The notes under the pieces are model-generated. The model saw only the letters and a program-made list of their open reading frames with translations, was not told where the DNA came from and did no database searches. From Chloroflexota bacterium (GTDB lineage: Bacteria > Chloroflexota > Dehalococcoidia > UBA2247 > JAXHVC01), in the NCBI GenBank assembly GCA_034189315.1, contig JAXHVC010000012.1, positions 1-55,702 of the forward strand: DNA of 55,702 nt, read 5' to 3'. A program made the position numbers and the translations under genes. This document shows positions 1 through 55,702 of the stretch, piece by piece. The stretch's first letter is position 1. Every line of letters begins with the position of its first letter.

Positions 1-2
1 AC

Positions 3-764
3 GCTGTTATTGGTAAGATAGACACTGTAGATGAGCTATTGACAGATGGGTACGATGCCATCTTCCTGGGGACTGGCGCAGGACTGCCGATGTTTATGAA
101 TATACCTGGAGAAAATGCTTGCGGTATATACTCTGCTAACGAGTTCCTAACCAGAACTAACCTCATGAAAGCCTACCTCTTTCCAGAGTACGATACCCCC
201 ATTCAGAAAGCTCGCAAGGTGGCCGTAATTGGTGGCGGCAATGTGGCTATGGATTCAGCACGATGCGCCCTAAGGCTAGGGGCCGAAGAAGTTTACATAA
301 TTTATCGGCGTTCAGAAGCTGAGCTTCCGGCAAGAAGAGAAGAAGTCGAGAATGCGCAGGAAGAGGGTATCATCTTCAAACTCCTTACCAATCCTAAGAG
401 GTTTATCAGCAATGAGGCAGGTTGGGTTACAGCTATCGAATGCCATGAGATGGAACTTGGTGAACCAGACGAAAGTGGTAGACGTAGGCCAGTCGTGAAA
501 GAAGGTAGTGAATTCACCATAGATATCGATACGGTAGTTGTAGCCTTGGGTACCACACCAAATCCTCTTGTCCCTTCTACAACAGAAGGACTAGTGACAA
601 CCAAGAAGGGAACTGTCGTCGCAGATGAACAAACCGGCAAAACCAAGAAGGACCGTGTATGGGCCGGAGGTGACTTGGTCACCGGAGCAGCCACAGTGAT
701 CAGTGCGATGGGTGCAGGAAAGAGGGCCGCTGAGGATATAGATGCCTTCCTCAGAGGGAAATAG
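3..764 (+). CDS. NADPH-dependent glutamate synthase small-subunit-like oxidoreductase (SudA/NfnB family), 5' partial
   Basis: Motifs GIYSANEFL, VIGGGNVAMD, YRRS..E.PAR.EE and AGGDLVTGAATVISAM. The frame is open back to the window edge. Confidence 0.9.
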   Translation, partial: AVIGKIDTVDELLTDGYDAIFLGTGAGLPMFMNIPGENACGIYSANEFLTRTNLMKAYLFPEYDTPIQKARKVAVIGGGNVAMDSARCALRLGAEEVYIIYRRSEAELPARREEVENAQEEGIIFKLLTNPKRFISNEAGWVTAIECHEMELGEPDESGRRRPVVKEGSEFTIDIDTVVVALGTTPNPLVPSTTEGLVTTKKGTVVADEQTGKTKKDRVWAGGDLVTGAATVISAMGAGKRAAEDIDAFLRGK

Positions 765-808
765 GACACCTTCCATAGTAACCTTTGCTACTAATCACTA
801 AGAAAACA

Positions 809-848
809 AGCCTGCCTCTTTTCCAGAAACAGGAAGAAGAGGCAGGCT
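809..848 (+). terminator. Hairpin, probable intrinsic terminator
   Basis: AGCCTGCCTCTT (809-820) pairs perfectly with AAGAGGCAGGCT (837-848), 45 bp after the stop codon, followed by an A/T-rich tract. Confidence 0.65.
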
Positions 849-930
849 ATTATGTTTATCGTGTTAGTAGGTCATGGAGGGACCACTTCCTCGAAAACAT
901 TCAACACATCAGTACTATATGAATAGCCAA

Positions 931-959
931 TTGACAATACTCAATACTGTTGGCATACT
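931..959 (+). promoter_or_regulatory. Sigma70-type promoter upstream of selD
   Basis: TTGACA (931-936), 17-nt spacer, CATACT (954-959), with an extended -10 TG at 951-952. Confidence 0.6.
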
Positions 960-1060
960 GACGTTCAATTAGTCAAATACTATTCAATGGCAACACGCCT
1001 CCGTATCACCAAAGCCGATTGAATACAAGATACCAATCAATATGGGATTACGATCGTAAC

Positions 1061-2113
1061 ATGAACAGAAAGCCAAACATACGGCTAACAGAAATGGTTC
1101 ACGGTGCAGGCTGAGCCTGCAAGATGGGTCCAGGGGACCTGGACAAAGCACTCCGCGATCTGCCAACCATGTCGCACCCAAACCTGATCAGGGGATTGGA
1201 AAAGGCCGATGATGCTGGTGTATACAAGTTGAGAGATGACCTGGCTATAATTCAAACCGTTGATTTCTTCACCCCAATCGTGGACGAACCATATGATTTC
1301 GGTCAAATTGCCGTGGCAAATGCATTGAGCGATGTTTATGCAATGGGAGGAACCCCTCTAACTGCAATGAATATCGTTTGTTTTCCTGTGAATACTATGG
1401 ATATTTCCATCCTGAGAGACATACTCCTGGGTGGATTTGATAAAATGAAGGAAGCTGAAGTTCTACTTGTTGGGGGGCATAGTGTAGAGGATCCAGAACT
1501 CAAGTATGGACTCTCCGTAACAGGCACTGCCCATCCAAATCAAATACTAGTTAATACAAATGCTCTACCAGGTGACAGTCTTGTTCTCACCAAACCTTTA
1601 GGAACGGGTATCATAAATACCGCTGCAAAGGGTAATATGGTCACCAAAGAACTCATAGCTAAGGCAACAGAATGCATGTCAACTCTGAACAAGACCGCCT
1701 CTGAAATAATGCAAGAAATCGGAGTGCATGCTTGTACCGATGTAACCGGCTTTGGATTGCTTGGACATGCATGTGAGATGATCGAAGGCACTGGCAAAGG
1801 TATGATCATCCATACTTCATCTATACCTTACTTCCCTGAGATTCAGGAGCTCGTAGAAACGGGATTAGTTCCTGGTGGGTTACACCGCAACAAACAATTC
1901 CGCATCAACATGATACAATCAGAGCCCAATATTCCCTATTGGATGATAGACATTCTATTCGATCCACAAACCTCAGGAGGATTGCTGATTGCGCTGCACC
2001 CTAAGAAGGCAAAGGTGCTGCTCGATCGCCTGCACAGGGCCAACATAACCGATGTGGCTATAATCGGTGAGATCACCGATTCCCCAAATGAAAAGATATT
2101 AATCAGGCAATAG
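1061..2113 (+). CDS. selD: Selenide, water dikinase (selenophosphate synthetase), selenocysteine-containing
   Basis: ATG at 1061 gives MNRKPNIRLTEMVHGAG-U-ACKMGPG, with an in-frame TGA (1112-1114) at the catalytic Cys/Sec position. Downstream motifs: DDAGVY, QTVDFFTP, ANALSDVYAMGG, DVTGFGLLGH, DPQTSGGLL. Confidence 0.95.
1128..1144 (+). promoter_or_regulatory. Bacterial SECIS-like hairpin
   Basis: GTCCAGG-GGA-CCTGGAC: perfect 7-bp stem with a G-first loop starting about 20 nt after the UGA. Confidence 0.75.
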
Positions 2114-2234
2114 CTTTCTCGAATATAATTTGACATAATGTCTACAGTTTTTAATACTTGCATTTAACTATTGGCCAACAATCATCAGACAATACCTTTC
2201 ATATAATTCTCTGGATTAGTAGCTAGGTTATAAG

Positions 2235-3356
2235 GTGCAGATTCTGCAATTGTTTCTTGTTATTGTCGCATTACTCCTCGGTTTGTTCCTGATGTGGCAT
2301 ATACGCCCATTGAATCATAAGAGCCATCCCACCTTTCCCAGCCATACCAGTTGCTCATATCCAAATGTATCAGTTATCATACCTGCGCGAAATGAATCAC
2401 ACAACATAGTCAGATTACTACAATCACTGAAATGTCAAACATTTCCACCACTAGAAGTAGTAGTGGTAGACGACGATTCTACGGACGATACAGCCAACAT
2501 AGCCAAGCAACTGAAATCAAAGGTCATAAGCATAAAAGGACCTCCAGTAGGCTGGTGCGGCAAATCATGGGCTTGTTGGCAGGGGGTGCAAAACAGTAGT
2601 GGTGATCTATTGTTATTCCTCGACGCGGATACTTGGATGGAAACCCATGGTATTGAAATGATTGTTTCTGCCCATTCAGAGTATGGCGGTATGATCTCGA
2701 CCCATCCCTTTCACGTAACGCAAAAGTTCTATGAGCAATTCTCAGCCTTCTTCAATATAGTATCCATGGCAGGCATTAACGCTTTTACGCCACTCGGCAC
2801 TAGGCTTCAGCCTAGAGGAGCATTTGGCCAATGTATGGCTTGTAGTAGAGAGGACTACCTTAAGGTTGGCGGACACTCAGCAGTAAAGGGTGAGATAATC
2901 GAAGATGTAGAATTGGCAATAGTCTTCTCTAAACATAGTCTGCCCGTGACATGCTTCGGCGGGCAAGATACCATCTCATCCAGAATGTACCCAGATGGCT
3001 TCAGGCAACTCGTCGAGGGTTGGAGCAAGAATCTCGGCAGTGGAGCATTTCATATAAGAACATCTTTTCTTCTTATGATCTTTATGTGGATTACAGGGGC
3101 CTTTCAGTCATTCCTTACTTTAGCATTATCGTTAACACCGCCTACTCAAATCACCCCACTATACACCATACCGTATGTACTATACACGATAGAAATCGGA
3201 TGGATTTTGAAACGCATTGGAAATTTCCACACATGGGTTATCGTCCTTTTTCCCATACCTCTCATATTCTTCGCCATAATAACAACTCGATCTCTGATCC
3301 TGACCTACTTTTTAAAACGTGTTAAGTGGAAAGGACGCACCATAGCTACCACCTAA
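2235..3356 (+). CDS. GT2 glycosyltransferase, CrtQ-like (4,4'-diaponeurosporenoate glycosyltransferase family)
   Basis: VIIPARNE, DDDSTD, GW.GK.WAC, FLDAD, EDVEL, RMYP.G...L..GW.KN. Has N- and C-terminal TM helices. Confidence 0.8.
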   Translation: MQILQLFLVIVALLLGLFLMWHIRPLNHKSHPTFPSHTSCSYPNVSVIIPARNESHNIVRLLQSLKCQTFPPLEVVVVDDDSTDDTANIAKQLKSKVISIKGPPVGWCGKSWACWQGVQNSSGDLLLFLDADTWMETHGIEMIVSAHSEYGGMISTHPFHVTQKFYEQFSAFFNIVSMAGINAFTPLGTRLQPRGAFGQCMACSREDYLKVGGHSAVKGEIIEDVELAIVFSKHSLPVTCFGGQDTISSRMYPDGFRQLVEGWSKNLGSGAFHIRTSFLLMIFMWITGAFQSFLTLALSLTPPTQITPLYTIPYVLYTIEIGWILKRIGNFHTWVIVLFPIPLIFFAIITTRSLILTYFLKRVKWKGRTIATT

Positions 3357-3455
3357 TATAATAATGATCCCTATTTGGTAACCGTGAAATCAATTAGGCA
3401 AGATGATGCTATAGATAGCAAAACAATCTCTAATTCTATTGACTACAGAAAAACC

Positions 3456-3929
3456 ATGGAGTTATCTGGATATTGGCTTCTTATAACAAACGCTGTAGGT
3501 TGGATGATCATGCAAGTCGGAATAGGATACTTTGTCACAAAGATACCAGATTCTTTTCTAGATCATAAACTTTGGCTGTTTAAGACACGTAGTTGGGAAA
3601 GAGCTGGTTCAATATATGATAGGTGCTTTTTTGTCAGAAGATGGAAATCATTGCTTCCTTCTGGCGCTACAATACTGGGTGGATTCTCTATTAAACGCGT
3701 CTCCTCTCGTAATGAAGAGTACCTGAAGCAATGGGGACGTGAGTCTTGCCGAGCTGAATTGACCCACTGGTTCTGTATCATCCCAGTTCTGTTATTCTTT
3801 GTATGGAATCCATTAATAGGTGACATTATTAACTTAGCCTATGCCTTGGTAGCTAACCTACCTTGCATCATTGCCCAACGTTACAATAGACCTCGTATAT
3901 TGATATTCCTTGCGAAGCATTTTGGTTGA
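3456..3929 (+). CDS. CrtO-like glycosyl-4,4'-diaponeurosporenoate acyltransferase family membrane protein
   Basis: WE..G.IY....VRRWK..LP, ESCRAELTHW and NLPCIIAQRYNRPR motifs. ATG at 3456 preferred over the upstream TTG at 3375. Confidence 0.75.
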   Translation: MELSGYWLLITNAVGWMIMQVGIGYFVTKIPDSFLDHKLWLFKTRSWERAGSIYDRCFFVRRWKSLLPSGATILGGFSIKRVSSRNEEYLKQWGRESCRAELTHWFCIIPVLLFFVWNPLIGDIINLAYALVANLPCIIAQRYNRPRILIFLAKHFG

Positions 3930-3955
3930 CATAATGTTTCGGAGCTAAATACAAA

Positions 3956-5539
3956 TTAGAACTTGATAATATTTGGATTATTCCCTCCGTATGATACAAA
4001 ACCTGGCTTTCCAATGAATTCTTCTGACTCCATAGCTACGAAGAGAGCCATATCCTTCTCCGTATTTGCCCAGCATCTCCTACCATCTTGAAGTCGAGCT
4101 ACCACAATAGCGTAATCAGGATTCCCCTGCCTGTCATGCATTACGGTATAGGTCTCCACAACTGCAGGACCTTCTGGATCCAGAGCTAGACCCGGACTCT
4201 CCATAGCATCAAGTTTCTGCTGGATGTAATACTGTCCCTGTCTGTTCCACAATTTTGTAGGCTCTATTCCACTATAAATACCAGCCGCGTGTTTTGTGAT
4301 ATACCAACCCAGAGCAGATATATATCCATATTGATTAGGATGCTGTCTGATTCTTTCAACAGCTTCGGCTATAGCATGCATAGTATAGTTATTACCCGCA
4401 CCACCGAAGTATGGTAGTCCCCCCGTTATAGTAAGAGGAGGAAGAGAATCAAGATCCAGTCCCATAGACTTTGCTGCCACAATGGGCGCACAAGGAAAAC
4501 AGCTATAGAGATCAAAGAAACTAACTTGATCGAGGTCTATTCCAGTCATTTCAAGAGTAGCCCTGGATATCTCCTGTATAGCTGGGCTGAGTGAATAATC
4601 CACCCTATCCGATACAAACCACTTGTCAATCGCTTCGGCACCACCATGGAGATATACCCTCTTATGCTTTGGGATAGAGAGCTTCTCTGCCATCTCATCA
4701 CTAGTGAGAATCACTCCAGCAGCTTGGTTAACATCAATAACCGAATTCATGAATTTTGTATAGGGAAATCCGATTATTCTGTTGATGTCCGAAACCTCAC
4801 CTATCTCGCTACTTGTTCTAGCTTTAGGGAACCAAGCAAACTGATTTTGTGATGCTATTTCAGAAAATCCAGCGCAGAATTCACTCAAAAACATTTTGTG
4901 CTTCTCAATGCTAAGACCACGGGCCCCCCGGAGCGCATTTTCAAATAACGGGTAAATCTGAATCGGGAGTGTCGCACCATGAAGTATCTCGTGAGCACTG
5001 GTTCCCGATCTATCATCACCAATTATGGTTAGAGGTGATCGAGAGTGATCAGCCTGAGAATCCCCGTGATAAACATCACTCAGAGTATCCCCTAAACTGG
5101 CACTCAATTGCTGATTTGCAGAACCACTGGCTGTAACAGGCCAAGGTATGGTATAACCAGCCCGTACCGCTTTGGTAACCGTATACATTGCCTCTGCACC
5201 TACGAGAAGGGCAATCTCTATCTCGCCGCTAGTGATTTTATCTGCAGCCCGGTTAACCAGCCATTGAGGGGTGTTACCCCCAATAAGCGTATATTCCTTA
5301 ATCCGAGGCCTTATATCAAGCATCTCACAAAGCAGCCCCACAGGATCCGTATACTGCCACGATAGAATATTGACCACACTAAGGCTATCCACATATGACA
5401 ATATATTGAGGCATCCACAATCCGACACACAGTTTTGAATAGCTTCCTTTGCCAGGCCTATTGGAGATGGAGCATTCTCAAACTCCACAGAGCGATTGAT
5501 AGACTGTCCTACTCCTATGATTATTGGATGTCTGGTCAC
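3956..5539 (-). CDS. Atypical acetyl-CoA acetyltransferase (thiolase-like, long form)
   Basis: PIIIGVGQ, GGNTPQ, YPLFENA, FPYTK.M, DVNQAA, DLYSCFP, TGGLPYFGGAGNNY.MHAIA, ETYTV. Start placed at GTG 5539. Confidence 0.85.
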   Translation of the reverse strand: MTRHPIIIGVGQSINRSVEFENAPSPIGLAKEAIQNCVSDCGCLNILSYVDSLSVVNILSWQYTDPVGLLCEMLDIRPRIKEYTLIGGNTPQWLVNRAADKITSGEIEIALLVGAEAMYTVTKAVRAGYTIPWPVTASGSANQQLSASLGDTLSDVYHGDSQADHSRSPLTIIGDDRSGTSAHEILHGATLPIQIYPLFENALRGARGLSIEKHKMFLSEFCAGFSEIASQNQFAWFPKARTSSEIGEVSDINRIIGFPYTKFMNSVIDVNQAAGVILTSDEMAEKLSIPKHKRVYLHGGAEAIDKWFVSDRVDYSLSPAIQEISRATLEMTGIDLDQVSFFDLYSCFPCAPIVAAKSMGLDLDSLPPLTITGGLPYFGGAGNNYTMHAIAEAVERIRQHPNQYGYISALGWYITKHAAGIYSGIEPTKLWNRQGQYYIQQKLDAMESPGLALDPEGPAVVETYTVMHDRQGNPDYAIVVARLQDGRRCWANTEKDMALFVAMESEEFIGKPGFVSYGGNNPNIIKF

Positions 5540-5621
5540 GACAATCCACCCCTTCTGCAATTCTCAGTCTCTCATTTATTGGCAACCACCATAAACCCAT
5601 TTAACCGATAAATACACACTA

Positions 5622-5903
5622 CTATACTCCATCCCAACCTGCCAACCTCACCCACAGCCACCAAGCAGCATATGCCTTCATATTGGCATTCAAAGGCTGA
5701 CTATGAGCAGAGCCACAGTTATACCATTCCCCCGGATGAGCATCCTGCCACTCCGTAGCCCAGTTAGCATCCCTCACCCCATCTGCATCCGAGTCATAAT
5801 CACAGTTATCATTGGGGATTTTATCCCCGTAGTATGTTCCATCTGGATCATAGGATTCGATGTCAGCAAAGTCATACAGTATCCTATCGTTCGCCATACA
5901 ATA
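5622..5903 (-). pseudogene. C-terminal fragment of a conserved hypothetical protein
   Basis: Protein-like tail (DYC.AN..ILYDFADIESYDPDG...CGSAHSQPLNANMKAYAAWWLW.RLAGWDG) with no plausible N-terminus or RBS. Confidence 0.5.
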
Positions 5904-6074
5904 GTCCAGACCAATTCGCCTCAATAGTCAATGTTTGGTGAGACCGTTCTATTATGAGACGATTAGTATCAAGATCTCTTACTCACTACTTCTGGTAGTA
6001 GAATCTAGATGTTTTTGCACTAAAACATTACCGTTCCTTCCAAGTATCAAGCGCTGCACCATGAATCGTATTAT

Positions 6075-6114
6075 TGACATAATTGTATTATCATATTTGA
6101 TATAAATTATGTCA
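6075..6114. repeat. Inverted repeat TGACATAATT...AATTATGTCA with inner TATCA/TGATA palindrome
   Basis: 10-bp arms at 6075-6084 and 6105-6114 in an AT-rich intergenic region. Confidence 0.5.
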
Positions 6115-6376
6115 CGATGCAGAGTACTACTGCAATGTCCATTTTACATAATTTTTGCATTATAACATCTTAACGGATTATGCTAAATCGCCTCAACCGA
6201 TCCATTCTGAACACTACATTCCTTGATAAAACACCATATCAAAGATTGAATCATATTAGACAGCCTCACCCTTGGTCATTATACTGTTACAATCAAGATT
6301 TCAACTTCGTCGTAATAAAAGTCTATCGTTCCAGGAAAGCCCCTAAATATAGCTTGAAGTATGGTTATTAGCTACT

Positions 6377-7165
6377 ATGTATGACATCATCGATACACAT
6401 GCTCACCTTGATGAACTTGATGATATCGATCTGGCTCTTTATGAGGCTCGGAAATCTGGGGTGATTGGCATTATCGCTGTCGGCTCCTCTCCCCAATCCA
6501 ATGAAGTCCTCCTTCAACTAAGCGAGAGATATGCTCCGTTTGTATATCCAGCGCTCGGACTACACCCCAGCGAAGTAGGACATCTTACGCCCAAGCAATT
6601 GGATACCTCTCTACAGTTTATCCAGGAGAACGCCTCTGGCTGCGTGGCAATAGGTGAAATTGGCCTAGACTACAACAAGCGGATTCTAAAGACCTCTCCC
6701 AAAGAAATCCAAAAGCAAGCACTACGTAGCCAACTTGAACTTGCGAAACAACTAGGCAAACCAGTTATCATTCACAGCCGATACGCATGGAAGGATTGTT
6801 ACGATGCAGTTAGTGAGTCAGAAGTCGACAATGCTGTCTTCCATTGGTATACTGGGATATCTAGTGTACGTAAGTCCATAGTCGAAAAGGGGTACTACCT
6901 CTCGGCAACTCCGGCGACAGAGTATCACGAAGAACACCGTAGAGCCATCAAAGATACCCCCCTCAATAGGCTAATGATCGAAACAGACTGTCCCGTATCA
7001 TATGGTCGGGAATTCAGGTATGTCTCGAAACCTGCAGATGCTACTAGAAGCGTACGGGCAGTTTCTTCGCTCAAAGGTATTAATGAGGAGTCAATCGCCA
7101 GAGAGACCACACAAAACGCACAACTTTTTTTCGGACTAACCGAACTACACAGTGGAGAACACTAA
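6377..7165 (+). CDS. tatD: TatD family metal-dependent hydrolase/DNase
   Basis: IDTHAHL, GLHP, IGEIGLDY, IIHSR, FHWY and ETD.P motifs. Confidence 0.9.
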   Translation: MYDIIDTHAHLDELDDIDLALYEARKSGVIGIIAVGSSPQSNEVLLQLSERYAPFVYPALGLHPSEVGHLTPKQLDTSLQFIQENASGCVAIGEIGLDYNKRILKTSPKEIQKQALRSQLELAKQLGKPVIIHSRYAWKDCYDAVSESEVDNAVFHWYTGISSVRKSIVEKGYYLSATPATEYHEEHRRAIKDTPLNRLMIETDCPVSYGREFRYVSKPADATRSVRAVSSLKGINEESIARETTQNAQLFFGLTELHSGEH

Positions 7166-7246
7166 AGCTTGGGGGATTATGCGACAGTTACAAGGTTCCC
7201 CATCTCTGACAACCAAGAGCCATTGGTTAGCTAGAAGGAGGACAGA

Positions 7247-8668
7247 ATGGCTGGGATCACATCGTATGGTGCTTATGTCCCGCTGTATAGACTGAGTCGA
7301 GCAGATATATCCAAGGCATGGGGCATCCCAGGTCCAATAGGTGAGAAGGCAGTTGCTAATTATGATGAAGACACTCTCACTATGGCTGTTGCCGCTGGAA
7401 TAGATTGTCTCAAAGACATAGATCCAGAAAGTGTGGATGGAGTCTACTTTGCCTCAACTTCCGCCCCATACAAGGAAAAACAATCGGCAACTATAATCGC
7501 TACTGCATTAGGGCTCAATAAGGGAGCTATAACCTCCGATTTTGCCAACTCTCTGAGAGGGGGGACGATTGCACTTCGCGCTGCTTTGGATTCCGTTGCC
7601 GCTGGATCAGCAAGGAACATTCTAGTGATAGCATCGGATATGAGGCTTGGAGCCCCAAGAGGGGATAAAGAAATGGCCTTTGGAGACGGGGCTGCAGCTC
7701 TCCTGGTAGGCAACTCCAATAATGCTGTTGATATTGAGAGCACTTATTCTGTATTTGACGAGATTTTTGATACATGGAGATCCAGTAACGATACCTATGC
7801 AAGGACTTCAGAGGATCGCTTTCTGAGGGATTCTGGACATACTCGGATTGTCCCAGAGGCAGTCTCCATCGTAATGAAGGAACATAATCTAACACAAGCA
7901 GATTTTTCTAAAGTAGTTATATCTGCCTCCGATCCTAAACAGCTAGCCGCAGCAGCAGGAAGACTCAAGTTGGATACTAAAACACAAGTCCAAGATCTCC
8001 TTCACGAACAAATCGGAAACACAGGGACAGCTCTTCCGTTGATGCTGCTGGTGGCAGCACTAGAAGAAGCAAAAGCAGATGATAAGCTACTTCTAGCTGC
8101 CTATGGGGACGGATGCGATGTACTCGTAATGAAGGTAACCAATCAGCTTGAAAAAGTAAAGGATCGCAGGGGTATCAAGTGCCATCTGGAATCCAAGAGA
8201 ATGATAGGATCCTATCAGAAATATATGATATGGCGTGAGCTGATATTCACCGAGCCCCCTGCTCGTCCACCAATAATGCCTGTGGCATTACCGGCATCTT
8301 GGAGAGACCGGAACTGGGGACTATCCCTCCGAGGATCCAAATGCAAAAGCTGTGGCACTCCACAGTATCCCATGCAACGTGTATGTGTTATATGTCAATC
8401 AGAAGATCAATATGAACCATATGCCTTCAGTCGACAAAGAGGTAAAGTATTCACTTTTTCTCACGACAATCTAGCTGGAGCAATCGATCCGCCAAGCACT
8501 ATAGCCTCAGTCGATTTTGAAGGCGGAGGGCGTATCATGTGTGATATGACCGATAGAGATCCTGAAGAGGTCAAAACGGATATGCCTGTCGAAATGACGT
8601 TTCGGAAGCTTCATACAGTGAATGGCGTCCACAATTACTGGTGGAAGTGTGCACCGATCAGATGCTAG
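7247..8668 (+). CDS. HMG-CoA synthase-like fold fused to a C-terminal Zn-ribbon/OB-fold (DUF35/ChsH2-like) domain
   Basis: GITSYGAYVP..RL, DEDTLTMA, GDGAAA, GNTG and YGDG motifs. C-terminus has CKSC...P....C..C plus an OB fold ending MTFRK...YWWK. Confidence 0.85.
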   Translation: MAGITSYGAYVPLYRLSRADISKAWGIPGPIGEKAVANYDEDTLTMAVAAGIDCLKDIDPESVDGVYFASTSAPYKEKQSATIIATALGLNKGAITSDFANSLRGGTIALRAALDSVAAGSARNILVIASDMRLGAPRGDKEMAFGDGAAALLVGNSNNAVDIESTYSVFDEIFDTWRSSNDTYARTSEDRFLRDSGHTRIVPEAVSIVMKEHNLTQADFSKVVISASDPKQLAAAAGRLKLDTKTQVQDLLHEQIGNTGTALPLMLLVAALEEAKADDKLLLAAYGDGCDVLVMKVTNQLEKVKDRRGIKCHLESKRMIGSYQKYMIWRELIFTEPPARPPIMPVALPASWRDRNWGLSLRGSKCKSCGTPQYPMQRVCVICQSEDQYEPYAFSRQRGKVFTFSHDNLAGAIDPPSTIASVDFEGGGRIMCDMTDRDPEEVKTDMPVEMTFRKLHTVNGVHNYWWKCAPIRC

Positions 8669-8768
8669 AAGTAGTTAAATGACCTTCGCTGGGAATGTCA
8701 GATAGTACATACTAAACAGGTATGAGAGCTAGCACGCCTAGCCCAGAGCCAAAGATAAGGAGAGGGAA

Positions 8769-9938
8769 ATGGGGAGCATCAAAGATAGAGTCGCTATAGT
8801 CGGCATGGGATGCACTCAATTTGGCGAACGATGGGATAAGAGCGCTGATGACCTGATCATCGATGCTGCGCATGAGGCATTCGAGGATGCAGGTATAGAT
8901 CGCAAAGATGTTCAAGCAGCTTGGGTAGGAACCACCGGGTCAGGAACTACAGGAAGATGTCTCAGCGAACCCCTGAAACTTCAATACTGCCCTGTCACCA
9001 GAGTAGAAAACGCTTGTGCTACAGGATCCGATGCATTGCGGAATGCATGTTATGCTGTTGCCGCAGGGATATATGATATTGTCCTAGCGCTCGGCTTTGA
9101 GAAGCTCAAGGATTCTGGATATAGTGGTTTAGCAGTATCCCAAGTGCAGGGTACCAATAGAGAACAGACTAAGACAGCCCCTGCTCACTTTGCCCTCTTA
9201 GCAACAAGATACTTCTCCCAATACGGATTGAGTCCAGAAGAGGGCAAAAAGATGATAGGGAGAATTTCTGTTAAGAGCCACAAGAATGGGACACTAAGTC
9301 CGAAGGCTCACTTCAAGAAAGAGATTTCAATAGAACAAGTCCTCCGTGCACCAATAGTCGCTTGGCCTTTGGGATTGTTTGACTGCTGTGGGGTTAGCGA
9401 TGGGGCAGCAGCAGCCATCGTAACCAGAGCAGAAATAGCAAAGAACTTCAGATCGGATCCAGTGTATGTAAAGGCCCTACAGATATCCGTGGGCCACATG
9501 GAAGGATTCCTAAGGTCTGATTACGATTGGACCCATGTGGAAGAGACAAGACGAGCTGCTGCCGCAGCTTATGCGGAGGCAGGTATAAAGAATCCTCGTG
9601 AAGAGATTAGTATGGCGGAAGTTCATGACTGCTTCAGCATTACAGAAGCAGTCACTATGGAAGATCTCCAATTCAGCCCACAAGGGCATGTAAAGGAAGA
9701 TATAGAATCTGGCTTTTTTGACTTGACCGGTCCTCTGCCAGTTCAGCCTGACGGTGGACTGAAATGTTTCGGGCATCCTATAGGTGCCAGTGGCCTCAGG
9801 ATGATGTATGAGATGTACAAACAGCTTCAAGGCAAAGCAGATAAGCGCCAGATCAAGAATCCCAAGCTGGGACTTACACATAATCTAGGTGGATTCCCAG
9901 CAGGTCCGACTATTAGTGCCTTGATAGTCGGCCTCTAA
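8769..9938 (+). CDS. Acetyl-CoA C-acyltransferase (SCP2/archaeal-type thiolase)
   Basis: TRVENACATG (catalytic Cys), SDGAAA, AEVHDCF, GGLK.FGHPIGASG and THNLGG motifs. Confidence 0.9.
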   Translation: MGSIKDRVAIVGMGCTQFGERWDKSADDLIIDAAHEAFEDAGIDRKDVQAAWVGTTGSGTTGRCLSEPLKLQYCPVTRVENACATGSDALRNACYAVAAGIYDIVLALGFEKLKDSGYSGLAVSQVQGTNREQTKTAPAHFALLATRYFSQYGLSPEEGKKMIGRISVKSHKNGTLSPKAHFKKEISIEQVLRAPIVAWPLGLFDCCGVSDGAAAAIVTRAEIAKNFRSDPVYVKALQISVGHMEGFLRSDYDWTHVEETRRAAAAAYAEAGIKNPREEISMAEVHDCFSITEAVTMEDLQFSPQGHVKEDIESGFFDLTGPLPVQPDGGLKCFGHPIGASGLRMMYEMYKQLQGKADKRQIKNPKLGLTHNLGGFPAGPTISALIVGL

Positions 9939-9992
9939 CCTAATAAAAACAGATCAATAGTAAGCTAGGATTGTCGGCGTTTTGGATCAGTC

Positions 9993-10021
9993 AAACCCTC
10001 TCATTGTTTGAGAGGGTTTTT
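9993..10021 (+). terminator. Intrinsic terminator
   Basis: AAACCCTCTCA-TTGTT-TGAGAGGGTTT followed by T residues. Confidence 0.75.
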
Positions 10022-10094
10022 AATATATAATACTATCATCTTTCCATAAATTTAAAAGGTTCCATGTAATGTATAGGAAATCTTTAAAATAGAA

Positions 10095-10264
10095 AACGAT
10101 TAGGCACTTAGCTCCGAGACACATAACGTAGGGTGAACGGTTACACGTAGGGAATGTACTACAAATGGAGTGAAGGAGATGAAGCAAGAGTCGATAAACC
10201 TCCTCTGGTTCCAGAACAAGTTCGCTACGGAAGAGACTCTTTCGGAGCTAAGTGCCTAATCGTT
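10095..10264 (+). mobile_element. 170-bp non-autonomous IS1595-family deletion derivative (MITE)
   Basis: Perfect 23-bp terminal inverted repeats AACGATTAGGCACTTAGCTCCGA (10095-10117 and 10242-10264). 8-bp target duplication AAATAGAA (10087-10094 and 10265-10272). Internal AAGGAG then ATG 10179 gives MKQESINLLWFQNKFATEE, resembling an IS1595 transposase N-terminus. Confidence 0.88.
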
Positions 10265-10334
10265 AAATAGAATTTTCTGTTCATCATCCATCTACTGCTC
10301 AGACGCGTTCTACTAATTGGGAGGGCACTGAGAA

Positions 10335-11132
10335 ATGGCAACAGTTCAAGCAAATAATATCCAAATTCACTACGAAATCTACGGCAGTGGATCTCCATTG
10401 ATTATGATTATGGGATTGGGAGCGAACATGAACTGGTGGGATCCTCGCATGATCCAGGCACTTTCCCCACAATTCAAAACGATTCTTTTTGACAATAGGG
10501 GAACCGGTCAGAGCGAGATATCGGATTGTGAATACTCTATCACGCTATTCGTGAATGACGTGGCGGGACTAATGGATGCGTTACAAATACCTAAGGCTCA
10601 CATACTAGGTATATCAATGGGAGGAATGATTGCCCAAGAACTAGTATTGCACCATCCAGAAAAGGTAGAAAAGCTAATACTATGTTCCACATATTGTGGC
10701 AGCTCAAGAGGTATTCCACCATCACTTGATACACTTGGAATGATCACTGGAGATAGGACTAACATGACCCCAGAGGACATAACCCGTCGCACACTTCCCG
10801 CTTTATTCACCAAGGGATTTCTCGATGATAATCCGGAGTTCATTAATCTCACTATTCAGCAACTAATGGTAGAGCAAACTTCAGAGGATGTACTGATGCG
10901 TCAGATGAACGCAATTATTCAGTTCGATACTTTCGAAAGGTTGCCACAAATATCCACACATACACTTATTCTGCATGGTAAGAGGGATATCCTGCTACCA
11001 CCGGATAACGCAGCTGTTATGGCACAGGCCATACCTAACTCCCATCTCGTGTATTTCGAGAAATCGGCCCATGGTTTAGCAGAAGAGATGGATGATGTAG
11101 TCTTAATAGTTAAAAAATTCTTGGCAGAGTAA
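10335..11132 (+). CDS. Alpha/beta hydrolase (3-oxoadipate enol-lactonase-like)
   Basis: FDNRGTGQS, nucleophile elbow GISMGG, catalytic D (GKRD) and H (SAHG). Confidence 0.85.
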   Translation: MATVQANNIQIHYEIYGSGSPLIMIMGLGANMNWWDPRMIQALSPQFKTILFDNRGTGQSEISDCEYSITLFVNDVAGLMDALQIPKAHILGISMGGMIAQELVLHHPEKVEKLILCSTYCGSSRGIPPSLDTLGMITGDRTNMTPEDITRRTLPALFTKGFLDDNPEFINLTIQQLMVEQTSEDVLMRQMNAIIQFDTFERLPQISTHTLILHGKRDILLPPDNAAVMAQAIPNSHLVYFEKSAHGLAEEMDDVVLIVKKFLAE

Positions 11133-11360
11133 TCTTCAAGGTTATTACACATATAGTCCTTTTCAGCCCTATTCCCCTGCCTTCGAGTAGGCAAACCGTT
11201 CCTCGCCTTCTGTAAAGGTTATATCTGTTAATAGTGATATATCCTTTACGAAGGGGCATCCAAGCCCAACAAGAGTGAATTGCGAATTCTACGCTCTGTT
11301 AGTATTTAGTTATGTCAAATAATATTACCATTAAGTCTGAATATAAGCTTACTGAGGATA

Positions 11361-12302
11361 TCACCTCTTCAACGGATGATATCTTCTGTGGGCACCCTCA
11401 GCATACCTATCTGACGCATGAACGTAATGAGTAGTAGTAGCCAAAGACTCGTGACCTAGCAATATTTGTATGGCAGCCGGATTCGCACCCCCTTCTGCCA
11501 GATAGGTAGCAAAACCATGTCTCAAGGAATGGGCAGATGTCGGAACATTTATCATTAAATACTCACGATATCTCTTTATTCGTTCTTGAACATAATTAGT
11601 AGAAATCCTCTTCTTTTGATTTCCTGCATTTCTACCTGCATATGGTATAAACAGTGCGTGGAAGTTATCTTCACGAGTATCAAGATATCGCTGGAGATGA
11701 TCCTGAGCACGTGGAGTAAGGTACACAAATCGCTGTTTTTTTCCTTTTCCAGAAATGAAAATACGGCCACTTCCATCCACTTGATCCTTATTCAAATTGC
11801 ACACCTCTGAGATACGCATACCGGTAGCAAACAGTAGCTCTAAGATCGCTCTATTTCTCAAAGATACCCTGGGATTAGATTCCAATTTACTAGGGGCCTC
11901 TATAAGATTGACTAATTCCTCGAGTTCGGCAACTTGTGGATGCTTTTTCTCAGCCCTCGTCATCTTTATAGCATCAGGGGGAACAGGACAAGAATAGTCC
12001 ATCTCAATCATATACTTGAGATAGGACCTCAATGCAGAAAGCATTCTATTAGTAGAGCGTGATGCCATCCTCTCCACAACTGGCTCACGATGTTTGGGTG
12101 TTTTCCGATCCTGTGATGCTAAATATGCCTTATAGGCAACTATAGTCTTCTTATCGATTTCATCAAAGTCGATTCCCTCTTCTTTAAGAAATGTCTCAAA
12201 TACCCTTAGGTCTCGCTCATAGTTATACACCGTCTCAGGTGAGTAGTGATTCGATTGAATATTTAGTAGAAACTCATCAAGGTATTTTAATACTATCGCC
12301 AT
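11361..12302 (-). CDS. Tyrosine recombinase, XerC/XerD-like
   Basis: N-terminal SAM-like domain (YS.ETVYNYERDL). Catalytic R (TGMRISE), K (GKGKKQR), HSLRH, LLGH and Y. No integron-integrase insertion visible. Confidence 0.9.
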   Translation of the reverse strand: MAIVLKYLDEFLLNIQSNHYSPETVYNYERDLRVFETFLKEEGIDFDEIDKKTIVAYKAYLASQDRKTPKHREPVVERMASRSTNRMLSALRSYLKYMIEMDYSCPVPPDAIKMTRAEKKHPQVAELEELVNLIEAPSKLESNPRVSLRNRAILELLFATGMRISEVCNLNKDQVDGSGRIFISGKGKKQRFVYLTPRAQDHLQRYLDTREDNFHALFIPYAGRNAGNQKKRISTNYVQERIKRYREYLMINVPTSAHSLRHGFATYLAEGGANPAAIQILLGHESLATTTHYVHASDRYAEGAHRRYHPLKR

Positions 12303-12601
12303 TACCTTCCCTTATAGAAAACAACTATATGCTACCACCTTATCCATATCGGTACTATAGTCTTTAACATTTCCAAGCGTCACATATTAATTGACTCTAT
12401 GGCTTACATACACAGGTTTCAACTTGACGCCAGGCAGTGTATGCAAGCTTTCTTTGATATTTATGTCATGTTTACTAATACATGTTTCCATATACAAACT
12501 GAGTATAAGAATGATTATACTCAGTTATTTCTTGGCCCTGACAAGAAAATACCTATCTTTCTATGAATCATGATTCGTCCACATACCACAAATCAACACC
12601 T

Positions 12602-13762
12602 CTATTTTATCGCCATCTCAAGTATTGAGCTCGCCCTTTTCAACACTTTATCCACCCCCCACCCCTTTGATGCCGAAATGAAGATTGGTGCTATCACGTT
12701 GGAACTCATAACAACACTTCTTAAGGACTCCCTTAAAGCTATTTCTTCTTCAGCTAATTCATCTGCTGATACTATAAGATCTATTTTATTGAATACCGTC
12801 ATCCTTGGAGTATCGATTAACTGTAACTCTTCCAAGACCTGCTCTACAGTATTATGTTGTTCCGCTGCATTCTCATGAGTTACATCCACAACATGCAATA
12901 GCAAATCAGCCTCTGTCAGCTCTTCAAGGGTAGCCCTAAAAGCCGCTACCAGGGTAGTAGGTAGCCTTTGAATGAAGCCCACTGTGTCGGTTAACAACGC
13001 TGGATTATTATTTGGTAGACGTATGCGCCTCGTCACAGGATCTAAAGTCGCAAATACTTTGTCCTCCACAAACACATCATCCTTACTTAAGGTATTGAAC
13101 AAGGTACTCTTTCCTGCGTTGGTATAACCCACTATGGCTAGAATAGGGATATTACCCTTCCTGCGTCTTTGTCGATGAAGGCTTCGGTGCTTTCTTACAG
13201 ATTCTATCTCTCTTTTAAGTCGTCCTATCTTCTGTTTGACCAACCGTCTATCAGTTTCTAACTGAGACTCTCCAGGCCCCCTTGTTCCTATTCCACCCCC
13301 TAGACGTTCCAGATGACTCCATTGACCTATCAAACGTGGCAGTAGATATTGCGCTTGAGCCAATTCCACCTGCAGTTTTCCCTCGCGACTCCTAGCACGG
13401 CTGCTAAATATATCGATAATGAGGGCAGTGCGATCTATGATCTTTATATCCAATATCTGCTCAAGATTTCGTTGTTGCCTCGGGGAAAGTTCGTCATCGA
13501 ATATGATCACATCACAACCAGTTTCGGATTTGAGTGATACTAGCTCCTCTATCTTGCCAGATCCAAGATAATGGGTACTAGAAGGCCTTTCCATCTTCTG
13601 GGTTAACTCAGATACCACATCAACTCCTGCAGTGTCCGCAAGTTGCGCCAATTCGTCAAGCGAACTGCGCAGACTCCACAGCGTCTTTGCATTCTTTATC
13701 TCCCTACCAACAAGGATTGCCCTTTCCTTTGGAAGCTCAGTTGGCTCTGTACCTTTGGTAAT
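12602..13762 (-). CDS. hflX: Ribosome-splitting GTPase HflX (probable non-canonical ATT start)
   Basis: ELS PRQQRNLE, GTRGPGE..LE.DRR, GYTNAGKSTL, DTVGFI and NKID motifs. The conserved N-terminal ERAILVG lies upstream of the track's TTG (13651). ATT at 13762 follows GGAGG by 5 nt. Start codon uncertain. Confidence 0.9.
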   Translation of the reverse strand: MTKGTEPTELPKERAILVGREIKNAKTLWSLRSSLDELAQLADTAGVDVVSELTQKMERPSSTHYLGSGKIEELVSLKSETGCDVIIFDDELSPRQQRNLEQILDIKIIDRTALIIDIFSSRARSREGKLQVELAQAQYLLPRLIGQWSHLERLGGGIGTRGPGESQLETDRRLVKQKIGRLKREIESVRKHRSLHRQRRRKGNIPILAIVGYTNAGKSTLFNTLSKDDVFVEDKVFATLDPVTRRIRLPNNNPALLTDTVGFIQRLPTTLVAAFRATLEELTEADLLLHVVDVTHENAAEQHNTVEQVLEELQLIDTPRMTVFNKIDLIVSADELAEEEIALRESLRSVVMSSNVIAPIFISASKGWGVDKVLKRASSILEMAIK

Positions 13763-13798
13763 AACTACCTCCGTTCCTTCATTCCTTTTTATTATCGA

Positions 13799-14971
13799 TT
13801 ATTTTCCTTTAATACAATCTACGTAAGTAAGCCTGCGTAACCCTTCATCCAATCTTTCATCAGAGATTGTGAGCGATATTCTGAAATAACCTTCACCATG
13901 CACTCCATATCCTGTACCAGGTGTTACCACCACGCAGGCCTCATCTAGCAGCTTTGTCGCGAATTCTGCAGAGGTAAATCCCTTCGGAACTCTAACCCAG
14001 ATATATAGGCTTGCCTTTGGAATCATGGCTTCAAGCCCCATTTGTTGGAGTACGCTCATAATCCGATCACGACGCCGCTGATATATAATGTTGTGTTCCT
14101 TGATACAGTCTTGCGGACCACTCAGCGCTTTGATAGCAGCATGCTGGATAGCTTGAGGTATACCTGAATCCAGGTTAGACTTAACTCTCATCAATGCATC
14201 CACCATCTCAGAATTACCCACCATCATCCCAATACGCCATCCTGTCATATTGTAACTCTTCGACAACGAGTGAAACTCCACTCCCACATCTCGCGCTCCC
14301 GGTACTTGCATAAAGCTTAGTGGCACATAGTCGTCAAAGGCCACATCAGTGTAAGGAGCATCATGACAAACGACAAGATCAAACCTCTTTGCAAAATCAA
14401 CAACCTTCTCATAAAAGTCCATCTCTGCTACAGCTGCAGTTGGATTATTGGGATAATTAATCCATAGTATCTTGGCCTTCTCAGCTATATGTATTGGAAT
14501 ATCTTCTAATATTGGGAGGAATCCACTCTCCTTGGTCAAAGGGATATAATATGATTCGCCACCTGCAAACATCGTACCTATGGAATACACCGGATAGGCA
14601 GGATCCGGAACCAAGGCGATATCTCCTGGATCTATAAAACACAATGCCATGTGCCCTATGCCTTCTTTTGAACCAATTAAGGGCAATACCTCTTTATCAG
14701 GATCAAGGACTACCCCAAAACGTCTTTTATACCAATCTGCGATCGCTGTCCTAAGCTGAGGCAATCCTTCGCTTTCTGGATAACGATGATTAGCAGGATC
14801 ATTCGAGGCATCGCATAAACATTCAATCACATGTGGGGGAGTCGGGAGATCAGGATCACCAATAGCAAAGCTGATCACATCCTCCCCCCTACTTCGCTTC
14901 TCCGCGATCTTTCGAGATATCTCTACAAACAAATATGGGGGAAGTTTTTCAATACGTTTAGAAGTCTTCAT
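13799..14971 (-). CDS. dapL: LL-diaminopimelate aminotransferase (PLP class I/II)
   Basis: LPPYLF, IGDPD, GSKEGIGH, NYPNNPT, SLSKSYNMTGWRIG and KSNLDSG motifs. Confidence 0.85.
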   Translation of the reverse strand: MKTSKRIEKLPPYLFVEISRKIAEKRSRGEDVISFAIGDPDLPTPPHVIECLCDASNDPANHRYPESEGLPQLRTAIADWYKRRFGVVLDPDKEVLPLIGSKEGIGHMALCFIDPGDIALVPDPAYPVYSIGTMFAGGESYYIPLTKESGFLPILEDIPIHIAEKAKILWINYPNNPTAAVAEMDFYEKVVDFAKRFDLVVCHDAPYTDVAFDDYVPLSFMQVPGARDVGVEFHSLSKSYNMTGWRIGMMVGNSEMVDALMRVKSNLDSGIPQAIQHAAIKALSGPQDCIKEHNIIYQRRRDRIMSVLQQMGLEAMIPKASLYIWVRVPKGFTSAEFATKLLDEACVVVTPGTGYGVHGEGYFRISLTISDERLDEGLRRLTYVDCIKGK

Positions 14972-15518
14972 ACTCTCTCTCCAAGAAGATATAGCGAAAC
15001 CAATTATCAGCTATGTTCCAATCTATTTTCACCCAACATAACCTCAGTCATTATACCGGGATAAGTACTCCATGCAAATTTACAGAGAAGTTCTATTTAT
15101 ATGAAGTAAATATGACCTGCCCATAAGTTATATATACCGATTTTCTCTAATCTATATGCCTATCGTCTACCCCTTTCCTTGACTTAATTATCTCAGCTTC
15201 ATTATTTCATCATCAATGAATCATTTTTGTATGTTTTATATAGTTTTATATAGTTGCATGATATTGCCCTAAAGAAATCGCTGTCATATAGTGTAGAAGA
15301 ACATACAGGATGATACAGGTGTTCATGCGGTTGAACACATTAATTATCAGTACATATTTCACCATTTTTCACGTGATTTCATCAATTTTTTGCCACATAA
15401 TTCACACAATTATTGTATAAGAGTAAATAGATGGTAAACGATAAGTAACGGACAGTCCTGCAAACTTGTCCGATTCTTAAGTGTTCTGATAACACATCTT
15501 CAAGAGAGGTGAGCACAA

Positions 15519-17723
15519 ATGAGAAAAGCCCTAGTGACCCTATTAGTCCTCGCCATGGTTATCACGCCTCTATCTGCAATTGCATCTACCAGCATAGCAC
15601 AGGCAGCTGCAAAGCTTATAATCACTAGCGATGTTAGTGATTCTCACCTACAACCCGGACAGACTACCAATGTCGAACTCACTATAACCAATGTTGGCAC
15701 TAGTAATGCAACTAGTACCCGCGTAGAGCTAGTTGGTAATGAAAACATTTCCGTAGAATCTAGTGTCATAGACGTCGGAACATTAGCAGGATTAAGCTTT
15801 ACAGAAAAGAGCATTCCCATTTCTGTAGCTGATGATTGCCCAGCGGGAGATCATGTAATAGATGGCAAGCTCCGCTATCGCACATCACTTCTTTACAGTA
15901 CCACTGTAGACTTCGAAGTCCAGGTCACCGTATATCGACAACCATTACTTGATATCGCCAATGTAGAATTCAGCCAAGAAGTCATTAGCCCTGGAGATAC
16001 ATTTTCAATGTACCTCGATATCAAGAACGAAGGTATTGGGGATGCTAAACATATTAGTGTATTTCTAGGATACGATGTTCTTGATGTTGCTGGGGTAATA
16101 CCCAATGAGGTACTCCAACGTATTCCCGAGGATCTTTTGCCAGATATTCTTCTGACTGGAGAGAAAAGTCTGCGTTTGAATAAGACACCATTCCTCCCCG
16201 AGCAAGACCTTATGATCTATCTCGATGATTTGTGGGCAGGTCAAGAGCAGAGGATCGAGTTCGTACTTACTTCAGACACCCACGCTCAGCCTGGCAGATA
16301 CATGTTACCGATTGCAATCTTCTGCGAGGACATCACGGGTAGAACCCAGCGGACTGTTGAAAACATGGTCGGAATTGATATGCAGGGTCCTCCAGGGAGT
16401 ACCTTCATCGATATAGTCAATGTGAGTTTCAGCGAAGAACAGATCAAGCCAGGCGATCCTTTTGTACTCACTCTCAAGCTCCGGAATCAGGGAACCACTC
16501 GAGCAACCAATGTAAGGGCAATTCTCACTAGCCAGGTAACCGAGGACTCAGGTGGATTATCGGCTACTGTATTGAGTCTAATTGAAGACATTTTGCCCGA
16601 GGGACTGCTTCCTGAGGATCTACTAGGTACTGATAGAGGCATTACTCTTGTGGATACTCCCTTTGTACCACTTACTGATTATGTCGCTTTCATTGACAAC
16701 CTAGAACCAGGTGAAGAGCAAGAGATATCATTTCCACTTCAAACAAGTGATACAGCTCAACCAAAACCATACACCGTTCCAATAGCATTGTTATGTAAAG
16801 ATGACAAGGGGAAAGAACAACCCGCGTTGAACAATGCCATTGGTATCAATTTATCTGGAGCACCGGGGAGCTCATTTGTTGATATAGTCGATGTGGCCCC
16901 TAGTTCAGAAGAGATCAGGCCAGGTGATGCATTCACCCTATCTATTACAGTAAAGAACCATGGAACCACTATAGCAAGGGATGTAAAGATCGTCGTAGCA
17001 TACGATGTCTCTGCTATAGAAGAAGCTGACGCTTCCCTCATGGAACAAGTCACAGAGGGATTGTCTCTAGAAAACCTCATCGGAACATCCACCGAGAGCA
17101 CGGTGCAGGACATCCCAATTCTACCAATCACGGACTTCATTGGTTTTGTGGGCACTCTAGAGCCCGGTGAAGAAAAGATTGTTGACTTCCAGCTACGATC
17201 TAGCATGATAGCCGAAGCCAAAGCATATGCAATTCCAATAACCATTATTTACGCCAATAGTCAAGGAGAGGAACAAGCACCCGTTAATAACGTTGCTGGA
17301 ATACTGCTGCAAGGCGATGTCAATTTAGCCCTCGCTGGTATCACTACAGATCCAGAGACCCTTAGTCCTGGTGAAGATTACACTTTGATGCTTCGTATAG
17401 AGAACCTTGGAACGCAAGATGCCAATTCGGTGCGTGTAGCTATCAATGGCTCAGTTGACTACCTTGGAACACTGGGGCCTGGTGATGTTGGGGTTGCTAT
17501 GTTCGATATGCAAGCGGAGGAAGAAAGGGATGCATACTCAGTTGAGGTAACATACTCTGATGTAGAAGGAATACCCATCGCACAGAATCCTATTGAAGTA
17601 GTCGTTGAGTCTCCTAATGGTGAGGGACTCAATATGTTTTATATATTCTTAGTACTTGGTGCTATACTATTAGTAGTTTTATTGTTCTCGTTGCGGCGGA
17701 GGTCTCGGAGAAGTACTGAATGA
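15519..17723 (+). CDS. COG1361-type (S-layer-domain/CARDB-like) membrane-anchored protein
   Basis: Signal peptide, repeated Ig-like units (I.PGD.F.L.L..KN.G...A..V; L.PG.E..I.F.L), and a C-terminal TM helix with an RRRSRR tail. Confidence 0.75.
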   Translation: MRKALVTLLVLAMVITPLSAIASTSIAQAAAKLIITSDVSDSHLQPGQTTNVELTITNVGTSNATSTRVELVGNENISVESSVIDVGTLAGLSFTEKSIPISVADDCPAGDHVIDGKLRYRTSLLYSTTVDFEVQVTVYRQPLLDIANVEFSQEVISPGDTFSMYLDIKNEGIGDAKHISVFLGYDVLDVAGVIPNEVLQRIPEDLLPDILLTGEKSLRLNKTPFLPEQDLMIYLDDLWAGQEQRIEFVLTSDTHAQPGRYMLPIAIFCEDITGRTQRTVENMVGIDMQGPPGSTFIDIVNVSFSEEQIKPGDPFVLTLKLRNQGTTRATNVRAILTSQVTEDSGGLSATVLSLIEDILPEGLLPEDLLGTDRGITLVDTPFVPLTDYVAFIDNLEPGEEQEISFPLQTSDTAQPKPYTVPIALLCKDDKGKEQPALNNAIGINLSGAPGSSFVDIVDVAPSSEEIRPGDAFTLSITVKNHGTTIARDVKIVVAYDVSAIEEADASLMEQVTEGLSLENLIGTSTESTVQDIPILPITDFIGFVGTLEPGEEKIVDFQLRSSMIAEAKAYAIPITIIYANSQGEEQAPVNNVAGILLQGDVNLALAGITTDPETLSPGEDYTLMLRIENLGTQDANSVRVAINGSVDYLGTLGPGDVGVAMFDMQAEEERDAYSVEVTYSDVEGIPIAQNPIEVVVESPNGEGLNMFYIFLVLGAILLVVLLFSLRRRSRRSTE

Positions 17724-18853
17724 GGCAACTTATCATCAAGAGTCTCTTGATAAGAAAGGTCAGGAGCCTCCTCACTGTATTGGGTATCGCCATTGGTATA
17801 GGCATGATTGTAGCGTTAGTCTCTGTGACCGAGGGACTAAATGCTGAAGCTGAGGATACTTTTGCTGGCATGCAAATGATCACTGTAGAGCCAAAACAGC
17901 TTTTGCGTCCCATGCCAGTGTCAAATGTCAATACAATAGAAAAACTTCCTGGTGTTACCTTAGTTAGTCCTTTCGTCACAGCGATAGTAGGCACGGTGGA
18001 TGACGTGGAAGTGCTAGAAGACGCCTCGGGCGGATTAATCCCTCCTACTATGAGAGGATATGATCCAATTAGGGCCAAGGAAAGTGCCAGTAAGATACCT
18101 GATAGTATTATCAGAGGTAGATACCTAGTCGACGGTGACAGAAACTCCGTGGTTTTGGGCAAACCCATAGCAGACAGGTTCAAAAAGTCCTATGGAAGTA
18201 CAATAGACATAGATGGAAGAACCTTTAACGTTGTAGGTATTTTTGAGACTGGTCTGATAGTCACAGACAACCTCATGATCGTTCCTTTGGACACAGCTAG
18301 AGATCTCCGCAATATGGCACCAGACTCCATAAGTGGAATGAGTGTGGTGGTTGATAACCAAGACAATATTACAAATGTGGCACGTAGGATAGAACAAGCA
18401 CTACCCCAAGTTAGAGCGACCACTCCCGAAGAAATACAGGCTGATTTCGAAGACCTCTCTGGAGCCATTACCACGGCAACATGGGTTATAGCCAGCGTAG
18501 CGGCGGTTGTTGGTGGTATTGGCATCATCAATTCTATGGTTATGAACGTCATGGAGCGAAGAAGGGAGATTGGCGTCCTCAAGGCAGTCGGATGGACAAG
18601 GGGTGAGGTGCTCAGAACCTTTCTGATAGAGTCAACCATTCTAGGTTTCCTCGGCGGCTTGGCGGGAGTTATAATTGGAGTAGTAGGAATGACCGCCATT
18701 ACCACCCTTCTACCTATTGTCGTAGCTAAGATAACCCCAGAACTCATTATTGAGGCACTTCTCTTTGCTCTGATACTGGGAGCTGGTGGGGGATTATATC
18801 CCGCATGGCGAGCAGCAAGTGTCCACCCAATAGAGGCGCTACGGTATGATTGA
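17720..18853 (+). CDS. ABC transporter permease, MacB/FtsX family
   Basis: RSLLTVLGIAIG, periplasmic core domain, ERRREIGVLKAVG and YPAWRAA...PIEALRY. ATGA overlap with the upstream gene. Confidence 0.9.
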   Translation: MRQLIIKSLLIRKVRSLLTVLGIAIGIGMIVALVSVTEGLNAEAEDTFAGMQMITVEPKQLLRPMPVSNVNTIEKLPGVTLVSPFVTAIVGTVDDVEVLEDASGGLIPPTMRGYDPIRAKESASKIPDSIIRGRYLVDGDRNSVVLGKPIADRFKKSYGSTIDIDGRTFNVVGIFETGLIVTDNLMIVPLDTARDLRNMAPDSISGMSVVVDNQDNITNVARRIEQALPQVRATTPEEIQADFEDLSGAITTATWVIASVAAVVGGIGIINSMVMNVMERRREIGVLKAVGWTRGEVLRTFLIESTILGFLGGLAGVIIGVVGMTAITTLLPIVVAKITPELIIEALLFALILGAGGGLYPAWRAASVHPIEALRYD

Positions 18854-19565
18854 GCTTAAACAAGCCACTAAGCTATATCGTTTGAGCGAACGTGTTGAAG
18901 TCAGAGCCCTAGATAATGTCAACCTACGTATAGAAGATGGTGATTTCGTTATAATACTGGGACCAAGTGGATCCGGCAAATCAACGATGCTTAACATGCT
19001 TGGAGCTCTGGACAGACCGACTTCTGGAAGTGTCATTCTTGACGATGTAGATTTAGCTCGTCTTTCCGACAATGGATTATCTAAGATACGAAGATACAAA
19101 ATTGGATTCATTTTTCAGTTTTTCAACCTGGTAACCACACTGACTGCCGTAGAAAATGTGATGCTTCCTCTCTCCCCAGTAGAGCGCAATAAGGCAAAAC
19201 TCCAGCAAAAAGCAGAAAGCCTACTCACAAGTATGGGTTTGGAATCACGCATGGACCACCGGCCAACAGAGCTATCTGGCGGTGAGCAACAACGGGTTGC
19301 CATCGCTAGAGCATTGATGGCAGATCCTCGCATTATCCTTGGTGATGAACCAACTGGTAACCTAGATTCAAAGACAGGTCATGACCTAATCCGGATTATG
19401 AAAGAGCTCAATGTTGAAAAAGGAATAACCTTTATTATAGTCTCCCACGATCCATCCATAGCATCCGTTGGAAATAGGGTAATTCAGATGAAGGATGGTC
19501 ACGCAACAGAGGTCCCTCCACCAAATCCAACAGATCCACCTACAACCTTTGCTTCATCAGCTTAG
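18846..19565 (+). CDS. ABC transporter ATP-binding protein, LolD/MacB family
   Basis: GPSGSGKST, LSGGEQQRVAIARAL and DEPTGNLD motifs. Confidence 0.92.
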   Translation: MIELKQATKLYRLSERVEVRALDNVNLRIEDGDFVIILGPSGSGKSTMLNMLGALDRPTSGSVILDDVDLARLSDNGLSKIRRYKIGFIFQFFNLVTTLTAVENVMLPLSPVERNKAKLQQKAESLLTSMGLESRMDHRPTELSGGEQQRVAIARALMADPRIILGDEPTGNLDSKTGHDLIRIMKELNVEKGITFIIVSHDPSIASVGNRVIQMKDGHATEVPPPNPTDPPTTFASSA

Positions 19566-19758
19566 AATCTTGTTGCAGAAGTTCGCTGCTGTCATTACTC
19601 GTATTTGATGCCCACATTTAGTATTGTCTCTAATTAGAGTCACTAATATTCCACACAACCATGACGGACAATATAGATATACGATTATGCCCTTAGCTCC
19701 ATCCGCATGGTGCTGTGCAAAAACAAACTAGCTATTTAATTAAAAGGAACGCCCGCGA

Positions 19759-19807
19759 CGAAGCAATCTCAGAAAGACGACATGACTAAACACTCTAGAT
19801 TGCTTCG
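19759..19807. repeat. REP-like palindromic element
   Basis: CGAAGCAATCT (19759-19769) and AGATTGCTTCG (19797-19807) are perfect inverted arms. A GCAATGAC tail, typical of this repeat type, occurs near 19875. Confidence 0.55.
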
Positions 19808-20055
19808 CTCCACTCCTAAGAAACTGGAGGGTTCTTTTACTATTATCCCGTGTCCCTCACAAGTCCCATGCTTGCAATGACAGGAGGGGTTTGCCCAACA
19901 AACATTGTATTTGGGAGCTACGGTAATAATCATATATACAGATTCAGGTATGGGATAATGTCTTATCTTGGATGCCCACAGTAGATACAAGTAAAATGCA
20001 ACTTAATATTCTAAAAAAAGCAGAAATCCCGATTCTAACAAGGAGGCGCACTCCC

Positions 20056-20085
20056 TTGACTTTCCCGTTTGCGCCACGATACAAT
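20056..20085 (+). promoter_or_regulatory. Sigma70-type promoter upstream of the mutase gene
   Basis: TTGACT, 18-nt spacer, TACAAT, about 40 bp before the ATG. Confidence 0.5.
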
Positions 20086-20125
20086 TCAACCTAAATAAAC
20101 CGCATTCTGTAATAGGGGGCAGTGG

Positions 20126-21868
20126 ATGTATACCGAGGAAGAACTCAGGGAAATTGAGAAGCAGCGAAAGGAATGGGAAGAAGGGCCACTTCGCAAATCC
20201 CTTCAGCGTTTTGGGCTCGCTGATAATCCTACTAAGTTCTGCACCCCATTAGATGTTAAAGGTTTCAGCTTTCTAGATAAAGTTGGCTTTCCCGGGGAAT
20301 ACCCGTTCACCGCAGGGAAATATGGAGTGAATATGCCCCCAGGATTGCTTGAGATGGGTCTGGGCATGGCCTCAGGAGGTAGAGCTCCAGCGGGAGGTTA
20401 CTCGGGCTATGGCACAGCCGAAGATACCAGAGACCATTACAAAAACATGCAATCCCTAGGAATGATGACCGGTCCAAACATCGCATTTGATCTACCAACA
20501 CAGTGTGGATATGACTCCGATGATGCCTCGGCCCGCGGAGAAGTAGGCAAAGTTGGTGTAGCGATTGATACCTTGCATGACTTCGAGATTATTTATGAAG
20601 CTTTTACAGGTTCGTTGGAAATAGATAAGATATCTTCCAATTGGACAATTAATGGCATGACCAACATTATAATAGCGATGTATATTGCCATTGCAGAGAA
20701 ACGCGGTGTACCTTTAGATAAACTAAGAGCTACACCACAGAATGACATATTGAAGGAATATATAGCTAGAGGTACTTATACGTTCCCCATCAAAGCATCC
20801 ATGCGGATGACCAGGGACACAATGGTATACTGCACTCAAAACATGCCTAACATGAACACAATAAGCATATCCGGCTATCATATTCGGGAAGCGGGAGCCA
20901 ATCCTGCCCAGGTTTTAGCATTTACACTCTCTGACGGTATAGCTTATATGCAAGAGGGAGTGAATGCGGGCTTAGATATAGATAGTTTTGCACCACGGAC
21001 TACCTTCCTCAATTTCGGTGGAACTATGGAGGTCTATCGAGAGATAGCTCTATACAGGGCACTACGGCGGGTATGGGGCAGGATAATGAAGGATCGGTTT
21101 AACGCAAAGAATCCAAGGAGCTGGATGCTCAGAGGTATCGGTGGCCCGATGGGGTGTTCAGTGACTACAGCACAGCGGCCTCTAAACAACCTCTCTCGTG
21201 GTGTTATCCAAGGTGTTGCATCTGCCCTATGTGGAGAGATACCTGCAGGAGGCGCTCCTTTTGATGAACCGCTGGGCTTGGGACACAGTCGAGAAGGGAT
21301 GCAATTGACTATTGATGCTGCGAGGATTATGGTCTGCGAAGCCAGGTTATGCGATGTAGCAGATCCTGTGGCAGGTTCCTTTTTCTTCGAGGCACTCACA
21401 GATGAGATTGAGCAAGAAGGATGGGCGCTTATCAACAAGATCGATGAAATGGGTGGCGCACCAGCGGCTATTGAAAAAGGATTTCCTCAAAGAGAGATTG
21501 CAAGGAGCGCCCATGAATGGCAGCGGCAGATAGAAGCAGGTGAAAGGACCGTAGTGGGAGTAAACAAGTTTGTGGGTGAACAAGAGTTAGATGTCCTGCC
21601 GCAAACTATCGTTGAGCATCCCTATGATCCCAAGAAAAGGGCAGCGGCAGAGGAGAAGCAAATTGATCGTCTTACAAAGATCAAGAAGGAAAGGGATAAT
21701 GAGGCAGTCCAGGCAAGCCTGAAACGTCTCAAAGAGGCTGCCCAAGACGATAGCGTCAACTTGATACCTCCGCTTGTGGAATCAGTAAAACTCTATGCTT
21801 CACTTGGAGAAATGACCAAGGCCCTTAAAGAAGTATTTGGAGAATACCAGTCTTACGGTAATCTCTAA
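20126..21868 (+). CDS. B12-dependent acyl-CoA mutase large (substrate-binding) subunit, methylmalonyl-CoA mutase family, divergent
   Basis: GFPGEYPFT.G, AFDLPTQ.GYDSD, GEVGKVGVAID, QNDILKEY.ARG, ISISGYHIREAGA and VVGVNKF motifs. No DxHxxG cobalamin-binding domain. Confidence 0.88.
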   Translation: MYTEEELREIEKQRKEWEEGPLRKSLQRFGLADNPTKFCTPLDVKGFSFLDKVGFPGEYPFTAGKYGVNMPPGLLEMGLGMASGGRAPAGGYSGYGTAEDTRDHYKNMQSLGMMTGPNIAFDLPTQCGYDSDDASARGEVGKVGVAIDTLHDFEIIYEAFTGSLEIDKISSNWTINGMTNIIIAMYIAIAEKRGVPLDKLRATPQNDILKEYIARGTYTFPIKASMRMTRDTMVYCTQNMPNMNTISISGYHIREAGANPAQVLAFTLSDGIAYMQEGVNAGLDIDSFAPRTTFLNFGGTMEVYREIALYRALRRVWGRIMKDRFNAKNPRSWMLRGIGGPMGCSVTTAQRPLNNLSRGVIQGVASALCGEIPAGGAPFDEPLGLGHSREGMQLTIDAARIMVCEARLCDVADPVAGSFFFEALTDEIEQEGWALINKIDEMGGAPAAIEKGFPQREIARSAHEWQRQIEAGERTVVGVNKFVGEQELDVLPQTIVEHPYDPKKRAAAEEKQIDRLTKIKKERDNEAVQASLKRLKEAAQDDSVNLIPPLVESVKLYASLGEMTKALKEVFGEYQSYGNL

Positions 21869-21881
21869 GTAGAACGCCAGT

Positions 21882-21956
21882 TCCCCGATAGCTCAATGGT
21901 AGAGCATGCGGCTGTTAACCGCAGGGTTGTAGGTTCGAGCCCTACTCGGGGAGCCA
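21882..21956 (+). tRNA. tRNA-Asn (GTT)
   Basis: Cloverleaf with acceptor stem TCCCCGA/TCGGGGA, D arm GCTCAATGGTAGAGC, anticodon GTT (21914-21916), GGTTCGAGCCC T arm and encoded CCA. Confidence 0.97.
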
Positions 21957-22371
21957 ATTCATTCTAAGCAAGATTTTTCTTTCCTGTCCACATGGTTCGC
22001 ATCCCTCAGAACAGCTAATTACCCATTAGGCATTTCACACTTCTATAGCTAAGGGCCACGCCTCTAAACAGGTCCTCTAGCCATCTCTTTACATCATTTT
22101 GAAGAATCTGGTCTATTGCTGCAATAAATTCCAGTACATCCTTCATGCCGTGACACTTCAATGATTTGTAACTCTTGCCGACTCTAGGAAGACCAAAGTC
22201 TCTCCTACTCACAGGCACAGCTCGATAAACATAAGTCAAACAGACAACATCATTATGTATTGTCCAAAAGAATTATATCTTGAAAATGAACTTTTTCGAG
22301 ATGTTGTGCGTTATTTATTACAGGGCGGTTTTTTTAAGCCCTCCCCCAAAAAAGCACAGGGCACTAGGTGA

Positions 22372-25300
22372 ATGTTGAAAGAAAAGCTGCAGAAGACTAC
22401 GCCTTTTATCTACGGAATCACTTTCATCCTGATTCTATCGATCTGTTCATTAGGATTCCTTACTCCGTTTTCTACAGTTTCGATCGGCTCTGCGTCTTCG
22501 GGAACAGAATTCAATTCATCTGTCTCATGCCTCTACAAAGCAGGGCTGAATGGTAGTATTACTAGCAACATCCTGGTGGATAGGTTGACCGATGACGGAG
22601 ACGAAACCATTCTCGTGGGCACTTCCGATGGACTCTATCTGATCTCCAACGGTGTGCTGCAGCGCTACATCCCCTCACCCTTCGGGATATCTCACATCGC
22701 GTTGGTAGAAGATGTGACTGGCGATGACCTCAGAGATATTGTGGTCTCTCTTAAGGAGGCCGATGTCCCCGCACTCCGATGCTACGATGGCGCCACCGGT
22801 GAGAAAGTCTGGCACTTCGCTTCCAAACAAAAGGTCTTCGTGAAAGGAATGGGCTGGGGGGAAGTCCAGCTTGCCACCACTGGCCTCCAGATTGCCAGGG
22901 ATCGAGACTCCCAGATCGTGATAGTGACGAGTGGCCGCTGTGTGTTTGCCCTAGACGTTCATGAGGGCAGTCAGTTATGGAAGTTCGAGGCCTTGGATCG
23001 CTTGGGGCACCTGGCTCTGGTTGCCGATATCAATGGCGATGACGTTGAAGAACTCGCTATAGGTTCTGAGGATGGTTATCTATACATGCTCAGTGGGAAG
23101 TCGGGAAAGGTGCTGTGGAAAAAGAGGATCGCTGAGGAGCTTACCCTGGAATATGGAGGGGGTAACACTGAGATGGTACAGACAGGAATAACGAGTATCC
23201 AAACTCTAGCTAGAGAGACTGGCCGGATCATAACAGGCTCAGGAGACGGCAAGGTTCGATTGATTGACCTGAAGGACAAGAGGTGTGTGTGGGAGAAAAC
23301 CATTGTCGCATCGGAGGACGACCTACCGACAAACCTTCGCGTCTTTCTGGGGGTGGATACTACCGAGGACGGATTGCCTGAGGTCCTGGTAGCCAAGGAC
23401 GATTATGAATGCCAAGGGGATGACCGGTCCTCCGGAGGCGGTTCTATCTTTGGAGGTTCGACGAGCCGCGTTCCTACAATACAATGGGAGGAATTCGGCG
23501 AGGGGCATCAGGAGGTGCAGTCATCTGGCGAACTCGAACAGAGGGAAGTCACCCTTCTCGACGCCGAGGGTGGGGAGGAGCTGTGGCAAAGGGACCTCTA
23601 TCTGTGGAGCGATGCTGATCCGGAGATTGCCTCCCACAACGGCGATCCTGTATTCCTGGAGCCTCACAAGCAGCAGGTGAGAAGAATTGACCTCTCCACC
23701 GGAGACCTGCTTGATTCAATCGCAATAAGCACCCTGGATGGGGAAGCGCCCAGGATTAAAGTCTTCAACGATGAATAGCTACCTCCTCGCTTCAGACGGA
23801 AGCGATCTCGCAGTCATCTCGGCCACATCAGGGAACACAGAGTGGTACTACCCCAGAGCAGAGGGTTCCGAGGCGGAAACTGGCGAGTTCACCGGTGACG
23901 AAACACAAGACCTTCTCGTCTCCTTCAAAGCGATGCAACCAGCAGATCAGGAGACGAGGATCAGGATAGTGAGCGTGCTCAAGGGTGCCGCCTATAGTGA
24001 AGCATGGAGCTACGAAGTCCCCTATGACGAGTTTGTTACGTTGGGTGGACTGGAAGAGGCGCAGGCAGCTCCTGACCTGACCGGGGACGGGATTCAAGAT
24101 GTGATCGCATATCGAGACGGGAGCATCTTTGTGTTCATTGGCACCGATGGCTCCCTCTCTGAAATCGGCGCCGCCGGTGGAGGCATAGCTTACCTCGATA
24201 CCATGGATAAGGGAGAGAACACGGTTATTGCGGCTGGCCTGCAGGATAGAATCCTGATCATCGACAATGTCGGAGATCAACTATGGAATAGCCCCTATTC
24301 CGACTGGGCGGACGAGACCACCGGAGAGTTCCGAGTGCTGGAGGATATCAACAACGACGAAATTAGCGATTTGGCGATCCTGTTCAGCGACCGGATAGTC
24401 ATCGCGGAGAGCACGGGAGAAAACCCTCTGGGCTTCCAGGTGTGCCATACCATTGAGGCTGAGGAGGGAAAGGCCTTCACGTTCAGAGAGCTGGCGCCGG
24501 ATGCTAACGCAGATGGTGTGCGGGAGATAGTCGTCCAGGAATCGGAGGAGACGATAGCCTCTGACCAAACAGGTGGCATGAATATCTCGGACGGAATTCT
24601 TACTCTCCATGGCCCAGGAGACCAGAATTTTACCCTGTTAATGATTTCACCCGTGGGAGGAGAAACGCTGCTGGAACTGGAAGCACAGGCCGGAACGCCC
24701 TTCGATCTGGCCTGTGATGATTTCAACGGCGATGGTCATGCCGATTCTCTCGTCTGCTGGGAATCGGCATGGAATTACAGTGATGTAACGAACCCAAAGC
24801 TGGAGATCTTCTCAGGGAAGACGGGAGAAAGCCTGTGGAGTTTTTCCTATCCCACGAGACCTTGGGAGGGATGGAGGGCCTCTGGTGATACGGTGCCTGC
24901 TGCCTCCGTAGGGGACCTCAACGGCGATGGAAACGATGAGCTAGCCTTCAGTATCGATATTAAGGATGTCGTAAGTACTACTGCAAAAGAGCTTTGGATA
25001 TATGATGTGTCCAATGATGCCCTGCTCAAGAAGATCACCCTGCCTGCTACCAAACAATCCCCCAGCGGAGGACAACGCGTCGTCACTTTGGGTAATGCCG
25101 AGGGTGAAATCCGCAGCTTCAATAGCGTGGAGGGGAACACCTTTTATTCGCCTGGGGAGGCGATACAAAGAGTAGAGGACCTTAATGGGGATGGAACTCC
25201 GGAACTGGTCACCCTTATCAGTCAAGATGTGGCAACTACCGGCACCAGGAATTGTGTAACCATGATAGATGTCATGAGCGATAGGTTGCCATACTGCTTT

Positions 25301-25747
25301 TGGATGAGCACCCCGGAGTTCTTTGAGACGGAAGAGGAGAACGTGCTGGGCGCGGTGACAGGGAGCGGCGTGTATCTTGTAGACACTACGGATAACCTTC
25401 GGATAACTTCCCCTGCCGACGGAAGTAGTAATGCCTCACCGGTGAAGGTCTCTTGGGAAGGAACCGGCTCCGGTGACTTTGTTGAGGTCTTCGTTGATGG
25501 CGTCCGGAGCACCCTTACCAATGATGCCAAGGCAAGTATATCCATGGCCAGCGGGGAGCACTCCTTAGTGGTGCGCTCTATCGATGACGGCGGAAGGGTA
25601 TCCTTTGCGGCAACGACCTTCAAAGTGAAGGAGTTCCCCTGGGCTACCCTTGTGACCCTTTTGGCAGTTGTGCTCCTGCTTATCATCTATTTCTATGCCA
25701 GGATCAATCGAGCCCGTCGCAGACGGCGCAGCAGGGAGATTTCTTAA
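22372..25747 (+). pseudogene. Large surface protein with PQQ-like/FG-GAP beta-propeller repeats, Ig-like domain and C-terminal TM anchor, split by a frameshift near 23775
   Basis: ORF 22372-23778 (N-terminal TM, DxTGD/DINGD repeats) and ORF 23738-25747 (DLNGDG repeats, LRITSPADGS, TM plus RRRRR) overlap at GATGAATAG. The second part has no export signal. Confidence 0.7.
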
Positions 25748-25836
25748 TGAGGAAGCCAGGAACCCATGAGATTGTGAATAGGAATCTATGAATTCATGGC
25801 TTCGTGGTTTCAGTATAAAAGGCGTTGAGGGGAAGC

Positions 25837-26775
25837 ATGACGACTAGTCTGATGATAGAAACGAAAAGACTGACCAAGACCTTCGGCGCGTTCGTTGCCG
25901 TCAAGGATCTTGACCTGAAAGTTCGAACGGGGAGTATTCATGGCTTTGTAGGGCCAAACGGTGCCGGGAAGTCCACTACCCTCAAGATGCTGATCGGTGC
26001 CATCAGGAGCACCGCAGGGGAGGGGAGGATCGGTGGACATCCCCTTGGTTCTGAGGCAGCAAGGAGGCTCCTTGGATATTCCTCTGATCGCCCCTCTTTC
26101 TACAGGGACATGACTGCCTGGGACTATCTGGTTCATATGGCAGAGCTGAGCGGGATGCGTATCGACGAGGCGGAATCCAGAGCCAGGGAGCTATTGAAAT
26201 GGCTGGAATTAGCAGAGTTCTCTGATGCTAAAGTAGGTGGTTTTAGCGCTGGGATGAAACAGCGGCTGAGTCTAGCCCTGGCAATGGCTCACCGACCACG
26301 GCTGCTGCTCCTCGATGAACCTACCGCTAACCTTGATCCCGATGGCAGAGCATCCCTTTTGGAGCAACTCAGGCAGCTTCAGCAAGAACAAGGCATCACC
26401 ATCTTTATAAGCAGCCATATCCTGCCGGAGCTGGAGCAACTCGTGGACGCAGTAACCATGATCGACAAGGGGCGCATAGTTGCCGAGGATAGCATCTCCC
26501 AATTGAAGCAGGAGATATCTTCAAATCATTACGTTCTCACTACCTCGGACAACGAAGCGGTCTATCGTGCTCTGGAGGACAAGGCCTGTGTGCAGGAGAT
26601 CCACCTCGATGCTGAGGGTGTTATCCATTTGACCAGCGATGATTTGGCTACCTTGCAGGATACGGTAATGGAAGCCGTATCTGCATGCAAGGCACTGCTC
26701 AAGAACTTCGGCGAAGAGCAGGTGAGCCTGGATGATATCTATCGTAAGACGATGAGGCAGGACAAGGATTCTTGA
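25837..26775 (+). CDS. ABC-2 type transporter ATP-binding protein
   Basis: GPNGAGKST, FSAGMKQRL, LLDEPT and ISSH motifs. ATG 25837 follows GAGGGG. Confidence 0.9.
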   Translation: MTTSLMIETKRLTKTFGAFVAVKDLDLKVRTGSIHGFVGPNGAGKSTTLKMLIGAIRSTAGEGRIGGHPLGSEAARRLLGYSSDRPSFYRDMTAWDYLVHMAELSGMRIDEAESRARELLKWLELAEFSDAKVGGFSAGMKQRLSLALAMAHRPRLLLLDEPTANLDPDGRASLLEQLRQLQQEQGITIFISSHILPELEQLVDAVTMIDKGRIVAEDSISQLKQEISSNHYVLTTSDNEAVYRALEDKACVQEIHLDAEGVIHLTSDDLATLQDTVMEAVSACKALLKNFGEEQVSLDDIYRKTMRQDKDS

Positions 26776-26811
26776 TTACTATATTGTTATAAGGTTTCCT
26801 ACCAAGGAGGA

Positions 26812-27753
26812 ATGTTGGGCTTTCGAACGGTATTTCGCAAAACGCTTATTGACCTTACGGGATGGAAGAGCCTGCTGACCCTTGTTGTGATTGGCCTGCT
26901 GTTTCCAGTCCTTGTGATGATGTCCCACCAATGCAACACCGATTGGGGTCTGGCAGCACAGACCCACAGCCTGGTGGATTTCTTTCTCATGGTCTTTTTC
27001 ATCTGGACTGGCGGATTTTTTATCGCTTTCCTGGTATCGGCAAACGCAGTGGGCTCCATCTCCAAGGAAGATGCAGAGGGGACCCTGCTCTTCCTGGTAA
27101 GCAAGCCTGTCAGCCGTCGCCATATCGTGCTGGCAAAACTGGCGGCTGTAGTGGTACGGGCGGTGATCCTGGAGACCCTCATGGCAATGGTCTTTTTCCT
27201 GATCCTTCGATTCCTGCTTCCCTTGGAACAGGATACCTTCCTGGCCTTTTTGAGAACTATACCCTGGCTCATCCTGTACTCTCTTGTGATCGTTGTTCTT
27301 TGCGGTACTCTGTCAATGGCCCTTTCGGCCCTGATAAGGAACCAGATCGTAGCAATGAGCCTTGTCAGTGTTGCCATCATAGCCCTCTTTCTATCGGGAG
27401 CGGTGGTTCACCGGATGGTCCCGGACAACTACGATGATTACCACCTCTACTACGTCGATCCCTCATATCATCTGGGTAATGTTTTTGTTCCCGTTCTGAA
27501 ACAAACCTCTGGCGGAGAGCTGCCCCCGGCTTCCTCCGAGGCTTCGGATTCGGTAGATATGATGCGAGGCATGAACGGGGTGTTCAAGAGCGGAGACGAT
27601 TCCCGGGGCAAAGCAGGCGTGCTGGAATTCTTCTACCCGGCGGAGCTGACTGACTACGTAAGTCCAGCGGTATCCCTGGCGCTCTTTGTAATGATCTCCG
27701 GCCTTGCCTTAGGACTGGCCTTATGGGCAATGGAGAGGAAGGAAGTGCATTAG
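26812..27753 (+). CDS. ABC-2 type permease
   Basis: About 6 TM helices, ISKE...GTL.FLVSKPVSR..IVLAK motif, AAGGAGG RBS. Confidence 0.85.
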   Translation: MLGFRTVFRKTLIDLTGWKSLLTLVVIGLLFPVLVMMSHQCNTDWGLAAQTHSLVDFFLMVFFIWTGGFFIAFLVSANAVGSISKEDAEGTLLFLVSKPVSRRHIVLAKLAAVVVRAVILETLMAMVFFLILRFLLPLEQDTFLAFLRTIPWLILYSLVIVVLCGTLSMALSALIRNQIVAMSLVSVAIIALFLSGAVVHRMVPDNYDDYHLYYVDPSYHLGNVFVPVLKQTSGGELPPASSEASDSVDMMRGMNGVFKSGDDSRGKAGVLEFFYPAELTDYVSPAVSLALFVMISGLALGLALWAMERKEVH

Positions 27754-27764
27754 GGGCACAACAT

Positions 27765-28674
27765 ATGCAGATTGTGATCACCGGGGCTACAGGTTTTATC
27801 GGCAAAGCTTTGTGCTAGAGCTTGGTCCAGGATGGCCACGAGGCCGTTGCGCTCACGCGCAGTCCTGCCAAAGCAAACAAGGTATTGGGAGAACAGGTCA
27901 CATCTATCCAGTGGGACGGTTGCAGCTCAGAGGGGTAGTCATCCCTAGTCGAATGTGCCAGGGCCATTGTCAACCTGGCTGGGGAGAATACCGGCGGCGG
28001 ACGCTGGATGTGGGCAATGAAGCAAGTCATTCTCCAGAGCCGTCTGTATGCGGGACAGGCCGTAACCAGGGCGGTGGAGGATGCCAAGACGAAGCCAGGT
28101 GTGGTTATCCAGGCGTCAGGTATTGGTCGCTACGGTCCGCATGGAGATGAGGTGCTTGATAAGTCAGCGCCCTACGGCAGCGATTTTCTCTCCGATGTAG
28201 CCTGCCAGTGGGAGGCATCGACTGGAGCTGTGGAGCGATGGGGGGTGCGTCGGGTGATTCTTCATACCAATGCAGTGCTCGAAAGGGATGGAGGCATGCT
28301 ACCTCGGATGCTTCTCCCTATTCGTCTGTTTGAGGGTGGACCCTTGGGCAATGGCCATCAGTGGCTTTCCTGGATTCATCGGGAAGATGAAGTGCGGGCT
28401 CTTCGTTTCTTCTTGAAAACAAGGATGTCCATGGAGCCTTCAACCTGACTACCCCAGAACCTGTGACGAAGCACGACTTCTGTCGTCTGTGGGCAAGGCG
28501 ATGGGGCGACCATCCTGGTTGCCTATCACAGGATTCGTCTTGCGGCTGCGTTGCGGTGAGATGACCGATACTCTGCTGCTCTCCGGCCAGCGCTTCGTCC
28601 CCAAATAGTTACAGGAGGCGGGATTCGGGTTCAACTATCCCAAAGCCGAGCTTGCCCTGAAGGAGATCGTATAG
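27765..28674 (+). pseudogene. TIGR01777-family NAD-dependent epimerase pseudogene
   Basis: MQIVITGATGFIG, VNLAGE, QSRL, ASGIG.YG, FL..V...WE, GG.L..M, SWIH.ED and GF.F.YP motifs, interrupted by several stops and frameshifts. Confidence 0.85.
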
Positions 28675-28695
28675 AGATGTCAAGGCTGATCCCTG

Positions 28696-28746
28696 GACGT
28701 AGCCATTATCTTCACGTTCGATAATTGCGGTGAGTTGTTTTTGCAT
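28696..28746 (-). pseudogene. 5' fragment of a HicB-family antitoxin
   Basis: AGGAG RBS then ATG 28746 gives MQKQLTAIIEREDNGYV, a typical HicB N-terminus. Similarity stops abruptly after YV. Confidence 0.65.
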
Positions 28747-28784
28747 AATACCTACTCCTGGTTACCTTTTGAGTACCCAGCAAG

Positions 28785-28926
28785 ATAATATATCGCTCTT
28801 TGCACGCTCACAATTCTCATAAGTGATCTTGTCATACAGTCTCCCTATTTACATCCCATAAAGAGCCTGTATTGGGCCTGTTTGCGAATAAAACCTGGTA
28901 ACCATCTTATACATACTCCCCTGAAG
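28785..28926 (-). repeat. Copy 1 of a ~145-bp direct repeat carrying a minus-strand sigma70 promoter
   Basis: Shares CTCTTTGCACGC.CACAATTCT, AGTCTCCCT, GTATTGGG, TTGCGAATAAAACCTGG, CCATCTTATAC and CATACT.CCCTGAAG with 34852-35002. Promoter is TTGTGA-17-TATTAT on the minus strand. Confidence 0.85.
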
Positions 28927-29122
28927 ATGGCAGGTTGGATTTCAGTTCCTTCAATCCAACAATATTGCAGCGCGATTGCCTTTGGGTTTCGCCGTGCTCA
29001 CTCCAACCCGCATCTGTCCATCTTCGTGTCCGAGAGCATCTTGGAGAAAGATGGGATGATCCCACTCCCTCACGGGCACAGGCCTTTTACCAAGAGTTCT
29101 CAAATTTTTACGAGAAGGGGTA

Positions 29123-29178
29123 TTGACAAAATTTGATTGGATAGTAAAATAGTTGCAAAGAACTTTGTGTTGCAAAGT
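29123..29178 (+). promoter_or_regulatory. Promoter plus palindromic operator for the membrane protein/wHTH operon
   Basis: TTGACA (29123-29128), 16-nt spacer, TAAAAT (29145-29150). Palindrome ACTTTG-N5-CAAAGT at 29162-29178. TTGCAAAG occurs twice. Confidence 0.6.
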
Positions 29179-29224
29179 ACAACCCAAAACCTGTAGGGGG
29201 TTGGGGATTGCAGGAGGTACACAA

Positions 29225-29824
29225 ATGGCATATGCAATGAATTTGAAGCAGATCGAGAGGAAAGCCTGGGTGTCCCATTTCGAGGACGGATTGTGGGATA
29301 TCGCTTTGGCCATGTTCATGCTAACACCTGCAATTCGGACGTTCACGGACAACGTCTGGTTCACCCTCTTGTTTGCAGTGGCCCCGTTGGTCCTTATAGG
29401 AGGGAAACGATTCATTACCACCCCCCGTATTGGCCGAGTCAAGTTCGGTCGTGAGAGAAAGGATAGACAGAGGAGGATACTGATCGCCTTTGGTCTGACA
29501 ATCCTCATCACTCACGCAGCCCTTGTAATCGTCCTGGGTGTGCTGAATCCCTCCGAGACATGGATGCGTGTGGTCACGATAGGCCTTTGCCTCGGGGCAA
29601 TCTTGGGGTTGGTGGCCTATCTCCTCGACATCCCGCGTCTCTATGGGTATTTCCTGTTGCTTTTGACGGGTTGGGTACTTTGGGAGGCCTTCGGTGATCC
29701 TACTGGTCCGATCTGGCTCGCCCTTTCAGGGGGTGTTGTCCTGACCATTGGGATTGCCCTGCTCCTTCGTTTCCTTCACAAATATCCAAAGCTGGCTGAG
29801 GAGGTGCTGGACAACAATGTATGA
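29225..29824 (+). CDS. Multi-pass membrane protein (about 6 TM), typically paired with a wHTH regulator
   Basis: GGAGG RBS then ATG 29225. FEDGLWD, ITTPRIG.VKF and FL.KYP motifs with hydrophobic helices. Confidence 0.75.
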   Translation: MAYAMNLKQIERKAWVSHFEDGLWDIALAMFMLTPAIRTFTDNVWFTLLFAVAPLVLIGGKRFITTPRIGRVKFGRERKDRQRRILIAFGLTILITHAALVIVLGVLNPSETWMRVVTIGLCLGAILGLVAYLLDIPRLYGYFLLLLTGWVLWEAFGDPTGPIWLALSGGVVLTIGIALLLRFLHKYPKLAEEVLDNNV

Positions 29825-30140
29825 AGTAGACGATGATACTCTACAACCGGTGCCAGAGATCGATCGATTGGTTCACGAACCAGCCCGGCTGATGATCCTT
29901 GCGCACCTTTACGTTGTAGAAAGCGCAGATTTTCTCTTCCTGATGCGCCAAACCGGGCTGACCTTTGGAAATCTGTCATCGCACATGAGCAAGCTGGAGG
30001 CTGCGGGATACATCGATATCCAGAAGGAATTCGTGGGCAAGAAGCCCCATACCATGCTTCAGATCACCAACGCGGGACGAGTCGCCTTGCGCGAGTACCA
30101 GAAGCGCATGAAGCAGGTCCTTGATGATCTGCCTGATTGA
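29817..30140 (+). CDS. Winged-helix transcriptional regulator (MarR/ArsR-like HTH_34)
   Basis: IDRLVHEPARLMIL..L, ADFLFL, GLT.GNLSSH..KLE.AGY and K.FVGKKP.T motifs. GGAGG RBS. Confidence 0.88.
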   Translation: MYEVDDDTLQPVPEIDRLVHEPARLMILAHLYVVESADFLFLMRQTGLTFGNLSSHMSKLEAAGYIDIQKEFVGKKPHTMLQITNAGRVALREYQKRMKQVLDDLPD

Positions 30141-30189
30141 CTGCTCGGTGTCTATTGCTTCCAAACTGCGTAATACTTCTTCCTGCTCG

Positions 30190-30412
30190 CCACAGAGGCC
30201 ACGAGACTGGAGTTGCTTTGAGGTCTTCGCCGGGAAGGTGGCAGAGGGGATCAAGCTTCGGCACGACCACGGGGATCAGTATATGTCACATGGCTTTTTG
30301 GGAGGAGATTCGATTCCTGGGTATCGAGAGTACACCAGCCTTCGGTCGAGAGCCTGAGGGGAACGGCTGCGCTGAGCGATTCCTACGTACTCTCAAGGAG
30401 AACCTGTTGTCT
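30190..30412 (+). mobile_element. IS3-family transposase remnant (integrase-core fragment, frameshifted)
   Basis: LRHDHGDQYMS in one frame continues as EIRFLGIESTPAF.REPEGNGCAERFLRTLKE in another. Confidence 0.8.
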
Positions 30413-30554
30413 GTGAAATCCGAATATGAAACAATAGACGGAATGTTGGTAGCTGTTTCTGGGTTGTCTGATAGTCAAACGTCCTTGGCGAGAAAGTGAC
30501 CTTTTTGCTCACAGGGGCAGATATTGCCACTTGACAAGAAAGGCCTTATAAGAG

Positions 30555-31106
30555 TTAGCCGTTCCTATCTTTACCTTGATAGTTCTCAAGCAATTCCTCA
30601 AGCCGAACAAAGAACTCATTTCGTATGTTCTCTATGTGCAATGCTTCCTTGAAATCCACTATTGCCGTATCCCTACGCTTAAATCTATCTGGTTCCACTT
30701 GTAATGCATAAGAATTGATCTGTCTTTTCCAGAACCATTCTGCACAGCAGAATTGGACGTTTTCCGGATCGATAACCGTGATCGTTTTTAGAGATTGAAA
30801 TAACTTTTTTCCCAAAAGACTATTCTCAATACAAAAGGCAATGTAGGCGATCCTATACTCCACTTTGGGAATGACACCTTTTAATGGCAATGGTGCAAGG
30901 TTATGAGTATCTTTTTGTCCGTTGTAGACAAAATGGCCATAGCAGCTTTGCAGAGTGAAACAATAAGACAAATCGTTAAACCCATTGATGAGGTCTATGA
31001 TAGGTATGTCAATCATGTCATCAGTGAGATCGCACAGAGTTTTCTGTTTTTGCGCTTGAAAATGGGGATTTTCCGCTATTTTTTTTAGTTCAGTGAAGGT
31101 TTCCAA
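30555..31106 (-). CDS. Conserved hypothetical protein (possible distant TYW3-like fold), integron-cassette-like gene
   Basis: Clean 183-aa AT-rich ORF with ID.PI.DLI..FN....FTLQSCYGH. Its TAA stop lies inside GGCTAAC, complementary to the upstream GTTAGCC core. Confidence 0.7.
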   Translation of the reverse strand: METFTELKKIAENPHFQAQKQKTLCDLTDDMIDIPIIDLINGFNDLSYCFTLQSCYGHFVYNGQKDTHNLAPLPLKGVIPKVEYRIAYIAFCIENSLLGKKLFQSLKTITVIDPENVQFCCAEWFWKRQINSYALQVEPDRFKRRDTAIVDFKEALHIENIRNEFFVRLEELLENYQGKDRNG

Positions 31107-31148
31107 TTCTGCTATCCCTATCCATATAGTAACAATTTATGTTTCTTT

Positions 31149-31277
31149 GGCTAACGCAGAACTCAAGCACTGCTCAATTCTGGAGGATTGCGCCAGTCTG
31201 TTCAATCATGCGACTTGGCCGCTGAACACATGTCAATCAAGCCAGCTACTGCAATCGCTTGCAGCACTCTGTTGGAC
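31149..31277 (-). mobile_element. attC recombination site (integron cassette), 129 bp
   Basis: Minus strand reads R'' GTCCAAC, 5 nt, L'' GCTGCAAG (extrahelical G) ... L' CTTGAGT, 5 nt, R' GTTAGCC. Stem pairing continues with ATTGC/GCAGT. Confidence 0.8.
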
Positions 31278-33627
31278 GGCTCCCCCGCCTTTTCCTACAC
31301 GCCGTAAACGTTCGCGTCAGTGCCCAGAACATGAGAAGTGGTCCTGTTAGTGCCGCGTTTGCTGCAAATCCGATGTTGTGGCGGCTAGTCAGTGTTGCTG
31401 CCAAAGGATCGTCAAAAGCATGGTCATTGATAACGTAAGTCCATGTAGAGGCGGGGCCTCGAAGCCCCAACTCCTCCATGTCCACCCCACCGGATATGAT
31501 TTTCAGTGACATGAATCTCTCAACCATCCGAGCATCCATAGTGTCCAAAGTGTCAATGAATGACTGCGCCGCACCCTTTTGAAACTCTTCAAGAGGAGAC
31601 AGCCCGGCCACTTCTGCCAGGTGGACACTATCTCGAATCTCTGTAATCGTTGCCAGGTGCTCCGACCATCCTTCGTCAATAGCGTATAGAGTCAGTCTTC
31701 TTTCTAGATCATGCAAAGCTTCCTTCCCCAACGCCTGACACGCGCTTTCCCAGGCTGCAGGAAGGCGATCCTTCAGCACGCTCGGGGAGGTTGTCCCACT
31801 CAGCACTGATTTACGTCGTTCACAAATCAAACGACGTTGCTGCTCTATAAATTGTGTGTAGCGCCAAAGGTTGTGTGGCTGGACGCCATCTCCTAGGTAG
31901 TAGATCATCAATCCTATATCGTGTGAGCAGCTCGTCCTCCAGGCTGATGAAAAACCGAGATGCGCCTGGATCACCCTGTCGTCCAGCGCGTCCACGCAGT
32001 TGATTGTCTATCCGGCGGCTCTCGTGACGGTTTGTGCCAATAACATACAGACCACCGAGATCTGCTACCTTGTCACTCCCCTCTCCCTTGCTTCCCCCCA
32101 AACGGATGTCGGTTCCCCTGCCAGCCATGTTTGTCGATATCGTGATGGCGCCGAGGGCTCCGGCTTCGGCAATGATACGCGCCTCCTGATCGTCTCGCTT
32201 GGCATTGAGGATATTACAACCAACTCCAACTGCCAGCAAATCTGCGGCGAGTTCCTCGGACTCTTCTACGCTGAGGGTACCCACAAGTATGGGTCGTCCT
32301 GTGCTGTGGACCATTTCGATTTCTGCCAGGAGCGCACGACGTTTGACCTCTCGATGCACAAAAACTAGATCTGGATGATCTATGCGAAGGTTTGGCCGGT
32401 TGGGTGGAACAACCAGTATATCGAGTCCATAGAAACTTGAAAGCTCATCGGCAGCAGACTCAGAGGTAGCGGTCATGCCACAGAGATGTGGATACTGCAG
32501 CAGAAAGTGTTGAAGTGTAATGGATCCCAGGACACGTCCCTCCTTTGAGGGCCGCACACCCTCCTTGGCTTCGATGGCTGCCTGTAAGCCATCTGGCCAA
32601 TGACGATCTTCCATAACCCGCCCCGTAAATTCATCCACGATTTCTACTCGGCTGTCCCGAACGATATAATCCACATCTCGCTGCATCAGCATCCTGGCAT
32701 GAAGGGCAAGATTGAGCTCCGTCATTGATTGAAGGTTGGCAGGAGCATACAGATCGCCACAGCCGAGAATTTCTTCTGCGCGGTTCGTTCCTTCCTCTGT
32801 CAGATAGACATTTCGTCTGTACTCGTCGAAAGCAAAGTGGATTCCAGACTCAAGTTGCGTGGAAACGGTTTGCATCAGATTCTGTCGTCCCTGCTGGCAA
32901 TCAGTTGCTCCGGCTATGATCAAGGGGACGCGAGCCTCGTCGATGAGGATGGAATCTGCCTCGTCTACGACGGCCGCGTTAAAAGGGCGTTGCAGGCCTC
33001 GAAGGCCAAGCCATCCCGCAAAAAGTCGAAACCGGCATCCTTGGCAGTGAGATACGTAACATCTGCCTGATATGCATTCCGTCGCTCCACCAGACCCATG
33101 CTTCCCTCTATGAACTCGACCGTCAACCCCAGAAACCGATAGATCGGACCCATCCACTCAGCATCCCTTCGAGCGAGGTAGTCGTTGAAAGTAAGCACAT
33201 GCACGCCCCGCCTGCCTAGTGCGTGGAGAACCACGGGACTCACAGCTGCTAAAGTCTTCTCACCGGTATCCATCTGTACGATCTCGCCTTCGTGCAGCCC
33301 TAGTCCACCCATAACCTGTACGTCGAAAGGGCGCAACCCAATCTCTCGCCGAGCCACTTCACGCACGAGAGCAAAGACAGTGACGCACATGTCGTCCAGG
33401 GAAATGCCTGTGCGAGCACGCTCCATGAGGATGTCCGCTTCTATCCGCAACTGCGATTCGCTGGCTTGTCGCAGATGTGGTTCGAGGGCGTTTATGGCCT
33501 CGATTGTGTCCTTATGATGCTTTGATGGGCGGTCTACCGAGCTGCCAATAAAGCGTCGCGCAAGCTGTTTTATTCCTACAGTAGTGCCCACTTCTGTATC
33601 CTTCTCTGTCGCCTGGAGTTTAGTCAA
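31246..33627 (-). pseudogene. secA2: Accessory SecA (SecA2-like) translocase pseudogene
   Basis: RPFDVQ, NDYLARRDAEWM, VDEADSILIDEAR.PLII, DEFTGR, GLQAAIEAKE, STNMAGRGTDI and HESRRIDNQLRGRAGRQGDPG spread over three frames. Walker A is shortened to TGEKT. Confidence 0.88.
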
Positions 33628-33684
33628 AAACCAAGCTCATGCGCTTGCAGGGCGATATGTAGTCTATAAAAGGGAAGCTCTGAT

Positions 33685-33746
33685 CACCCCCCTAAATCCA
33701 CCAATCTTGGGGGATTCCTGTAACTGGGGGGCACCCCCAGACCCCC
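33685..33746. repeat. G/C-run REP-like double hairpin
   Basis: AATCCACCAA-TC-TTGGGGGATT and CTGGGGG-GCA-CCCCCAG followed by ACCCCC. Confidence 0.5.
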
Positions 33747-33876
33747 ATTTTGACTACTTGTTCAGAGGCTCCTAAATATTCGTTTGGTTTGAGAGTCAGC
33801 GTCTTTTGACCGCTACGTGGGAATGGAAATGACCTGCGGAAGCAATACCAGTCCTAATTTGAGAATGCCTCTGCGA

Positions 33877-33902
33877 GTCGGACTGCATGCGTTTGGCAGG
33901 CC
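33877..33902 (-). mobile_element. Degenerate attC left arm
   Basis: Nine nt after the stop at 33912 the minus strand reads GGCCTGCC-AAAC-GCATGCAGTCCGAC. This resembles GCCTAAC-N-GCATGCAG attC starts with AAC mutated. No clear right arm. Confidence 0.4.
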
Positions 33903-33911
33903 ATGCTCCCC

Positions 33912-34742
33912 TCAGTAGTCTGCGCCTTCCCTCTCGAAATGATCAACTATCACACCATCTATTTCATTCCAGAAACTTTCCGGCTCCATCCCTAACTCGG
34001 CGATCATCTCTCTTTCTATCATCCTTGCATCCCGATGTAGTGAAAACATATTCTTTAAGAAACTGGGGTATTGCTTCTCCATGTACCGCACCAACCAGTA
34101 CCCGCGCATGCCGTGATAGGCAATCGCCTCGACACCCATTCTCGATAGCTCTCGATATGTTGGGGGTGTCGCCTTTGGCATAAAGCCCCTCATATACTTT
34201 AAAGTCTCTTGTCTTATCGTCGGCCTTCCTTGGAAACGATCTACTGTCACTGTTGCTATTCCTTCATTGAGCCACATGGGCAGCTTTAGGTGTGCTGAAC
34301 AAGCATGCACCAGCTCGTGACATGTGACGTTTTGCACATTCACCCTCATATCCTTCTCTTCTACGAACATATGAATGTCAATGCTGCCGTGATACTCGTT
34401 GCCATTCTGTTCCATAAGTCGAGCTGGCTTTACCCCGATTGCTACTTTCCTGCCATACGACTGCGTCCAGCCAGCGCTATACAGCCACGTTCTTCGGGCT
34501 CGGAAGCCCCAGAATGGCAGTGTTGTCCCCATCAGTATCCGCCAGCGCCACGGAGCCGACTGTAATAGAAACCCTAACCAAGAGGTCATCACGTAAATGC
34601 TGCAGTTATCAGGCGGTTCCAATCCCCAATTCTCACGAACGAGTTGCATCGCATTCTCGCAGGTGATAGCGATTAAGTCAGCGGAGTCCTGTTCATCAGG
34701 ATCATATACCAACACAACATTGCCAATTGCTCTTGAGTTCAT
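33912..34742 (-). CDS. Putative zinc metallopeptidase (HExxH, peptidase MA-like)
   Basis: HELVH followed by LP.WLNEGIA. ATG 34742 preferred because it lies downstream of a GTTGGGC core-like site (34782-34788). Confidence 0.7.
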   Translation of the reverse strand: MNSRAIGNVVLVYDPDEQDSADLIAITCENAMQLVRENWGLEPPDNCSIYVMTSWLGFLLQSAPWRWRILMGTTLPFWGFRARRTWLYSAGWTQSYGRKVAIGVKPARLMEQNGNEYHGSIDIHMFVEEKDMRVNVQNVTCHELVHACSAHLKLPMWLNEGIATVTVDRFQGRPTIRQETLKYMRGFMPKATPPTYRELSRMGVEAIAYHGMRGYWLVRYMEKQYPSFLKNMFSLHRDARMIEREMIAELGMEPESFWNEIDGVIVDHFEREGADY

Positions 34743-34851
34743 AGGCACAGAATTCCCACTTTCGTGCCGTAATGCCGTACGGCCCAACAACGTGATAGAG
34801 CAAATTACCCATTCAGGGATGACAATCATCAGAGCAGTGTTATCACAAAGA

Positions 34852-35002
34852 ATAATACTTCACTCTTTGCACGCACACAATTCTAGCAAGTGAGTGATCC
34901 TATATAGTCTCCCTGTCCACATCTCAGAAACAGCCCGTATTGGGACTGTCGTTGCGAATAAAACCTGGGAGCCATCTTATACTTATACATACTTCCCTGA
35001 AG
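34852..35002 (-). repeat. Copy 2 of the ~145-bp direct repeat with a minus-strand promoter
   Basis: Aligns with 28785-28926. TTGTGT (34880-34875), 17-nt spacer, TATTAT (34857-34852). Confidence 0.85.
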
Positions 35003-35455
35003 CCTGAGACCTTTCCTTCGGCTGGAGCCTTCCGTCTCGGAGAGATAGGGTTCTGTTGGCCAGTGAACCTAGGGATGAATCGTGGGTTGCGACCAGGACG
35101 GCACACCCACGATCGGAAGCGAGTTCGTTCAGCAACTCGATTATGCTGTGGCCCGTCTCCGAATCCAGATTCCCCGTCGGCTCGTCGGCCAGAATCACCA
35201 CCGGATCATTGGCCAGGGACCTGGCGATGGCAATGCGTTGCTGTTCCCCTCCGCTCAGTTGCAGTGGACTGTGACCTCCCCGATCCCCCAGCCCCACGAG
35301 ATCGAGGATCTCTCGTGCCCTCTCCCTCCGCTGTTTCCGCGAACCCTTCAACCCCTCCATCGGGAGTTCAACGTTTTCGACAGCCGTAAGGCTCTCTATG
35401 AGATTGAAGTTCTGGAAGATGAATCCAATCTTATCCCTCCTGATCCTGTAGAGTA
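34983..35455 (-). pseudogene. 3' half of a LolD/MacB-type ABC ATPase
   Basis: RRDKIGFIFQNFNLI, LSGGEQQRIAIAR and ADEPTGNLDS motifs. The Walker A region is missing. Confidence 0.8.
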
Positions 35456-35459
35456 AGGA

Positions 35460-35705
35460 CATCGTCTGGCACATACACCGAATATATCCCAAGGACCTGG
35501 AGATCCACTCCGCCAAGGTTCACCGAATCGCCCACTTCCGCATCGAAAAATTCTGATGCCTGTTCCGAGAGGACAACACTGAGATCATCCCCCCTCCTGC
35601 AAATTGCGTCCTGCGATGATATCCAAATGATCGAAGACGTGGTACTTCTCGTTCAACAGGGGATCAAGAGGGACGCCCACCACTTCATATTCGGGATATT
35701 CCGAT
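35460..35705 (-). pseudogene. Internal fragment of a MacB-like ABC permease periplasmic domain
   Basis: IIAGRNLQEG(frameshift)DDLSVVLSEQASEFFDAEVGDSVNLGGVDLQVLGIY, joined directly to the ATPase fragment. Confidence 0.6.
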
Positions 35706-35755
35706 AGAGATAAAAGGGCGCTTGTGTATGAGTTACTTTTGTTAGCAATAGATTA

Positions 35756-36664
35756 CTAATCGTTTACTATCACCGTTCTTTTCCCCAGATTCTTATATAA
35801 TCCCTTTACACTGCCCTCTGGGAAGGATAGATTCAAGAGCCATTCTGCTTCATCCAATCGAAGTTCTGCTATTACTTCCTCTCCCCGAGAAGAGGTATAA
35901 TGACACCATCCGGTCACTACGGCTCCCGCATCAAGAATATCTCCTACCTCAGGATTATCGCGAGCCAGATCCAAAAGGTATTGCCGGTCCAGAGGCTCAG
36001 ACCCCTCGAGGGAAGGGATGAGTACGAGGTTCTCCGTTGTCTCGTTAATTGAAATCGAAAGCACCGAGCGATCCTTTGTGTTCACTGCCACCACTGCCAG
36101 CGGCATATGCGTCTCGGGATCGATAAAGTGGACGTAACGCATATCTTCTCGCCCTACTTCAACTACAGCAGTCTCAAGGGAGGCAAGGTCCGAGAAACCT
36201 TCTTCTTGCATCATTACCCGTAATCCCGGATCTTCTCTTGCAAGCTCCGTGGCCAAGGCTTTGTTTGAATGTCCTTGCGGTAGGTAGGCTGTAAGACATA
36301 CTGTGACGACAATGGCCACGACCGTCAGTCCTGCGATTACTTTTTGATAAAGCGGACGATATCTTACTTGGGTGACATTTCTTCGTATCCTTGCCATTGA
36401 CTGCTCCAAGAGGGAGCGATCATTGGGCTTCTGAACTGCCAAGCGTGCCTCGATAATCGCCCAGTTATGAGGCGAAGGGGAGGCCCTCGCCACAAACCCT
36501 GTAAGCCCTTGGCGAAGCTCTTGTTGGGTCAGGGCAAAGTCCTCCACTTTCTGCCTGCAGATGGTGCATATCGAGAGATGAGATTTCACTGCTTCCTGCT
36601 CACATGGGCTCATTGTATCATCAAGGTAGTCAAAGAGTTCCCGTTCAACATCCTTGCAGTTCAT
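35756..36664 (-). CDS. Zinc-finger (zf-HC2) anti-sigma factor with TM helix
   Basis: MNC......DYLD..M........HL..C..C motif and a central TM helix. Overlaps the sigma gene stop. Confidence 0.8.
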   Translation of the reverse strand: MNCKDVERELFDYLDDTMSPCEQEAVKSHLSICTICRQKVEDFALTQQELRQGLTGFVARASPSPHNWAIIEARLAVQKPNDRSLLEQSMARIRRNVTQVRYRPLYQKVIAGLTVVAIVVTVCLTAYLPQGHSNKALATELAREDPGLRVMMQEEGFSDLASLETAVVEVGREDMRYVHFIDPETHMPLAVVAVNTKDRSVLSISINETTENLVLIPSLEGSEPLDRQYLLDLARDNPEVGDILDAGAVVTGWCHYTSSRGEEVIAELRLDEAEWLLNLSFPEGSVKGLYKNLGKRTVIVND

Positions 36665-37197
36665 AGTTCGAATCCATCCTCTCTCAATTCTTTGTTCAGC
36701 AGCTTCATTGCTTTGTTGTGCCTAGATTTGACCGTTCCCAGAGGGATTTGTAGTATCTCCGCTATCTCCTCATATGAAAGCTCCTCGAAATATCTCAGCA
36801 CAATCACTGAAAGGTGTTTCTCATCCAACGCACATATAGCCTGCTGAACTCGGTACTCCTTCTCCTTTGCAAGGAGGACCTCGTCGGGGAGCTTGGAAGC
36901 GGGTATCCCAATCTTTGATCCCTCGGCTTCGACCATCTCAAAAGAAAGACAGTGCGAGTCCTTTCTTCGACGAACCGAGATGCTTTGGTTCACTGTTATA
37001 CGTCGAATCCAGGCTTTGAACCCGCCTCTATCTTGATTAAAATTCCCGCCCAGCTGATGGACTTTTATAAAAACCTCCTGCACAACATCGTTGGCCTTCT
37101 CAGAATCGCCAAGTATTGCCAGGGAAATCCTAAAAGCCATATCGCTGTACTGGCAATAAAGTGCCTCGATCTCTTCTCTTCCTAGTTGCTTCGCCAA
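36661..37197 (-). CDS. ECF RNA polymerase sigma factor
   Basis: A.DVVQEVFIK, F.AWI.RI.VN and LRYFEELSYEEIAEIL.IPLGTVKSR motifs. Confidence 0.92.
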   Translation of the reverse strand: MAKQLGREEIEALYCQYSDMAFRISLAILGDSEKANDVVQEVFIKVHQLGGNFNQDRGGFKAWIRRITVNQSISVRRRKDSHCLSFEMVEAEGSKIGIPASKLPDEVLLAKEKEYRVQQAICALDEKHLSVIVLRYFEELSYEEIAEILQIPLGTVKSRHNKAMKLLNKELREDGFEL

Positions 37198-38286
37198 GGA
37201 TTCGCTCCTTAATCGCTTGCTATCTATAATAATAAACGCATATCCCCATAATAAAGTTCACGCTAGTGAACCAAGTTGTAATACTCGAAAGTATTTATAA
37301 AGACAAATGAATCTTTTAAGGCTTACTGCGTTATATGTATACATCGTCCATAATCGGACCAGTAATCCAAACCAGGAGAAGGAGTGTGATGTGAAGGGGA
37401 CAACAAGGAAGATAAACCAGCTAGAAATCATCAATCCTCACGATATTTCCTCTTGATACTTCAAATCGAAGTCGATCTACTAGTGGACATGCGAACGTTC
37501 ATGAAGACTGGAGCTGATCTCGATCCTTTGAGATCATGATCTTTTGCCTGGTCATCCATATTTAACAGGGATCTTATCTGGAACAGGGGAAGAGCCGGTT
37601 ATGACTCCTGGTAGAAGTTTTGACATCACCATCACAGCTCTTGAGAATTATGTCTTATAGAAGGTTCCTACAAGGAACTCGCTGTGGCATCCAAAAGGCC
37701 CTCGCCTAACAAGTAATTATCTCCTCACGGAAGCCTTCAATCATAGAACAACGTGAAGTCATTCGTCCTTATGGATATTGGGGAGAAGTCCATGTTGAGT
37801 AGTGGGTAAATATACAAGAAACGACAGTCCAACACATTGAAAAACAGTGAAGATGGAGGAAGTGATTTTCTGGTGATGGTTGTTAGACCGGACCGATTTG
37901 CAGATAGGACCATCAATAGAAAAGAATGGTGATACTGCAGCAGGATGGTACATTCCGGCGAAAAGAGCTTTCTTACGATTAGGCACCTTAGTGTCTGAGG
38001 ATACGGAAGAGATAATATGGTCATCAAAGCAAGCTGCTGATCTTCATAACCAGCGACACCGAAAAGCAAGCCACTAACATTCTTATGGTCAACAGGAGAG
38101 TGTAAGATATTTCGTGTAAATGGCCATAGTGTTGTTGATCTGTTTCCTCCATACAATCCTGCTGTACCTACACAGTATGGAGATTCAAGTGGCCTCTTTT
38201 CTTGAAGACTGGCAACACTATTATGCAATACTAATATTTTATGTCAATTTTAAATACACTCTGACCAAGTAAATAGCTTATGGAAC

Positions 38287-41200
38287 TCATTGATCTCCAT
38301 CATCTTTCAATCCATATTCTCCTACTTGGGATTCAGCATCAGCTATCTTGAGGGTAAAAGAGAACTTAGAACCTTGATGCAATCCCGGACTCTCAGCCCA
38401 TATCCTTCCACCATGATGTTTTACAATACGCTCACAGATAGAAAGACCTAGTCCTTGCGATTCCAAGTCATGTCGGGATGAATCCGCTTTGTAGAATTCT
38501 TCGAATATGTGACTAAGTTGCTCTTCATTTAATCCCAAACCAGTATCCTCAATCGATACTACAACAATATCTCCGTCATTCTTAGCATCCAAAGTAATGA
38601 TGCCACCTTCAGCAGTAAACTTAAGGGAGTTACTAAGTAGATTATCAAGTACTTCCCGAATAGCCACGGTATCCGCCCAAACATTAATATCTTCTTGCAT
38701 AGCGCATTCCAACTTAATCCCCCTATCAACTGCTACCAGTCTTCTAGCCTCTACTGTATTTGATAACAGTGTTAACAAACTAGTCTCTTCCAGACTCACT
38801 TTTACAGTTCGAGAATCCAAGGTCGCCAATCTTAATGTCTTAATGACTAGATCCTGCATAAACTTGACATTTATTAACGCTACATCAAATAGCTCCCGCT
38901 GCCGTTGATCCTGCTCCCTATCCTTCATAATAGGTAAAAGCGTTACAAGTGGAGTTAGAGGGCTCTTCAGATCATGTCCTAATTGACCGATGAATACGTC
39001 CTTGTGCTTTAATAATCGCTCTACTTCGGCGGTTCTTTCCTGAACCTTTTGTTCAAGGGTCTGATTAAGCGCTGCCAGTTCTTCTCTTGTCGCTTCAAGT
39101 TGAAGGTTTTTTATGGATAAATCATGAGTATACCCCTCCAATTGCTCCTGGGCCTCTCGAACATCAGCCAAAGCGGACTCCAGCTCTAGGTGTGAAGCTG
39201 TAACAATCTGATTCTGTTCTTCCAATGCGTTCAGCAAAGCTACTTGTTCCACCTCTGATTGATGTCGTTCGGTAATATCCTGTATGGTCCCCATAATTAT
39301 TCTGGGCCTTCCCAAATGATCAAGGCGCTTAACCTCTGGACAAGTAGCATTGATCCATCGGGTTTCACCGGTTGGACGTACAACTCGATAGGTGAATGTC
39401 TGCAAGGAAGATCCCACACTCGTTTCTTTCATTGTGTGAGCTGCCATTTCCCTGTCTTCGGGATGCACTGCCATTTCTATCAAACATCGCGCCTCAGAGT
39501 AATAGTTCTGTTTTACACCACAGATACGCTTTAGCTCATCAGAAATCCAGAAGGACCCATCCTTCAGATTCCGTTCCCAACTACCAACATGTGCTAGCTC
39601 CTGCGCCTTCTTGAAGCCCGATTCGCTTTCTAACAATGCAAATTCCGCCTGCTTTCTCTCGGATATGTCTACTAGCATTCCAACAGAACCAGTAACTCTT
39701 CCGTCTGTTGACTTCAACAAACTCAATGAAAGCTCTACGTCAACGGTGTTATTGTCCGTGGAAAGGATCTTTGTCTCTAGACGATGACGAACTCCATCTT
39801 GTCTAAGGATTTCAGATTTTACCTTCTTCCATTCTTCGGCAGGATATAAAGAGCTAACCGGTTTCATATATATATCCGCGTCCGCCCTCCCCAATAAACC
39901 CTCAGCCAGACCATTCCAAGAGACAATATTCTCATCTTCATCTGTTACTACTATAGCAGCCGCTGAGTTCTCGAAGATTGTACGGTATCTCTCCTCAGCC
40001 ATCTGTAGCTGCTCTTGTGCCCGTTTTCGCTCTGTAATATCTCTGAAACTAACAACAATGCCTTCAATCGCTGTATCCCTCATGTAATTTACCGCCACAG
40101 CCTCCACCCAATGCCATGCCCCATCACCATACTGAATTCGAACCTCTATACTCTCCTCGAATTGGTTATGCGAGCTCATACGACTGAATATATCAGCTAC
40201 CTTGGGAAGATCGAGAGGATGAATCGGCAACTCAAAAATAGAAGATGCGAGTACATTATCTGGATTACATCCCATCGTCCTTTCATAGGATGGGCTTTGA
40301 TAGCGAATGTTCCCTCTTTCACCAACTACGATTATTCCATCGGAGGAATTCTCAATGAGAGAACGAAAGTATCGCTCTTGCTGCACCAAAGCCTCCTCTG
40401 TCCACTTGAGCTTGGTTATGTCACGGTTCACAGCAACAATAGCAACAGGATTATCATGGATGTCATTCACCACAGAGATGTCTGTACTCACCAGAATCTC
40501 TATCCCATCCTTGCGTCTGCATGTATATTCGACGGAAGATGATTGTTCGCCCCTCAGCACACTCACTATTTGCTCGGTAAAAACGTGTCTATCTTCTTCC
40601 ACTATGAATATTTCAGCTGGTCTCTGCCCAATCACTTCGGATTCCTTGTAACCAAATTGCCCAACTGCACCTTCGTTTATATCGGTTATCATGCCTTGCA
40701 TATTCATAGTAATGACACCGTCGACCATTGTTTCAAGAACCGTTGCAGCCTTTCTTAGCTCGTTCTCCGTTTGCTTGCGCTCGGTTATGTCACGAATATT
40801 AACAACAATGCCCTGTATTGCAGGATCATCAAGATAGTTAGATATCGTAGCTTCGATCCAATGCCACAGACCATCACTATGCAATGATCTAACTTCTACA
40901 TTCTGAGGAACTGTTCCACCACTTCGCAACCAATTGAACATCTCTGTTACAACTGGGAGGTCTTCAGGATGTACCATCTCAAAAGCATATCGTCCGACGA
41001 CGCCATCGTGTTGTTGTCCTAGCATCTGGTCATAAGACAAGCTCTCATAGCGAATAAAACCATCACTATCTATCACTACAATCCCATCGGCAGAGTGTTC
41101 GATGAGGGATCGGAAGTACCGCTCACGTTTTTGCAGCGACTCCTCAAAAGATTTACGATCAGTAACGTCACGGAGCAACGCCAACACCGCTAACCTACCT

Positions 41201-42372
41201 CCAAATTCAACTGGCTTCACGAATATCTCAACCCATGTCGCCTGTCCTGCTACTATCTGTAATGGCACAAAATATGTGTGAGGCTCAATCTTTCCATCCA
41301 TCTGAGCTGAAATGCTTTCCATAATCAGGCGCACATCACACTCTGTCATTATGTCAAGAATATAAGCTCTCTCTCCAGATAGTTCAGATAATATGTTTTT
41401 GCCTATAAGATTAGCATCTTCTAAACCAATAATCTCTTTTAGACGCTGATTTACAAACAACACCACACCATCTTGTGCCAATAGAACTCCATCATTACTC
41501 ATTTCTACCAGAGTAGCATACTTCTCTTCACTCTCTTTTAAAGCCCGTTCAACCTGTTTACGCTCTGTTATATCTCGGAATATCCCGATAGTATATAGAA
41601 ATACTCCATTATCTACTCTTGGTACAACACTACCCTCAACTATGATCTCTCTAGCATCTTTGGTAATAAAGGTAGTCTCAACATTTTCAAAGCTGGCACC
41701 ACATAAGATATCCTCAAATACTTTCTCGCAATGAGCCAGTTGCCAAGGTGCGATTACATCGGTAAACCTCAAATAGCATATCTCATCCCAAGTGTAACCG
41801 AGTGTATTCAACCATGCAGGATTAACATAGACGAATTCCCCCTCAGAATTCACACTCTGAATCATATCGCTAGTGGTTTCACAAAGAACTTGATAGAGAT
41901 GCTCACTTCCTTGAAAAGCGACTTCTTGATGGGCTAGCTTCTTTTGTGGATTCAAATCCTTAAACACCCTCTGAACTACCTGCAAAAGGCTGTCCACAAA
42001 TGTCTCGTCCCTCGCGACATAATCGAGGGCACCTAATTTCATCATATGCTCTATTACTTTCTCATCTCTATTGCTAATTACAACTACGAAAGGGACCTTA
42101 TGACGTCGTTCGCTAAATCTTATCATAAGTTCCTCTATTCTCATATCTGGAAGATTGTAGTCTGTTATAAGAAGTACTTCATCATCAATGATAGCTTCCT
42201 TTTCGGCTTCCCAACCAGTCGTTACATGGTTAACACAAAACCCCGCATACTCAAGTTCGTTCCTCGCCTTAATCCATAGTTCTATGTCATTGGCCCCCAC
42301 CAGAAGGCACCTCATATAACCAGTATTGTTTTTAGCCACACCGGATTTGTCCTTTTGAATTATTTGGGGCAT
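38287..42372 (-). CDS. Hybrid sensor histidine kinase: REC, multiple PAS domains, HisKA, HATPase
   Basis: N-terminal REC (ITDYNLPD), many PAS/PAC ends (RDITERK), H-box LGHDLKSPLTP, NLLSNSLKFT, DTGLG and GLGLSIC. Confidence 0.92.
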   Translation of the reverse strand: MPQIIQKDKSGVAKNNTGYMRCLLVGANDIELWIKARNELEYAGFCVNHVTTGWEAEKEAIIDDEVLLITDYNLPDMRIEELMIRFSERRHKVPFVVVISNRDEKVIEHMMKLGALDYVARDETFVDSLLQVVQRVFKDLNPQKKLAHQEVAFQGSEHLYQVLCETTSDMIQSVNSEGEFVYVNPAWLNTLGYTWDEICYLRFTDVIAPWQLAHCEKVFEDILCGASFENVETTFITKDAREIIVEGSVVPRVDNGVFLYTIGIFRDITERKQVERALKESEEKYATLVEMSNDGVLLAQDGVVLFVNQRLKEIIGLEDANLIGKNILSELSGERAYILDIMTECDVRLIMESISAQMDGKIEPHTYFVPLQIVAGQATWVEIFVKPVEFGGRLAVLALLRDVTDRKSFEESLQKRERYFRSLIEHSADGIVVIDSDGFIRYESLSYDQMLGQQHDGVVGRYAFEMVHPEDLPVVTEMFNWLRSGGTVPQNVEVRSLHSDGLWHWIEATISNYLDDPAIQGIVVNIRDITERKQTENELRKAATVLETMVDGVITMNMQGMITDINEGAVGQFGYKESEVIGQRPAEIFIVEEDRHVFTEQIVSVLRGEQSSSVEYTCRRKDGIEILVSTDISVVNDIHDNPVAIVAVNRDITKLKWTEEALVQQERYFRSLIENSSDGIIVVGERGNIRYQSPSYERTMGCNPDNVLASSIFELPIHPLDLPKVADIFSRMSSHNQFEESIEVRIQYGDGAWHWVEAVAVNYMRDTAIEGIVVSFRDITERKRAQEQLQMAEERYRTIFENSAAAIVVTDEDENIVSWNGLAEGLLGRADADIYMKPVSSLYPAEEWKKVKSEILRQDGVRHRLETKILSTDNNTVDVELSLSLLKSTDGRVTGSVGMLVDISERKQAEFALLESESGFKKAQELAHVGSWERNLKDGSFWISDELKRICGVKQNYYSEARCLIEMAVHPEDREMAAHTMKETSVGSSLQTFTYRVVRPTGETRWINATCPEVKRLDHLGRPRIIMGTIQDITERHQSEVEQVALLNALEEQNQIVTASHLELESALADVREAQEQLEGYTHDLSIKNLQLEATREELAALNQTLEQKVQERTAEVERLLKHKDVFIGQLGHDLKSPLTPLVTLLPIMKDREQDQRQRELFDVALINVKFMQDLVIKTLRLATLDSRTVKVSLEETSLLTLLSNTVEARRLVAVDRGIKLECAMQEDINVWADTVAIREVLDNLLSNSLKFTAEGGIITLDAKNDGDIVVVSIEDTGLGLNEEQLSHIFEEFYKADSSRHDLESQGLGLSICERIVKHHGGRIWAESPGLHQGSKFSFTLKIADAESQVGEYGLKDDGDQ

Positions 42373-42384
42373 CTGACATCTCTC

Positions 42385-45171
42385 CTACAGTACACTATGC
42401 ACATCTTCTTTACTCCACATAGTGCTACGTCCACTCAGATCCATCTTATCAGCAGGAGCCAATGCGTTCGGATCACCTGCTGATAGCGTGAAATAGAAGC
42501 AGGAGCCTTTACCCAATCCCAAACTCTCCACCCATATAGTCCCTCCGTGTTTTTCAACAATACGCTTACAGATAGATAATCCAAGACCAGTTGATCGTAA
42601 TTCCCCCCTCGATTCATCGGCTTTATAGAACTCATCAAAAACGTGAGACAGTTGCTCCTCATTCATTCCAATTCCAGTATCGTTCACAGAGACGCAAATA
42701 GAACCATTCTTTTGACTAGCTTTTATGGTGATGACACCATCTTTCTGCACGAATTTGAGGGCATTACCAACAAGGTTATCCACCACTTCCTGAAGCCCTA
42801 GTTTATCCGCCCTCACAACAAAATCCTGACCTACTTCATTTTCAATCACGACACCTTTTTCATTAGCAACAACATGTTTGCCACCTAGAACACTATTCAC
42901 CTCATGTAGTAAAGATAGGTCCTCAAGTTGCAGCGGCGAAGAAATCGAATCTAGTCTGGCCAACTTTAAGATCTTGATAACCAGGTCTTGCATGTATTCT
43001 GCGCTCTGAACCGCCACATCTAGCATTTCCTTCTGTTCATAATCCACCTCATGCCTCTTTACAATAGGAAGCAATGTTATGATTGGGGTTAGAGGACTCT
43101 TCAAATCATGTCCCAGCCGATGCAAGAGTTCCTCCTTCTGTTGCAGGAGCTGTTGAACTTCAGCAGTCCTTTCTTCAATCTTGTTCTCAAGATCTCTGTT
43201 CAATGCAGCAAGATCACTTTCTGCCACCTCAAGTTGCTGATTCTTTGAAGCAACGTCATCTGCAAATTGCTTGAGCATACTCTCTGTTGTTTTTCGTTCA
43301 GTAATATCCCTCACCATACCAATTACTTCAACAAGTTCTCCATTCCTCTTCAACGGAGTTACAGTGATCTCCACAGGGGCAGTGCGACCATCTTTTTTCA
43401 ACATCCTAGATTCAAAGTACTGGGTATCCCCCTCAATAGTATCCAAGAACTTTGCAATCATGAAGTCGTGCCGTTCCAAAGAAACAAGCTGTGATATAGG
43501 TAATCCTATAAGTTCTTCTAACGTATAACCACTTATTCTACATGCCTTTGGATTGGAATATGTGATAATCCCAGCCTTATCGATACTAAACAGGCCCTCT
43601 TCAATGTTATCGACAATCACACGTCGCTTTTCTTCTTCAGCCCCTATCTTTTCTTGAGTGATCCTTCGCTCGCTAATATCCCTAAGAAACAACACTTCCG
43701 CTGGTTCATCTTCATATTCGATACTAGTACTCACTACTTCCATAGGGATAAAGGAACCACCTTTCGCAACAACATCCATCTCCCACAGAGATGATTTCTC
43801 ATCTTCAATACAATGGTGCCTACATCTTTCCTCTTCGTTCTTTTGGAACTCAGGGGCGATCAATCTCTCAATGGGTTCCCCGTAAATATCCTCGACTGCA
43901 TAGCCTAGTATTCGCACCGCCTTCTCGTTGATATAGACAATTTTATGATCTTTTACTATGACAATTACATCGCTACAATTTTCAACTATCGCAGAATACT
44001 TCTCCTCCGACTTCTGCAATGATTCTTTGTCCTTTTTCTTATCTGTTATATCTTCCCCAGAGCTTAACGTACCAACTATGTTGTTTGACTGATCTCTTAG
44101 CACGGTATTGTGCCATGCAATAATCCTCTCATATCCGCAGGAAGTCAGAACAGGGTTTTCAAAATACTCAACTGGCTCAATCTCCCCCAACATAAGCTGA
44201 TGGAATACCTCCATGACACCATCTCTTATCCTCTCAGGCAGAAAATTCTCAAACCAATTCTTTCCAATGATCTCATCGATCCTATACCCAAGAACCTGGC
44301 AAGCCTTGCTATTAGCCTGTGTAACCTCTCCTTCATTACTTATGACAATGAACATCACACCCGCAACGTCGAGGTATCGCTGCGCTGTATTCATCTCCCT
44401 CAATAGCTCCAATTCTAACTGTCTTTGTTTGGTCATATCGGTACATATAGCAAAAAAACGGCGCTCGTCACCAGTATTCATCGTGCCTGCGCCGATCGAT
44501 ATTGGCATGGTATTGCCATTGGGATGGACATAGTCAATATCAAAGTCCCTGACAATACCATGATGCAAAAGCTGCTCAAGAGCTTCCATAATCCGTTCTA
44601 CATCGTAAATAGCCGCCCACTCCAACAAAGAGTGATTCAGGATCTCCTCCAAGAAATCCCGACCAGTGAGCCGTAGATATTCCATATTGGCTGCAACAAC
44701 ACGACCAGTATCGGTACATATGCATAATCCTGCGCTCATAGTTTCGGCAACAACTTGTAGAAGCTTTTGGTTCTGATCGAGTCTATCTACTTCATCAACG
44801 TCTCGTATAGCTTTTGCGTAGTGCATATACTGCATCATCCTCTTCACGTCTTTCGGCAATCGCTCGATAAAGCCAGGACTCTTAAGAATACAGGCCTCGA
44901 CCCCCATTCTCATAAGGTCAACAATCGTCCTTGGTTCTCCCTTATCTACCATGACCAGGGTAAAAGGTAAGCACTGACCCTCTCTGAGTGATTCAATTAA
45001 CTCCACAGCACTCAAATCGGCAAGGTGACAATCCAGTAGAAGTAACACACGATCATTCTCGGCCACCCTCGTAATGATGGACTCACCAGAGGCTTCACAG
45101 GAGACCTGAAAACCCTCTCCCTCCAGGACTTGTTTTACGTGAGAACCAAGTATCGCATCACCCGTGGCCAA
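42385..45171 (-). CDS. Hybrid sensor histidine kinase: REC, PAS domains, HisKA, HATPase (start possibly CTG at 45276)
   Basis: REC (LLDCHLAD), four PAS units, LGHDLKSPLTP, NLVGNALKF, DTGIG and GLGLSIC. The frame is open to CTG 45276, which follows AAGGAG. Confidence 0.9.
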   Translation of the reverse strand: MATGDAILGSHVKQVLEGEGFQVSCEASGESIITRVAENDRVLLLLDCHLADLSAVELIESLREGQCLPFTLVMVDKGEPRTIVDLMRMGVEACILKSPGFIERLPKDVKRMMQYMHYAKAIRDVDEVDRLDQNQKLLQVVAETMSAGLCICTDTGRVVAANMEYLRLTGRDFLEEILNHSLLEWAAIYDVERIMEALEQLLHHGIVRDFDIDYVHPNGNTMPISIGAGTMNTGDERRFFAICTDMTKQRQLELELLREMNTAQRYLDVAGVMFIVISNEGEVTQANSKACQVLGYRIDEIIGKNWFENFLPERIRDGVMEVFHQLMLGEIEPVEYFENPVLTSCGYERIIAWHNTVLRDQSNNIVGTLSSGEDITDKKKDKESLQKSEEKYSAIVENCSDVIVIVKDHKIVYINEKAVRILGYAVEDIYGEPIERLIAPEFQKNEEERCRHHCIEDEKSSLWEMDVVAKGGSFIPMEVVSTSIEYEDEPAEVLFLRDISERRITQEKIGAEEEKRRVIVDNIEEGLFSIDKAGIITYSNPKACRISGYTLEELIGLPISQLVSLERHDFMIAKFLDTIEGDTQYFESRMLKKDGRTAPVEITVTPLKRNGELVEVIGMVRDITERKTTESMLKQFADDVASKNQQLEVAESDLAALNRDLENKIEERTAEVQQLLQQKEELLHRLGHDLKSPLTPIITLLPIVKRHEVDYEQKEMLDVAVQSAEYMQDLVIKILKLARLDSISSPLQLEDLSLLHEVNSVLGGKHVVANEKGVVIENEVGQDFVVRADKLGLQEVVDNLVGNALKFVQKDGVITIKASQKNGSICVSVNDTGIGMNEEQLSHVFDEFYKADESRGELRSTGLGLSICKRIVEKHGGTIWVESLGLGKGSCFYFTLSAGDPNALAPADKMDLSGRSTMWSKEDVHSVL

Positions 45172-45292
45172 TATTACTTTGGTGCTGCTCGGAGAATCTT
45201 CACAGATGGTTCTGCAACAACCATCATAAGTGGAATCAGTTCCTACCTCGTTTAAAGGATCGCAATTGTATAACAGTTTCTAGTCTCCTTTT

Positions 45293-48280
45293 CTATCCTA
45301 GAACATCCATGCGCTTCGCGCGCCCTTTGATTTTATTACCACCACGACAACTGCCATTATCCTTCGCGGTGCCCCTAACTTGGTTATCCGCCAACTTAAG
45401 TGTAAAAACAACTTTTGTACCTTTCCCAATCCCTTCACTCTCAGCCCAAATACTGCCCTCATGCCTTTGAATAATCCTTTCACATATTGAGAGTCCCAAT
45501 CCCTGTGATAGTAGATCGTGCCTTGATTGATCGGCTTTGTAAAACTCCTCAAATATGTGAGGAATTTGCTCCTCGTCTATACCAATACCAGTATCCGAGA
45601 TCGAAACTATGGCAAATGGTTCTTCCTTCTTGACATGGAAATTGACCACGCCTCCTTTGGGTGTAAACTTAAGAGCATTATCAAGCACATGCTGAAGGAC
45701 TTCGTTTATTGCACACGGATCACTACAAACAATGACATCCTCCTCCACACAACTTTCAATCTTGATCCCTAGTTGCTCTGCTTTCTGCTCGTTACCTCGT
45801 GTGATAGTATTCAATTGTGAAAGCAAGCTGACTTCCTCTCTTATTTCAAACGTATCCTCCTCGTCCAAACTAGAAAGGCGCAAAGCTTTGCTAACCAATC
45901 CCTGCATCACACTAACATTTATTAGAATCACATCAAGGATTTCTTTATCCCTAGCATCCATAGCTTTACTTTTCATCATTGGCAATAACGCAACAAGTGG
46001 TGTCAAAGGACTTTTAAGATCGTGTCCCATATGGCCTATGAATGCATTCTTGTGTCTAAGCAGCCTTTCTACCTCAGCTGTCCTCTCCTGCACCCTTTGT
46101 TCAAGGGTGTCATTCATCAATGCGAGTTCCTCTCGCACTGCTTCGAGTTGTGTATTCTTTGCAGCTAAATCATGGGTATAGTCCTGTAACTTCTCGCGTG
46201 ACTGTTCGACCTCGGCTAAGGCCTTTTGTAATTCAAGGTGGGATGAAGTGACAATCTTATTCTGTTCCTCCATCGCCCTCATCATGTCTCGCTGCTCCCT
46301 CTCGATCGTATTGCGTACCGTTATGTCTCTAATGATGACAATCATACCCTCTGGATTGCCTAATCTATCGTACAAAGGAGAGCCACTTGCTTCTCCTGGG
46401 AACACTTTTCCATGACAATCAATAAACGCATATTCCCTGGAACTACTGTCCCCAGAAAGCGCAAACTGTTTATGTTCTAGAATTGTGGCTAAGTTTTTAC
46501 TATCGATCAGTTTCGATATATGCTCTCCCAATATATCTGTTTTTATTTGGTATCCAAACATATGAACAAACGACTCATTAACATCTATTATGTTGCCTTC
46601 TAAATCCAAGATACCGATTCCATCAGCAATAGTCTCGACTATCCCACGTAGTTTCTCTTCACTAGACTGTACACGTTCTTCCACTCGCTTTAGCCTAGTG
46701 GTATCATATAAGTTAATCACAATACCCCCTACTACAGCATCATCAAGATAACTACAACAGACAGCCTCGACCCAATGACAAGAATCGTCTGTGTCGTACA
46801 ATCTAATTCTAATGATCTCATTAGAAGACTCTCTCGAGATTAGACGATCAATACACGCAATTGCTATGTCAACATCATCAGTATGCACTCGATTGGAAAT
46901 AACCGTCATTATGTGATCACCAGACCTATATCCTAAAAGCTTATCTACTGCAGGACTGTGATAGCGTATGAATCCATCCACATCCACCACGATTATTCCA
47001 TTCGAAAGGTTCTCTATTAGTGAACTGAAATATCGTCCCTGTTCTCGTAGCACATTGTCAGCCTGATTCTCATCTGTTATATCTCGTCCAACACCAGTCA
47101 AACCTACAATATTTCCCTCTAAATCCCTCACTGGTGCCCCACTGAATTGGCAAGGCACCATCTGACCATCCTTGGTGCAAAGGTTAGCCCGTATATCAAA
47201 CCGCTCTACTACTAAGGCACTCATTAGAGAAGCATCGACAAACGGTCGGTCCTTTTCATCAAATAAATCTAATATCGACCTGCACTCCAATTCCTCAGAC
47301 GAGAATCCACTAATTGATTCCAATCTCCTATTCCACTCTACCAACCGTAGATCTCGATCGATGGTACATAGCACATCGGAGATTGTATCCTTGAGTATCT
47401 TGTGTTTCTCTGCGACACGAAAAGTGGAACCCGCTTCTTTTATAGCTTCAGTGACGTCCCGTAGTGTCCCAATCACCACTAATTGTGAACCATCACCCAA
47501 TGTGGGCACTTCTTCTACAGGCAACGTTCGTACCCAACGCACTTCACCATCTGGCCTAATAATCCGGTAGGTGATTCCAATATCAGAACTAAAAAGGATG
47601 TTGTCTACCTCATTTAGAACCATTTGCATATCATCAGGATGTACTGTCTTCTCTATCATCTCGTGAATACTATGAAAGGAATGATTCGGTGGCAAACCGT
47701 ATATACGATATATCTCATCAGAGCACTCGAAGGAACCACTGGTAAGATTCCATTCCCAACTACCTGTACTTGAAATCCTCTGTGCCGTTTTAAGCCACTC
47801 TTCGCTACGGCGTAGCTTGGTCTCGATCTCTGCGAGTTTGTTCTTAGCATCAACTTGCTCAATCATTCTAAACAATACTTGTGGTAACCGATTGATAAAA
47901 CCGGAGTCCTTTGTCATAAATCCCTGAGCACCAAGCCTCATCATATCCATGAAGACCTGTTCATCACTGTGACCTGTTAATACCATAAATGGCATAGATT
48001 GTAGTTGATTATTCAATTTCCAGACCAGTTCTTTGGCTGTCATGTCCGGTAACTGATAATCCAGAATGGCCAACATATCTCTATTCTCCAATTCAGAGGC
48101 CTTCTGGATGGCTTCAGCCCCAGCTGTTGCACAGTCCACATAGAAACCGGCTTTCTCAAGCCTCATTCTGAGTAATGAACACAGTTCCTCATCATCTTCT
48201 ACCACAAGAATGGTTGTACCGGTCTTGGGATTTTGTTTTCGCTCAACTTTTTGCCTTATTTCTGCTGTCGTATTCAACAT
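45293..48280 (-). CDS. Hybrid sensor histidine kinase: REC, PAS domains, HisKA, HATPase
   Basis: ILVVEDD, ILDYQLPD, LTG, PAS units, MGHDLKSPLTP, DNALKFT and GLGLSIC. Confidence 0.92.
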   Translation of the reverse strand: MLNTTAEIRQKVERKQNPKTGTTILVVEDDEELCSLLRMRLEKAGFYVDCATAGAEAIQKASELENRDMLAILDYQLPDMTAKELVWKLNNQLQSMPFMVLTGHSDEQVFMDMMRLGAQGFMTKDSGFINRLPQVLFRMIEQVDAKNKLAEIETKLRRSEEWLKTAQRISSTGSWEWNLTSGSFECSDEIYRIYGLPPNHSFHSIHEMIEKTVHPDDMQMVLNEVDNILFSSDIGITYRIIRPDGEVRWVRTLPVEEVPTLGDGSQLVVIGTLRDVTEAIKEAGSTFRVAEKHKILKDTISDVLCTIDRDLRLVEWNRRLESISGFSSEELECRSILDLFDEKDRPFVDASLMSALVVERFDIRANLCTKDGQMVPCQFSGAPVRDLEGNIVGLTGVGRDITDENQADNVLREQGRYFSSLIENLSNGIIVVDVDGFIRYHSPAVDKLLGYRSGDHIMTVISNRVHTDDVDIAIACIDRLISRESSNEIIRIRLYDTDDSCHWVEAVCCSYLDDAVVGGIVINLYDTTRLKRVEERVQSSEEKLRGIVETIADGIGILDLEGNIIDVNESFVHMFGYQIKTDILGEHISKLIDSKNLATILEHKQFALSGDSSSREYAFIDCHGKVFPGEASGSPLYDRLGNPEGMIVIIRDITVRNTIEREQRDMMRAMEEQNKIVTSSHLELQKALAEVEQSREKLQDYTHDLAAKNTQLEAVREELALMNDTLEQRVQERTAEVERLLRHKNAFIGHMGHDLKSPLTPLVALLPMMKSKAMDARDKEILDVILINVSVMQGLVSKALRLSSLDEEDTFEIREEVSLLSQLNTITRGNEQKAEQLGIKIESCVEEDVIVCSDPCAINEVLQHVLDNALKFTPKGGVVNFHVKKEEPFAIVSISDTGIGIDEEQIPHIFEEFYKADQSRHDLLSQGLGLSICERIIQRHEGSIWAESEGIGKGTKVVFTLKLADNQVRGTAKDNGSCRGGNKIKGRAKRMDVLG

Positions 48281-48573
48281 AATCTAGTTTCACTCCATCC
48301 CATCGAATAGTGAGATACTAAGAGACTCTCCCCAACTAACATACAAAAACCAACCCGCCTTAAGTATATTACGTAATAGGTTAAGGTAATGGTGAATAAT
48401 GGTAATGAAATGGTCAATCAACGGTTAATTTGAAGTAAGAAATATGATGTTATATTGCCCATGTTAAGGCAAAGTCGAAGGTGAATCGCTCCGGGAGTGA
48501 TTTATACAAGAGGAATGAGTCGAGTTCACATATGAACAGCGTTTCAAGTATTCGGTTGAGAAGTCTTCTATAT

Positions 48574-48620
48574 TTATTAAGACAAAGGGGTGATCATAGC
48601 TCACCCCTTTGTCTTAATAA
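48574..48620. terminator. Perfect 20-bp stem hairpin, probable terminator of the lipoprotein gene
   Basis: TTATTAAGACAAAGGGGTGA-TCATAGC-TCACCCCTTTGTCTTAATAA. Confidence 0.7.
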
Positions 48621-48699
48621 TTCTCGATATTTACAGAACGCTATGACCTGGAAGGGCCTGTTCTGTCAATCCGCTAGCATATGAACTAAGCACATCAGT

Positions 48700-49542
48700 C
48701 TAAGAACCATATACATACTGAGTTGGGTCTATTTTCTCCATGCCAGATGGAACCTCGAACATACTGTCAGGAATATCGCCAAACTCAAAATCATTACACT
48801 CAAAAACGGACCGAAGCACGCCATCTACCCTTGTCTCAGATCTGAGAGGAAGGCCATAAAGCTTCCATATCCACATTTTGACAGTTACGCGATCCCCGTC
48901 CTGATAGGTATCATATTGGATCACCCTGCAATCTTTGCCATCCCTTATCTCAGAGCCTATAACCACGATATCATATTCTTCAAGGCTCTCGGCCTCATCG
49001 ATAACAGTTTTTTCCACCTTATTCAAATCAAGCATTGTATAGTAGTCTTGACCCTCCAAATACGTATAGGCAACCATCTGATCCATATACACAAGAGTTA
49101 CAAAGGTCCCCTCTGGGGAGAACGTTTCTAACCTCTTATTTGATCCCTCTAGCCACTGTGTAGATTCAAGTGAACCCTGTTCGCTCGTGGCCACCATATC
49201 ATATTTAACACTATCCACTCCAGTTACACGCCCCAGGATTTCTTCAATTGTTTCCTCATCTGAGGCTCCATTATCGGTATCAATATCTCCGTTATCTCCG
49301 TTATCTCCGGTATCTACCTCATGTCCATCTTGACTACTATCAACATCATCCTCATCATCGACTTCTCCATCATCACTATCACTTATGCTATCACCACCCT
49401 CATCATTCTGGTGGTTTTCAGCAGCCTCACCACTACCATTTTCCTCAGTTGAGTCATCACCTCCACATCCAGTAAGCAGAACCAATGATGCAAACATACA
49501 CATAATTACCAGTATACTCAACACCAATCTAAACCTGATCAT
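48700..49542 (-). CDS. Lipoprotein with acidic linker and LolA-like/DUF4412-type C-terminal domain
   Basis: Signal peptide with lipobox LTGC, D/E-rich low-complexity stretch, and G.E..DGK.C.VI.Y...KMWIW..YGLPLR.E...IPDS.F..P. Confidence 0.7.
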   Translation of the reverse strand: MIRFRLVLSILVIMCMFASLVLLTGCGGDDSTEENGSGEAAENHQNDEGGDSISDSDDGEVDDEDDVDSSQDGHEVDTGDNGDNGDIDTDNGASDEETIEEILGRVTGVDSVKYDMVATSEQGSLESTQWLEGSNKRLETFSPEGTFVTLVYMDQMVAYTYLEGQDYYTMLDLNKVEKTVIDEAESLEEYDIVVIGSEIRDGKDCRVIQYDTYQDGDRVTVKMWIWKLYGLPLRSETRVDGVLRSVFECNDFEFGDIPDSMFEVPSGMEKIDPTQYVYGS

Positions 49543-50037
49543 TCTCTATAAATACCTTTCTAGGCCATAACATATTTGTTCAATGACAATCCCATTACAC
49601 AGATTATTATGACACACCTCACATCATTTCGAATGATAGAAGCGATCATCTGAGTCCCCACTAGTACATCTCCTTACCAATATCACTAAACCAATTGATA
49701 ATACTCTAGATCACATCTATCATCTGGTATTTCAACGAAGCTAATACAGCCTCGTATAAATTCTAGCTCACCACCTGAATTAATCATCCACCAACATTGA
49801 AATCGCTGTTTAGAATCCTTAATCACCTGCGGGATAAGGACTACCGAGGCTTTAAATTAGGGCATCAATTGATAGCTATAACCTACGTGTAATCGATCCC
49901 ATACATGAACTGATGGATGATTGAGGGACATATATGTTACTCGCTAACAATCCAACATCACAACAATCACTACTTGCACACTCACTCGATATGTTGGTTG
50001 TAATTAACATAGAAAGCATATCGAAAATTATATCCGT

Positions 50038-50337
50038 TTAACGAGAAATGGAAGAAATCTCGTCAAAGATTTGTATTTCGGGTGATCCATCCATCCAATC
50101 ACCAGACTTTGCAAAGAAATCCTGTAGATAGGGAGTGGTACTATGATGCTGAAAAGCAGCTGCATCCCTATACTTTTCATAGAAGACAAACACAGTGGGA
50201 TCTATCTGCGACCTATGAAATGAATAGGCTAGAGTCCCTTCTTCATCCTGAACTTTAGCTACCATGTCGCGTCCGGCTTGTTCCATCTCAGACTCTTTAC
50301 CAGATTTAACTTTCAATTTAGCAAATACTATCATCAC
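50038..50337 (-). CDS. ABM/putative quinol monooxygenase family protein
   Basis: AKLKVK.GK, EEGTL.Y, F.FYEKY.D.AA...H..TPY pattern. AGGAGG RBS. Confidence 0.85.
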   Translation of the reverse strand: MMIVFAKLKVKSGKESEMEQAGRDMVAKVQDEEGTLAYSFHRSQIDPTVFVFYEKYRDAAAFQHHSTTPYLQDFFAKSGDWMDGSPEIQIFDEISSISR

Positions 50338-50561
50338 ATATCCTCCTATCCGTTCTGTATATGGATAACACCCACATCAATTAGATCGAATGAATATAAT
50401 AACAGTTACTCAGTCATTTTTCGAGGTTTCAAACAAATACAGAGATATGTCACCCCAGACTATTGTTTATGGTTGACTGAACCATGTAAGGATGATATAT
50501 TCCCGTTAATATTTATCGGGTTTCGTGAAAGCCCTATTCAATAAAGGAGGCCAAAGAAAGA

Positions 50562-51095
50562 ATGAATAGAGTAGTTGGTATCATTGCAACGGTATTGGGA
50601 GTGGCGACCCTTGTACTCGGAATTTTCTTTATACTAATGGCAGGTAATATTCGTAACGAGGTTGTCGACACGATTGCTGAAGAGGGATTCCCCGTACTGA
50701 CATATAGTGAAGAAATGGGCTATCCCTATCTTAGTGTCGACGATGAATTCATAAATACCTCTGAAAAAATTGAAGCCGCTGCTGACGAACTGAAGAAAGC
50801 CAGGCATGCAATTGTGGATGCACCGGTAGGATCTGCAGGTTTCTTAGAGCTCTTTGGCCCTTCAACAATACCAATGCTCGAATCTAATCCGCAGATTCCA
50901 GAAGAATTGCGACCAGAAGTTGATACCTTACAGCTCCACGAATACTCCGCAATTCTGTCATTTGAGATGGCATTAGGCGCAGCTGAAAGCGGTTTGGCTC
51001 TAGCAAGCCTCGTACAATACATTGGGTTCGCATTGGCTGTTATAGGCATTGGCCTAATGGCTGCTGGTACAGTTGGCATATTATCTAAAGATTGA
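50562..51095 (+). CDS. Two-TM membrane protein of unknown function
   Basis: AAGGAGG RBS. N- and C-terminal hydrophobic helices flank an acidic loop. Confidence 0.7.
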   Translation: MNRVVGIIATVLGVATLVLGIFFILMAGNIRNEVVDTIAEEGFPVLTYSEEMGYPYLSVDDEFINTSEKIEAAADELKKARHAIVDAPVGSAGFLELFGPSTIPMLESNPQIPEELRPEVDTLQLHEYSAILSFEMALGAAESGLALASLVQYIGFALAVIGIGLMAAGTVGILSKD

Positions 51096-51113
51096 TAACA
51101 AAAGTAGTGTCAA

Positions 51114-51155
51114 AGGGCTCCCCCATGGAATGTTGGTTCATGGGGAGCTCTTTTT
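51114..51155 (+). terminator. Intrinsic terminator
   Basis: GGGCTCCCCCATG...CATGGGGAGCTC followed by TTTTT, just after the stop at 51095. Confidence 0.7.
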
Positions 51156-51555
51156 CTAGCGCGCCTCCTCCATGGAAATCATTGCTCAAGTATCTTTCCT
51201 AGCGCCCAAAACTGGACAACAATCTTTTTTTTAGTTAGCATAACTTATATTATTTTTAACTATATTAATTTGATTTACATATATAGCCACTATCGATTCC
51301 TTGAAGGATACATTATCGTGTATAAATCCAATGACAATCCATGGGATATCCAACAGAACTGAAATCTCTCGACTCTTACTGTTAGTATCATGAGGTGACA
51401 AGAGGATCGTATTACACAACGCCAGTTAAGCAACATACTGGATTCGTCCTACCAAGGCTACAGGCGATCCTACACCAGGTTCCATAGAGAGGAGTGATAT
51501 GGTAGATAAAGGGCGAGGGTCAAATCTTACCTTCGATCGGAGGGGGAAGAGAGAC

Positions 51556-53271
51556 ATGGATTCGCTGCAGTCTACGATAAAAAATAAGCCCTCCACAGAT
51601 CCCCTACCAGAGGAAGACAACGCCGAATACCAAAAGCTCCTGACAGAATTCACTGGGATCATGGACCGGAACGGGAAAATTCAGTTTGCGAATACAGCCC
51701 CCATTGAAGGACTTGGATATGCCAGCTCCGATGTTATTGGCAAGCACTTCTGGGAAGCATCCTGGTTTACTCAATCTACGGAATCCCAACGTTCCGTCAA
51801 GGAATGTGCAATTGCAGCTACGAGAGGAGAACCATCCAACTGTAAGGCAAAGACCTATACTAAAATAGGGACACCAATAGCAACAAGGTTCACCATCCGA
51901 CCGCTTGAGGGAATGAAGGGAGAACTCGCAACCATAATCACTATAAGCATCCTTGAGAACGAGAAACCTTCTACACAAAAAACGCCTACCGAATCATCAC
52001 AAACACTAGACAATGAAAGCGCGCCACATACAGAAGAGTCAAGGAGACCAGATTGTAATATAGAGGAATCTGCCCAATGGCATCGCATGTTAGTTAATCT
52101 GGTGCCTGACGCAATATTTCTGGTGGATCCCGATTGGACCATTAGGTCCTGTAATTTAGTAGTTGAGAAGATGACAGGATATTCGATCCAAGAAGTCCAA
52201 GGACTAAGGTTTCATGAGTTACTAGTCGACAAGTGTGAGAATATCGAAAAGGTAGATGAGCTCTTAAATAATCCTCTCGAAGAAGAGTCGGTGCAAGAAT
52301 TCGAGTTACTCTTCAGACACAAAAATGGAACAGAACACTGGAGCAGTATTACAGCTGCAGCATTGAACACAGATGGAAATAGAATAGGCATTCTTCTTGT
52401 CGCTCGTGATGTCACAATGAACAAGCAAGCAGAAGCAGAGGTTGCAGAAGCTGGAAACCGGTACAACGCCATCTTTGATAATCCATTACAATCCATCTTT
52501 ATTTGTGACCTAGAGGGACGCTTTCTAGAAATGAACCGATACGGAAGGGAGCTACTTGGGTATTCCCTAAAAGAGATCCGAAATCTGAAATACCAAGAAG
52601 TTGTCCATCCCGAAGATATTTCGACTGTTCTCGAGTCTTTAGTACAAGTAACCTCAGGGGATACTATGCCAATACAAGAGCTCCGCATCCTTCACAAAAC
52701 TGGCAGGGCAATATCAACCAATAACCTCATACTCCCCCTTATTAAAGACGGACAGACCTATGCTGTTATTGGATTTGCACAGGACATTACCCTACACAAG
52801 GTAACCGATGGGACAAGTGATTCCTCGGAAGCAAGACTTCAAGAACTCGTGACTAAACTTGAACTGTCCCAAAAGGAGATCTCCACTCCGGTGATTCAAG
52901 TTTGGGACCACGTGCTAGCCTTACCGCTAATCGGGATAGTTGATGATATCAGGGCACAACATGTCATGGAAACCTTGTTGGCCAAGATCGTTGATACTCA
53001 TACGCAGCTAGTCATCATCGATGTTACAGGCGTAGCCTCCATGGATACCGATGTAACAAACCACCTCATCCGAACAATACAGGCAACATCCCTACTAGGT
53101 GCACAGTGTGTGTTAACAGGCATTCAACCAGAAATTGCGCAGACTCTGATTGCACTTGGCTCGGATTTAAGTACATTTGTCATAAAGAGGGACATGCAGG
53201 ACGGAATCAAGTACGCCTTGGCTCAAACTGGGCATCAAATACAGCCAGATGTTCGGACCATACATCACTAA
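51556..53271 (+). CDS. Multi-PAS sensor with C-terminal RsbR-type STAS domain
   Basis: Three PAS units, then ISTPVIQVWD.VLALPLIG.VD..RA...IDVTGV..MDT...LTGI.PEIAQ. ATG 51556 preferred (51499 possible). Confidence 0.88.
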   Translation: MDSLQSTIKNKPSTDPLPEEDNAEYQKLLTEFTGIMDRNGKIQFANTAPIEGLGYASSDVIGKHFWEASWFTQSTESQRSVKECAIAATRGEPSNCKAKTYTKIGTPIATRFTIRPLEGMKGELATIITISILENEKPSTQKTPTESSQTLDNESAPHTEESRRPDCNIEESAQWHRMLVNLVPDAIFLVDPDWTIRSCNLVVEKMTGYSIQEVQGLRFHELLVDKCENIEKVDELLNNPLEEESVQEFELLFRHKNGTEHWSSITAAALNTDGNRIGILLVARDVTMNKQAEAEVAEAGNRYNAIFDNPLQSIFICDLEGRFLEMNRYGRELLGYSLKEIRNLKYQEVVHPEDISTVLESLVQVTSGDTMPIQELRILHKTGRAISTNNLILPLIKDGQTYAVIGFAQDITLHKVTDGTSDSSEARLQELVTKLELSQKEISTPVIQVWDHVLALPLIGIVDDIRAQHVMETLLAKIVDTHTQLVIIDVTGVASMDTDVTNHLIRTIQATSLLGAQCVLTGIQPEIAQTLIALGSDLSTFVIKRDMQDGIKYALAQTGHQIQPDVRTIHH

Positions 53272-53385
53272 AATGCAGAAACCTTTATCATAGAACAACA
53301 AAGAATGTTGATTTAGTCTAATCCCAGAGAAACGATGTATAGGTATTCATGAAATCACAATCTTACCTCATTAGGGAGAAATGTA

Positions 53386-55113
53386 ATGTCAGATAAGGGC
53401 AAGATCCGACAGACCTCTACCAAGCAATGGCAAAAGGAAGATAAGATTGAGAGGAAACCCATATCATCTGCAGCTAGTGTAGCTGCAGATGCAAACGAAC
53501 AAACAGACTACGAAGACCATCCGCATCACAAAGACATTCATCTGCTGTATGATTTTAGTGCTATTCTTGACAGAAGCGGTATAGTCCAATTTGCTACGGA
53601 ATCCCCCATTGAGGCACTTGGATACAGCGAGTCCGATATCATCGGCAAGGTATTCTGGGACACACGTTGGTTCGCCAAGTCGGTAGAATCACAGAGGCGC
53701 ATCAAAGAATGTGCATTAGCAGCATCTCATGGTGAGAACAACCAATGCAAAACAAAGGTTCTTACAAAAGACGGTAAAATCATACCTGTGACATTTGCTG
53801 TAAGCTCTCTTAAGGGTACAAAAACAGACCATGTATGCCTTATCAACGTAGTATCGTCACAAACTCAGTTTGACAAACAGGATCCCGAAACCACAAGTAC
53901 CGATAGTGTTGAGAGGCGATACAATGCTATCTACAATAACAAGCTACAGATTGTATATATTCATGATGACACAGGATGTTTCCTCGATGCCAATCAGGCT
54001 GCCTTCGATAGATTCGAGTTTACTCGTGAAGATATTGGTAAGACATATTTCCAAGATATAGTCCATCCAGATGACTTGTTGCTTGCATTCGAGGCGGTAC
54101 AAGAGGCCATGGCAATAGGGTATATGAAGCATCCAATTGAGATTCGGCTCATTAGTAAAGCTGGAGAGCTCACATGGGTGGAATGTCTCGGCATGCGGTT
54201 ATCAGAAGAGGGCGAGCCATTTGTAGGTTTGGGTATTGCCCAAGACATCACTCAACGAAAACAGGCAGAAGAAGCGCTTCGGGAGAGTGAGACAAGGTTT
54301 AGAGAGATCTTCGCCAACCTTAATGATGAAGTTGTCTTTGTGGACCTAGAAGGTACGGTGGTAAATGTCAACGCCAGATGTTGGGATACATTTGGATATA
54401 CGCCTGAGGAGACAATCGGGCATAGCTTCAAAGACCTCGATTTCTGTGGTCCAGAAGAAATGGCCAAGCTTGGTGAGTATTTTCTCTCATCTGTGGATCA
54501 CGGCGATCCAATATACCCATCTTTTGAAACCGCACTGAAGCACAAGAAAGGCCATTTTGTTCCTGTTGAGATTAATACTAGACCATTGAGAAACACCGAT
54601 GGAGCTTTGCAGGGATTCCTGAGTACAATTCGAGACGTCACGGAACGGAAAAGGGCAGATGCTGAGCTTAGGTCCTCAGAAGAGAAGCTGAGAGATACTG
54701 TTAATAAGCTCAGATTAGCACAGGAAGAGCTCTCCACCCCAGTTATTCAGATATGGGACCATATACTTGCTTTACCATTGATCGGATTAGTTGATGATAT
54801 TCGCGCGCAACAGGTTATGGACACCTTACTGGCCAAGATCGTTGAAACACAGTCGGAATTAGTAATCCTCGATGTAACAGGAGTCTCTTCTATGGACACC
54901 GAGGTGACAAACCACCTGATGAAGACAATTCAGGCAACATCCCTGCTTGGAACTCAATGTATACTCACTGGTATTCGACCAGAGATTGCACAAAGTCTAA
55001 TCGACTTAGGCTCAGACCTAAGCGATCTTGTCATCAAGAGGGATATGCAGGAAGGAATTAAATATGCCCTGGGACAAAAGGGGCATCGTGTATTCGAATT
55101 GCACACAAAGTAA
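53386..55113 (+). CDS. Multi-PAS sensor with C-terminal RsbR-type STAS domain (paralogue)
   Basis: Same architecture as the upstream gene, with LSTPVIQIWD.ILALPLIG and ILDVTGVSSMDT. Confidence 0.9.
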   Translation: MSDKGKIRQTSTKQWQKEDKIERKPISSAASVAADANEQTDYEDHPHHKDIHLLYDFSAILDRSGIVQFATESPIEALGYSESDIIGKVFWDTRWFAKSVESQRRIKECALAASHGENNQCKTKVLTKDGKIIPVTFAVSSLKGTKTDHVCLINVVSSQTQFDKQDPETTSTDSVERRYNAIYNNKLQIVYIHDDTGCFLDANQAAFDRFEFTREDIGKTYFQDIVHPDDLLLAFEAVQEAMAIGYMKHPIEIRLISKAGELTWVECLGMRLSEEGEPFVGLGIAQDITQRKQAEEALRESETRFREIFANLNDEVVFVDLEGTVVNVNARCWDTFGYTPEETIGHSFKDLDFCGPEEMAKLGEYFLSSVDHGDPIYPSFETALKHKKGHFVPVEINTRPLRNTDGALQGFLSTIRDVTERKRADAELRSSEEKLRDTVNKLRLAQEELSTPVIQIWDHILALPLIGLVDDIRAQQVMDTLLAKIVETQSELVILDVTGVSSMDTEVTNHLMKTIQATSLLGTQCILTGIRPEIAQSLIDLGSDLSDLVIKRDMQEGIKYALGQKGHRVFELHTK

Positions 55114-55401
55114 CTTTGCTCTCTATACAATCGTCATGTTCCCTGTCATATCAATAAAGCACGAAGCCAGTGGTTCATGTAAATGTCCATTGTTCATATG
55201 ATTAATCTTGCCTCTATCCATAATCTATCATCCTATGATGGACACTTTAGCTTCTCTCTATTATCCTCAATCATAGCACCAACATAATTGTAGCTGAGTA
55301 GCACAACCATTCCTGGTACAATACTCTTTAGCGAGTCTCCTCTAATTATCATGAAAAAGATCCTACAATAGCTATATTCCCAGTCAGCCAGGAGTGCGCG
55401 A

Positions 55402-55702
55402 TTGAGCAAGATTGTCTTCATGTTCTCCGGCCAGGGCTCTCAGTACTACCAGATGGGTAGAGAGCTCTATGATAATCATCCCACCTTCAGAGAGTGGATG
55501 CAGGAATTAGATGCCACTGCTCATCTGATAGGAGGGCAATCAATAACTTCGTATATATATAGCAAGAACAACAGAAAGATCGATATCTTCGATCAGACGC
55601 TCTACACTCACCCTGCGATCTTTATGGTGGAGTGTGTGCTGGCTCAGATCCTGTTGAACCAAGGAATCAAGCCCGATTATGTCTTGGGAACCAGCATTGG
55701 TG
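55402..55702 (+). CDS. Stand-alone PKS acyltransferase/acyl hydrolase (PksD/BaeD-like), 3' partial
   Basis: AGGAG RBS then TTG 55402 gives MSKIVFMFSGQGSQYYQMGRELY...THPAIFMVE...GIKPDYVLGTSIG. Runs off the window and is absent from the ORF track. Confidence 0.85.
   Translation, partial: MSKIVFMFSGQGSQYYQMGRELYDNHPTFREWMQELDATAHLIGGQSITSYIYSKNNRKIDIFDQTLYTHPAIFMVECVLAQILLNQGIKPDYVLGTSIG

Follow-up and report, generated by a model that had tools for sequence, protein, structure and literature searches.

The 55,702-nt window analysed here (contig JAXHVC010000012.1 of a Chloroflexota bacterium) carries on its minus strand an HExxH protein gene, a secA2-like gene and an ORF of 183 aa, separated by short motifs that resemble integron cores, and the question is whether integron activity brought these genes together. 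The 5' end of a cassette is formed by crossover in a GTTRRRY core (G/TTRRRY), and arrays share cassette sequence only from that point on; the cassette ends in its own attC, with an R'' complementary to the first cassette bases. Within an attC site, R'' (RYYYAAC) and R' (GTTRRRY) are mutually complementary. A sequence-only reading had interpreted the locus as an eroded Pc-attI-cassette array, and all strings that it listed are indeed present on the minus strand where it placed them. Taken singly, none of these motifs is above chance frequency in the window (77 GTTRRRY observed vs 94.7 expected; 4 GTTAGCC observed vs 4.8 expected). The region (Table 1) is quite probably the remnant of a decayed, CALIN-like array of integron gene cassettes with no integrase nearby.

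Table 1. Features of the putative cassette array remnant and its flanks (positions in the window)
Feature	Position	Strand	Evidence
ABC-transporter ATPase ORF without its N-terminal part, just upstream of the remnant	34983..35516	-	Pfam ABC_tran, positions 54-136 of 137
TTGTGT-17-TATTAT, proposed Pc, weak promoter-like string	34852..34880	-	String match; consensus scan silent
GTTGGGC, 5' border (R' core) of the HExxH cassette	34782..34788	-	Similarity to L015, L016 and L021 starts here
HExxH protein gene, 276 aa, ATG at 34742	33912..34742	-	
Surviving 5' arm of the HExxH attC: R'' GCCAAAC, spacer, L''	33877..33897	-	Homology to L015, L016
secA2-like pseudogene, three frames	31246..33627	-	SecA domains over three ORFs
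attC-like site ending in R' core GTTAGCC	31149..31277	-	Best R2 match in the window
183-aa cassette: TTAGCC, ORF (31106-30555), R'' GGCTAAC	30554..31154	-	Homologous borders, flanking attC model matches
Repeat copy, ~146 nt, starting at AAC of R''	30412..30557	-	Seven further genomic copies
Frame-shifted transposase remnant, abutting the repeat	30296..30421	+	52% identity over 42 aa to an ORF on C26

Sites were searched for with two covariance models, R1 and R2, which were built here from known attC sites and are distinct from the model of IntegronFinder. R1, made from 6 class 1 attC sites, recovered the held-out sites of catB3, GES-1, cmlA1, OXA-1 and IMP-34 as well as one site from a cyanobacterial plasmid, and R2 gave 33.2 and 22.0 bits for attC sites adjoining intI in two genomes from the putative class of the host.

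The clearest cassette is the one encoding the 183-aa protein. Homologues of its gene were found at 54 metagenome loci, and in 11 of these R2 detects an attC directly after the gene or 40-43 nt before it. Across 72 sources the model gave 30 matches, 29 of them on the strand of the gene. The match begins ~0-25 nt past the gene in eight loci (L092, L095, L082, L108, L125, L118, L086, L087; 16.9-31.3 bits) and stops 40-43 nt upstream of the start codon in L080, L086, L087 and L081 (19.6-30.3 bits); in the window, R' ends 43 nt upstream of the start codon. In 18 of 39 loci, the 5' flanks diverge exactly at a GTTAGCC-type core that lies 44-50 nt ahead of the start codon, GTTAGCC of the window beginning at 49 nt, and at the gene end a GGCTAAC-type core, where similarity stops, is present in 29 of the 39. 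In the homologous loci, similarity breaks where attC sites that are significant under the model (E 1.3e-4 to 0.079) have their R' ends. The proposal that this ORF is a cassette with its 5' border at GTTAGCC thus agrees with both homologue borders and attC matches, and the bracketing cores, GTTAGCC and GGCTAAC (30560-30554, overlapping the stop codon), are exact complements (7/7), as had been claimed. Beyond R'', the rest of the attC of this cassette has been replaced in the window.

One might ask whether the conserved leaders simply travel with the genes as ordinary regulatory regions, their GTTRRRY-like ends being coincidental and integrons playing no part. The chance frequency of each motif alone would suit this explanation, as would the occurrence of the cargo genes outside cassette contexts too, but it leaves the coincidence of the similarity breaks with R' ends, the common orientation of 29 of 30 model matches with the gene and the full complementarity of the two window cores without a cause. 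The attC matches and shared borders at the 183-aa homologues largely refute it, and we regard it as highly improbable.

The predicted structure of the 183-aa protein (pLDDT 83.9, pTM 0.81) supports a TYW3-like fold: its ten best PDB matches are all TYW3/Taw3 proteins (2qg3, 2drv, 2it2, 2it3, 2dvk, 1tlj), with Foldseek probabilities of 0.85-1.00 and a best E-value of 2.7e-4, at TM-scores of only 0.39-0.53. Weak sequence signals also point to TYW3, the score against PF02676 being 13.9 bits and below the Pfam cut-off of 27. Among the 119 matches listed, the homologues are 73-84% identical and come, as far as the few source names tell, from several bacterial lineages.

The HExxH protein matches no Pfam, NCBIfam or PADLOC family. 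In total 447 homologues were found, and those among the matches listed are 63-74% identical and mostly ~270 aa long. Its leader is kept from the core to the start codon in 3 of 14 inspected loci (L015, L016, L021), where the core reads GTTAGGC (L015, L016) or TTAGGC (L021) instead of GTTGGGC, and the sequences upstream of it are unrelated between the window and these three loci. GTTGGGC, 40 nt before the ATG, is therefore the 5' border of the cassette according to its homologues, in line with the original proposal. In L015 and L016, both from Anaerolineales, attC-like sites of 132 nt flank the HExxH homologue on both sides; these were recognised by eye and by a geometry script only and are missed by R2. 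The degenerate attC arm proposed at 33902-33877 shares homology with the R''-L'' arm following the gene in these two contigs, where it aligns with GCCCAAC...GCAGCCGAC, and GCCAAAC is complementary to GTTGGGC at 6 of 7 positions. The 3' arm of this attC was not found, and there is no model match at 33877-33897 with filters off. The first arm that the HExxH cassette retains of its attC demonstrates erosion after insertion. The cassette border is absent in the other 11 of the 14 inspected loci, two of which have the gene in an ABC-transporter operon.

A suggested check, whether homologues of the cargo are flanked by attC sites, hence turned out positive under the model for the 183-aa gene and, for the HExxH gene, in two contigs by eye and geometry only. 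Judged by their borders, at least these two units are cassettes of the type that integron integrases insert; they are co-oriented and lie within 4.3 kb. The locus is a genuine but ordinary case of a known gene-capture system, as two of its three genes keep the exact borders that they have in intact arrays elsewhere. The cargo is accessory, because neither the 183-aa nor the HExxH gene occurs in any of 40 relatives.

Whether the two cassettes belonged to one array depends on what lies between them. The site at 31149-31277 had been described as a geometrically canonical attC, and this description needs correcting: R'' and R' are complementary at only 5 of 7 positions, the model score is below threshold and no hairpin forms. 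The site is aligned by R2 over its full length (R''-L''...L'-R') at 12.2 bits (E = 1), compared with 22-83 bits for true sites; no other site of the window reaches the model at all, it is the sole, sub-threshold match within 30400-35000 with filters off, and three unrelated places in ~305 kb of background sequence reach at least 12.2 bits under the same setting. Of its cores, GTCCAAC fits RYYYAAC, while GTTAGCC breaks GTTRRRY at position 6; homologous 183-aa cassettes also use GTTAGCC. In the L box, 7 Watson-Crick and 2 G-T pairs form, and a single base bulges out at model position 16. In canonical attC sites, the extrahelical base is a G on the bottom strand, in the L''/L' helix. The extrahelical G claimed for L'' thus corresponds to a bulge at the right position, but it is a G of the top strand, i.e. 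a C on the bottom one. The bottom strand folds at -16.2 kcal/mol with its ends unpaired (z = +0.51), a stability equalled or surpassed by 134 of 200 shuffles, and forcing the ends to pair gives -12.8 kcal/mol, whereas control attC sites fold with paired ends at -18 to -35 kcal/mol (those of 114-127 nt at about -34). Omitting a 45-nt stretch common to other contigs does not restore the hairpin. When the limits are relaxed a little, to spacers of 4-7 nt and lengths of up to 200 nt, 21 sites of the window match the geometry equally well, but with R' fixed only 0.45% of 20,000 shuffles reach a geometry this good, as do 26 of the 4519 GTTAG sites in the genome. It is significant only because the homologues independently fix the border at that exact GTTAGCC; otherwise it would be at chance level. 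The site is probably the decayed attC of the preceding cassette.

The gene preceding this site, noted as secA2, is secA-like but not intact: it is split over three frames (32965-33627, 31820-33157, 31246-31995), the damage lying around 32990 and around 31870-31912. Another run of the same study yielded a near-identical contig in which 85 letters more are present at 31870-31873. Among NCBIfam models, TIGR04221 (SecA2_Mycobac) fits the middle piece best, although the pieces, with 154, 490 and 117 bits, all remain below its cut-off of 725. A second SecA match without internal stop, on contig C164, is presumably the housekeeping gene. No cassette border was found for the secA2-like gene, whose nearest relative in 400 genomes of the phylum is 52% identical.

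These observations bear on another explanation, in which no array ever existed and an integrase acting in trans put in each cassette on its own at a secondary, non-attC GTT site; secA2 and the ABC ATPase would then belong to the backbone of an island, and the geometry at 31149-31277 would be a fortunate secondary site. The missing border of secA2, the E-value of 1 and lacking fold of that site, and the lack of attC geometry upstream of GTTGGGC (below) speak for it, and off-target insertion by a distant integrase is, according to the review PMC8618304, which credits Cury et al., one route to such clusters. Against it stand the ~0.5% chance of such a geometry at a fixed R', the co-orientation of both cassettes within 4.3 kb, and the surviving attC arm of the HExxH cassette, which shows erosion after insertion. 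We consider separate insertion unlikely, and the remnant of an array is preferred.

Upstream of GTTGGGC, the geometry search found nothing attC- or attI-like (best L box, 3 of 9 pairs). The promoter-like string proposed as Pc is present, but its -35 box matches at only 3 of 6 positions and it was not reported by the consensus scan, which gave 7 sites in 8 kb (7.8 expected). As a Pc it matches poorly and does not rise above chance. Of the eroded Pc-attI-cassette array, the erosion is supported, the Pc and the attI are not. An ABC ATPase of ~41% identity is also located directly upstream of the HExxH homologue in 2 of 27 loci (L017, L019). The remnant itself sits in a higher-GC stretch of a probable Chloroflexota chromosome; the array may have been assembled in this genome or have come in complete together with that segment.

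The supposition that intI may lie elsewhere proved right: a TIGR02249 profile search revealed two full-length genes (422.7 and 367.3 bits; cut-off 265) and a partial one cut by a contig end (257.5 bits), all on other contigs. None of 14 control genomes passed the cut-off. On the contig of the window (C24), the profile's only matches, of 42.8 and 42.7 bits, fall within one 316-aa recombinase ORF at ~11.4-12.3 kb. No canonical attC was found on the integrase contigs of the genome; one clear site (27 bits) lies between toxin-antitoxin genes on contig C210.

The remainder of the attC of the 183-aa cassette is replaced by a repeat, of which seven further copies of 132-178 nt were found (three on C109, one each on C262, C63, C210 and C62), two extending to ~300 nt. 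Every copy begins at AAC (in one case AAT) after four variable bases, which in most copies resemble RYYY of R'', and the copies examined (C109, C210) each follow an ORF. Summed contig depth is 339 at the repeat vs 19 for neighbouring sequence. The repeat lacks an R' core and is not palindromic from end to end, is undetected by the attC model and gave neither a family nor a group II intron RNA in Rfam; the IS110/IS1111 domain Transposase_20 (PF02371) has no match in the genome. No coding capacity was recognised in it, except that the window copy overlaps the tail of the transposase-remnant ORF. This remnant looks like an rve-type transposase from a motif in its frame translations; it has no Pfam match at E up to 0.01. 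Starting as it does at an R''-like core, usually behind cassette-type ORFs, the repeat may tentatively be seen as a small, so far undescribed non-autonomous element in Chloroflexota, homing to attC sites and disabling them, or as a second type of cassette-end site replacing attC; we would put this no higher than a conjecture.

If the repeat and the site at 31149-31277 were lineage-specific sites usable by the genome's own integrases, the array could even be functional. The absence of canonical attC sites from the integrase contigs, the presence of the repeat in place of attC after ORFs at 8 loci and the failure of R2 with long sites of the Anaerolineales type would be in keeping with such activity. 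The repeat, however, has the structural and model deficits listed above, in the window it is shorter than at its other loci and borders on a transposase remnant, and secA2 is broken, all of which makes a functional array very unlikely, and a decayed remnant remains the preferred interpretation.

According to this interpretation, an integron integrase would have inserted the HExxH and 183-aa cassettes by recombining between G and TT of the GTTRRRY core; both still start at the core and have their own inverse core downstream (6/7 and 7/7, respectively). The secA2-like gene between them would probably be a third, unusually large cassette that has since become a pseudogene, and the weakened attC at 31149-31277 would be the one placed after it. 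As written, the recombination sites are nonfunctional, the HExxH attC being reduced to its first arm and 31149-31277 forming no predicted hairpin, and the last attC is cut directly after R'' by the multi-copy repeat, followed by the transposase remnant. The remnant would belong to an already known gene-capture system, as a fossil of a cluster and not a working one.

How does the region compare with known systems? In a complete integron, intI is accompanied by an attI beside it and by a Pc promoter adjoining the first cassette, and CALIN elements are operationally defined in IntegronFinder as clusters in which the model detects at least two neighbouring attC sites. Here, the contig has no intI and the promoter is a weak match, which sets the region apart from a complete integron. 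With CALIN elements it shares co-oriented cassettes with attC-type borders, accessory cargo of unknown function and the absence of intI from the contig, with intI genes elsewhere in the genome; unlike them, it has a single attC-like site of full length, which is sub-threshold, besides two that are truncated, and thus probably fewer than two detectable sites. Chloroflexota are listed as integron hosts in PMC8618304. For both its border and its attC arm, the HExxH cassette has homologous counterparts in the Anaerolineales arrays L015 and L016, with the same long attC type (~130 nt), and toxin-antitoxin cassettes elsewhere in the genome recall chromosomal arrays of Chloroflexota, but in contrast to such sedentary arrays the window has no adjacent integrase and its sites are eroded. 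The 183-aa protein resembles the TYW3/Taw3 methyltransferase family (PF02676) in its predicted fold and differs from it in being bacterial and cassette-borne, with a Pfam score below cut-off. IS1111-attC insertion sequences and group IIC-attC introns target attC sites (PMC11187229, PMC3001079). The former have a DEDD transposase and, downstream of it, a non-coding region; the latter combine the RNA domains of a group II intron with a reverse transcriptase. Like these elements, the repeat starts at an attC end (R'') and parts the gene from the remaining attC; unlike them, it measures 132-178 nt and is accompanied by neither a PF02371 transposase in the genome nor a group II intron RNA.

The region at 30554-34880 is an integrase-less attC cluster in late decay, the fossil of an array. 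The sequence-only reading had taken it for eroded cassettes behind a promoter Pc and an attI site; the cassettes stand for the 183-aa gene and for the HExxH gene, where the borders of homologues speak for them, whereas Pc and attI are unsupported. Both genes are absent from 40 of 40 relatives of the host. The 183-aa gene occurs very widely as a cassette gene and is highly conserved. Its protein has 2411 homologues in metagenomes; among the 119 matches listed, these are 73-84% identical, and their few source names span several bacterial lineages. For the border test, 54 metagenome loci with homologues were searched with R2, a covariance model of attC made for this analysis, and their flanks were printed side by side. 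R2 gave 30 matches in 72 sources, 29 of them on the strand of the gene. The match begins within ~25 nt 3' of the homologue in eight loci (16.9-31.3 bits) and ends 40-43 nt 5' of its start codon in four (19.6-30.3 bits). The corresponding distance from the R' core to the start codon in the window is 43 nt.

When the flanks of the 183-aa homologues are compared, the 5' leader is alike up to a GTTAGCC-type core and unrelated beyond it, while the coding end merges into a GGCTAAC-type inverse core, followed by a 60-nt attC in many loci. A pattern count placed the 5' core at 44-50 nt in 18/39 loci (49 nt in the window) and found the 3' core in 29/39. Since the shared sequence stops at cores of these types, the GTTAGCC and GGCTAAC bracketing the ORF in the window are true cassette borders, as had been proposed from the motifs. 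No integron integrase was found within 4 kb of the homologues in these loci or within 6 kb in the HExxH loci. One generic recombinase (27% identity) is present in the fetched locus L092.

The 183-aa protein may have a TYW3/Taw3 methyltransferase fold, to which four leads point that are each weak but agree. A language-model neighbour at 0.89 leads to TYW3/Taw3, Pfam PF02676 is matched at E = 0.033 (13.9 bits, cut-off 27), and the profile of the protein matches PDB 2drv at E = 0.59. Furthermore, the best ten PDB matches of the confidently predicted structure (pLDDT 83.9, pTM 0.81) are all TYW3-like, with probabilities of 0.85-1.00 and TM-scores of 0.39-0.53.

For the HExxH protein, 447 homologues were found in metagenomes. 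Its leader is common to the window, two Anaerolineales MAG contigs (L015 and L016) and the locus L021 from GTTGGGC, GTTAGGC or TTAGGC on, and not before. After the stop codon, GCCAAAC-gcatg-CAGTCCGAC of the window aligns with GCCCAAC-aagtcgtt-GCAGCCGAC of L015 and L016, in which the homologue lies between two related 132-nt attC-like sites with a common inner motif. Border core and attC arm of this gene therefore match those of the two contigs, and its proposed cassette nature is borne out. The 132-nt sites went undetected by the class 1-derived R2 with filters off, which marks a limit of this model for the long attC type. Of the 14 inspected loci, 11 show no border of this kind; among them are L017 and L019, with the homologue downstream of an ABC ATPase gene.

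The secA2-like gene would be a cassette as well, because it is positioned between the attC arm and the attC-like site. Its SecA domains are split across three frames, and among NCBIfam models the middle piece scores best with SecA2_Mycobac (489.5 bits vs 461.9 for secA), all pieces being far under the NCBIfam cut-off. Lesions lie near 32990 and near 31870-31912, where ~40 model positions are absent. A contig that a different run of the same study yielded is near-identical on both sides of window position 31870-31873 but holds 85 extra letters at this point. This is a deletion polymorphism breaking the reading frame in the window, and the extra letters make the deletion real in the lineage, or at least more than an artefact of one assembly. 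The probable source run gave a contig without these letters, like the window, which is not independent evidence. No secA2 relative above 52% identity was present in 400 genomes of the phylum, a tally that includes the unpublished G441 and G553 (47% each), of which the 52% maximum is independent. A second SecA match, without internal stop, is located on contig C164 and is presumably the housekeeping gene. The G/C-rich palindrome at 33690-33760 resembles a dispersed CGCTAAC...GTTAGCG repeat of the genome, with no BLAST match.

The attC sites for the covariance models came from eleven plasmid loci, fetched with the host genome's own integrase (45.9% identical to IntI1) as query. Model R1 was made from 6 class 1 attC sites and R2 from fifteen sites. 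R1 found sites unseen in training (catB3, GES-1, cmlA1, OXA-1, IMP-34, an orf cassette and one cyanobacterial-plasmid site); R2 scored known sites at 22.6-83.1 bits and picked up attC next to intI in two genomes from the class of the host (33.2 and 22.0 bits). With filters off, R1 gave 6 matches in the window, all with E of at least 2.7 and none in the region. The top R2 match under this setting was exactly the attC-like site upstream of the 183-aa gene, aligned to the full model (12.2 bits, E = 1); three unrelated places in ~305 kb of other sequence reached at least this score, and by the covariance model alone the site is not significant. R2 with filters off had no match at the proposed degenerate attC arm (33877-33902) or 3' of the 183-aa ORF, and Rfam at a permissive threshold gave nothing relevant in window 29500-35500 or contig C109 1-6000.

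Folding the bottom strand of the attC-like site did not help the claim of a canonical attC: the energy of -16.2 kcal/mol (z = +0.51) is no better than that of shuffles and the ends are unpaired; natural class 1 attC sites used as controls (60-127 nt) reached -18 to -35 kcal/mol and had their ends paired. As R' is set independently by the homologues, the question of geometry becomes conditional on a fixed GTTAG. The geometry comprised an upstream R'' ending in AAC with at least 5/7 complementarity, an L box with at least 7/9 Watson-Crick pairs and the bulge at the canonical place, and attC spacing. At a fixed GTTAG it arose in 0.45% of 20,000 dinucleotide shuffles and at 26 of 4519 genomic GTTAG sites; without conditioning, the window holds 21 equally good sites under slightly wider limits (spacers of 4-7 nt, sites of at most 200 nt). 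The bulged base is C on the bottom strand; the canonical extrahelical base of attC is G on that strand. In our reading, the site is a genuine attC that has decayed. A 45-nt portion of its centre (31213-31257) recurs with other flanks in contigs from three runs of one marine-metagenome study, and a second copy in the genome is 85% identical over 41 nt. As the cause of the lost fold this stretch was rejected, its omission restoring no hairpin.

All strings listed in the sequence-only reading are present at their minus-strand positions. By itself, none of them stands out. GTTRRRY occurs 77 times in the window (94.7 expected) and GTTAGCC 4 times (4.8 expected). The proposed Pc promoter is so weak that a consensus scan passed over it; the scan gave 7 sites in 8 kb vs 7.8 expected. 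The RYYYAAC and GTTRRRY cores, the extrahelical bases and a two-site rule for attC clusters without integrase reportedly go back to Cury et al. 2016 and related work.

An intI lost or located elsewhere had been suggested, and the genome has two full integrase genes and a partial one, on contigs C269, C265 and C74, and not on C24, the contig of the array. The full genes pass the 265-bit cut-off of the integron-integrase profile TIGR02249; the third is truncated by its contig end. This cut-off was passed by none of 14 control genomes and by 6 of 301 sampled genomes of the host's class, the host included. The C269 gene has a flank of only 2.5 kb, with an acetyltransferase-like ORF and a membrane protein, and that on C265 one of ~40 kb. 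R2, both at default and with filters off, gave nothing convincing on C265 (40 kb), C269 and C74 (best 13.6 bits, a 34-nt stretch), and neither a direct-repeat search nor inspection by eye revealed attC beside the two full genes.

The genome (3.65 Mb) is in 272 contigs, one of which is, as a whole, the window. Two further DNA runs from this study contain only minor parts of the window, and no RNA run is listed as containing it. The array remnant lies inside ~23-37 kb, where GC is roughly 0.46-0.54 vs about 0.39-0.47 on both sides. This higher-GC part is downstream of tRNA-Asn, and the region is flanked by a methylmalonyl-CoA mutase family gene whose nearest named relatives are mostly from Chloroflexota and Dehalococcoidia MAGs (~60% identity); the host is therefore probably a member of Chloroflexota. 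A search of the window for a direct repeat that could mark an island border, made with the 3' end of tRNA-Asn, gave none of at least 12 nt; the lone 12-mer in common, at 10865, is mid-tRNA sequence. An XerC/D-like tyrosine recombinase ORF of 316 aa is located 10 kb upstream of the tRNA gene; its score of ~43 bits in the integron-integrase profile is far under the cut-off. A separate ~70-nt repeat has copies on over 50 contigs (76-86% identity), and one copy lies in the window.

Coordinates of features in the window and on other contigs of the host genome
Feature	Contig	Position (strand)	Remark
Tyrosine recombinase ORF	window	11394-12281	316 aa
~70-nt repeat	window	19813-19880	
~70-nt repeat	C109	about 646-715	
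Methylmalonyl-CoA mutase family gene	window	20126-21868	
tRNA-Asn	window	21882-21956	
R''-end repeat	window	30412-30557	
183-aa gene	window	31106-30555 (-)	
attC-like site	window	31149-31277 (-)	
45-nt centre, second copy	C91	9715-9755	
secA2-like pseudogene	window	31246-33627 (-)	
HExxH gene	window	33912-34742 (-)	
Integrase gene (L011)	C269	13209-14177	422.7 bits
Integrase gene (L009)	C265	4043-4978	367.3 bits
Integrase gene, truncated	C74		257.5 bits
R''-end repeat	C109	289-461, 3763-3934, 4864-5032	
R''-end repeat	C210	94-271	
R''-end repeat	C262	14876-15054	
R''-end repeat	C63	1048-1223	
R''-end repeat	C62	7778-7909	
Small cassette array (L134)	C210	1-3100	85-aa ORF and MazF, attC 1060-1191 (-) of 27 bits, HicB-HicA, repeat, contig end
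Dispersed palindromic repeat	C186	3221-3335	G/C-rich inner hairpins
Dispersed palindromic repeat	C79	1337-1421	G/C-rich inner hairpins
Dispersed palindromic repeat	C57	3837-3962	G/C-rich inner hairpins; ~ten more contigs

Chloroflexota are named among integron hosts in PMC8618304, where integrase-less attC clusters are traced to off-target insertion, to the loss of intI and to rearrangement. Our data add a decayed array and two full and one partial integrase genes, from a genome that probably belongs to this phylum. Arrays too eroded for a covariance model are still recognisable if one maps where the sequence shared by a cargo gene and its relatives begins and ends, and this comparison of cargo borders is a practical route to old integron cargo in chromosomes. 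The TYW3-like cassette protein and a multi-copy repeat lying exactly at the R'' ends of cassettes may be of interest to specialists.

This R''-end repeat is the most interesting loose end. In the window, ~146 nt of it stand after GGCT/AAC in place of the attC of the cassette; the copy is shorter than full ones, abuts a frame-shifted transposase remnant and has a summed contig depth of 339 vs 19 for its neighbours. The family (132-178 nt) has seven further copies in the genome, and every copy begins at AAC (AAT in one), preceded by four variable bases (GGCT, AGCT, GCCT, GCCT, GGCT, CCAT, CCCC, ATAT) that in most resemble the RYYY of R''. Usually the copies are 3' of ORFs (toxin-antitoxin pairs and others), where the attC of a cassette would be. 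The three on C109 follow, in order, the end of an acetolactate decarboxylase gene, a 586-aa ORF and a PIN-Phd pair, and the one on C210 follows a HicB-HicA pair with a clear attC and a MazF pair upstream. Two C109 copies have ~300 nt in common, ending in an inverted copy of the first 13 letters of the repeat. In a cassette of the fetched locus L080, the first 15 letters directly follow R'', and the L'' arm is lost there.

The repeat was rejected as an attC family, as it has neither an R' core nor an end-to-end palindrome and is undetected by R2; no Rfam family matched it. Derivation from an IS200/IS605-type element was likewise dismissed, Y1 transposase remnants being present only on other contigs (C146, C101, C253) and TnpB not being found; Transposase_20 of IS110/IS1111 was not found in the genome either. 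The dispersed palindromic repeat of the CGCTAAC...GTTAGCG type, carried by about a dozen contigs, was considered separately as a lineage-specific attC and discarded, having no R2 score and no match in the window. Elements of the IS1111-attC group and group IIC-attC introns are described as targeting one end of attC sites (PMC11187229, PMC3001079), and the R''-end repeat is like them in position only.
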